A DNA stretch of 64,000 nucleotides, from NCBI GenBank assembly GCA_964057225.1, contig OZ059898.1:14322001-14386000 (forward strand), read 5' to 3'. Positions 1 through 64,000 of this stretch are shown here, piece after piece. Position 1 is the first letter of the stretch. Each line of letters starts with the position of its first letter. The notes beneath the pieces are model-generated. The model worked only from the letters and a program-made list of their open reading frames with translations, searched no databases and was not told the origin of the DNA. The translations under genes and the position numbers were made by a program. The stretch is from Auanema rhodensis. Lineage: Eukaryota; Animalia; Nematoda.

Positions 1-895
1 CGTCTTGCTGCTGATATGTCCCATCTGGTGGCAATATTAATATTGCTCAGTAAGGTAAAAATATTCTATCTTACAAATTTCAATCGCTATACACAACTCA
101 GATGTGGAAAAGTCGTTCGGTTTCTGGTATCTCAGCCAGATCTCAAATTCTTTTTGCTGTAGTCTTCACAGCTAGATATTTGGATTTATTCACCACCTAT
201 ATTTCCGCTTACAACACTGTCATGAAGGTTAGGCTTTTAGATGGCTACTGTAACAATACTTCTTTTTAGGTTTTCTTCCTTGCTTCTTCTTATGGAACTC
301 TTTATTTGATGTTGGTTAAATTTAGAGGTAATTTATAATATCACTTCATGGTTCCGCAATATTCATGTGGCTGCAGAGACATCGTAATTCCGTTTATCTC
401 TTTTCAGGATCATACGAAAAGGAAAGTGACAATTTCCGTGTCGAATTATTGCTTGTTCCATGTGCTATCTTAGCATTGGTTATTAACCATGAATTCACAG
501 TTATGGAGATTCTATGGACTTTCAGGTCAGTTAAGATGTTGATTTTTTGATTATATTTTTTTTGTAATATTATAGTATTTACTTGGAAGCCGTAGCTATA
601 ATGCCTCAATTATTCATGCTTCAATCTACTGGATCTGCTGAAACTATCACAGCTCATTACTTGTTTGCTCTGGGATCATACCGTGGGCTTTATCTTTTCA
701 ACTGGATTTACAGGTTGAACTTTACAACATTTAAGTAAAATTAACTATTTCCTTTAAAGATACCACACTGAATCTTTCTTCGACCCAATCGCTACTGTCG
801 CCGGAATCGTTCAGACTATCCTATACGCTGATTTCTTCTATCTGTATGTCACCCGTGTCGTCCAAAAAAGAGCTGCAATGGAGCTCCCAATCTAA
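1..895 (+). CDS. erd-2: ER lumen protein-retaining (KDEL) receptor, 5'-truncated by the window edge; about 6 exons
   Basis: Joined exons read [18 protein letters not shown]|[30 protein letters not shown]...[50 protein letters not shown]...[30 protein letters not shown], all hallmark ERD2 motifs. TAA at 893-895. Confidence 0.96.
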
Positions 896-2011
896 TTTAA
901 TCCAGAAAACCTTTGTTTTATACAACACAGTCTTCATTTAAGGTACGTACATGGTTTGATCTTTGCCTTATTCATATAATATCCAATAAGCTTGGGTGTT
1001 TCCGCCCTACTTATTTTGTTTTTATCTGTGATGTCGATTTTAGACATATTAATATATGAAGTCCAAATAGCTTACTCAAGCTGTTGTTTAATAATTTATT
1101 ATTAATTACATCCTAAGTCTTGTTTTGATATCTTTTATATGGGTGGTTTTTTTTGTTCTCATCAATTATAAATAATAAACTTTTTGCATTCAGATATTTC
1201 AACTTCATATGAAACTAAATTAGATTTTTCCGATAAATCAGTTGATAGCTGGGAAATATATTCGATTGCTCGATTGGTTTTATGGTTTGGACAATGTAAA
1301 TAGAAAAGAAGCTTAGCTACTGTGATGGAGGTTAAGGCTGACATTGAAAGAAATGACAGTTCGTCCAAACAGTTCGCTTTTTCATTCGTTTCACCAAAGA
1401 ACTTCAATTTTCATCTTCCTATATTGATTTATTCCGTGCAAAATTCTGTAAAAATGCATTTTTTGCCTTATATGTCCTATATTTTTTTTTGAAAAATATG
1501 GGTTTTTAGATGTTTTTGCTTTATTAGCATTGCATATATACATATGAAGAGAGAGAGGTCAGCTCACTATCACCGCTCTCTGCTGGATAAGAGGTCATTT
1601 CATTACAAATGACAGAGCATTTAGAGTTCGAACTAACAGCTGCTCTGTCTTTGATGATCATTTAGAAAAAGAATCGAAGAAAGAAATTTTTTTTTACTAA
1701 ACTTCAGGGTCATACGCAGCAGACATAGTTCCATTCATTGAAGAGTGATACCAAAGTTGTTTTATTTTTAAACAAAACAAAATGAGTTAACTATTCGATT
1801 TATTAATCTTTTTTTATTAAAAAAAACATTCTTTATAAGAGATAGGTCATCAGCCATTTATTTGCTGTCACCGAAATTATAATACATTGCAAATCTTTTA
1901 AAGCATATAATTGTATAGAAACGAACTTTGAGATTTTAAAATCCATGGCTGAGCAGATAAGCCATCTTGGTTTCAAATGTTAAAGCTTGGCATAATCTTT
2001 CCTTATAATAA

Positions 2012-4396
2012 TTAATACATAAAAATAAGTGCAGAAACCAAAAGTGCAGATATAATTGGAGCGAAAGATGATGAGGATACTGTTGAATCCAAAATGGAAA
2101 GAACGAAACTGCGATCTATCTGGCTTGGCCTGCAATTTTATTATTTGTATAATGTTTATATATATACATATACTTTATCAATATGATACGAGATTATTAC
2201 ATACCTGTAAAGTACACGACGTCCATTTAACGGCTGAGCTGGACGGTAGTTATGAGACATTGCAATACCCTTCTTATCTTGTATCTGACGAAGACCTTTC
2301 AACTGAAAATATTCATATGCTGATAATGATTAATAGGTAAAAATTATTTTTAAATGAAAGCTTCTTGCGCACAACCTGATAAGCAACCAAAATGAGTTTA
2401 AATGAGTTTATGAGTTTGTTCCATGTGATATGCTAATTTTCACATTAGTTCACGTGAAAAAAACGTGAAGTGTATATTGAGTATTTAATTTTTTTGAATT
2501 TCTATTACCTGCTTCATAGTTATAGATACTGGCTCAGCTAAAATTGTCCAAATAACTGCCTCATTACAGGTTGGGGTAGTTAAACTTCCTTCATATCTTA
2601 AGTGAATGGTTTATAAAACAAAATAATATTTGAGTTAAACCTGTAAAATGCATCATGATTATCTGGAAGCATCGAACGAAGCTTGAATTCCGAAATTGTT
2701 TCATTGGCCTCTGAAGAATTTAAGATGAGAATGACCTGAGAATGAATGATGTACTTACCGAATCGAGCGATGTTATCAAGCGATGAAGATATGTAAGATA
2801 AAGGTTCAGAATCGTGTCCTAATGCAAAGAAAACTCCAACTACAGCTAGGCCATCAACTTGGTTAAGAGCTTCGGCCATAGTTAAATCGTGACGAACATG
2901 AACTAAATGAACCTAAATATTTAGTTTTAGTTTTGCATAATATATCAATTTAGTAAGAATATCTGATTTGCTGGTATATGACCTACCTCAGCTTGATAAC
3001 TGAGTCCAGCAATTTTGTGTTCTGAGCCCGTGTGTTCATTATGAGACCAATGAAGATGAAGTTGTACTAACTTATACTTATGCTTCAAACCACCTCCATG
3101 AATAGATGGTCGATGTTCACCCCAATTTTCAAAACCATTAACCAGCACTGGAAATATGTTCTTCAGTATTCTTATTTTTATGATATATTCTTGTGGGCAT
3201 TGATAGAAAAACAACAACAACAATAAAAAGAAACACAAGTCAACATACTTGTATGACCGTTGTTTGAGATTTCCACAGGTCCAAGGTGATCATAATGCTT
3301 AAAATGGAGGCGACTTAAAACAGCATAGTCAACATCCTTTGGTCTGATATCGATAGGACTCTGAAATTTAGAGATTTTTTATGCTTTATATGCATAAGTG
3401 GGTTCAGATATTGAGGGTTCACTTAGTATGAGATGAAAAACTGGAGTAAAGTTCTTCATTGCGCTTAAATCAAAATTTTTGCTGAAATTTTCATTAAAAA
3501 TATGCTGCAAACGCAGAAAAAATGTGCATATTTTCAAGTTTGTTTCAAATTTTCTATGGAAAACGTTTGTGTGGTTGATTGAGCTTGTGTAAGAAAAAAT
3601 GCAAAATATCTTTGGTGTGCGCCTAAAAGGAATTTGTGCATCTTTCAGATTCAAGTTTTCAGTTAGTATAGCATGTACACGTATTGTTATTCTAGACGAT
3701 TTCAGAGTCTTTTTTTTGCTTTCATTTTGAGAAGAAATACGATATAAGCTTGTATCTCTATCCAATTAGATTGTGGATGTGATCTCTGTCATAGCCGGAT
3801 AGAAAAGAGAAGAACAGAGTTGAGGAATAGCTGAATGATTGATTTGCCTTTCAACAAGATTAATCTGCCAAATCATATTCTTCTTCAAGTACATTAAAGC
3901 TCAATTAGGATGTAAGCTGAGTGGGAAAAATAGAGAAAGATATTCGATGATTCTCCATATAAGTTCCTAATGATGTTCCAAAATAGCTCATTTTCGTTTT
4001 TTTTTTCATTTCCCCCTATCAAATCATCAATAGATTCTTAGCACTTCCTTGATTATCTCTCTTTTCCATTTACATTAGAAAGTCTTTAGCTTTCATTGCG
4101 GTAAATAGAAAAGAAAAAAACCGAAAATCTCAAGGATAGTCAGCATTTCAAGCGTGAGAAATTTTACATCTTTACTAGTATTTCGACTGAGTCAACAATA
4201 CTACTTTAAAGGAGAAAAGCTCTAACCTGCCGGATACCGTTAGCACAAATAGCTCCCCAATACTCTGGGCCGTCGTGAGCTCCGTAGCCATAATCGCCAG
4301 CTAAAACTGCTCCTGAATACGGATGAGAATTAGTTGAATAGTTGTATTAGAATATGAATTACCTAGCACACATGATAATAAGATAACTGTATTCAT
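2012..4396 (-). CDS. cah-5: Alpha-class carbonic anhydrase with signal peptide and hydrophobic C-terminal tail (CAH-5-like)
   Basis: ATG at 4396 follows a TTTCAG acceptor. [39 protein letters not shown]|[13 protein letters not shown]...; Zn ligands in QLHLHW, GSEH and AEVHLVH; [18 protein letters not shown]; [13 protein letters not shown]; ends [18 protein letters not shown] (TAA at 2014-2012). Orthology to cah-5 is from recalled sequence similarity. Confidence 0.9.
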
Positions 4397-7300
4397 AATT
4401 TTCTGAAATATCTATGAAAGTGTGGGAAGTTTGTTGAAAAAGACGGAATATAAGAAAAAAACATTGAAACATTCAACTTGAAACTACCAAATTTGAAAAA
4501 GAAAAAAACAGACAATTGGATAGAAAAAAGCGTCAAACATTTTCTATTTTCAATCCTTTAATGAATGCATTTCTGATGCTTCTTCAGAAAAAAATCGGAG
4601 GGCCAGTTGTTAGTAGTGTCAGAAACATCTCAAAGCAAATCTCGTGAGCTCTTGCATGAAGTTGACAAGTTCGAGTTTGAGAGTGAAAGAAAGAAAAAAG
4701 AAGAAAATGCAATAGATGAATATGTGTCTCCACAGATGACAAGGTAACATAAGCTAAAATGAGGAATAATGTTTTTTTAAGCATTTTGATGGGAAAATGT
4801 GAAAGCTAATGCTTGATCATTTTGATTAATCTCTGCAAATTCATGTAGAAATTGGAGAAACATGGAAGGAAAGTATATCCGAGAATTCAAGAAAAAAACC
4901 TGAGAAGATGAATCAAGCAAGTAAGTAAGCTCATGGAAAAATGCCCGAAATAGTTTGAAGAAGCGCAACAGTAACTAACTAAACTGCTTCAGCTAATATG
5001 GTTGACAGACACAATGATTGAATAAAAGTAAGAAAAAGAGTTTGCTTAGTACTAAAAGTCAAAAATACGGAAAAACACATCTTGATCTTGAAAACAAAAT
5101 ATTACCCGGAAAATAAACAATGAAAACTCGAGAACATAATGATATGAAAAGTTCTTGAATTAATTATCCATGTGCGTGGTTTGCACATCACATCTTGACA
5201 AACACCTTCCTCCCACCCTCTTCTGTCTTCGTAGTCAGTCAGGTTTTTCTCTCTTAACGATATCGGTTCGAATATGAACTGCTGTGTTGCAAATTGGAAC
5301 GAATAAAAAGAGAAAAAAAATAATTTCTCATTAACATGCTTTGCAGGAATCGTCTTCTGCTCTAGCTGTATACTCTATAGTCTCTACTTCAGACGGTGTT
5401 GCAGGAAAGGGGGGGGGGGTCGTGTCTCGTTTCGCGTTCCGAATGAAACGGCATTGTCAGCGTGTCTGTAGTTGTAGTTGTGTTATGATTGGGAAATGAA
5501 CAACAAACAAGTAGCAGATTCGCGTAAACGTGATAGAGATGACACGCTTGATTATGAAGAACAACGAGAATAAGTACTAATACTACTTGTTAAACCTGAA
5601 TGAGCTGGTCCTGGCTGTTGTACGATATCTCGAATCTTCAAGTCGTTTTTGGCTTTACAGCATGAGGTCAAGTTATAAGAAATACTACAGACAAAGAGCA
5701 TTGAATCATTAAATGCTTCCATACAACAAACAAAGCATAAATGCTACAACTTGCCTGTTCATAACTTCAACGATGGATCAAAGTTATTGAGGGGAAGAAG
5801 AAGCACGAGAGAAAGAGACAGGAAGAGAGATAGAACTCTGAGACTCTGAGATGACTTGAGCTTTTAGCGTGGAAAGTAGGCGGTGCCAATAGATGAGATT
5901 TAAGTTTTGAACCAATTTCTATACCAAAGTGAAGTTTCTTTTAGAACTTATTTTTGAAATATGACAGCTTTATATAAAAGCATTAAAGCATATTATTGAT
6001 AAAAGGTTCAAATACAAAATAAAATAAATTATAAAGATATATATTTATATAGACAATAATTCATTAAAAATATATTTTATTAGGAATTATCAATGGCAAT
6101 TTGACAGCTTAAAACAGTTTCTTATCACACATTTCGTTTTAGACTTTATTTCAATCTACTCAATGCCAATCTGGAAATTATCTGAATATAGATCTTTGAT
6201 AAATACTATCTTAATTACTCTTTTGAAGTTTTGAACTTTGACTTTTTTCTTTTTTTTCCGCGAAGAAGAGAAAAGAAACAATTGTATTTCATATATATCA
6301 TATCATAGGTCATCATCATTGGTATAAATGGGTATCTTGGGGTGTGGTTAATAAGTAAACACCCTCAGGCTATTTACTGCTTTGTTTACTTTTTTTTTCT
6401 TCTGAAGTTTGGAAACACACGATAAGCACCAGCTACTTATAAACATTTCACTCACTTTTACTTCAAACAACTTCATGCATTTTCAAAACTTCAAATGCTC
6501 TGTTCCCTCCTCTGAAGCTTCATTATCAACACCATTTGAAGCTTACCACCTTGTCAAGTTAGTACAATGTATCATCATGTATATCAAATATACGAAGAAA
6601 AATCTTTTTCTTTTTTTAATTCTTCAAAAACAATAAAATCACATGTGGTTTAATCTAATCTCTTCAAAACGTTTTATATTAAGCCAGATGTTTAGGGTTG
6701 TATCTGATCGTCTTGTTGAAAGGTAAGATTGACTAGCTATGCTCGGACATCCATCAAGCCGCACCACATCGATGCAATGCTCACATATAAATTTTATTAT
6801 ATTTTCTGTTTTATTTTAATTTAAAAAATAAAATTTAAAAAAAGATTTGAAAATCATCATCTGCTTTCTTATCAATTTCATTCAAACGTTATCTATAGTT
6901 CTTAAGACAAAGATCAGGTCCCATTAACAGACTTCAACTGATTTTTTTTTGAAATAAATACGATTCTTCTTATTATAAATTTAATTATAACAATATTTTT
7001 ATTATTTTATATTTGCATTAGCCTACGTTTAAGCGCAAAAAAACATCTCTCTTTGAGCCTCAAATACTGACAATCTTCTGACGGATTTCGTCGCCGTCGC
7101 TTCAACTGATTTCCACTGATTTGACAGCGCTTTACTGCATTTGCCGTTCGCTTTCATTTATTTTGGTATACAGAAGGGATACACCTGGAATGCTTTAAAT
7201 TCAATGTTGTTTCAATGGCTCTGAATGAATCGAAGAGTTTTTATCGAAAAAGATGCTTCAGCAACATCCTTACTGTATACTATACTAGTGAAGCAATACT

Positions 7301-8046
7301 ATAACTTTCCATATATCCAGTAATCATTTTCATTTTTCAATCAATTAAGAGCTAGAGCGGTTGCATCTAGAACTTATCGTTTAGCAAAAGCTTTATTATT
7401 GCTGATATGCATTGTCTATCTCTGTCATCTCATGACACAGATATAACAAAGTCTGTGCTCTGCCAGTTGTTGCCGTAGCTGACGGATGCTTATCGAAGAA
7501 TTCACTCAAAAACCTCAAAAAGGTTATTAATGATTGAGGGTGGGAGCTTCTGTTCTTTAGCACAAAATAATAAAGCGCTGAAATGTGTGAATTGTAACAA
7601 TGTTCTTCATGTTCATGTGATGTGTCATCAATCACATACGGATTTAGCAGCATATTGTCAGAAAGTTTACAACAGAAATGTTAAAAAAAACTTTATACCT
7701 CTTAATAATATACATTTTATCACATTTCAAAACACGTATTAGTTGATATCACATATAAATATATTAATAAACACAAATCATTATAACATAACAGAGTTAT
7801 GAAATATAAAAAAGTTACTATTTCTATTTTGTGCTTATAAAATAGCTTGAGAAGTGGAAAGGACAGTCAGTCCATATGTACTTCCTCCACCAATTTCACC
7901 TAAATTAGTAAAGCTTGTTAATAGAGCCCAAATTGAGCATGTTGTGTTTGTTAGATTTTTTGAAATGTGAATTGTGACGAAAGACAGAAAACAATGGAGT
8001 CGCATGCGATAAGTTCATGTAATTAATTTAGACAATTTCTTTGAAA

Positions 8047-10787
8047 TTAGCCCGTTCTCCTTACGTTCTGACTTTCCATTGACTCACTAGCTGATTCCTT
8101 TGATGTAGTTCCATCTTCAGATATATGTATGGAAGGATCTACGGTATCAGGATGAGAATGTTCCCAAACATCATCATCGTCTTCTCCCCAAGCTGCTGTG
8201 TCGAATGCTGATTCATCTGCATCCATTTCAAACTTGCATATATTATTTGTACCTGTAGATTTAGTTTTAATTATTAACAGTATTAATAGCAAATACTAGT
8301 ACCGTCTTGTTTCTTGCTGATTTCTGCTTGTTTAGCAATCAGCTGATCTATTATAGTTCCTCTAGTTTTAATCTCAGGCTCCATATCAGCGAAGAAATCA
8401 TCTTCCTTGTTCCGTTGAGCAGCTATTTCAAATTCAGAACCTAAGTATTTGTAAAATAGCTTTGTTGAAACTGTTATCATACCGATTTTTGCATTTTGTT
8501 TGATTTGCGTTGTCTGGGAATTAGGAAGAGTAGACTTATGTGCTCCATTAACGGGATTTGAAGGAATTTTAGCCTGAGGCTCAGATGCACTATCAATGTA
8601 TTGTTCTTCATGACTATCATCTTGACAAGCTTCGTCCTTTATCGCTTCACTGGTATTTTCAGCCCAATCGTCATTCCAATCCTTATCATCATTCCAGATA
8701 TTAGATTCCTAATCCATGAATAAACATCAAAAAATAAATTTTAGATTTAAAAACCTGAGGTGATACAACTTCTTCAACAGCGCGGAACACAGGAATTGAA
8801 TTGTGTTCTGTCTGCACAAACTCTGCAGGTTTATCAGAAGCTAAAAAAATACTTATAAATCTGGTCATAAAGATTACAACACACCTTTGAACACTGCAGG
8901 CCTGGGCGGTGGAGGCAAAGGACTACCACAAGTAGATCCATGTGTTGATACATTAACCTTGAATTATAACCATAAAATGTGATTTGAAATGCCTAAAACC
9001 TTCGGAGCTCCATCAGAAAACAATTTTGTACATTTCCAGCCACATACGCGCTCTGGACCCAAAAGAGGGACCAAAACTGCCATTGCTTGAAGAGATTGAG
9101 CAACCAAATGCTCATTTATGTCGTGAGCTCCTGCTAGAATCTGCAAATAAAATTGAATTAGGATGTTTTCAAAGCATATCATACTTCATCCAGAACAAAA
9201 TCTTCTAGTTGATTAACAGGAATATACTGAGCATACTTATCGAAATGAGCTAGTAATCCGCACCTAACAGACAAATCCCTTAAATAGTCAAATTTGGAAA
9301 AGCAAGAAACATTTGATCATTTACCTTATGAGGAAAACCCGAACTATTTCAGGAATAAGATAATCTCTGAACAATTCAACAGGGAATATGCCCTCTGATG
9401 AATCTTCTTCAACTGAAAGAATAATCTAACAATATCAACAAAGATATTTCAAAAGTTACTCAGTGGAGTTAATACAACAGGATATAAATATGTATGAGAT
9501 CGTGGTTCAAGCAGAACATATCTAGAAAGGAAAAGCCGAGATAGTCTTCGAGCAACAACACGTTTTGGTAGCATGGCTAATCTATCGGATACGGATCTTA
9601 AAAAAAAACTTATGATTATAGAAGAAATGTTTTAAATTACTTGAAAAAATCGTCTTTCTCTTCCTCAGATTTCAAATGTACAGTACTTAGGAATATTTCG
9701 ATTTCAATCAAATTATTAGAGAAAGCAACTTCATCATATATATCACAAAGTGTAATTCCAGTTGTCTAACAAATAAGTTTTATCAGAATAGATAATTGTA
9801 TTCAAACCTCAGATGATGTTAATTTTTCGGCTACCTGACGTAAAGAGTTGATAACATCTTCTAAAAATAAATTACTTGAAACGAGCACAAGAGCTTTATG
9901 AGCTCACCTCCAACTTCTTCTGGTTTTAAAAACTTGGAAGAATAAGTGATCAGTTTACCAAATCCGTAGTAATCACGCCACACAGGATTTGTGTTGGAAG
10001 GCTGAAAAAAAATTAAATTATTGTTTAAGGTTTTGAAACAGAACAGACATTTTCAGCAGCAAAACTGCGAAGCCTAGCTCTTTTGTAGAATTCTGACTGG
10101 AAAGGTGCTTTCGTCTCATCTAAGGACTGAGCAAATTCAAGGCCACCTATTTTCCAATCTCCATTTGGTGTTACAAATACAGATGCAGGGGATATATTAT
10201 TGTGACATAATCTAGCCTAAAAAAGAAAAAATAAGTTCAAAACCATTTTTTAGCTTACTTTTTCATGTAGAAAAAGCAGAACTTCTCTTATCTGGGACAA
10301 TCCCGATTGAATTTCGATTGACGTGAGTGAATCAATACAGATGTCCAAAATCTAGAAATAGCACTGGGTAATCTTGATAAGATACAGTAATACTCACCAA
10401 AACACGTTCAGTTAACAACGACAACACTCCATTTACATTATTACAATCAACAAAACTTATTATATGTGGATGGCGAAGTTGCTTTAAATGCTAGAAAAAA
10501 AATCTTCAAGACTCAGCAAAATCGATGAAAAACTGACCTTAATTCCATTCTCATAATACTTTCGTTCTTCAACAAATGAACCAAAATCTTTAGTAAAAAT
10601 AGTACCTCAAATAAATAAAATAAGCATATCATGACCAATAATAAGAGTGAATACCTTTGATACTTTTTTTCTTGGTATAAGGATTTACATGGCTCCAGAG
10701 TGAATATATAGCAGACTTCTTCGAATATTCTTCTCCTACTTCTAATTCTTCAGATTTCTTTCTAATAGCGCTTTCCTGTGCTCCCAT
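8047..10787 (-). CDS. SCYL3: SCY1-like pseudokinase with HEAT-like repeats, SCYL3/PACE-1-like
   Basis: Starts MGAQESA (N-myristoylation-type motif, as in SCYL3) after a TTTCCAG acceptor. Contains HLKQLRHPHIISFV, LLTERV and HNNISPASVFVTPNGDWKIGGLEF (no catalytic HRD/DFG); ILAGAHDINEHLVAQSLQAMAVLVPLLGPERVCG; acidic tail with DDFFADMEPEI. Confidence 0.85.
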
Positions 10788-12710
10788 ACAAACTGGAAAA
10801 ATAGAAATATTAATTTTTTTATAATAAGATATCATTTTAAAAATAAGTATAAACTTAAGTCAAAATTAAATAAAAGACATTTTTAGAGACATTCGCGACG
10901 CGCAATGTACGTAATACGTATTAACGTGTTTAAGGAATATTGGCCATGTTTGAAAGTGGTTCAAATTAGGAAAATCGTTCGAAATATTGCTATTTTACTC
11001 TATTTCATCTCGAACGAGGTATAATATCAGAGATAGTTAATACAAATTATTTAGTTTTACGTTACATCAATAGTGACATGCCAATTTTGTTTGTTAAGTT
11101 GTTGTATTGTGTTCTTGTATATGGGAACAGAATCATACAAAGTTGGACTGATTACTGTCAATCACCATGAGAAAAACAGTTTTCTCTCGTTTTTTTCTTC
11201 TCTTTGCTGTTTTATACTTGAACTTTGGTATAAAAAGTGGTTGCTTCATGATCAGAACGATGAAGCTGTTCGAAGATCGGGAAAAAAAATATTTTTATGG
11301 ATAATCTAATACATTTACTTTCTTAATTTTTATTGTGATCAGATAATTTCATCGAAATAATTGCAAATTATTTTACCATTTTCTTTCTTTATTTAAAGAA
11401 AAAGTTGTTACTAGGTATGCTTTCTTAAAGGGAAAAAATCGGAAATTGTAGACAAAACATTTGACGGAAAAAAGGTTCTGACGTATGTCCAAGACACCAT
11501 ATATGATGAAAAGAGAATTGTTTGTGATGGAATGACACGATTGTTGATCTGAAGAGAAAACTCTACGACTGCCCGTAGAAGCTCTTGCCTCAAAAGGTAA
11601 CTTGACATGTGATTCAGGTTTCGCCCTGTTCGAAACATAACGTGGCAACTATCGGAGTCATAAACGAAGCTTTTGCTTTCGTCATTCAAACTTGTTAAAG
11701 AGAATTAAACTTTTCATTCTTCAACTAACAAAACTCTGTTGGAATAAGAATCTACATGGTCCTTAACAATTTGCAAATTATATATATTACCCGTATTTCA
11801 TCTAGTCTAAGAAAAAAATTCGTGTGGAGCATCTGCTTCTTTTGGAGGCCAGTTGAGAGTTTGATCCGACATGTCAACGTGTTTCCGATATTGGCAGCTC
11901 TTTAGCTTTCGATATGCTCTCAAGTGCTCCTTTGCCGTATTTGACGCTAGATTATCCGACTATGAGCATCAGTTAACATTGGATTCAGAATATTGTTGGA
12001 TGGGGTCAGCTGGACATAAGGAGTCACTACACATAACTATCACAAGCTATCGTATGCCAGATTTTGGTACTTCAGAATTCTTATAAGATGTTATATTCAG
12101 ATTTTTATGGTATATAAGGTTTCCATCCACATAACTATATTGCTATATATGCATGTATGCACGTATTTTCTTCATATCTATGTACTAAAGCATTAGTAGC
12201 ATTACAGTATCCTCGATAGCCAAGAAAACTTTAGTTTTTTCAAAATAATTTATTAAAGAAATTACAAAATAGATATGGTTAACTGTATATATATACTAAT
12301 TTCTTTATTATTTTATATAATAAAGAATATAAATTGCTTAAATACAACCGCTTCACATCTATAATTTTTAAAAAATGAAAATAAAAGAAAATTATGAAAT
12401 GAAAAACGTTCTCTCTTCTTTCTAAAACTTTAAAAAATGAAAGTTTTTATATAATTATTCGTATCTTTCAAAATAAAATAAAAAGATGAAAAAGAATATT
12501 TCAATATACATATATCAATCAACCTATACTGTACAAGATGACATGTTTGGAGGTTCATGCTATTACTATACTACTTTATAAACGCTGAAGATTCTCATAC
12601 TATCAGAAACACAAATAACATTCTTCAAGAATTGCACTGATCACAGCTTTTGGTGGTATATATATGCAACATAAGGCATGCTCCATGCTTCATGCCATTC
12701 AGTCTATGAG

Positions 12711-12720
12711 GGGGCGGAGC
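12711..12720 (+). promoter_or_regulatory. GC box (Sp/KLF site) upstream of lim-6
   Basis: GGGGCGGAGC matches the Sp1 consensus, in a GC-enriched patch about 230 bp upstream of the putative ATG. Confidence 0.35.
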
Positions 12721-12946
12721 CGATTGAGGATGTGCTGCCTCCTCCTCTTGTCTAGCTCCAGCCCACCCTCCGGCACCTACAGCCTAGTATTGCTTGCCGT
12801 TGGAGCAGATAGATAAGCCACCGTAATCCATTGCCTTATATTCATCTTCAGCTGAATATCTTCAAGTTTTTTCACAACAAAGTTTCATTATTTCATTGAT
12901 CTCAACGAGCCTGTCAAGCTTACACCTGACAGATCATATCAATTCA

Positions 12947-15900
12947 ATGGATATAATAAGGTATATTTCTATTTCTTCTTTACATTTTTTTATTTTTAAA
13001 GTAGTTTTATTACAAAACAACAAACCTATTGACTCTCAGTTTCTTCTAATTTCTTTGAAAAATTTTGAAAAACTTGTCTATTTCTATACAGTAAGCTGTT
13101 ACCCTAATTCAGTACATTCAATTTTTTGTTCATTATTGATCTAAAAGTTGAAAAATAAAAATATCTTGTGTTTAGTCCCCCGGAAGCCGATCGAGAGTTA
13201 GTTGATTTGGATCGGGCAGCATTCGATGATGTTGGAACTAATACCAAAATTCAACAGCAATGTGTAAATTATGGTCCTCCTACCGGTAAGAAATTATTTC
13301 TATATTCTCTCATACATTTATCTTTTTGAGAAAAAAAAAATTTATTTTTCTGAATTTGAAGTTGAAGTAAATGAAAGATCATGTTTGATGTTCATTTCAG
13401 AATAACAGTTCTTCTTATTGAAATGAATCAGTCGATTTCAAAAAATCTTTTTTTTTGCTCTTAGTTCAACCAGAAAAAAAGAAAAAAAACGGAATAGTTC
13501 AATGCTTTTAGACGATCATATTCAAAAAGGCTTGTTTTTCCTAAAAATGACGGTTCCCGTTATAAAAACATTTTTGCTTTCAACCTCGTCGTGCATCGTT
13601 CAACACAAAATTTTTGTGCATAGCATCAGTTTTCTTATATGGCATGTATACTATATATTACTATTTACCTACCAATCTGATAAAAATTAAGATTTTCTAC
13701 ATCAAGAATTCATTTTTTTTTGTTTTTTTTTTCTTCTGTCAATCGACAAAATTCTCAATTTCTTACTGATTTCATACAATACTTCATATTTTCTTTCAAA
13801 GTTATCCTTACTTTTGCATCATTCTTCATGCTCAACACAATTATTTGAAAATATTTTATTAATTCTACCGCAAAATTCTACTTCTAACTCCAAATGCAGG
13901 TATGAACATTGAGTTAAAACTTACTCAAACTTACTTAACCTTTTAAAAATTTTTTTATAATCAAAATGAATTCCAAAGCAAACTGATAAAGTTTATTCAA
14001 ATTCTTTCATGGTTTACTTATATTTCAGGTTCGGGCACAACATCACCCTATGACGAAGTAGTGTGTTGCGGTTGTGGATACGAGATTCATGATCGCTATC
14101 TCCTGAAAGTATGTTTATTTAACTTTTTCTTTTAACTTTTAACATCAAAGATTTGCCGTTTAAATACAATAATTTAAACTAAAATTTGACAAAAGTAGTA
14201 GTAGAATGAGAAAGATGATCAACAAGCCTCATCGGCGAAGCATTCGCTGTCGCTTGATCATCTTGTTGAGTCAGCTTGCCTGATTCAGCTCCAAGTCTGA
14301 AACTGCATCGAGCTCTTGATGAGACGAAGAAACTTCAGTTACTTTCGTAAACGTTTATTCTATTTTTGTCTTATTTTGAATTTCAAAATGATTTTTTTGT
14401 TTATATTTTTATAAAAAAATTTGAAATAATACATCAGGTATTATTTAAAATAAATAAACAAATATTTATAATAATATTATTTTTTTATTTTACAAATTCT
14501 TGTATTTAAAAAAAAATGTTTAAGGTAATGACAGAGTCATATCATGAAAGTTGTTTGAGATGCTATGCTTGTCATCAGCTTTTAGCCGGAAATAATTCAT
14601 GTTATACCAAAGATGGTAATGTATATTGTCAAGAAGATCATTCAATGTAAGTTTTTCACCTAAAATCGTTCACTTCTCTCTCTCTCTTTCTCTTTTTCTT
14701 TTTCTTTCTTTTTAACTATAATGATTGAAAATAAGTTTGAAATTGATTGATTTAACTTGAGCTAGACTTGTATTCTTTTAATTCGAGAGGAACTAGTCGA
14801 TTGCGTGATGTGTCTCATTCTTCACGACCTGTCAAGTGACCGGGACCTCTACTTCTTCGTTTCTTCTCTTTTCAAGCTTTGTGAGGAACTTCGCTCAACA
14901 GGGCCTTCACTTGCTTTCTGTTTAATGGATCTTCATGGTTGCTTTGTCTTGTTTTTCGCTCCAAAAACGGGGGAAGCAAATATAGCTTGTCTCTATTCGA
15001 TGGTAAAAGAGACTTGACAGAAGATTGTGCTCATAATCTTGATCGGAAAGATGATGAAACCTTTGCTTCACCTCAACTCCCATAGGAGATGCTCTACCGC
15101 TTTGAAGATTAACAGATAATTAAGATTGTTTAATTTACTTACCAGACAGTTCTTCTATTTCCGGAGTGATCATCTTTTCCAGATTATGTGCTCAGTTGCA
15201 ATACTGTAGTCGAGTTGTTGAGAAATGGTCTGACTATATTTTGATTGATGCAGTTTTTTAATTGACAGATCTGCCATTATTAGGAAATTTGACCTCATAT
15301 AATCAAGATACTCTGTAAAAGTTGTCAAAATAGAAATAGTTTGGCTGGGAATGACGTAATGCTAGACTGGCTTAGATTGAAGCTTGATTGATTAACAACA
15401 TCAGCAAAACGATTGCTGTTCACACGTTTTGCGGGAAACTTGTGCTTCCGTGAATAATAATTGAGAATCGTTCATCAATCATATTCTTTAGTTTATAAAC
15501 ATGCTATGAAACCTCTTATAACCCTAAGAATACAGTTTAGTGATGTAGCTCACGGCTAAACACTAATCTCCTAATAGCTGGTTTATGATAAGGGATTATG
15601 CCTTTCTATGGGTGTATCCAGAAGCCCTGGAACTCAAATAGATCGCTCATAAAACCTATGATGGCTTCTTTTTATGTCAATGGATACACTGAATCCATGG
15701 TGGCTCACGATAAAAACCTTTTTCTCTCAATCTCTCTTATCCTCCCCCTCTCTCTCTCCGTGTTATGTATTCTCGAACTCTAGCAGCCTCTCTTACTACC
15801 CTCATTCAGAAAAGCAAAGAATCTCGATAACATTCAAGGGATGTATACCTTTTACCTGTACTTTTTGATTCAAAAATAATATTATTTAATATTAATCGCA

Positions 15901-18589
15901 AAGGCTATACAAGGACAAACGGATATAACATATCCTACTGAGCTCTTAACATGCTCTTAACCTGCTCAGAAAGGGATTACGGTATCGCGGTAAAATTGAG
16001 TCAAGAGGTTACTGGACAAGCTTGTAAAAGATTATCCTACGCACGGTATTATCTAATTACATAGTATAATCAGGATATTGAAGAGTCAGATATTACATTT
16101 GGCCAGGTGTCATCATGTCATCATGTTCATGCTCATCTCTGACTCTTGAGCATAGCTTATATAATCTGATTTTTCTTAATCACATCATAGAATTCATAAT
16201 CTTTTGCCACCAATATATTGTGGATTTATAGAAAGTGTAGAAAAATAGAATGTTAAAGAAGCTTGCACGGAAGGGCGTCAGAAAGAACGAATGAAGTACT
16301 ACCGTATGCCTACGCCCGTTACTCTTGCCTTGCTTATGCCATCCATAGCCTGGGGGGCTTCTACTTGTCTCGTAAGCCATTGGTTCATGCTGACGATCAT
16401 CTGGATGGATTCTATGAGGATCGACAGCAGCCATGAAGGCGATGTCTTTTGTTTGTTCAGCAGGAATGCATCTGCCAATAAGGGAATTTAATTGCTTCTG
16501 TAGGCAAATAGCTGTCTTTAGCAGCAAATATCAAGAGAAATGGGGACTCTTCTGAATATGGGCATCTTCCATCACTTCCTTCACATATCTTCTCCCTCGT
16601 TTTCTCTCATATTCTCGCTTTCTCTCTTTATCTGTGTCAAGTTTGCTCTCTCACTTCTCCATACACATGTAAAGATCTTATAATTTATTTTTCTCTAATT
16701 CTTCCTATTTTCCCTCTTATTCCAGGGGTAGAAGTACAGATGTTGAATTTGAACATCTACGCTCATCAACACTTCGAGCTTTCTCCCCTAATCAAGTAAA
16801 AACATATTTTGTACCGAAATCTGAAACCAAAAAAACAGAGTAGTTGGAAGTTCAATGATAGAGTTTCACTAAATAGCAACATTTTATTCTTTAGTTGTTC
16901 AAACATTTATATGAATATACAAATTTTTGGAATCGCATTGAAAAATCATTTTGTAACGTCAGCGATCTTGACTACCACTACTGTGCTCACTTTCCGTTGC
17001 TCACCTCTCTACTACCACCTCATACTCTCATCTTTACAATCATTGTCATCACAATGGAATATTACGGTATAATCATGTATTGTATATCGCTGTGGGAAGC
17101 TGGAAGCTGAAACCCTCAATATCACAGCAGCTATACTCCAATATTCCACATAGATCAGGACCGTGGGGACACTCATAGACACAGTGCATTCCAATCTGTA
17201 TTTGTCACAAAATTTTTCGACATTCATACACATATTATTTTTCTGAAAAAGCAGTCATCGATAGAACAGCTACCTAAATGGATTCATGTGTTTCATTTGA
17301 TTGTAATGCATATTCTCCATCAATGTCTTATACTGAGCTAACTTCATCAGCTCATTGTCATTCCTGGTCAAGCAACTTTGAATCGTAAGCCTTGCCTATA
17401 AGATTAAACATTTTTCCCCCTTCTTTCTACTTAAAATACTAACAATAAAATATAATATTCATTTTCAGGCTATTTGCCAGACGATGTGCACGATGTGCTC
17501 AAACACTGGAATCTACAGATCTTGTTTATCGCTGTATGCAAAATACTTATCACTCACGTTGTTTTACCTGTTGTTACTGTAGAATTCCATTTACAAAGGT
17601 AAATATTAATTTTCTGAAAAATTAAATTTGAAATGAAAATTACTGTTGGAAAACTGAAATACAACCGCTCTTGAATGAAAATAAAAATAAAATGAAAATT
17701 AAACAACATGAATTAGATATTCTAATGAGCACGTGAAACTATTTTCTCTTTAATTATAATCAATTATGCATATTTATACAATTACATCTAACTATATATT
17801 TTTAATTTTTTTAGTTTTTTATTCAAATTTCATAGCAACTGATTTTAGGGTGATGAATATCTTATGGTAGAAGGCGAAATTGTTTGTCGAAATGATTATC
17901 ACATGTTACAATCTCATTTACCTCCTCGTATGTTTCAATTCTTCAAATGAATATTTCAAATAATGAAAATGTTTAGCTATGGCTATTCCAACACTGTCGT
18001 ATGATTATGATCAATCGGATCCATCAAGAAAAACACCGAAAAGACCTAGAACTATTTTAAATGCTCAACAGAGACGACAGTTCAAAGCAGCATTTGAGAA
18101 AAGCGCAAAACCATGTAGAAAAGTGAGTGAAAATATTATTTTAGCCTTTATTGTATTATTTATAATTTGTATAGGTTAGAGAACAATTGGCTAAAGAAAC
18201 TGGGCTAAGTGTTCGAGTAGTTCAAGTTTGGTTTCAAAACCAACGAGCTAAGGTAAGGATGAGCTTTCCATAAATTCTAATTCATAAATTATGTTCTAGA
18301 TGAAGAAAATTCAACGTAAGGAAGATAATAAGAGATCATCCGGCAGTACTATTAAGTCAGATGACGCCAAAGGCTCAGATAAGAGTTCCGATGACGGTAT
18401 ATTCAATAATTTCAGCAATTCTTACCTCAAATTCATAATGTTTCAGAGGTTGATACCGATACTGAGGAAATAGAGTGTGATGAAAACCGAGCAACATCTG
18501 TAAAAACTGAACTAAGCGATATGGATCATATAAGCAATCCAATCGAAAAGCTATATAACATGCAGAATACATACTTTCAATATAGTTGA
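12947..18589 (+). CDS. lim-6: LIM-homeodomain transcription factor, Lmx1/LIM-6; about 10 exons
   Basis: LIM1 [15 protein letters not shown]|[16 protein letters not shown]...YCQEDH; LIM2 RRCARCAQ...[11 protein letters not shown]...VCRNDY; homeodomain [31 protein letters not shown]|[26 protein letters not shown]; Lmx-type C-terminus [14 protein letters not shown]. The first exon and ATG (12947) are less certain. Confidence 0.93.
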
Positions 18590-19161
18590 AGCGTAGCAAC
18601 ATTGCATTTCTCTACTATTTCTACCTGATTCTTCATAGGATATGAACACATTTTATATTTCTTATCATATCATCGTCATATTATAATCCAGAAGTTGTCC
18701 TAATAACTACAGAAAATGCTGATTTATAAACTTTTTAGCAGCTTTTTGGCCATTTTACAGTATGTTTATTATATATTTATATATCTCAGAATATGTGAAA
18801 CATTTCCTAATGTTGTTGAGATAACCACTTATTTTCACCAAATGGGTTTTTTTTATGTTGCATTTTAAACTGTATAATAATTATCATAATTATCATAATT
18901 ATATTCAAATAATATTCATTTATATTCATTTTTGCCATAATTCATTATTTTTTGCTTAACTAATGTATGTGCAAGACAAGATATTCTAGTCATGTTGCTA
19001 ATAAAAGTTTTATTCATGTTCTTTCCAATATTACCCAATGTTCAGATTTTCATAACATAATGCAGGTGTCACAAGCAATTAAGACTCATTCTTGGCATGA
19101 AAGCAGGAGAAACAACTAAAGCAACCACATACCCTTCGTAACACATGGTCTAGTCTATCTG

Positions 19162-19191
19162 GTTGCCATGACAATATTCCGTTGCCGCAAC
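19162..19191 (+). promoter_or_regulatory. X-box (RFX/DAF-19 site) upstream of the ciliary gene mksr-1, plus an adjacent X-box-like element
   Basis: GTTGCCATGACAAT at 19162-19175 fits the GTTGCCATGGCAAC-type consensus about 160 bp upstream of the ATG; GTTGCCGCAAC follows at 19181-19191. Confidence 0.8.
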
Positions 19192-19332
19192 GAGCTTCAT
19201 ACGCTCAAGCCACTATTCACTCTTCAAATCTCATTTCTTTATCATTTTCAATCATAGGAAAGGATTTCAGCACAAATTTCTTTGTTTACATAAAAATTTC
19301 CCTTTGAAAAATGCTTTCTGTATGAAGGAATA

Positions 19333-20269
19333 ATGTTCCGAGATTCCAAATCACAATTCCTTGTTGTCGTCAATGGCCAAGTTGAATCCGCTCGGGTAGT
19401 TTCATTACATTATCATAAATAATTAAAAATCTTTTTTTAGTTTCCAGCAATACCTGATATATCAGTGAGATTGTTTTACTCTTACGGCCCAGATTGGTAT
19501 TTGGTTGCTGGTCCTTCAGACTTTCTATCATCACTATGTTCACGAGGGCACGGACCAGATATAACAATAGATTTACCCTTTGAAGGAACATTTTCATCAA
19601 CAAACCCGTTTAAATGTAAGGTTTTTGATTAAAATAATGTTGATAACATCACTTTAAGGGCCTCAAATAGCCGTTGTTTGTTATGGTAGAGATTTCTTTG
19701 GGCATGATGTCATCAGAGGTTATGGCGCAACAAGAATACCAACAGTTCCCGGAAGGTATTTAAATCAATAAACTTAACTTTCATCGGCTTCTTGTAGACA
19801 TAGATTAACAGTACCGTGCTTCACTCCAGAGCCTTCAACCATGTTTCAAAGAATAATGGGCTTATTCTGGGGAAAACGAGCAGAGTTTTTAGACCCAGCC
19901 ATAACAACAAAAGCAGAAGGACGACACGGTTCGTTGTGCAATGATTGCGAAATATTTCGACATGTTTGCAGCCGCCAGAGTTTCAACTCAAGGAGTCCTA
20001 TCGATAACATTGAATGTACTATTAAAAGACGTTAAAAAATTAGGATTCGACGTGAGCCCATCGTCGCTGTTAAAGCCGAGTGAAGCACCCTTACCGGAGT
20101 ATCAAATAAAAGTCCCAACGAAAAAAAACCAGGCAAGAGAACAAGTAAAAAATAAAAATTTAAAAAACGAATTCAGGAACAACCGTCAATAGTAGAGACC
20201 ACCCCGCTCACAAAAGCTGATCAGGACCGTCAACTCCCTCAACTAGTAGATGAGCCCCCAACACAATAA
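19333..20269 (+). CDS. mksr-1: B9-domain ciliary transition-zone protein, B9D1/MKSR-1
   Basis: [21 protein letters not shown]|[24 protein letters not shown]...FSSTNPFK|[32 protein letters not shown]|RH...[16 protein letters not shown]|..[25 protein letters not shown] matches B9D1 along its length. The last exon (20177-20269) is tentative; the unspliced form stops at 20192. Confidence 0.92.
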
Positions 20270-20324
20270 TAAACAGTTATTAACGAATACAACTTTGTTG
20301 GCAACAAACAACAAAAAACAATAT

Positions 20325-21146
20325 TTACTTATCGGCCTTCTCGCTTTCGGAAATCTTGCGAAGGATTTCAGTTCGCTTGGCTTGCTGTCTGTCCTCTCTT
20401 CTCTTGCGGGATTCCTTATTGCGGTCACGTCTGGCTTGAGCTTGATCACTGGAAAAAAAAAACTAGATGGGAAAGAACAATACAAAGACTTACGCGAGCT
20501 GCTTGGCACGCTTGTTCTCTGACTTCTTCTTGAAGATGTACTCCATAAGGTTCTTCTTGTTCTTGAAGTTGTTACCCTTGGCGCGAAGGTAGAGCTCATG
20601 GTAAAGATGCTTGTCAATCTTCTTGGCCTCACGATATCTCTTGAGCAAGTTACGGAGAACACGCATACGTCTCATCCAGAGAACTTTCTCTGGCATACGA
20701 GCGTTAGCAGTACCACGTCTTTTACCGAGACCGGTGTGACGTCCCTACAATTAAACAAATGAATAAAAAAATAAAAAATACATTGAAAGAATTAAATTAA
20801 AATTATTATGCATAAAAGCTTACCTTTCTTCTGGCTTCGAGGTATTTGCGGGCACGGAAGCGGGAGTGGACGGCTTCTGGCTTACGGATGATAAGTCCAT
20901 CCTTTACCAGACGACGGATGTTTTGTCTGGAGTTGGCATTGGAGATCTCGCTGACCTCGTTGGGGTCAAGCCAGACCTTATTCTTTCCGCACTTAAGTAC
21001 GGAGGCAGCGAGCCGCTTTTGAAGGCGCAAATTACTAAAAATAACATATAAAAAAAGGCAATCATAGTTTCGTTGATAGCTTAACATTAAAAAATCATTT
21101 TTTTAATGATAATTTCAACATAATATACATAAAACACGTACCTCAT
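20325..21146 (-). CDS. rpl-19: 60S ribosomal protein L19 (eL19); 4 exons
   Basis: MS|[52 protein letters not shown]...|[58 protein letters not shown]...KADK*. Confidence 0.98.
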
Positions 21147-21507
21147 GATGCACCTTGTATTCCAGTTACGGAAAAAGTGATCCTATACCCAAAATAATCG
21201 CGTATATCAAAAATTTCCTGAGATAGATGTGCATGTTTATACAGTAATAGAATGATTGCTCCCGCGTCGCACCGCGAGCGTCGTCTTTGGAGCACGTTTG
21301 TAAACTTGTGTTAGTCCATCCTTTCCGTCCCCCCCCCCTTAAACATTTTCAAATTTCTAGGCTACAAAACTTCTTTTTCTATAGCCTTTAGTACACAACC
21401 TAATGAAATATTCATTCTTTTTTTTATAGTTCAAAGCTGAACAGCTTTCAAATCGTTCTCATACATTTACCAACAAACTTCTATAACCATAGAGGCTCTT
21501 TCTCCCA

Positions 21508-24500
21508 ATGGCAGTTTTCGAAATTACACAATTTCCAGATATTAAAACGACAAAACGGTAAATTATTCTCTATTCCTTCGTATTTTCCGCTATTTCTTCC
21601 CTGTTATTTTCACATGAATCCCGATAGGTGTGATCAATATAAAAATCAATGTTTATGTTATAACAGCGTTATATAAAGTGTGCGATTCTTTTCTTGTTAT
21701 CGATTTTTATGTCCCGTATGTTTGCCATTGTAGGCAACTTGGTTTCCCAAATTCAGTCTCTATTTTATAGGTTATGAAAGATTTAGCATACTACATTTTT
21801 GTGATGATAACAGAAAACAATTAGAATAATGTCTCGCATTAACTCATCTTGGGACGAGGAAGATTGTGCCTATCTTTTACGTCAGTTAGGTTAGAACAGC
21901 AATTTTTCATAGACAAATGAATCAACTTTTCAGAATTAACAGCTTTTTCTTCTGTTGTATCTGCTCTTCGTGCTCAAGGAGTTTTTAATAAATTTAAAAG
22001 TGTTGTTCTCGATAGTCTGAAAAGGGTTTTATTGTAAGATTCAATTTTTTTCAATATATTTTCATGAATTTGTTTATTTTAGCATTAATGATGAGCTCTA
22101 CAAAGCAGAAATTCGTAGGGCAGCCAACGATGAAAATCTTACTAAGGTTGCCACAGTGTAAGAAATGTTAGTATGTTTCTAAAATATTTTGAATTTTTTA
22201 GATTAAATCCTTCGTATGATACATTCACTGAATGGGGTTTGGTTAGTGCTGAGGTATTTTTATTTTATATTTTTCACTTTATTTATTGCTGTGTTTTAAA
22301 GTTCGATGATGAATTTGAAGTTCCCCAACCTCGTCTATACGAAGGTGTAGGAACTAATAGTATTGCTAGCTCTCTTCTCTCTCTCGCTACTACGCATAAT
22401 AATGAAATAGATGATTACCGAACTTCTCTTGAGCAATTACTTAACGTTCCCCATATTCCGTATGGTAATTCAATTTTTTCTTTTTTTCGTTGTACTTTAG
22501 CATTGTTTTCTAGTTCCTGAAAGATTACGAAGATATCTTCGAGGCACTGAATATCTCTTTGATATTGATCAACCTCACGTTCCTTCTACATCCCAACCAG
22601 GAATGCGAACCCCTATTGTGAGGAAACGTCCTGCCGATAAAGAAACGCCTATCATTGTGCGTTTTTTTTTTGTTGTCCTATTTACGTTTCTATTATATTT
22701 TAGTTAAAGAGAAATGCTGGTATTCCACCAGTTTTCATTGATACTTCTGTAGAGGCTAGGAGGATCGAAAGACTTCCTGCCAAAAAAATAGTCGAAAAAA
22801 TTTCCGAATCTAGCGCCTTGAGAAAGGAAATGTATGCTCTTATATCAATTTCTTATTTCTTATTTGAATTATTATAGTGAGAAACCCCAAGACATCGCTA
22901 AACCAAGTACTTCCACTGGAATGAGAGAGGTATTTATGGAAATAGGAAATTTTTTAATAAATAATTTTTAGTCAATTCCGACAGATGCTACTATTATGTA
23001 CAAAATGCGCGTTCAAAAGGGTGCCGAAAATAAATTTTCAAAAGGTATAAAAAGTTTAAATGTAAGAAATTAATTTTTCATCTTCAGCTGTTGGTCCCCC
23101 TTCTCTTCCCCACCCAAATACTATGACGGTCTCGAAACTCCCTGAGTCGGAGTTAACTACATATGAGAAGTCTGCGCAAATAGAAGTTGAAGCTCTCCTT
23201 CATAAAATACAAAAACAGATGCAGGAAGAAGCATCGAGGGCCATTGAAACGAAAAAACCCAAAAGAAGACCCCGAAATTCCGAACCTCCCATCGAAAATA
23301 TGGTATATTGATAGTATTTTTTGAAACATTTAATATTGTATTCAATTTATTAGCCCGTTATTCCTAAAACTGCTCCTCGACCTGCAACTCATCTGCCAAT
23401 TACTAACCGGATACCTCACTTGACGGGTCCATCTACTTCATCTCCAACAGCTGGTTAGTTTTTCTATTCTGAAATTTCGATATTAAATGACATTGTTTTG
23501 ATTTTGCAGCAATTGCAAAACGTCCAAGATTAACATCATTATCTGAATTACCATCTACTAGTACAACTCCAAAAGATGTTACTTTAATCAGGACTTCTTC
23601 TGTATCTAATGCCATGAAACCCAAGCCAATTCCTGGATACCTTCCGTAATTTTGAAGATATTGAAAAAAAATTTATTCAATGTCTTCAGGAACGATACTC
23701 ACAAAAAACCAAGGACTCTCTCGCAAGGATCTCCTGTTGCTTTTCTCACTAGTAATAGAATGGTAACAAATAGTTCAGTTAGCTCTTCTAGGCCGCCTCA
23801 GGTTTGTGTAACTGAAAGCCATGATTATAAACATTCATCTCTTTAAAGGCAAGACCGTTAGGAATTTCTCCCTCATTATCCATATCGTCACTGTCATCTT
23901 CGATGATGGCTTCTTCAGAGACTGGATCTCATCATGGACATGATTATGGGGCAACTGCAACAGCGAAGTAAGAAATTAATTTTCATATTACTACGAATCG
24001 TTCAAGTTAATTTTTACAAATCTAACTTTAGTAGGACGATATACAAACCGCTCACCGTTAATCAGCACCAAGAATCATTTTATAAAGCTACAACTGCTAG
24101 AGCTAGAAACCCTCTTACTAATCCTGTTACTCTAGCTTCCCACCACCAAACCCTCCTTCCAGTTGTTCGAAGAGTAAGTATATCACATAGCTTCCCGTTT
24201 TATCAATTTTAGCTGATGATCTATTCCTTCCCTTTATAGGTTGGACATGTTATGTTTAGAAGGGATGCCTCTGGAAATATAATAACTGAACCATCCCAAT
24301 CTTCTTCTTCCCAACTTGGTAGGCGCATGATCGCTACGAATTCTCCTGGTATGTTTTCTTTTCTCGCTGCGTGTATTTAGACTTTATTTTAGTATCCGCT
24401 TCACCTATCGCCGTCGAACGGATAAGAGAAAAAATTGATCAACCGCGAGTAGAACATCCTAACGGTACACATAAAGCAAAAAAAAAGAAGATTGAACTCA

Positions 24501-24761
24501 ACGATCTAATTATAGGTTTGCACGCAGTTCATCCGCACTCCTCTGATGCTGATAGTTCAGTTATCCGCCAGGTAAAGCATTATTTTTATTTTATTACCTA
24601 CATGGCATTTTCAGTTGCCTGTACCCATTCATCGTCCTCACGCCGCTGTCCCCTTTGTCCCCATTGAGGTGCAAAAACCTAATTCGTCCATTCAGCATGA
24701 ATTTCCACCGGAAACGAAAGCGGGCGAAGCAGTTATTTCAAACCTGAAAATTCCACGATGA
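21508..24761 (+). CDS. EMSY: ENT (EMSY N-terminal) domain protein with a long Ser/Pro/Thr-rich disordered C-terminus, EMSY-like
   Basis: Exons near 21825-22250 read MSRINSSWDEEDCAYLLRQLE|LTAFSSVVSALRAQGVFNKFKSVVLDSLKRVLF|INDELYKAEIRRAANDENLTKVA...TEW, matching the EMSY ENT pattern (LRKLELEAYAGVISALRAQG...AEVRRAVNDERL). Start is either 21508 (upstream exon splices in frame) or 21829; TGA at 24759-24761. Confidence 0.8.
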
Positions 24762-26118
24762 GTTTTATTCCATTGATCTTTTCTAGAACTCATATCTCAT
24801 TACCTGTGTACTAATGGCTTTTAAATATCCAACGAAGTCTCTTACTCTGTACTGGTTTTATTTACTTTGAAATCTCAGTTCTGGTGATACTTTATACTGT
24901 ATGTGAATATTTCGCATTGTACAAAATATGTCTGTTTTTATCTGTTTGTATACTAGATCCCACATTTGTTCCCGATGTTACTAGTTGAGTCGAAATCGGT
25001 GTGTTATCTTGTTTCTTAGTTATGTTGTTTCTCTAATGAACGCTAGTGAACTAAACAAACTTTATTGTTTCGGAAATCTATTTTGTTCATTTTATTGGTA
25101 GATGGAGGTAATGTTCCTCCGGTCACAGATTATCTACAATAAGACACGAGCAAAATACGATGAAAGTTAGTCTAATTTCTATATATATACAAGTAATAAT
25201 GCTGGAACACCAAGGAGACGCAGCACAAAGAAAATAGAAAGAAATTATGCAACTTTTGATAGACAATGATAGTATTAGACTATTTATATATTATACACGA
25301 GTACTTAATTAAAAAATATCACAACACTCGAGATGGAAATACAAAAAATGAAAGAAAAGTAGGAAATGTGAGGTGAATTAAAACGAAATCTTACACAATT
25401 TCTTAAAAGTGGAAAAAAAAAGGTTCGTTTCTTAAAGAGTTAATGATAAAATGACTAGCAGATCATAAGCGATTCGAAATAATAGAATGACAACTTAAGA
25501 GTACAACTGAAGAAGTGCATGCTTAAAAGACAACAATTATACAACAAGACCATGATGATTGTTTGATATATTAATGGTACGCTTAAACCCACAACCAGCT
25601 GCTAGGACATTCGGAAGCTGTGATGGAAGTGGGATAACTTCATATTTTGCGAATTGAAAAGAAGTTATATTCTTGAGCTTTTAAAAGCGAAAGGTAGTTA
25701 AATCTTTGGTGAATATGGAGGGAATACTGGACTTCGTTAGATTCACATCCACAAAACTTGGAAACGTTATATGATATGGATTACCTTACATATTATGTTT
25801 GCCGATTTTTGCTACGACAATAACACGCAAAAGTATCCGAAAACAATGATTAAATCTTCTTTGAATAGATTCGTCTCACAAGATGAAAAAATCATGAAAA
25901 AGGTGCCTTAAAAGGCCTAAATCCTCAAATATGTATTCCGAGTTAAAAGAAAAATTAAATGCAACAACTAATAGCTGTTAACTTCTCAAGTAATCTTTTT
26001 GATTAAAAACTTTTTCAACTTCAATAATAATCTCCAAATAAATTGAGGCTCCACCATAGGACCTCCGAATGTCCTACTACAATAGCAAAGATAAATGAGT
26101 ATACTTACAAAAGTGAGC

Positions 26119-28575
26119 TCAATGAAAGAGTTCGGGGCTAGCTGGAGGGCCTTGTCGAGCGGGGTGGCGTTCACGACGAACGACATCTTCATTTTCATCT
26201 GTGGAGGAGTCATCACCATTATTTTCTCCAACACCAACATCACCCCCTTGTAAAGCCAAGTCAGCCTACAGAATTCAGAATTATATAAATTAAATACGCT
26301 TGCGAGAAAATAACGTACCCGAGGAAGAGCTTGATTTTCCGCATTAGGTTCCTTCACCTCGCCAGCATCCAAAAAATCCCAGATGAGAATAGTGTCATCA
26401 TGAGACGAGGAAACAATTTGAAAATCATCGAATTGCAGACGGAAGACTCTTCCGGTATGTTGCTACAATAAAAGAGTTACAATGAATAAAAAAAATAAAT
26501 AATATTCTAAAAAAGCCGAAAATAATAACAAAACTTACAACAAGAGTGCTTAAGCACAAACACCCAGGAAGCGAGCGAGAATCAAGGGCAGCTTCAAGGT
26601 CCCAGACTTTGATTTTTCTGCAAGTTTTGAAAACGTAACAAACTACATATATTAAAATTATAAATACCCGTCATATGCACCAGAAACTATTCTTTTATCG
26701 TCAAATCTAATGCATCTGACTAATTCTTCATGCCCTTCCAAAACTCGTAAACATACGCCAGAATATATGTCCCATAATCTTTAATTTAGAAAAGTTAAGT
26801 AGGTATAGGTTTGAAAACAAGATTACCTAATAGTATTATCACTAGATCCCGAAACGACAAGACGGCCTCGGTACTGTAAGCAAGCAATACCTCTTTTGTG
26901 GCCTGATAAAGTACGGACAAACTCAAGTGAATCAGCAGACCAAACCTAAACAAAAAAATTAAATAAAAACAAATACTAAAACCATACCTTGATAGTTCGA
27001 TCACCAGAAGCACTAACAATGTACCTCTCGTCAAAATCTACAACGTTTACAGCAGCCCGGTGTCCCACCAACACTCTCCTCATGTTTATTTCTCTAGGTG
27101 ATACCATATCCCAAACAGCGATTGATCTATCTTTTGAACTAAAAAGATAGCGTACTCAACATGGAGAAGCACAATAACAAACCAAGTAACCATGACACCA
27201 TCACTGAACCGTAAATGTAACACAGCTTCACAATGATGTATTAAAGTATTTAGACATTCTCCAGTTTGAACATCCCATACTCTTACAGTAGCATCAGAAG
27301 AACCTGAAATTGGCTCATTAACACAGAACATACTGCAATAGACTTACCCGAAATTATCACTCGATTATCATATTGTAAACATAAAACGGAACCCGTGTGA
27401 CCCGATAGGATCCGAGGATTACTTAAATCATGACGATCCCATATCTAATGAAAAATGAATGTATACGAAATATCGTGAGCTGGTCTTACTTTGATTGTAT
27501 TATCACGTAATCCAGATACAATTTTATCATCATCATATTGAAGGCAATATACTCCTATATTATGCAAAATGACTCACATAAACAAAAAATACAAACCTTT
27601 GCTTTGGTCTGATCGGCAATTTATTCGACTGAGAGTATATCTTCCTGTCCTCCAATTTGTTTCTATTTTGGATATATCAGTAATAACTTGTGGATATAAA
27701 TCTCTGAAACAAATATTATTTTTTTTAAATCATTAGTGTATCACCAAACCTATAAAAGTTGTGTTGTAGCATAAACATTTCAAAGGTACCCCTGTATTGC
27801 TCATATTTTTTACCGTGTCTTTCACATATTAACTGCGCAGCAGCTTCACGTCCAATAAGTACAAAATTCTTCCTTTAAAATTAATCTTACACATTTTAAT
27901 AAACATTGAAATGCCAAACCATTTTCTTTTTTCACTCAGACCTCTCCACAAATTGTCACTGCGAACATTACGCTCAATAAGTTTACGCCAGAGCTGGCCA
28001 ACAGCTAGTATATTTCTCCAACTACTACACACAGCTTCACAAGCTGATAAAGATTTCGCATCAAGATTTTGCAAGATCATAACGGCTAATTGGGCTTGAA
28101 AATAAAAGTAAAATTAGGAGCACATGCAAAAATTACTTACATGGTAAATGCGAAATGAAATCTCTCTGTAGCATAGGCCTTATATATCTATCAATATGTC
28201 CAATTTGATAATGACCCATATGTTGTAAAGCTCTCTCCATGAAGTCACGCTGTTCATGTTCATTCCAGCTTTGAAATGTCTAAAAAAGTAAAAATATTAT
28301 ATTAATAACTTTAGATGCAAGAACATACCCCAAGCATTTTTTCATGATTACTCAGATATGCTGGTCCTAAATGTTTCTCCTTATTAATATCTTCGGCTAA
28401 ACTTAAATCTGCTAGTAAATCAGTAGTGGTCGCCGAGGCGTGCTACAATGATATTAATAAATAAAAAACAATGGTAATCAATACTCACTACATCACCGGG
28501 ACCATCCATTTGGATGTCATTATCAAGTTTTGATTCTTTGATTAAATTAGCATCCCCACCAGCCGATTCTTCCAT
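26119..28575 (-). CDS. lin-23: F-box/WD40 SCF substrate receptor, beta-TrCP/Slimb/LIN-23
   Basis: Dimerisation domain ([26 protein letters not shown]), F-box ([20 protein letters not shown]) and 7 WD40 repeats ([25 protein letters not shown]; [12 protein letters not shown]; [11 protein letters not shown]; [12 protein letters not shown]; [31 protein letters not shown]). Ends ...PPASPELFH*. Confidence 0.96.
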
Positions 28576-29009
28576 TCCTCGAAAAAAATAAAGAAAAAAA
28601 ACCTGTAAAATTATTTAAACAAACAGTCATCAACAGTAACGAAAATGATAACGTTTCAAGCAAGAACCAATAAAAAGCATAAATATTAGCATAGAGTAAT
28701 TTTAATAAAGAGCAATATTAAAAATAAAAAAATTTCAATTAAATTTCTTTAACGAACTTATATCACTAGAAAATTAAGCATTTGTTGGAAAGCTATTTGT
28801 ATAAGGAGGTTTACCGTAATTTCGTTCCGCGCGGGACCAGACACTACTTATTTTTCTATTTAAATAGCTTTTTCTTTTATGCAAATGTTCAATACTTATT
28901 GTAATTATGCGAAAATTCTTGAATAAATAACAGCTTTAATTTTATATAAAAATTTCAGGCAGAATTTTTTATATCCGTTGTATCCAGATAGAAACCCAAG
29001 CACTGCTTC

Positions 29010-30242
29010 ATGAAACGAGGACGGGGCAGGGGACGGTATGAATGGATGATGTTATTTTTTATTGTTTTTGTTATTTTTTTTAAGAGTTCGACCAGATAAT
29101 ACTTTTGATAGGAGGCGAAGAACTGGTTTACAAACTTTACAGGTTTTCGAAGAGTTTAGTACTCTTTAAATACATTTTTCTGCAGGGTAGAGCGCCTGAG
29201 CAGCGAAGAACTCGCTCTAGAAAAGATGATGAAGATATTAGTGCTTCAAATACGTAAGTCATAACTCTTTTTCTTATAAAATTTGAATTTGTTATCAACT
29301 CTAATCAATATTAGAGAAACAACTGAAGTGAATTCTGCTAGAAGATCAAATCTTTTCAAAAGCTTTTGTCCTACTCGTACACCATATGCTAGAGCAACAT
29401 TTAGAACTCACACAGCGTTTTCGTTTAAAGTAAGATTATTTAAGGTATTTAATTTGTAAACTTACTCACTTCAGCATTACAAATTTACCAAAGGAGATAT
29501 AATAAGTGTAGTTGATGAACTAGATAATAAACCTTATTTTGCTCAAATACGTGGAATTATTAGTGATCCAACTTTTCAACCATACGCTGCCTTAACATGG
29601 TATGTTTTCTAGTTATTCGCATTTCTACCTTTTGTGTCTTGAGAAATCACCAAGCTAGTCATTTTCTAAATGTTCTGAAAGCGGAACCGACGGTTTCTTT
29701 GAACAATAGAATGATTCACGCTAAATGGCTGGCTTGGCTTTATTCTCTGTAATTTTCAGTTTTCCATGAATTTCAAATATATTCAAATTAAATATTTTCA
29801 TTATTCAAGTATTTGAAGCTAATCTGAATTGTTCAAAGAAAACTATTTTTTTTCGGTAGCAATTTCAGACATCTTGTTTCTAAATTTTTTTATGATAATA
29901 AATATTTCAGGTTAGGACCTAAACGCACATGTGCCGATGCTCATGTATTTCATCCTGAACAATTTGTTCACGCCTTCCCTGATAAAAAGCTTTACCATTT
30001 TAAAGTAAGTTAATGTGCTGTGATCGATGATTATCTATGACTCGTTTCAGCATTTTAATTGGATCTCAACTAGGCCACGCTTGCCTTCATATGTTTGTGA
30101 TATATCTGAAAGAAAAATAATTGCTGATAATATAATAAGAGTTCTTCGAGAACGTTTACTAGAAATCTCAAAATTAGCAGAGGAAGAGCTCAAAACAGTT
30201 CACAGAAGTCCCGTTGACTTTATGCATAAAGAGAAATCCTAA
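29010..30242 (+). CDS. GATAD1: GATAD1-like chromatin protein: C-terminal BAH-like domain, no GATA zinc finger; 7 exons
   Basis: MKRGRGRGR...RRSNLFKSFCPTRTP...AFSFK|HYKFTKGDIISVVDELDNKPYFAQIRGIISDPTFQPYAALTW|LGP...FHPEQFVH matches recalled human GATAD1 (YQIGDVVSVIDEQDGKPYYAQIRGFIQDQYCEKSAALTWLIP). TTTCAG acceptor near 28958 precedes the ATG. Confidence 0.8.
29650..29737 (+). ncRNA. Candidate structured intronic RNA element (88-nt stem-bulge-stem)
   Basis: CCAAGCTAGTCATTT (29650-29664) pairs with AAATGGCTGGCTTGG (29723-29737): 15 bp including two G-U pairs. Inner stems are TCTA/TAGA, TGTTC/GAACA and GGAACC/GGTTTC. Confidence 0.35.
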
Positions 30243-30649
30243 GTTTAATAATATTTCGTTTAATATTAACAACTTTTAAAGTTTCATCCTCCACTTTTTC
30301 CTAAATTTAATTTAATTTCTGATTGTACTATTAATATATTCTTTTTTATCTTTATATTTGTTTTAATTTGTATTAATATTGGATACAACAAACTACATAA
30401 CGTGTAATTAACATTTTCAATAAAGAATGGTGATCATAATAGAGTCTATTCATTAGTTGTTGCTGTCATACTAAAATGAACGCATGTTGAATGAAATGAT
30501 AAGAACTAGAGTCTAGTTCGTGTTTTTTCCATGTGTGCTCTCATTCTCTTCACCTCTCTCTACAATACGCTCTTACAATCTGGTTTTCGATAATCGTCGT
30601 CAAGGCAAAACTATCAATTCTAAGTGTGAGGCCTTTCCATACGGTGACC

Positions 30650-32675
<2,026 letters not shown>

Positions 32676-33094
32676 GAATAAGATGAAAAATTATGGCATA
32701 GATAGAAAAAATAATATCTATAAATAAAGAATGCTCATGGAACAATTAAATTTCACAATTTTTAACAAAGACATCAAACGATCTTTTGTTTCCTAAAGTT
32801 CAAATAAAGTCTAAATAATTGTAACACGTTTCGAAATTTAGAATTTCTGCCTTTGAACGTGAGCTTGAAAACTTCGGGTTCCTATAATATTTTCAGTATT
32901 TTTTGTTTTGATTGCTTTATTTTTGATTGCTTAGTTGTTGGCTTCTTTGTAATGTGTTGTAACTGTGTGTAAAAGCATTATCTATTATCTCTCAAATTTA
33001 TATCTTATGTGAGAAAAAAATAAAATGATGAAATAAGTTAACTAATAATTTAAATGTTAAGACAGAGAACACGTTTTCAATGATATCATGTAGT

Positions 33095-35329
33095 TTAAGC
33101 CTGAGGATATGAGATTTCTTGGTTCTTGCGAGGTATGGAGATCTGTTGTTTTACAGGCTGTTGCGTTTCGGTAGTACTGTCGTGTACAGTTGAAGCTCTT
33201 CCTAAATTTTTTGAATTCACTTATAACAATGAAAGTCACAATTATTACCTGAGGGGTCTTGGTTGGCTTGCCATTTTGGGATCCATCTACGTACAGTTTG
33301 GGCAGCGTTATCACTGGGGAAAAGCTCGTGGAAGATTTCTCTCATGTAGTATGCTTCTTTGCTCACTGGAGTGTTGTGTGGGTATTTTTCAGCGGCGGTA
33401 GCAAACTGAAATTATAGGTTTAAAGAATTAAAAACTTTAACCACAAATATTAACCTGCTCATCGGAGATCTGGTCACTGCAGAAGGACATAAGCTTTTCA
33501 ATCCAGTTGTAGCCTACTCCATCGGAGAACTGTTCCTTTTGTCTCCAAAGGATGCTGGCTGGGAGATATGGATCTTGGTCCAATTCGAAAGCTTTACGGA
33601 GTAGGTACTTTTCAACGTTGCGACCTCCGAATGGTTGGGGTTGTTTAGCTTCAGGCTTTGTTGTCATTGCGGCTTGGAGGAAAGCCTTGTCAAGGAATGG
33701 TACCCGAACTTCAAGGGCATGAGCCATGGTAGATTTGTCAGCACGGAGGCAATCGGCGGTGTGAAGATGTCTTACACGATCAATAGTTTCCTACAAAGAT
33801 TAGGTTGTTTATATGTTTTTCATATCCTTATTTTCATAATTAAAGCTGCAAAATGAACCAACCTTCTGGAAGTCTTCAGCTGTTGGAGCATTGTGGAAAT
33901 AGAGATATCCTCCAAAGATTTCATCAGCACCTTCTCCAGAGAGAACAACCTAGATGAATCAGGATTATACAGTGTTTTGAATGAATATTGTCTTACCTTA
34001 ATTCCTTGTTCGTGAATTTTTTGAGACAAAAAGAACATAGGTGTCGAAGCTCTGATTGTGGTGATGTCATAGGATTCCAAGTGCCAGATGAGGTTTTTGA
34101 TGTTTTTGATGCCGTCCTATAAGGATTGATTTAGATTGCTTCTCAAACTAGTAGTTACCTCAATTCCAAAATAGAACTCGTAGTGTTCAGTTCCAATATG
34201 TTTAGCAACATCGCGGGCAGCTACGACGTCGGGAGAAGTTTCATCGAGTCCGATTGAGAAACTGTGCATGGTTAGTCCCATACGTTTCATTTCTCTGGCG
34301 GCAATAGCACTAAAAGCATTCGAATATATCTGTTATTTTTCCAGAGAGAACAAACCTGACAAGACTGGAGTCTAAACCACCCGATAAGAGTGTTCCTAGT
34401 GGGGCATCAGACATAAGTCTCTTGTGTACAGCCTCAACAAAAGTATCGTGAATAAGTTGTAAAGAAGCATCTTTGGTACAGGCAGAGTAATCGAACCATT
34501 CTGGCTGAAATAATTGATATAAGTAAAACAATAGAAGAAATGTAACACTTACCTCATAGTATCGAACAAAGCCTTCTTCAGGGGTCCAATAATGGCCAGG
34601 TGGGAAAGAGGTTAATTCTCTGGCCCCGCATTCTTTTTCGATACATTTCATTTCGTTACTACAGAATTTTTCAGATTAGTTGAGAGAAAAACAAGCATTA
34701 TTTGATTACCTGAACATGTATCTACCATCTTTATCAATTCCGTAATATAATGGCTTGACTCCAATGGGATCACGAGCAACAATGAATTTTCCGTCGCAGC
34801 ACAAGGCAGCAGCGAAAACTCCATCTAACATGTTGAACATTTTTCCTGACCTATACTTTTCGTAAAGGAAGATGATAACCTAAAGAAGTAAGTTTAAAAA
34901 TATATAAATGTTCCTGAATACGCTTACTTCTGAGTCACAAGTTGTTCTAAAAGTAACATCTTTTAATTCAGTTTCTTTTAATTTCTTAAAGTTGTAAATT
35001 TCTCCGTTGTGGATAACCTGAAGCAACAACTGTTTTTCAATAAAACAACAAATAAGATACCTGACTAGTAGGGACGGTTCCTTGGAGTGGCTGTGCAATA
35101 CCAAGGTCCATAATAGCTAAACGCTCGTGGCAGAGAATATCTCCAGTCTTAGCATCTTGGTATGATCCTGACATATCAGGTCCGCGATGATATTGTAATC
35201 TAGAATGGTACATTAAATATACGGATAAATGAATAAATCTCACTTGGAGAGTTGTTTAGCATGTTCCAAAGAGGCGAATGGTGTTCCTGCAGAGCATCGT
35301 TGTTGGCAGATAGCGAAGATTCCACACAT
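33095..35329 (-). CDS. asns-2: Glutamine-hydrolysing asparagine synthetase (AsnB type)
   Basis: N-terminal nucleophile MCGIFA; HRGPD; HERLAIMD; HNGEIYN; [10 protein letters not shown]; [10 protein letters not shown]; [16 protein letters not shown]; [10 protein letters not shown]; [12 protein letters not shown]; DPSGR. TTTTCAG acceptor just upstream of the ATG. Confidence 0.95.
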
Positions 35330-35897
35330 GATGTATGTGCAACTGAAAAATTCATTTCAAAACGATAATAGGAACATATAACAGTTAGAATGACGCATGA
35401 GATATCATAAGATCGACAAGAGCAATATTAGCGTGAGAACGCTCCGCAGATAGACTACAAGAATCTGGAGACTATAGTAGTTCGACGTTGACAAACAAAC
35501 AACGATCTATTACATCTGACATCAAGGTACAGACGAAACAAATCAAATGATACGACAACACAGTCTGGCCACACAAAGAGCAGCACTGGACAATGAGAAT
35601 GGCCAAACTACTCACAGTTGTTTCAGGACCAAAGAGCTAAATCATTGTAGAAAGGCGGATAATGAAGATAATGAAGCAATTTGCACGAAAAGTCAAGCAA
35701 AGTACATACGAAGTGCAGAGTTTAAAGGATTCATCAACAGATATCCTCATTCCTAGCTTTATGAACGACGAGCAATATAGACAATATAGAATATTAAGGC
35801 ATACAATTCATCGTCGAAGGCATTCAGGTGTCAAGAAATGGTAGAGAGACCAGAAGCGAGCACAACGACAACGATGATGATTGTGGCCTCCCTTCGC

Positions 35898-35934
35898 TTA
35901 TATATACTCGCCCGCCGCGATCATGTTGTGCAAT
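35898..35934 (-). promoter_or_regulatory. Putative asns core promoter: TATA box plus a C/EBP-type bZIP site
   Basis: On the minus strand, GTATATATAA (35907-35898) is preceded by ATTGCACAAC (35934-35925), about 550 nt upstream of the acceptor at about 35343. This fits an outron or a 5'-UTR intron. Confidence 0.5.
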
Positions 35935-37554
35935 CTTAGTGGTAAGATGATGATGAGAATAGACAGTGTGCGGAATGCAGAGAGTGCAGAGAAAATGACG
36001 AAAAGATCGTCAGATAGAGTACACGCAAAGCGGAGGGTTCGAAGTGATATATAACCAAAAGGAATATTTGTTGATATTCTGGATGAGTAATTAAGATCCT
36101 TCGGTATCATCTATGAACATCATCTAACTGATGATTTTTACACTTATCTGATTAGTCGATTGTTTTTTCCGTTTTCGATCTTTTGGATATCTGAGTGGGG
36201 CATATGTATATGAGGATCATTACAGGAATGTGAGACCTCATATGACAATCTTCCTATTGTTTATATGAAAATTCATCAAGTTCAATTTATCAAACATGGC
36301 GATCTAATAGAATAAGAGGCAAGACTGGAAAAATGGGGAAAACCCTATTGTATCTCATACTTTTCTCATTATTTTCCCGTTGTTTCAGTGTCGAGATTAA
36401 CAGTTTTTTGATCAAAAACTATGAAAAACGTGAAATTATTTTCTATTTCTATCAATTTAATCTATTTATAAACTATGTTATTTTATTTAAAATCTAAATA
36501 TTTTTAATTGAATGACGTTTTCCTATCTTTTTCCATTAAATTACGTGTATTTTGAAAAAAATTATAATGTCCTTTGAAAAAAGTTTGTAATGTTTAATTT
36601 CTAAAAAACAATATTTCAAAGATTGATTAGAAGGTAAAAAAACTGGTTGAAACATAGACATTTGCACGTTTTTCACGTTATTCACGTTGATCACGTGAAC
36701 ATAGTATAGATATTAGCATAGAGGGATCAGTGTTCAAACAATGCTTTCGGATGAGTTTAGACTAACGTGTCTGCTGCTGCTGTTTATTTGATCATTTGAA
36801 CTATGATCAGGAGGATATTCATAAAACTAAATGATTTATATCTTTACATATAACACCTAACAATATATATTATCTAAATTTATTTTAAATTTTTGTTTCT
36901 AAAAAAAACATTTTTATATTGTAAATTAATTTTGCATTGATAACTAGTATACTAACATTCTATTGCTTTTGCTATAACAATGTCAACGTGTAATTTTCTT
37001 TCAAAACAACAAAACAAAAACAATGAGAAGAGTGGTGGAGGGGGGGGGGAAGCGAGAAATATAGTAAAAACTGCAACCAACGCTCCTTCTCGTTCTTTTC
37101 TCCTTATACATTTCACGTGAAAGACACACGACATATCGTTGTTATATATCAGTTAAGACTCAATAACTATTCTATTTTACGTTTAGAATGTGGGTTAAAC
37201 CATAGTGAAATAGTTTTTTTTTTCTTCAAATACTTCCTGTCCTTAATGTTCGTCGAAACAAAAATGTTTGAGTTTGCGTGCACGTGAAATAATCTTTCGA
37301 TGAGCATTGAAGTTAATTCAATGAAATATTATATGATATAGTATAAAGTCCAATAAGTACCTGTTACCAATAGATTGATGTCTATTCTTTGAACTTGAAT
37401 GCTCGGTTAGTATTTGATATAACGGAAAACAAAAATTTAAAAGTTCATTTCAAACGATAGTATTAAAGAAGTAGGAAATATTTTTACAAACAGGATCGTC
37501 CCTTATGATCATTGAACGGCTTTAATTTGCACAAACTGAATGAAAGAACATCCA

Positions 37555-39859
37555 TTACTTGCGAGTATAGATTTCTGGTGCTGAAATACATTTTATTTAG
37601 TTTTTATATATTTTATTTAAAAAAAAAAACAAATTGATGTCTAATATAAGAATTGTATTAACCTTTTTCTGATGATCTTGACCAGGAAGCCTTGCTATAG
37701 TCATCAATATCGTGATATCTGTAAAAACAATGCAATGTGCATAAGTTCAAACAAATCAGATTCCAACCTATCTCGTAAAACAGCTTCCAATTCTTTTTGA
37801 TGTTCTTTTCCACGAGTTTCAGCAATTACTTTGCATTTAACAGAGTAAACATCTTGTCTTAAGAAAGCTCTTTCCTAAAACCGTGAAAATCAATTAACAA
37901 TTGCTTCGTTTGCAGAAGAAATTCTATTATTCTTATCAATTCGTTTCAAATTTTTGGATTAGTTCTTACCAAGAACATATCTTTTAGTGAAGCTCCTGTG
38001 TCTGAAATGATCTGTGCTAGCTCAGCTACTCCACCTGGTCTATCTGATACTACCACACTAAACCGGACCAAGCGATGATCAAAGGCCATTCCTAACATAT
38101 TTTATTTAACAATTCGATATTTTCTTTTGTAATACCTCGTTCAATACATCTTCCCAAAGCTGTAGAATCAATGTTTCCACCAGTAAGTACACTTACAACC
38201 TTTTTTCCTTTCAAATCATCAAGCTGACCAGACAATAATGCTGCAACTCCAATAGCGCCAGCTCCTTCACACACAACCTAAGACAACAATTGTTAAAACT
38301 TGAAACTGGCCTCCACAAGGAACTTTATTTTGAAATAAAATGTTCAGATAGTACCTTTTCACATTCAATAAGACGAAGAATAGCAACAGCAATATCACGT
38401 TCACGTACAGTGACAAGTCTATCGATGCGATCTAGAATTTTATGATAAAAAAGGCTTAAAAGTAGTAAGCAACATACTTTTCGTGGTATGGAAAGCGTTA
38501 ACTCCTACTAGTGGAACAGCAAGACCATCAGCTAATGTTGGCTTACATTTAGTGAACTGAGGAGAACCTTGCTTGATAGAATTCTGAACATAAACCATTT
38601 ATAAAATAAAAAAATTGGCATACAAATTACCAATAAAGATGGACATGTCTCTGGGTTAACACCGATAATCTCAATATTTGGTAGAAGAGATTTGACGGCT
38701 ACTGATACACCAGCAATAAGTCCACATCCTCCAGTTGGAACTAGAATAGCATCAACGTCTTTAACCTGTAAACATCATCATATTCAACCAGATATTTTTC
38801 TGCCGAACTTGATCTAAGATTTCCAAGCCGATAGTACCAGCTCCAGCCAAGATATCAATGTGATCATATCCATTAATATATTTTCCTCCTTCCTTATTAG
38901 CCATGTCAATGGCGATTTTTCGTGAGACGCTAATATCTTTACCCTAAATATATGATATAATTAAGATTTAGAATTAAAATAATACGAAAATGAAGTAATT
39001 TACCTCTACATGAACATTTGATCCTAATTCGCGACATTTTGTGATTTTCATGATTGGTGCATGTCGAGGCATAACCACATTAACGGGAACTCCTATAACT
39101 CAGTAGTATTTCATGTAAAATTTCATTTTTTTTGTTTCTTTTATTATTGAAACTTCATACCTAATTGCTTTCCATGTAAAGAGAGAGCTAAAGCATGATT
39201 TCCGGCCGAAGCAGCAAACACCTAAAATGAAATAGAAACTTGAGGGACATTCAATTAATCTTAGAATGCGAATAAAGCAAATTGAATAGAAAACATACTC
39301 CTCTGGCCTTCTCTTCTTCCGTCAAGTTCAATAAGGCCCAACGAGCTCCTCTCTCTTTGAAGCTACCCGTATCCTAACATATTTTATTGAACTGTGTTTT
39401 TGAAAAACCGTGAAAACCAACTTGATTTACTTCCATTTTTAAAAATACATCCATTCCTGTTAAACTAGAAAGATGACGTGACTTACGACAATCAGTTCTA
39501 ATAATTCCATCCTAAATTGTCTTCGTGTGAATTCAAATATTGAAGAAATTTAAATGTTTTACCTTTATACGATGATGAGCCATAGAAATTTGTGTATAAT
39601 TAAGTTCAAGAGGGTCATTGGGATCACAGTATGGATCATCAACTTCCTAAATTTATTTAAATTGTATCTTCTTTTTATTAAAAATGCTTAAACGAACCTG
39701 AGTAGTTGGTTTTGGACTAGCATTGGATACGGAGCAAAAATTATTGATACGACATGCTGAAGCAAATGATCAGATTGATCTTATCTGAATGGATAAGTAG
39801 TAAAAGTGAAGCTCACCTAGTACGTTATGTTTTCTAATAATTCGAGCTATTTGGTTCAT
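37555..39859 (-). CDS. PLP-dependent serine/threonine dehydratase (deaminase) with a C-terminal ACT domain
   Basis: KMEVNQ|[10 protein letters not shown] (PLP-binding lysine); [11 protein letters not shown]; [20 protein letters not shown]; [11 protein letters not shown]; TLADGLAVP; [11 protein letters not shown]; LTGGNID; ACT domain [17 protein letters not shown]. First exon [14 protein letters not shown] joins in frame. Confidence 0.92.
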
Positions 39860-40233
39860 ATTGAAAACGCTTATGAATCTTTGAAATTTTCTAAATTAAA
39901 ATACCATAAAGCCAACGAAAAACAAACAAAAACGAAGATAAGTAAAAGTCAAAAAATAGGCACACTCAATAAAATATTGAAGATATACGTTTTAGAAATG
40001 GAAGAAACATCTGAGAAGTCATTCTTCCGAAAGAGTATAGAGAGATTGAAAACCAAGGAGAAAGAAAGAGAACATGAAGATAGAAAAGTGTACTGATACA
40101 TAGCATGAGCACTGCGAGAAATTGAGTTTAGAGGGAAAAATCGATTTCATGTTGCTTAGAAGCACTTCTGAATGGAGAAAAAGAGATGAAAATGAAAAAA
40201 AGAAAAAAGGGAGGAAGAGAAAGAGGGAGAGGG

Positions 40234-40236
<3 letters not shown>

Positions 40237-40309
<73 letters not shown>
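40237..40309. repeat. (GA)n microsatellite
   Basis: About 36 AG units with one interruption. Confidence 0.95.
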
Positions 40310-42616
40310 AAAGGAAGAGGATATGATAGATATGATGATTGAGAGAAATTCGATAGAATATCAAAGTTTTTACATATGTTAAGCTGAAATCATGAAAACT
40401 AAATCTCATTCAATCCGGAAAATATGTATCATCCACTATGAATAATTATTAATAAAATATATATTTTAAATAAAATAGCTTAACTAAAAGATTAGCATAT
40501 GCGAATAATACTGAAATCAAGCACAAATTTTGAAGCATGGAAATGCTGATGTGCTATATGATGTAACTTTTAAAGTTCAGCAAATGATCATCAGAAGTTG
40601 GTCATGATGATCTATCAATTTATTGCTTGTCAAAGATAATAAAAATAGAGAAAAAAGATTCAATAATGTAAAGTTCATGTATGTTTCTTAATTGAAGTAA
40701 TAGCTTATCAATAGTCTTAATATAGGTTATGAATAATAGATGAATACATCACATAAAATATAGAGAAATAGACACAGAGAGAAAGAGAGAGAAAGAAATA
40801 AAAAGAAAAAACATGATTGAACAACCGCTCAACCGCATCTTATTTTTAGAAAAAGAAATTGAGAAAAGCTCATCCTTCCACGCGTCACACGTGATTGTCA
40901 AATAGCTCGTATTTAAACTTCTTTATAGTCCGAATAGACTAAATAAATAATTTTTTAAAATTCAATCAAATTCGAACACATATACTGATCTTTAAAGATT
41001 TCACATGAGAGGCTTTTCTTCAAACATTATCGTACGTTGTTGGGTTTTTTTAAAGAATATATTTTAAAGAAAGAATTTTATTAAAATTTGAATTGAATTT
41101 GCAGTTTTCTAATTAAAAAAATTCAAATGTTTTTTGGAAAAAAAAATCAGACATACGTTTTATTTAATATTTTACACATAGATCATTAGAAAATCGTAAA
41201 ACTATACCTGTTTTTCTAGCATCTTGTGTTGCTTTAGATTATTCAGGAATTACAGTCAGCATCAAGCTTTACTTATAACAATATAACCAATAAGATATTT
41301 TAAAAGAAGATACTTTAGTTTAGGTGTATCACTTTTCAAATCAGATAATTTGGCCATGTTTTACGTTTCAGCTACCACGTCCAACGCTATCTTGCGTTTG
41401 AATTTCTTTTAAGCTTATATTTCAAAACTGGTAAAGAAGGTTAGTTGTTTATTAAGTTTATTATATAAACTATTATTAAAAATATAATTATTTGATAAAA
41501 TTTGTTTTACATTTTGTGATTTTTCAACATTATAAACGATATCACCGTATAGAAATACAATTTCGAATAAGAATAAAACTATTATGAATAAGGAAATTTA
41601 ACTTTTATTGGTATATAGTTGCAATATTGCCAGAAATGTTCGTCAGATTCATCTAATTATTTGAAATAAATATTTTTGTTGTTTCGAATATTTCAAATTA
41701 TCTAATATTTGAATTGATATATCCTTAGTTCTTAAGTAGTAGTTCTTACAATCTTTAGCTGTTTTCTAATTATCATCTTTTAAAAAAAGATAGCCATATC
41801 AATCAATAAATTCTAAGGAGGTAAAATGCTGGTCAAAGAGATCAAGCTTTGGCTTAAAAAGTTATTAAAATATTTTAAAACAACAAACTTTTGTATTTTT
41901 TTTTTGAAAATAATTGATGTTTGTAAGTTATGCTAATGAGCTTCCACGCAAAAATACAATTTGAATTTGAATTAAAACTTGAGTTGTGTTGATTGAGTGT
42001 AAATATATGTTTCATCGACTATTTATGAATATTACTATCTAATTCTAACCTATAAGTTGCATCTAATAGCATAGTTTCGTTAAAGTTCTAAATTTCAAGT
42101 TGTATGTTTCATCATTAGTATATGATGAGATCTTTTTCAAGTATATTGTAAATGAACTTTTGCGCAGGTTATTAAAAAATAATTTTCCTATTAAAATATA
42201 ATTATAAATGAAGAAAATATGAGATATAAAAGATTTATGTACTATAATCGTAGTAAATTTCATATACAGCTTGAGAATAGACTATAAAGCACCGCATGAA
42301 GGTCATTTCCAGTTTTGAAAACGGAAAAAAACGATGAAAATACCGCGAAAAGCTGGCATCTCCAGATAAATTAGCTCGTTTTCGAACGTTTTGACCGGTC
42401 ATTCACAAGAGTTTGTTGAGACAATTTGTATACAAACAATATGGAAGGAAAAAAACGAATAAACTATACTTATTAGGATAATTACATTGAACATGATGCA
42501 ACATATGCCCCGTGGCCATGCAAATACATGGCCATATTATAATTTTATATATAGCTATATATATATATATATATACTTATTCCAATTATTAAAAGGTAAG
42601 TTAATAATTTAAAAAA

Positions 42617-42652
<36 letters not shown>

Positions 42653-42861
42653 GGAAGGGGTTAATAGAAAGGGTAAGAGAGGGGGGGGGGGCAGTTGTCT
42701 GAATACAGGGCGGAGAGGGAAGGGGGGGGGGTGTAGGGGAGATTGAGTGATATGTTAAAATGGGAGAAAAGATCACAAAGAAATGTATATTCATGTGTTT
42801 ATATATATATATATATTTATATTATTCCTCTTCTAAGATTCATCTAATGAATGCTCATCAT

Positions 42862-44761
42862 CTATACATCTTCAACCAGTTCAACTTCATCATCGTTAAG
42901 CTCTGTTAGCTTCGACGATAACGATTCTACTGGTGGTAGGATAGGAGTATGCGGCACAACATGATCAGATTCTGTCTGTAAAATAGAAGAAACAGTTAAT
43001 GAATGGGTAAAGAGATATAGTTAAACGAACCGAAGTATCTAATGTTGATGTCGGGCTATGCATAGGTGACATGTTGATTGGCGATTCAAATAACGTTGTC
43101 GTTTGAGTATTGCCATTGGTATCCATCATGTTTGAGCTAAAAAATCAATAAAATTAGAAAATGCTTGTTGAAATAGATAGGAAACCTTTCGTCACTTGTT
43201 CGGGTGGAAGAACTGAACGAACTATCATTACTGACAGTACTTGCCCAGCTCTTAGGACGTTGTCGCTCCATTTCTACGCGATGGAAATCGAGATCAGTAG
43301 CATATCGAGACTGTAAGCGATTCAGCCATCGTTCACGATGACCGGCTTCCAGGGTATCAATAGCATAGGCATCTGATTTGGCATCATCCCAAACTTCAAA
43401 TCGATTTGAGCCAGTTTTTGATGCATCACTGAATCCAAGAGAGGATGTCTGTAAGTATATGAATGATTTTTCAATAATAAATAAGAATAGAACATACAGG
43501 AATACACATTTTGTGTTCGTAGTATTCAGGGTCCATTTGAGAAGGTTGACTGTTTGGTGGGCTTCGTTTCTTACAGAACAGAAGGCCACCGTCAAAGAGG
43601 AAGAGATGTCTACGTTGCGCTCTTGTAACTTTCGTCTTCTTCTTGCGATTGTACGTATAGACATCACATTCAGATTGTAATCTTAAAGCTCCCAATAACC
43701 TCAAATCTCCCTAAAACATAAGAAACATTAGCTTTAAATATATGGAAAATCTAGTGAAACTGCTTCATATAATCAGAAAACACTTACGTTAAAACCGGAA
43801 ATGTGTAGTTGGTGAATGGCAGCATTAATCTGAGCTAAAAGCTCCAGCATTGTGGCCAGTGTAGATGACACTTCCGGTCGTACCTGTAAAATTTTAAAAT
43901 CACTGACTAATAAGGACTAAATGATATTAAGCATGCTGCAATATAATTTAGCTGAAACATACCTCAGGTCGACAATGTCTTTCAAGTTCGCGTAGCAACA
44001 ACTGATATTTGGTTATTCTTTGTACAGGCTTCAGGAGATAAGCACTAAGAGGTAATGGATGATTGGCTTTCTGTTGACATTCCTGCAAAAAACATATTTT
44101 TGTGATTGATACTAGATAGTTGAAGTGGTCTTACCGCGAAAAATGGTGAATTATCTACATATTCTCTGCGCACTTGCTCACTCGTTGATTTGTTTTGACA
44201 ATATGAGTAGTACAGTGAGAGGTATCTGTAGAAAGGACATCATGCTTGAGTTCTCTAACGGATTCATTAAGTTACATACCTGTGTCGTTGTTGTAAGAAT
44301 GTTCTACAGATTCCAGAAGGCGAATTCTCATTGGCAAGAAGGTCGGGCAAGACAAATCGGGAATGAAAGAGATGTAGGTCACGCAAGTTTCCTGAAAGTA
44401 ATTCGTGAGCTTTTAAAAGAAATTGAGTCTTTGAGTTTTTCGTCCCCATATTATAAATCATCTTTCAAATTTACGATAAAATTAGAAAATATATTGAGCA
44501 CATACAAACAGAAGAACAAGATAATTGCGGAACGGAAAGAGATAGAGAAATAAAGAGTAAAATATGAAGAGAAAGAGGAAAAGACAAGACATGGAGGACA
44601 TCCTATGTTGCAACTTCGAGACCACCTCATTCCACTTCTCCCCCAATCGTTAGGTGTATGATTTTATATTCCACTTTTCAATTTCTTTAGCCAACGGTCG
44701 AAGATGATTAACCACAATCAGTTGTTGATAAGTTAAGGTGTTCAGAGGTGAATAGAGAATG

Positions 44762-44823
<62 letters not shown>

Positions 44824-46114
44824 TAGTAGTAAAGATGAGCACCAGATGAGAGTCAAAATAAATTCAAAAAACTACTCAAAATATTAAAGAAAGAGACTGT
44901 GAGAGAATTTAGGAAAAAATAAGCATATTTACTGAAAAAAAAAACATGATAAACATAACTAACCGAAAACTAGCTCAGGACGTCCACGAATAGCGGGTGC
45001 CAAGGCATTTTGATTTTCTGGAGCTTCAAACGGATCCATATAGTATTCGATGATTGATTCCAGCTCAACCACATAGTTTTTCTCCGTTGTTAACTGAAAA
45101 ACAAAAAAAAACATTAAATTATATATTAAATTGTATAAACTATGTTTAATCTTGAAAATAAGGTGTAGAAATTAAATAAAATAACAAAAAAACTAGATGA
45201 TCATGAGATCTATGCTGTTCTAAGCGCGCGCGAGAGAGAGAGAGATGGTAAACTCAAATTCTTCGAATAGTTTAGGTTGTTTGTCATGCTTCATAATTTT
45301 TCCTTTATCGGTTTACGATATATGAGATCAATTCAGAGCATAAACCCATTACCGGCTACCTCTTACCTTCAGCCCCTCCCTATCTCCCGTTTCTTCTCTC
45401 TCTCTCCTCTTCTTCTTCTTTCTCTTATGCGCATGTTGTACCTCGTATACCAAAACGGCTGTTGCAGACTTTCCTAACTAGGCTCATGTACCTATCAGGT
45501 TCCCTTTCATTGGCTTTTGTCACCTTTTATGTATTTAGGGGCTATTACCAGCCAAATTAGCATATAAATACTATAAAACGTATAAAATCACCATATTGTG
45601 CCTATTTCTGGCCATCTTTAACAAGGCTGTATAGACTATGCCATCCAAATTTTTGAATCCATTTTGCTTTCGTAAAACTGATTTACTTCTTTTTTATTTA
45701 TTTTCATATTGAATAAGCCCATGTTTATACTTAATATGTTGATCATTCTCTTTCTTTTTTTAATGTTTCTCTCTATATAATGCTTACAACATGTCAAATG
45801 ATCATCGATGACTTGATCAAAATAACAGGATCTCCTAATGAAGAAGGAAAATATGAAGAAGAAGAAGATGAGTATTGATTGTGAAAGTATTCGAATGAAA
45901 CATAGCTTCTGTTTCAGAATCATGTAATCAACATTAAATATCAAAAACCTTTTAGCCTTAAGCTCAAATGAGATTGAAGAAAGAGTTCAATAAAATATAG
46001 AGATTAAGAAGTTTCATCATGTTAAGAAAAACTGAATGTTTAGGAGAAAAGTCAAAGAGTTAAGGAAAAGGAAAAAAGCAAAGCGGATTAAGGTAATACA
46101 GAGAGTGCAACAAC

Positions 46115-46149
<35 letters not shown>

Positions 46150-47868
46150 AGAAGCAGGGAGGGTGAGCCGGTTGCGACCAAGGTTAGCTGCTGACGACAA
46201 CGGCGACTCGAGACGCGAAAAATAAACAAAATCAGAAGCACACAGGCAATTTCGAACAATGCAGCTACAGATTATTAAAGATTTTTTCCTTCTTATACTG
46301 TCACATCGTTTAATCTGGTAACAGTTCGAATACAAACAAAGAGTTAACTTGTAGACTAATAGAATGGTATTTTAGAAAAAGGTGTTGAAAATACGGACAC
46401 TGACAGCCCCCAGACGGAAGAAATAAATTTTTTTCAATTCTTGATTTAACTCTCAAACTTTCGCCGCGCTTATCGCGTATACCTTAGATTCGAAGCTTAT
46501 TACGTTTGGGTGAAACATACATAATACTTGAAAATTTTTTTAAAAACTAACCAATTCGGAAAGTACGAAACATTCAATGGACATGCTATGAGCAGATTGT
46601 GGAGACGATGAGACAGAAGGAACATCAGCTGAGCACATTAGTCTTCCGGCAGTATCATCTTCGAGATCACGCTGAAAATAATATAAATGAATTCAAATAA
46701 TTTAAATATAAATCATGAGAAACACGTGATTTTTGAAGGGAAAAAAACTATTTTTCATCTAAATATCATATTGAAGAAAGGCTGAATATCGTACGATTCT
46801 TCTTCTCACTTGTTGCTAAGTGATTTTCATTCTCATTGTCTGTCTCTCACTTTATTTGGTTTTTTTTGCTTCAATTTCATGCTTTTCTTCGGTAAAAAAA
46901 AAACAGAAAAAGAAAACATTTTGTTGAACGAAAACCTTTGATTTTCAAGCTTTCGAAAGAAAAGCTATTATCTTAAGCTTTTTTTTCCAATTTTATTGAG
47001 CCAATCGTACTTGTTGTTGTAATAGTTAAGAGTCCAGATTGAATTTAAAATAGTTAATCTCCTAACATAGTTTCAAATCAACATTAAGTGCTGAATAAGC
47101 TATAGAAAAAGCTCTATGTATGAGTGTATGTATGTATGTATGTGTGTGTGCATAGTCATATATACCCAACAAGCCTAGATAAGGCTTGTTGAAGTGAAAA
47201 ACGGACTGTTACATAGAGATTATTGTAGAATATAAAGAGAATTCATTCAAATTTATACGAGAAAACATGAAAAGGAGAAGAAGAACAAGCTGTTTTACAT
47301 AATTTCATAATTCAATTATACCAGGAAAAAAAAAGAAAAAACTGCTATCGGAATCTATGAATATGCAGCAGATGCAGTAGGATTAGCAGCAAAGCTAACG
47401 AGTAAGATGGCTGAGAGACACAAGTGCGACAATCGTTGGAGCAATAGCATAGATCAGGCTCTTGCTCCCATATAAGTCATTCATTTTCTTTACTCACCTT
47501 ATGATGATTAGATGATAATAAAGCATGAAGTAGACGATATTGATTGATGAAATGGTCAATCCAACGTTGACGATAGAGTTGCACAGTCAATGTCATGTAG
47601 AAGAGGAAGGATTTTCATACAAAAGAGTTGCAATATTCTTCAGAATCTATTGAAAAGATACAAGTAGATTTGAGGACAAATTTCTGATCAAAACTGAACA
47701 ACTCTTCTATCACTCTCTGTTCCTCTCTCTGTATAGGGGAGGTTCAGAGGCGGGGCATGTTCTCTGTGAGAGAACGAAACAGATAGTAAGGTGGCACAGC
47801 TGAGAGAAAACATGGAAGAAAGGGTGTAGACATAGAGAGAGAAAAATATATAAAGAGATAGAGAGAGA

Positions 47869-47903
<35 letters not shown>

Positions 47904-50900
47904 GAAAGAATAACTTCAAACGATTGTCAATTGACTGTCCGTGAGAAGATAAGCTTTTGCTTCACGTGAAAAAAAAGCAAAAAGGAATAAAACTAAGAGA
48001 GAAATGTTAGAGGAGACTTCTCTCTCTCTCTCTCCCTCTCTAGCGTTCAGCTAGAAATCAACTTGATGATTGCTCAATCATTCTCATATAAAACCTTAAC
48101 AGTTGGAGAGAAAATAAAAATTTTGAATCCCATCTCTCCTTCAAATCATCAAATTCATCTCATATCTCATAACCAATGTAAGAATTTTCTCCTTTGATTT
48201 CCAAAACAAAGACAATTCAACCAGTTTTTTCTTCAAATACTTTTCTAAAATAGTCTGTTCGAATAAAACCATATTACAAAGACATGAACAGTCAGAAAAG
48301 GACATATATAGCCAATCCAGTTAAAGCTTTAACGAAGCTCAACATTGACAGTAACTTTCAAAGAATTATAACTAATATTTCTTTTTTTTTTGAAAAATGA
48401 TGAAGATGATCTAGTTCAATGTCGAAAGAAACTTTACAAGTTTGACAATTGGCTGCAAGAATGCTTTGGGAAGTGAGAGATTTTCATGAAATTGCTTGAA
48501 TTTTCTGAATGAAAACGAAAAGATGAATACGAAGCAGCAGGAAGGAGAATGCTTCTCAATTTATTTTTCAAAGTATAGATTATTGAAACATCATGAGATC
48601 GTGCAAGCTATGATAGTCAGTCAGTCAGTCAACCCATTTTCTAAAACCAAGGTGGAATTAAGAGAGAGAGGACGAGAGATTGAGCAAAACAGAGAGAACG
48701 AGACAGAGAGAGAGATTGTCCTTGAATGGAATCGATGACAGTTTTCTAATTTATGAATCCACTATCTACACAGAAAGGAAGACATCTGCCAAATAATCTG
48801 ACCAGGCTTCTTCATTTCAATGTCGCTCCCTAGTTCTCACTGTGAGACTAAGCATGTGCATGTTCTATCTGTTTATCTCTCTATCTCACCTACTTACATC
48901 ATCAAACTTCCTATCTCTCAGCAATCAGCTTCTCCAAACATCATAATCAGGCCAACAATTTTTTTCCACTGAACCTGATATTATCAAGATTATCTTTTTG
49001 GCAGAGGCTGTTGGGCTAAATGACATACAGACACTGGCTGACTGACTAGTTGAGACTGAATAGCTAGTTGATGATGAGAAACTGAGAAAAAGGTCGCCGG
49101 GCTGATTGCAATAGCCCAAAAACCCTCTGGCATTTTCATATGTTAACATGGTGAAAGCGAGAAAACTTAATTCATATTCGATTATAGAAAGTTGTTTGTT
49201 GTAAAAAGGGGGAAATTAATCAAGCACTATCTCATATATAGAAGATAGGCAATTCGAACATGATATTCTGGTATTAAGTTGGATATATATCATAAGAAAT
49301 GTAAAAAAAAAGACAAAAAAATGGACCAAAAGCTGGTCGTTTATTCACTTCTTTTTCATTTTTTCGTATGTTTTTCCCAGGTCTTCTCATCTTTCAGCCA
49401 GCCTCACCACCACCTTTTTCCCTCTCCCCAGCATAGAGTGAGAATATTGGCATGAGGAAGGAAAGCTGAAAGCAAGCAACAACGAACTTTTTGAATTTTC
49501 AGTTAGTATTTCGTATGAAGCAAATCATCTCCCACATGGTCTTCAGACAATTTTTTTACCACCCATTTCTTTCTTGGACAAATGCCAGAAAATGACATTT
49601 GTAATTAGTGAAGAAGGAAGAAGAATTGTTGGCTTGTTCATGGTCATCCATGAGAATAATAGCTCCAACAAGAAAATTTTAGTCAAAATATCGTGGTAAT
49701 TAGCACATGTTTGACAGAAGTTAGCAAAAACCTCGAAAAATCAGTTGAAACGCTAATTAACGGGTATTTTCCATTTCAGTTCATTCTCTTTTTCTCTCTC
49801 TCTATTTTGCATCAATGTCTCTCGAATCTGTGTGGCCATATAGTCAGATAGGACGCCAAGGGTGATGAAGATCATCATCTTCGAATTCGATACCGTTGCA
49901 ACTACTACAAGGTCACAATCGATGGTGATCGATGGCAAAGCCTTCAATTTTGATAATTCTGAGGAAATATTTGATATCTAGATAGATGATGTTCGATTAT
50001 CAATGATCACATAGCTTGTTTTACATAGAAAAACAAACTGAAAGATGATACAATAACAAGGAACATATCAAGTGATAGAGGAAGTAAATGAGAGAAAGAG
50101 AGAGAGAGAGAGAAAGAGAGAAAGAGAGAGAGGGGGCAACGCGTTCAGAATTCCATGAAAGAAGTCTTTCACCCATTCTCTTCAAACTCATTGGCTACTA
50201 AACGATTAGTTGAAAAGGGAATAACTCTGATATAACCAACCAACCAAACCAATCATAAAGATCATAAGACAGTATAAGATCACCTTATAATCTGTTTTAT
50301 ATGAAATTCTTTTGAAATTCTACGCACTCATGTTATATGGATTACTATTCAAGCTAGAAAGATTATCTTTTTGAACGAATAAAAGAGCGAAAAGTAAGGA
50401 GAATGGTGTGAAAGACCGTCTGTTTTGACGTCAGAAAACCGTCGTTTCGACAACGCCGTCAGCGATGTCAAGAGCCCAAAACAAATACAAGTTTTAAGCC
50501 TAAGTGGTTACAGGCTCAAGCTGAATTAAGAGCACAAAAAATTGCTAAACTCATTCATTTTCTTCTTCTCTTTGTCCAATAATAACCAACATACTAAGCG
50601 TAAATACAAAGTTCACCCTCATAATGACTTGGAGAATTGAGGGTTTCCCCTTCTGATTTCTCCAGCTTATTCTAATTCTTCTCAAACGTATTTTCTTTCT
50701 CGAATCATTTTCCCCATCTTAGTATTCTTACATCAATCCAAAACATTTGATGAATATGGTTCGGCCGTTAGCTCAAGATTTGACTAAGCAACAGTCGATG
50801 TCCCCCCCCCCTTTTTGATACAAATATTGGGGACAATATGCAAGTAATTTCAGAATCTATAGTTACATTATCGTTGTTATATAGAAGAAAAGAAAGACAA

Positions 50901-53900
50901 TTTGGTGATAAACTTCAAGTCAAACAGAGAAAATGAGACCATAAAAGGCGCGAAATAGACCTCCGATGGTCATAACATTAGTAACGAAAAGTCGCAAAGT
51001 GATTGAAATGAACTACACAATACTTCAAACACAGTTTGAGAAGGAGGACAGACATATGGGAGAACTTGAAAAACTTTTTTTTTTCCACGAAAATGATGAA
51101 AAAACTGCTGCAAAATGAAAATTAAACAAATGAAAAGTGGGGATGAATGACAAGCAACTCATAATTGTCTTTATTAGCTCTAATCAAGCTGATTGTAAAA
51201 GCTCAATGAACGGCAAATCGACTCAATTGTGCAGTCAGCTTGCTACAACTACTTCTGTTGCTCCAAAAGCTGACTGTGGGAGAGAGAGAGAGAGAGAGAG
51301 AGAAGAAGAAAGACAAGTAAGTTCATTACATTGAGATTCACTAATAGCTGCTTGTCTACTTGACCAAACGATATGGTATCAGGTCTTATGTTCATTCTCA
51401 TTTAGAAAGACAAGATGAGGGGTTGCAGAATGTTGGATGAAAAAGGAAAAGTAGAAGAGGCTGATGAGATGAACGAATAGTCATCGTCTTCGTTTGTATT
51501 TAGAAAAAGACATAGTAAGCATATCCAAATAAGAAAGAAAACAAGATGAAGTCTGATGATTAGAAGACAGTAAATCAACTATGTATTGAATGTAATAGAA
51601 GAAGAAGAAGAAGCAGATGATGATTATGGTAAAAGATGTTGATTATGAAGCTAAAAATCAAAAAAAAGCTAAGAAAAACAGAAATAAATAATTAGTTCAA
51701 ATGACTGTAGAGGATGGAAAGATTGATAGAAATCAAAATACATAAATAACATTGATATTCATGCTATAATTGTCCAGAATAACTATTAGAAAATGGACAT
51801 AAACAGTGCAAAAAGTATGAAATGAATTAACTAACCATGTCGAAATCATTGAGAAGCATATTGTTGTTGTTGGTATTGTTGTTGTTGTTGTTGTTGTTTA
51901 AGTTGTTGCTTTGTTCGCATATTAGCGAAGCAGAAGACGAATGAACGAGACGTCGTTTAGAACGACGAAATGATAGAAAGCGAGGTAGGGACCTCTTCAT
52001 CTCTCTGCTAATATGATGTGATTAGGGTTACGAGCGAAATACTATACTGATTATACGACATATATTGTTAAGGAGAAAAAAAATCTTTTGAAGTGAAAAG
52101 CAAAAAGTTGATGATAGGTCTTGGTATAAGCTGTAGAAGTATTGGTAGAAACGACGACAGTATGAACATCAAAGATTGCGATTGGAAAGAAAAGTGAAGT
52201 GAAAAATTGAATTGCACAAAGATACGAGCTGGTTATTGCTCCGAAGCCGATGGATGAAGGAAGATGGGAGAGAAGGCAAAAGCTGATAAACAGTGGCCAG
52301 TAAATTGAAGATAATTCGAATGATGTTGATAATGATGTGAAGGACGACAACGAATGCGACAGTCATGACATTGTGGACTTGCAGCAGCACAAAGAGCAAC
52401 GATCTTCTTCGGAGCATATTGAGTTCTCGACATCAGAGCTCTGAGAAGTACACGTTCTGCAGCACGTATGCTGTAGATGCCCCTGTGTGACCGTATTATG
52501 AGGCTAAATGCATCTCCATCACACACAAAGCATGATGACATTCCGTGTTGTTAGCTCATTTACATGAGGATTAGAGATGATGTTACACGAGATAGCAACA
52601 GGTGGTAATAGGTTTGGCCTTAGAAAAGGAAATATTTTTGTAGAAAATAAAAGTTAATGACATATAGTTACGAGACTATTATAGTTAAGATAGAAGATGA
52701 ATACATTGAAAGAATACTATATGTATTATAAGATTATGAAGAGAAAAGGGGTATGTCATGACAAAAAAATGTGAAAAAAGGAAGAATATTGACTATAAAT
52801 AGAAAAAAAAAGAAAAGAAAAATACAATATAAGAGAGAGGGTAGAATGAAATAGAGAGAAAAAGACTAAAGTAGAGAAAGAGAGAGAGAAAGAGAGAGAA
52901 ATACATGATTTTTTCTGATCGAATTGAGGTAGTTCATTATCGATTTGGATCGAAAGAAAAGGAAAAAAAAAGATTTTTCTGTTGCCAATAGCAAGAGTAC
53001 ATGACTTATTCCCAAATACGGTGAGTTGTGTCCAGAAATTAACGGCAAAATGAATGAAAAAAGGTTTTTTTTTAATTTTTGTCTTTAAAGACAATAATAG
53101 ATTGAATGATTTCATTTGGAAGACAAAAGTAATGGAAAAGAGAAGGAGGGAGAGGAGAGAAGGCAAGAAGAAGGGTGGTTGGGGAGCTCTTGATGGTTCG
53201 CTCGCTTGTTTCTCTCATTATTTCTCTGCAAATTTCATCAAATAACATTTGATAAAAGGAACTTTTTGTTGTTTTACTGCGAAATATTGTTCGAGAACAG
53301 ATGGTTTTTAGTTCAAAATCTTGAAGATGATGCAACTGTGTTGTTCAAAATTTGGTCAAAATTGAACATGACAACATGGCGATGATGATGATGATGATGA
53401 TGATATTAAGGAAAAATGAGAAAACTATTCAGAATATACCTTCTTAGATGCAGTTTTCCACTTATGAAACATGGTATTTGGAGAAGAAGAATCAAAAGTG
53501 AGAAAAGCGAAGAACTTGGGCAAAAGCTTGCGACGAAGGTTTTTTTTTCAAAAAACCTTTCTCTCCCCTCTGCTTATGAAGACGAGAAAAATGAGGGAAA
53601 AAGCAACATTTACAGGAATGAGTGAAGAAAGAGAAGCAGATTAGACTGATGAGGTGAGGTCTAAATGAACGGTAGCAAAGAGAGAATTACAGAAGAAACA
53701 GGAGATGAGATAGAAAAAAAAGGAAAAGAAGAAGATTAGACAGGTCTAAGTATGACAAAATGAAAATAGAGGAAAAGTTTCTTTTTCTCGTCTAAAAAGC
53801 ACCTTAGGCCAGCTGATGACGGAAAAGATCTAAAAGCCAACTAAATGGAAAGAAAATGTGAACATAGAGGAATAAAGGCGCGTCGTTGGGAATACAAAAA

Positions 53901-56900
53901 TATAAAAAAATGGGATGAGAGAGAGAGAGATAGAAGGACTGAATGAGAGAGAAATAGAGAAACGTGAACGAGTCGGGTAAGGCATGTGGACGGAAAATGA
54001 AAGAGTAGGTCCATCATCACTTAGTCAGGTAAGACAGGTAGGAGGATAACATGATGAGGCATGTAGTTGTGGGCCATCTCAAGTCAGTTATTTGGCGGGG
54101 ACGAGGGGGCTTGGGGTGCTGTTTTAGGCTGATAATAGTGGAAATATAACTGAACTTCTCACCATTAATTTTCTTTTTTTTTTAGTTGTGTGATGTTGTT
54201 AGGAAGGAAAGATGGGATGGGAGTGAGTTAAAGGACTGTGGGAAATACAGAGAAGAGGGAGGGAGGGAGGGAGGGAGGAAGAGAATGGCTATGAGAGGGA
54301 AGCAGAAAGCAAATTCAAAGAGAGTATTGAGGAAGACAATCTGTCGTTTATGCCATTATAAAAGAAAAAAGTGTCTGGACATGATGATGACCTATTGAAG
54401 GATGTGACCTAATCATGTCAATACTATGTATATTTAGTATTGATTAGAAAAGAAGCATAAAAGGTTGTTTGTTCATGAGGATGATGAGACGGAAGTTGGC
54501 TTGAGATAAATCGAGTTTGAAACAGTGCAACAAACTTGAAACCTGTTGAGCAGTTTCACATATGATGACTGAAGCATAACAGGTGTTCGGATGGGTGAGG
54601 TGAAACAAACTAAACTGTATATCTCTTCTGGGGTTGTTTGAAGATTTTTTGGAAAAGGAAACGGATGGAGAAGGTCATTTATGGGGTTACATATGGAAGG
54701 ATGAAGAAATAAAGGAGGAATGGTAAGATAGAAAGAAAGAAAATGAGAGTGCTGATATAGGATTGTGAGGAGAAAATGAAGGTTTTGGAAGAGAGGAGGG
54801 AGGGAAAGAAGACTAAAACAAGATGGAAAAAGATAGAAAGGAGAATAGAACTTATCGGAGAATAATGTTGAAAAGAAAAGTTTTATGCTGTTTATGTAGT
54901 AAAATTATTTTTAAGAGATATGCCGGCTTTTTGGACAAAGAAGAGAGAGAGAAAGAGAGAATAAGTGAAAGTAAGAGAAAGTGAGAGAGCAAGTTGCGAG
55001 TAGGCTGTAAGGATGTATGTGAAGAGAGGCTGGAGAAGTCCGAAAGACCTTTTGCCATCGGTCAGTTGAAAAGAAAAAAAAGGAAAAGGAAGGAAATTTC
55101 ATGTGTACAAATGATATGTATGACTTGCTCATGGTCAAGGAAAATGAAAGAAGATGACGTCTTTAATGCTTTTTTTCAATTAAGGAATTGCTATAGCTTC
55201 GTTTTTTTGTCACAGTTGTTAGGATGGCATGGTAATGGCACATGAAAGACTTGAGAAGATGGCTAAAGGTGGGGGGGGGGAGAGGAAAGGTGATGAAAGC
55301 AGTAGTAAGAGGGCAGAAGGCGGAGGAGAAGAGTATTATGATGAGATGGCCAGGCTGGAGATAGGCATAAGCACAGACTATAGCATGCGGATTGTTGAAT
55401 TGAAAACGAGAAGAGATTATGGAATATGAGATGAGAGGGATGAAAAAATTCAAAAATATATAAATAATATAGTATAAAGTTAACTTATATGTCGATTGTT
55501 TTATTGAATTTCTTGTGGTGGTTGAGATGAAAATCATCTGGCACACAACAGCCTATTGGCAAAACTGAATACATTGAATGCTAATGTGTTGATGATAGCA
55601 AAATTGAAAATGAGAGATAATGTGAGAAATCTGGAGTAAATTAGAGTGAGAAAGACTCATAATCGAGAGTGTGCAAGAGAAAAAAACTACAACAAACAGA
55701 TATTATAGTATTAGGAGGACCCAGATTATCGAAGAAAACGTGGTCGAGAAGGAGAGAGAATAGAGAGAGAGAGAGAAAAGTAGTGGGTATGCCCCCTCTC
55801 TTGGGGCGGTAGGGATGTTGGGGAGAGAGGTAGCATAGTTCGCTATCTCCTCCCTCAACACGTGTGACACTTTCTCTGTAGTTGTGCACATCCTTGCCAG
55901 TATGTTCTCTTCTATTGGAGTAGGTGATGGGAGGAAGGGATGGTTTCATCAAGATGTGTGGCTTAAGAGACCAAGATGATGAGTCGTAAGGGTGATGATA
56001 GTGGGTGAAGAGTAGTAATAGGCTAATGAGACACGTGTCGTATACGTGACCTGATCTGTCAATTTTTATTTTTTTTAGTGGTAATGTGGTTGTATGGAAC
56101 GGTTGGGGAACTTTCATTCCCATTGGGATAGTAAGAGAAAAGAGGAAAGAGATAGAGAGAGAGAGAAAGAGAGAGGGGGTAGGAAGAGTTAACGGGAAAG
56201 ACAGAGAGAGAGAGAGGGGAAAGGGGTCTAAATAAATGGTTGTGATAATCAAGAAATAGTTTGTTAGAGATTTGTTATCAAATCACAAAAAAAACTGTGT
56301 TTTAATTTATGATCTAGATGACAACTGATCAAATGAATTGAAACTACCAGTTGAGGAAGGAAGAACAAGTCAAAGCATGTAGGAAGGCAAATACTAAAAA
56401 CAACGGAAAAGGGCTGAAAGCAAATTTTAGAAAAGAAAGAAAATGTTATTTGTTTCTGAAACCTGAAAGATAAATCATTCAGTTATTTTTTTTCTCAAAA
56501 AAAGAAAAAAGGCTAAATTGGACCGCATAAGCAACTCGGAGACATTTCGCTTAGCGATGGCTGCAGGGCATAACCGCGTGACACTTGATTCATCATTTGC
56601 TATAGAATTAACTCATAAGGATGAAGCTGAAGCTGGAAAAGTTCTTGAGAAAAAGCATATAACTAGCGGAAATTCACATGAAGATTCTTTTTGAATGATA
56701 TACAAAAGGATAGATGATGATGCGAAATGAATAGTTTCAACATTTTCATTTATTCAGTAAATTAAATATAGAATCAAATTGAAAAATTGAAGAAAAAATT
56801 CTAAAAAATGAGAGAAAATGATCGAAAGAACTCAAGAAGTTTGTGTATTGGCTAACCGATGCAGAGCTAGATGATTAGGAGTATCAAGGCGGGAGAGAGA

Positions 56901-57676
56901 GAGATAGAGATAGAGAGAGAAAGAGAGTTAGTTAGACATGAACGGAATGATGGAGTCCGCTATGACGACGACGACGACGACGACGACGACGATGCAGGTG
57001 ATAAAGAAGACACAGAAGATGATGTGAGGTGGAACAAAAAGGTGGTATTCGATACGTAAACACCTATTGATTATCAGATGAAAATTTTTTTCTTTTCATT
57101 TGCAAAAAAAATAAATAAAAGATTGACTGACGGACAGACAGTAATAAGAAGTTTGTCTAAATGCTGCTGGATGGGCTAGAGATGTTGATACAAAGCTAAA
57201 GAAAGGAAAAACAGATTAGTAAACATCGACCATATTGAGGTTGATCTTCATATAGTATTAAATTTCTACAATTGAAGATTTTCAAGAAAAGTATTGTTTT
57301 GCTTGTCATTCGATGACTGTTCGTAGTATCGTCCTCGTTGTTGTACTCATCATTACGTTTTTTTTTATTTTTTTAAGTAAAAAATGGACAAGAAAACCCA
57401 TCTTAACCATAAAAAACCAATTGGAAATAGCCAAAAGAGTCTAAGGAAATACTTGCAAATAAGAAAAAATGTTGGATAGTTGCCAAAAGAAAGATGCGTG
57501 AATATGGAATGTGATGAGTCCCGTTTGAGCAATTTTTAGGCACATCTCAAGTGATGAAAATGGCCGAAGGGTATTAACCCGAGCATCATTGACTGGTTTG
57601 TAGTTTCATTCTCTCTAGTTTTCTCTTATTCTTGATAGTATATGAATGTGTAGTTATGTATATCTCTCTCCATCTC

Positions 57677-57710
<34 letters not shown>

Positions 57711-58411
57711 CATCTCTCTCTCCATCTCTCTCTTTCTCTCTCTCTCTCTATCACTCTCTCGTTTTCTGTTTCTCTTTTCGCTTTGTGTTTGTTATGGCTT
57801 GATGTTAAGAATGAGAAATTGATGCTTTATGAGACGCTTTAACCGAAAGAAAATAGACAAAGGAAAAGTTTTTAAGAAGAAAAAGAAGAAATGATTTTTC
57901 TATTTTGAAAAAGAAAATTTAAAGTTTTGAAAAATAGTTTAGGAAATAGGACTTCGGATGAGAATGGGAATGATACAGCAATGATCATATAAAATGTTTG
58001 ATTTGTATGGTTTCGAATGAAAGAAAAGACTGAGATTACAGAAGAAATGAGGTAGAGAAGAGAGAGAGCGAGAGACAGAGACAGAGAGCGAGAGAGAGAG
58101 AAAGAGAGAGAGAGACGGACTTAGAAAGGGGGTGAAGATAACGGGAGTGAAAAGAGGTTTTATTGTTTACCGGAAATAGATGTGTAGAACAAGGAAGATG
58201 TTCGAATCAGAGAATTGAAGACAAATGAATTGACGTCGTCAACAAGCAAAAAATTAAAATTTAAGTTTTTAAAAGGTTTGCAACTTTGAATAATACAACT
58301 TAATGTTTAACTTTGTCTCTCATATAAAACTTGAATTGTTGTTGTTAAAATCACAAAGAGAGAGATGCACAAGATTGAGGAATAAAAAATTAGAGAGAAG
58401 GAGAGAGGGAC

Positions 58412-58454
<43 letters not shown>

Positions 58455-60094
58455 GTTAAAGAGAAAGAATAAGTTGAGTATTAGCTTTAGGCTGATGTTT
58501 CAATTCCATTTCACCATTAGAAATATATGACAAATTGTGTGTCATTAAGGAATTCTGATGAGCAGATTGCAGTTGGTAGGATCTGGACGTATTGTATCGA
58601 GCCAGCTGTGATGTACCAGATCGTAGGCTGATGATATCATCATGACTACTAACATCATCATCATCATCGCCATCATCATCATCATCAGCAACACCATCAG
58701 CAGGAACAAACGGCATGATGATGTTGAAGATGATGATCAGAGTATTGTATCAGCAACATGACGTTTGACAATCAAAACATTTTTTTTTATTCTCAAAGGA
58801 GCTATACGAAATACGGAAATAGTATGGATCAAGACTGTTGTTTGGTGTAAAGATCTGTTTCGAATGGCGGTTGGAATAAAAATGTCCTCTAAGTTGAGCT
58901 GATTAAGACAGTAAACTGGTCATTTCAATGTGTAATTTGAGATTATTTCAGATGGTCAAGAGAATATAAGAGCATTAGTTCAATATGTTCAATTAGTTCT
59001 CAAAGCATTTTCAATGGAATTCGTCTGGTTCGTAGCTAAGATAGTCTCCAGAAAGTTTTGTTAGAAGATAAGAAAAAAATAATTTATTTGTCTTAAGACT
59101 TTTAGGAAGAACCGAAAGACAACAAATTACCATGTAAAAGAAGTAAGCAAGTACCATTTGGACACAAGTAGATGAGATGTAGGCGTTTGAACGGTTTATG
59201 CGAGGGAGGGAAGGATTGATACGAAAAAGGGATAGAATAAGATATATGTAAAGAGAGAGAGAAAGAGAGGGGGTGGAAGGGAGTGAATTAGTGAGCGAAA
59301 GAGAAAATAAGATAAACGAGGTTTTGATATACAAGTTACATCAAAAGAGAAATCATTTAACGATGAAAAATTGAAAAGAGATGTTCTTCGGTCAGACAGA
59401 AGAAACTCATCCAACCATCCATCCATCCATCCATTCATCATGCTTCTTCAGACTTTCCAGATGATACTGGTTTAGATATGTCAATTTGAAGAATATGACC
59501 GAGAGACAGACAGGCAAAAAAATGTTTTTTTCATAGTTTTGAGAGAAAAAATTTAGAAAAATTCAAATAGAATGTAGGCATGATGATTTTGAAATTGTAA
59601 ATACATACAGATGGAGCAAACTAAAGCTAGGCAGGATGATTCATGTATGATTATACCATTTTGCATTTGAATCTCACGTGAACTTTGACGTAAAGTGCAA
59701 ATTTAAAACTTCACGTGAGTTAGATAGAGAGACAATGGACGTGTTTTCAATCGTTACGTGAACTTTTATGCAAAGCTCAGTGTGTTTACGTGACCTTTAA
59801 CATGAAAATATTATTAGTAAGATATACAAATAGTATAAATATGGAAAAAATATATATTTAATTATTATATTCCAATTTTGGTACAACGGATTCACGTGAA
59901 TGGCGTAGGTGAATATATTCAGTCATCTGGCTCAGTCATGAGGCCGGAACATCAGGAAATTCTAGGCAGCTGGCTGACATTTGAATTTTACAAACTGCAG
60001 ATTGAAGACCAGACTGTATGAACATGCTTTCGCAGCCGGACAGTCAGTCTAAAAGACTAGCTGACATAATACAGAAATATAAAGAAATACACAT

Positions 60095-60147
<53 letters not shown>

Positions 60148-61850
60148 TGAAAGAGTATAAGTTACATGAAACTATGGGAAGAAGAGAATTAGTCATTTGG
60201 CGGATGGCCATGGATCGTCCCGCCATCGTCATCCTGAGGGTCACTTTCCATAATAGGATCATAACATTACTGGATTCACAAAACGGGCTGGTTTAGGCGC
60301 TAAATTCAAAACTTATTCAAAAATATTGAAATGTATGTAGTTTTGCGTATTGTTTTTTGAATGAAAACAGAAGGAAAAAAAAACATTTTTTCCATTTATT
60401 CTAAGAATTTGCATCATTCAACATACATATATAGAATTCCATATAAAACATGAAAAATATGAAAAAATTATTATTTTTTTTACAAAAAAAAGAAAAAAAA
60501 AAGAAATAATTGAATAATATGATAAAGATATATCTTATTAGTAATAACTACTTTATGATAATTTTAATGGAAAATAGAATAGAATAGCATAGCATATAGT
60601 TGAGAATTGATGGTTAAAACTTCAATATAAGAATAAAGAAAATGGAAATAGTTTCTAATAGTTTCCGTCAATTAAACACGAAAATCAAAGAAATTGAAAT
60701 GTGAAGGATGCAAATGTGAGATCGAAATCGTTTTTTTTTGGATAAACGAGGAGAGTTTTCTCTTCTATTCTCTTATACGATAGAGACCTAGTTAGTAAAG
60801 TTTTTAATGAGAGAACATTTGAAATAAGAAGAAAATAGTCCTGATAGTCTGTTGTATGTTTCATACAAAGGTAATGTACGTTCTCCAAGATTTTTCTTGA
60901 ATACTTTGTACGCGTATTCGGGTAAAATAAAATAAAAAGACAGAAAACTTCAATGTTGTTCCATCAAACACATAGATTACATGTGCATTCTAGATTGGGC
61001 TGCTATATATTCAAGCTATATACTACATATATCTATAAATCTCTTATGTATCTGTATACTGCATAATCATTATAAATTGATTTTTCAGTCAATTTTCTCA
61101 GAAAATCAGTTTAAGAAGTATAACTACTACATATGGTATTATACAAAATAATTATTTACAAGCAATCATATTACTATTATAACTTACGTGTATATAAAAC
61201 TTATATTAACGTTTTATTTTTTATTTTTGATTGTTAAAGATTAATTTTTCAATTTTAGATATTTCTCTTTTTCTTTCTCTCTCTCTCTCTCTCTTTCTCT
61301 ATTTTTGTCAGTTTCTCAAATGCTGTCATCTGATTTCTACGCTCCAATTTGAATATACAAACAATTGAATTTAAGCCTGTTGTTCAGATAACATGAAAAT
61401 GAAAAAAAACTTCTCTTCTCTCTCTCCCTCTCTCTCCCCTCTCTCTTTCTCTCTCTCTTTCTAACAGAACCCACCCTCTACTGTATTTCTTAATAGCATA
61501 ATGTGCTAGTACTACACTCACACGTGTCTATATCTTCAATGCACAATGTAATATGACGAAAAAAAAACTTTATGATTGAGTTAAGAGTTAACTATACTTT
61601 TATATATTCACTCACATAGTTTATACGATATTATTACTTCTATTCAATATGTTCAAATATTTTTTTTGTTTTTTTTTGTTTAAGAAAAAGATGAAATGGA
61701 AACAGCAGAACGTACCGGAATAGTATCCTCGATCCGCTTTGCTTTTTCTGGTGTCACTACTTGAACTGGCTTCTTCAGTTCAGCTGCCTTAGCTAATACA
61801 TCTCGACGAGCTACAGACATTCGACGGATGTCGTCAATACGTTCAGCAAC
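42862..61850 (-). CDS. cgef-1: Dbl-family DH-PH RhoGEF (CGEF-1/MCF2-like); the longest isoform probably extends beyond the window
   Basis: DH domain: VLSEL|[18 protein letters not shown]...VF|[10 protein letters not shown]...[35 protein letters not shown] domain: [12 protein letters not shown]...[17 protein letters not shown]...RFEVW...[11 protein letters not shown] at 42864-42862. Upstream phase-0 exons at 46552-46671 and 61716-61850 ([35 protein letters not shown], similar to the pre-DH segment of Dbl/Dbs). Confidence 0.85.
44766..44820. repeat. (GA)n microsatellite in a RhoGEF intron
   Basis: About 27 perfect AG units. Confidence 0.95.
51836..52000 (-). CDS. cgef-1: Alternative first coding exon of the RhoGEF
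   Basis: ATG at 52000 gives [53 protein letters not shown], ending at a phase-0 GTTAGT donor that is in frame with exon 46552-46671. Confidence 0.7.
56963..56992. repeat. (GAC)n trinucleotide microsatellite
   Basis: About 9 GAC units. Confidence 0.85.
57662..57760. repeat. Compound (CT)n microsatellite
   Basis: About 95 nt of interrupted TC repeats, opposite in orientation to most neighbouring tracts. Confidence 0.9.
59674..59900. repeat. Cluster of TCACGTGA / TTACGTGA units (degenerate repeat or E-box cluster)
   Basis: TCACGTGA at 59674, 59711 and 59892; TTACGTGA at about 59754 and 59786; several are followed by ACTTT-like sequence. Confidence 0.55.
60097..60142. repeat. (GA)n microsatellite
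   Basis: About 23 perfect AG units. Confidence 0.95.
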
Positions 61851-64000
61851 CTGAAAATGGCTAATTAACTTCAATTCCATGACGATTTGAATTTTCAAAT
61901 GAAAATGATTCAAATAATAATGAAAATTCTATTTATTTTTTCTATTGAAATTGAAATTTCCGAATGAAAAGCTTATGTTTGAGGACATAAAAATCTTTTT
62001 TTTCTCCTATTTTTTACAAAATAAGCTGAGATACGGGGATTCAATTAAGCAAATATGCATATACATATACATATCTGTTCATATTTGTATGTTTCATCTA
62101 TAGATTTCAATAAAATCGTTTATAGAGGGAGGAAAAGCTTGTTTTCCTAATATTTCAATGAATGAGGGAGATTGTGACGGATGAATGTTGATATGACATA
62201 CAAAAATAAAATTTGCATAACTAGCTTTGGCATGATGCGCGAAATCGAGCTCGCTGCTGTTGATATTGCTACTTCTGGCTGACTGATGCTATTGACGGTT
62301 TGAACAACAAGGTGCCGACAACAAAAATCGACAATATTCATCAGCTTTGAAACATTGAGAGGGCAAATGTCATTCTCAACTTAAATATTCAAGATGGCAG
62401 TTCAGTCGCAGCCATGTTTCATGTTCATCTTCTCTAAGCATCAAGCTATATTCAGCATTTCGCTGCTATCTATTGTCTATATGGCGAGAGATGCACATGC
62501 TTTAGAAGCTTATTTCCTTGCTAGAAGAAGAAACAAAAAGAGAATTTTTGCAGAAAAAAATAAAGTTTCTTCAATAAGAATATCAAAAATTAGGCGAACA
62601 ATATGTTTTTTCATCAAAACGAAATTAACAAAAAGTGAGAAGTGATTGATAATGAATTAGGGGGAATGCAGAAATCTTAAATTGATTGTTATGATTTGCA
62701 GAATTGAACAAAGATAAAGAATTTTTTTTTCCGAAACATTCGACGATAAGTTGAAACTGAAAACTGGGTCAGACGAGGTTAACGAGACTACAGCGTTGTC
62801 GCTGATTCGGCATCTGATGACCCTTGTCTGTATGGCAGGTAAGACATGAAAGCCTTTGAGAAACATACTGTCAATGATCTGTGTGGAGAGCTTGTTCAAA
62901 AGCGACAGAGCTGGATTTACCAAGAGAGTGAGTGAAAAGGGAGAAGGGGGGAGTATCTTTCATTGGTGACGGCTTTTTCGTCGTCAGCAGCTCAAAAAAA
63001 ATCGAAAAATAGCCAACAGGGAAGAGCTAAGATTAGAATATGTTCATTCTTCTTTCTTTCTTGGTCTCTTTAACTGAGTGGGGGTAATAGCTGCTGAGTT
63101 TGTGAGAGAAAGAGAGGGAGGGAGGGAGGGAGGTCGAATACGTAGATTTGGTATTTTCTCCAATGTAGAGAACAATTCAAAGATCAGAAATGTAGAACAC
63201 AGCTGTTAGTTTTTTGGCTGAATAACCAATATGTTTTGTACTATTAATTAAAAGAAAAAAAACAAGAAAATAGAAGAAAAGAATGAAAAATGTTGGTAAA
63301 CTGAAAGAAAAAGTAAGAAAAGTTTTGATAAAATGTCATTTCAACCTCATGGTACGTACAACTTGATTTTCAACCGAATTCTCAATTAATCTTCAATTTT
63401 TAGTTTCAATCATGAAAAAATAAAATAAAAAATGACAAAGCTGTGAAGAAGTTGATGATGAAAATAAAAATTGAAAGAAATAAGAATTTCAAGAAAAGAA
63501 ACATTTAAGAACATTTGTTGGCATGAGACATAGATTTTCAAATTTTTTGGGCCAAAAATAAGAAGACTATACAGACAATTCTCTTCTAATAAAGATGATC
63601 ATGATGAATGATTCGAGAAAGACGAAGAAAAAAAATTTTGAAAGTTACATTTCAGTTTTTTCACGGTTCAATCATAATGAAAATTGGTGATATGAATGAT
63701 AATTTTGACAAAATATTTTGGTTCTGACACGAAATCTGCACAAAGACTATGAACTTCAGATGGAAAACAATATTCCAGTAAAGCTATTATATGACAAATG
63801 AATCTGAGTCTATGTGTGCGTACATTCATTCGTTTCGTTCGTTCTGAGACGATGATGGGTGATGCTTGGCGATGATGGCTGAATCGGTTGGTGTGGGAAC
63901 GACGTCGATGCTGACAGTCGTGCAAGTCAATTTCGATTCGCTTCATCTCTCAAAACTCATATCTGATCTCAATATTTGCTTTTAAGAAAGCCAATAAGTA

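What the first reader, a model, noticed from the sequence alone, without database searches (positions are those of the whole stretch)
21508..30242. EMSY-like and GATAD1-like genes, partners in one mammalian chromatin complex, lie about 4 kb apart
Seen: an ENT-domain gene (21508-24761) and a GATAD1-like gene (29010-30242) on the same strand, separated only by lin-23. Known: mammalian EMSY and GATAD1 co-purify in the SIN3B/HDAC/KDM5A/PHF12 complex at H3K4me3 promoters. Inference: this nematode keeps an EMSY-GATAD1 module whose two genes are physically linked, and each sits head-to-head with a housekeeping gene (rpl-19 and lin-23). I know of no description of such a locus; the linkage could still be chance.
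Basis: partly seen in the sequence, partly recalled or inferred. Interest (0 to 1): 0.75.

Follow-up and report, generated by a model that had tools for sequence, protein, structure and literature searches.

The report
Linked worm EMSY and fingerless GATAD1 genes
This roundworm really has genes for two partners of a known chromatin-silencing complex lying 4 kb apart, but the closeness looks like ordinary inherited gene order rather than a functional unit.

Summary
An EMSY-like gene with a true N-terminal ENT domain lies on the + strand; its start is more likely 21829 than 21508, and it ends at 24761. A GATAD1-like gene (29010-30242) lies on the same strand. Only lin-23/beta-TrCP lies between them, on the - strand. 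Each gene is head-to-head with a neighbour: rpl-19 (680 bp) and lin-23 (434 bp).

The GATAD1-like gene is a single-copy relative of animal GATAD1 through its conserved core, which folds as a BAH domain. Like the five other nematode relatives found, it has no GATA zinc finger.

The "module" reading is only partly supported:
- Auanema sp. JU1783 has the same arrangement, but as part of an eight-gene block that is collinear throughout, so this says nothing about selection on the pair.
- In Steinernema hermaphroditum, Drosophila erecta and a bee, nothing within 10 kb of GATAD1 is EMSY, lin-23 or rpl-19.
- The other complex subunits (SIN-3, MRG-1, KDM5) are on other contigs of this genome.
- The two genes cannot form an operon.

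One weak, post hoc hint of shared control is a rare motif in both bidirectional promoters.

Verdict: two new members of known families, with clade-limited, probably neutral linkage. Interest is low.

The parts
20325..21149 (-). rpl-19 (ribosomal protein L19e). Its first exon is a mini exon of five bases that begins with the ATG at about 21149.
   Evidence: Pfam Ribosomal_L19e at 96.3 bits and Ribosomal_L19e_C at 106.6 bits on the exons. The exons are 92-94% identical to Auanema rpl-19. Exon reading.
21150..21828 (.). Divergent intergenic region between rpl-19 and the EMSY-like gene (680 bp). It holds a conserved core next to rpl-19 and a CG-rich element, with TCCCGCG at 21260.
   Evidence: 81% identity to Auanema over the first roughly 180 bp. 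TCCCGCG occurs only twice in the whole window, here and at 28830.
21829..24761 (+). EMSY-like gene. Exon 1 is 21829-21889. The ENT domain lies in exons 21934-22033 and 22083-22157. The rest is long and poorly conserved.
   Evidence: Pfam ENT hits on the two exons. PDB human EMSY hits. Only ENT locus in the genome. The start matches the Auanema annotated start. Further exons are conserved with the Auanema ENT gene up to about 24466.
26119..28575 (-). lin-23 / beta-TrCP (an F-box and WD40 subunit of the SCF ubiquitin ligase).
   Evidence: Beta-TrCP_D 55.8 bits, F-box-like 36.4 bits, WD40 31.7 bits. The exons are up to 100% identical to the Auanema gene, which carries the same Pfam families.
28576..29009 (.). 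Divergent intergenic region between lin-23 and the GATAD1-like gene (434 bp). A conserved non-coding block of about 70 bp lies at 28781-28848 and includes TACCGTAATTT (28812) and a CG-rich palindrome (28826-28838).
   Evidence: Alignment with Auanema. Motif searches.
29010..30242 (+). GATAD1-like gene without a zinc finger. Exons: 29010-29035, 29191-29253, 29315-29429, 29475-29599 (BAH-like core), 29911-30004 and 30051-30242. About 204 codons.
   Evidence: phmmer hits to GATAD1. Exons collinear with GATAD1 relatives. Profile hits to insect GATAD1. Single copy in the genome. No finger. The fold of the orthologues is BAH.

Best explanation
The locus holds two ordinary, separately transcribed genes. 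They are the single-copy nematode orthologues of EMSY (an ENT-domain protein) and of the conserved BAH-like core of GATAD1, which here lacks the GATA zinc finger.

By inference from mammalian proteomics, both proteins probably join a SIN-3 / HDAC / MRG-1 / PHF12 (ATHP-1) / KDM5 (RBR-2) type complex at active promoters. In that picture the ENT domain serves as a dimerising and protein-docking module, and the BAH-like domain with its C-terminal helix serves as a chromatin or partner-binding module.

Their 4-kb proximity is a feature of one rhabditid lineage's local gene order: B9 | rpl-19 | EMSY | lin-23 | GATAD1-like | CYP | asparagine synthetase | RhoGEF. It was inherited as a block and is not a unit kept together by selection.

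Shown here: gene identities, arrangement, copy number, block collinearity with Auanema, and absence of the linkage in three more distant animals. Inferred: complex membership, biochemical roles, and neutrality of the linkage.
For: - ENT identity.
- GATAD1 identity.
- BAH fold of the conserved core, from the model of the Plectus orthologue (core pLDDT above 90). VIA-align Z 9.7, 9.5 and 9.4 to the EBS, AIPP3 and DNMT1 BAH domains at rmsd 2.5-2.7 A over 83-86 residues, with the top 14 rows all BAH. Foldseek E 6e-4.
- The whole 21.7-kb Auanema locus is collinear with window 19650-45100.
- Within 10 kb of GATAD1 in Steinernema hermaphroditum, Drosophila erecta and Andrena cerasifolii, only the GATAD1 core exon matches anything in window 19-36 kb.
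- Sin3, MRG and PLU-1/KDM5 matches lie on contigs C3, C7 and C4, while the window is on C6.
- The two promoters share no more 10- to 12-mers than shuffles.
- Mammalian EMSY and GATAD1 co-purify with SIN3B, PHF12, MORF4L1 and KDM5A (PMC8143632; PMC9309374).
Against: - For a pre-specified pair, lying within 8 kb in a 181-Mb genome has a chance of about 1e-4, so pure coincidence of the original juxtaposition is unlikely unless many candidate pairs are allowed for.
- Both bidirectional promoters carry a similar core, TAC[C/A]GTAAT followed by a CG-rich element. In Auanema the exact 11-mer occurs only twice in 21.7 kb, once in each of the two promoters, and it is a rare word genome-wide (63 copies).
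- Only two nematode genomes outside the window could be examined, so how far the linkage extends is poorly sampled.
- No expression or interaction data were available.
Confidence: 0.75

Rival explanations
1. The two genes form a co-regulated chromatin module. Selection keeps them close in this rhabditid clade because their two bidirectional promoters share a cis-element or chromatin domain that sets matched dosage of two directly interacting subunits.
For: - The arrangement, both head-to-head pairings and both intergenic lengths are kept in Auanema despite saturated neutral divergence.
- The TACCGTAATTT motif is exact at window 28812 and at both Auanema promoters in the same orientation, and is rare genome-wide.
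- TCCCGCG occurs only in the two promoters of the 64-kb window.
Against: - The motif was found post hoc.
- At the window's own EMSY promoter it is degenerate: TACAGTAATAG, three mismatches.
- TCCCGCG is not kept in Auanema.
- All eight genes of the block are collinear, not just the pair.
- The linkage is absent in Steinernema, Drosophila and a bee.
- An opposite-strand gene separates the two, so they are not an operon.
- The other subunits are dispersed.
Confidence: 0.12
2. The GATAD1-like gene is not a functional GATAD1 counterpart. It is a generic small BAH-domain protein, so there is no EMSY-GATAD1 pairing in this worm and the adjacency is meaningless.
For: - It has no GATA zinc finger.
- It has no Pfam family of its own.
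- UniProt calls the Steinernema and Heterorhabditis relatives only 'BAH domain-containing protein'.
- C. elegans SIN-3 proteomics papers mention neither EMSY nor GATAD1.
Against: - Apart from one repeat-rich 1,806-aa protein (P0018), every hit in the whole-library search whose sequence was read is a GATAD1 or a nematode relative of it. No other BAH family was seen among them.
- Similarity extends over four collinear exons, including the basic motif upstream of the BAH core and the region after it.
- The profile retrieves named insect GATAD1 at E about 1e-14.
- The nearest ESM Atlas clusters are GATAD1 clusters.
- It is single copy.
Confidence: 0.06
3. The adjacency is a relic of an ancient linkage in bilaterians or ecdysozoans, lost in most lineages.
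For: Both families are old and single copy. The arrangement is present in two rhabditid genera.
Against: - It is not seen in Steinernema, Drosophila or Andrena.
- In Steinernema and in the bee, GATAD1 sits next to a Mago-bind (PYM) gene instead. This hints that a different neighbourhood is the older one.
- From memory, not checked here: human EMSY is at 11q13 and GATAD1 at 7q21.
Confidence: 0.04

Closest known systems
Human and Drosophila EMSY (ENT-domain subunit of the SIN3B/KDM5A 'EMSY complex' and of the fly LID/RPD3 complex)
   Same: A single ENT domain at the extreme N-terminus, collinear with Pfam PF03735 and with human EMSY residues 27-82, followed by a long, fast-evolving, low-complexity body. 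One copy per genome.
   Different: Much shorter than human EMSY. Outside the ENT domain it is barely alignable even to Auanema, at 30-55% in a few exons. No obvious HP1-binding PxVxL-type motif was seen after the ENT domain by eye. Partners are untested.
Vertebrate and insect GATAD1 (GATA zinc finger domain-containing protein 1)
   Same: The conserved core, with motifs GD(I/V)(I/V), PY(Y/F)AQIRG and AALTW; the basic motif before it; and the segment after it. About 53-58% identity in the core exon. The core folds as a BAH domain.
   Different: No N-terminal GATA-type zinc finger in the window gene, nor in the Auanema, Steinernema, Heterorhabditis and Plectus relatives. Vertebrate relatives, the invertebrate P0040, and those insect relatives with a Pfam record carry the finger. 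The nematode C-terminus ends in a long helix instead of the vertebrate tail.
Methyl-lysine-reading BAH domains (EBS/SHL, AIPP3, BAHCC1, DNMT1 BAH1, ORC1, TNRC18)
   Same: Best structural neighbours of the GATAD1 core: Z 8-9.7, rmsd 2.1-2.7 A over about 85 residues; Foldseek probability 1.00.
   Different: A minimal BAH of about 90 residues, under 20% sequence identity to these domains, below Pfam BAH threshold. Whether an aromatic cage exists was not tested.
Nematode operons and conserved bidirectional gene pairs
   Same: Two tight head-to-head pairs (680 and 434 bp) with conserved promoter cores, as is common for nematode housekeeping genes.
   Different: EMSY and GATAD1-like are not in one operon, because an opposite-strand gene lies between them. 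Their linkage goes no further than general block collinearity.

Membership tests
EMSY (ENT-domain family, Pfam PF03735) | ENT domain recognised by the family profile | tested here: met
   Two adjacent exons match profile positions 10-41 (21.1 bits) and 43-65 (16.1 bits). Each alone is below the 28.5-bit cut-off and only their rough sum exceeds it. The joined protein was not scored, by rule. Both exons also hit human EMSY in register.
EMSY (ENT-domain family, Pfam PF03735) | ENT domain at the extreme N-terminus of a long, otherwise unstructured protein; single copy in animals | tested here: met
   The ATG at 21829 lies about 20 codons before the ENT match. It is the only ENT locus in the genome. 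The Auanema orthologue is 980 aa with ENT as its only Pfam family.
EMSY (ENT-domain family, Pfam PF03735) | Association with SIN3B/HDAC/KDM5A/PHF12/MRG15 and HP1 binding | not testable with these tools
   Needs AP-MS or co-IP. C. elegans SIN-3 proteomics papers do not mention EMSY.
GATAD1 | Conserved C-terminal core (BAH-like) shared by all GATAD1 orthologues | tested here: met
   phmmer E 2.6e-14 to about 1e-4 against GATAD1 proteins. Named members. Profile hits to insect GATAD1. Four collinear exons.
GATAD1 | N-terminal GATA-type zinc finger (Pfam PF00320) | tested here: not met
   No C-x2-C...C-x2-C frame anywhere in 24762-30300. The gene starts with a short basic peptide, like Auanema P0002. 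The nematode relatives scanned have no PF00320 hit, while vertebrate ones do. So it is filed as 'GATAD1-like, fingerless', not as a GATA-finger protein.
GATAD1 | Single-copy orthologue (no paralogue that could be the true counterpart) | tested here: met
   One match to the core exon in the 181-Mb genome.
beta-TrCP / LIN-23 | beta-TrCP D domain, F-box and WD40 propeller | tested here: met
   55.8, 36.4 and 31.7 bits on separate exons. The Auanema gene has the same architecture.
Functionally selected gene cluster or module | The adjacency outlasts general synteny, or the genes are co-transcribed | tested here: not met
   It is kept only inside a fully collinear block. It is absent within 10 kb in Steinernema, Drosophila and Andrena. 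An opposite-strand gene lies between the two. Sampling is thin: only two other nematode genomes could be reached.

The most novel reading that the evidence does not exclude
In this rhabditid clade, EMSY and the fingerless GATAD1 are kept side by side because both bidirectional promoters are driven through one shared, rare cis-element (TACCGTAAT followed by a CG-rich palindrome). This would give matched dosage of two directly interacting subunits of a SIN-3/KDM5 complex. It would be a small chromatin-regulator 'regulon' built from two divergent promoters rather than an operon.
Probability: 0.1. Interest if true: 0.5.

Novelty: new member of a known kind. Interest (0 to 1): 0.25.

Why it matters
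If the linkage were selected, it would be a rare animal case of partner subunits kept together by shared promoter logic. The evidence does not point that way.

What remains useful is modest:
- Nematodes outside Caenorhabditis keep clear EMSY and GATAD1 counterparts, which the C. elegans SIN-3 literature I read does not mention.
- The nematode GATAD1 has shed its zinc finger and kept only a BAH-fold core plus a helix. This marks that core, not the DNA-binding finger, as the conserved working part of GATAD1.
- That in turn suggests testing the core as a histone or partner-binding module.

Tried and rejected
- Word-index protein search with the Auanema orthologue found only itself. With a mixed nematode alignment it found only Steinernema relatives.
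- Contig look-ups for the Steinernema glaseri, Plectus and first S. hermaphroditum isoform failed because those sequences are not on record.
- A metagenome scan with the core exon gave three short contigs with no informative neighbours.
- I could not reach full-length nematode EMSY, LIN-23 or RPL-19 proteins. So Caenorhabditis, Pristionchus, strongylid and filarial synteny could not be tested.
- The first fold (Auanema protein, 425 aa) gave only weak hits, dominated by its long helix. The Plectus model resolved the BAH fold.
- The idea that the 1355-aa neighbour of Drosophila GATAD1 is EMSY was rejected: it has no ENT domain, only CCCH fingers.
- Reading the 21508 ATG as the start was rejected.
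All window searches were exon by exon, by reference.
Full report
**What is there**

The window is G000:C6:14322001-14386000 of a 181-Mb nematode genome. Earlier notes of this scan call it rhabditid. Its closest relative reachable here is Auanema sp. JU1783.

From 19.6 to 45 kb the order of genes is:
- a B9-C2 gene (+)
- rpl-19 (-)
- an ENT-domain gene (+)
- lin-23/beta-TrCP (-)
- a GATAD1-like gene (+)
- a cytochrome P450 (+)
- asparagine synthetase (-)
- a RhoGEF (-)

This order rests.

**EMSY-like gene**

Exons 21934-22033 and 22083-22157 match consecutive halves of Pfam ENT: positions 10-41 at 21.1 bits and 43-65 at 16.1 bits, against a cut-off of 28.5 bits for a whole protein. They also match consecutive stretches of human EMSY in the PDB, 1uz3 residues 27-58 and 61-82.

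A six-frame search of the whole genome with the ENT profile finds only this place.

The ATG at 21829 opens a short first exon whose product aligns with the annotated start of the Auanema ENT protein, and the exon-intron layout is the same. The stop is at 24759-24761.

Outside the ENT domain only a few exons are recognisably shared with the 980-aa Auanema protein.

**GATAD1-like gene**

I read six exons from 29010 to 30242, about 204 codons. No Pfam family covers it.

The core exon was searched against 1.84 billion representative proteins and gave 42 hits. Apart from one repeat-rich 1,806-aa protein (P0018), those whose sequences were read are of two kinds:
- Vertebrate GATAD1, such as sheep XP_042105079. 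The full-length vertebrate hits scanned carry a GATA finger.
- Nematode proteins from Auanema (CAI4221594.1), Steinernema, Heterorhabditis and Plectus. The Plectus one is named GATAD1 by UniProt.

Four window exons are collinear with these proteins. A profile built from the nematode members plus the window exons retrieves named insect GATAD1 proteins at E 1e-14 to 1e-10. The gene is single copy.

There is no GATA-type finger in any frame between 24762 and 30300, and none in the other nematode proteins. Loss of the finger therefore looks old within nematodes.

**Fold of the conserved core**

No spliced window protein was folded. Instead I folded database orthologues with a 37-38 row family alignment.

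The Plectus model has pLDDT above 90 over residues 120-210. Its best structural neighbours are BAH domains:
- EBS: Z 9.7, rmsd 2.6 A over 85 residues
- AIPP3: Z 9.5
- DNMT1 BAH1: Z 9.4
- ORC1b, Rsc2, ASH1L, PBRM1 and TNRC18: Z 8-9

The top 14 rows are all BAH. Foldseek gives E 6e-4 and probability 1.00 to DNMT1 BAH1.

The ESM Atlas places the Auanema protein nearest to GATAD1 and BAH clusters.

I found no paper in the library that describes a BAH domain in GATAD1, although UniProt labels two of the nematode proteins as BAH-containing.

**Arrangement**

- The rpl-19 ATG (about 21149, -) and the EMSY ATG (21829, +) are 680 bp apart.
- The lin-23 ATG (28575, -) and the GATAD1-like ATG (29010, +) are 434 bp apart.
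- The EMSY stop and the GATAD1-like start are 4.25 kb apart, with only lin-23 between them.

**Is the linkage more than gene order?**

1. Auanema sp. JU1783 has the same arrangement. But an exon-by-exon tblastn shows its entire 21.7-kb locus to be collinear with window 19650-45100, all eight genes included. Conservation of the pair there is no more than conservation of everything around it.
2. In Steinernema hermaphroditum, the genes within 10 kb of the GATAD1-like gene are CLASP, prefoldin/RNase PH, GCN5L1, Mago-bind and a BEACH protein. In Drosophila erecta they are Dredd, a CCCH-finger protein, an Rbx1-like gene and a SET gene. In the bee Andrena cerasifolii they are PQ-loop, Mago-bind and a clathrin adaptor small chain. 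A tblastn of every open frame of window 19-36 kb against these three loci finds only the GATAD1 core exon.
3. In this genome the Sin3, MRG and KDM5 (PLU-1) matches are on contigs C3, C7 and C4, so the complex as a whole is not clustered.
4. The two genes cannot be co-transcribed, and the two promoters share no excess of 10- to 12-mers.

For a named pair, lying within 8 kb in 181 Mb has a chance of about 1e-4. A genome-wide reading that is open to any known partner pair, however, expects a few such cases. That last step is my estimate, not a computation.

**A weak counter-hint**

Both divergent promoters have a conserved core. It contains TAC[C/A]GTAAT followed within a dozen bases by a CG-rich element.
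- The exact 11-mer TACCGTAATTT is at window 28812. In Auanema it is at both promoters, in the same orientation, and nowhere else in that 21.7-kb locus.
- Genome-wide the 11-mer is rare and not enriched: 63 copies against 89 for the reversed control.
- TCCCGCG occurs only twice in the 64-kb window, once in each promoter, but is not kept in Auanema.
- The window's EMSY-side copy of the 11-mer has three mismatches.

The pattern was noticed post hoc. I rate it a lead, not evidence.

**Comparison with what is known**

Mammalian EMSY and GATAD1 co-purify with SIN3B, PHF12, MORF4L1 and KDM5A (PMC8143632; PMC9309374). Searches found no paper on nematode EMSY or GATAD1. The C. elegans SIN-3 interactome paper mentions neither protein.

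Whether Caenorhabditis has these genes could not be tested.

**Verdict**

The genes are new members of known families, with a fingerless GATAD1 as a clade feature. The linkage is best read as clade-limited, probably neutral microsynteny. Interest is low.

Noticed in passing
window 28781-28848 and 21230-21290; L002 1720-1790 and 9780-9850: Both bidirectional promoters share a core of TAC[C/A]GTAAT plus a CG-rich element. The exact 11-mer TACCGTAATTT is at window 28812 and at both Auanema promoters, yet it is a rare word genome-wide (63 copies). A non-coding block of about 70 bp is conserved between the two genera in the lin-23/GATAD1-like promoter.
   Followed up: partly
L003 12311-12919 (Steinernema hermaphroditum); L005 8262-9272 (Andrena cerasifolii); G000:C7:13015320: GATAD1 lies directly next to a Mago-bind (PYM) gene in both a nematode and a bee. 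This may be an old microsynteny. In the window's genome the Mago-bind gene is on another contig.
   Followed up: partly
P0037 residues 120-211; window 29315-30004: The conserved core of GATAD1 folds as a minimal BAH domain whose nearest solved neighbours read methyl-lysine. No paper in the library describes this. Nematode GATAD1 keeps this core but has lost the GATA finger, which points to the BAH core as the essential part.
   Followed up: partly
L003 10001-12316; P0033, P0046, P0047: In Steinernema annotations the GATAD1-like gene is fused to the next gene, GCN5L1/BLOC1S1. This is probably a gene-model merge of two neighbours, or possibly an operon.
   Followed up: no
window 30243-30650: The GATAD1-like stop is followed on the same strand, after about 300-400 bp, by a cytochrome P450 gene. 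The gap is about 345 bp in Auanema. A two-gene operon is possible.
   Followed up: no
window 35351-42865: The gap between asparagine synthetase and the RhoGEF gene is about 7.5 kb here and about 3 kb in Auanema. No long open frame lies in the extra DNA, only a CT-rich simple repeat near 40200.
   Followed up: partly
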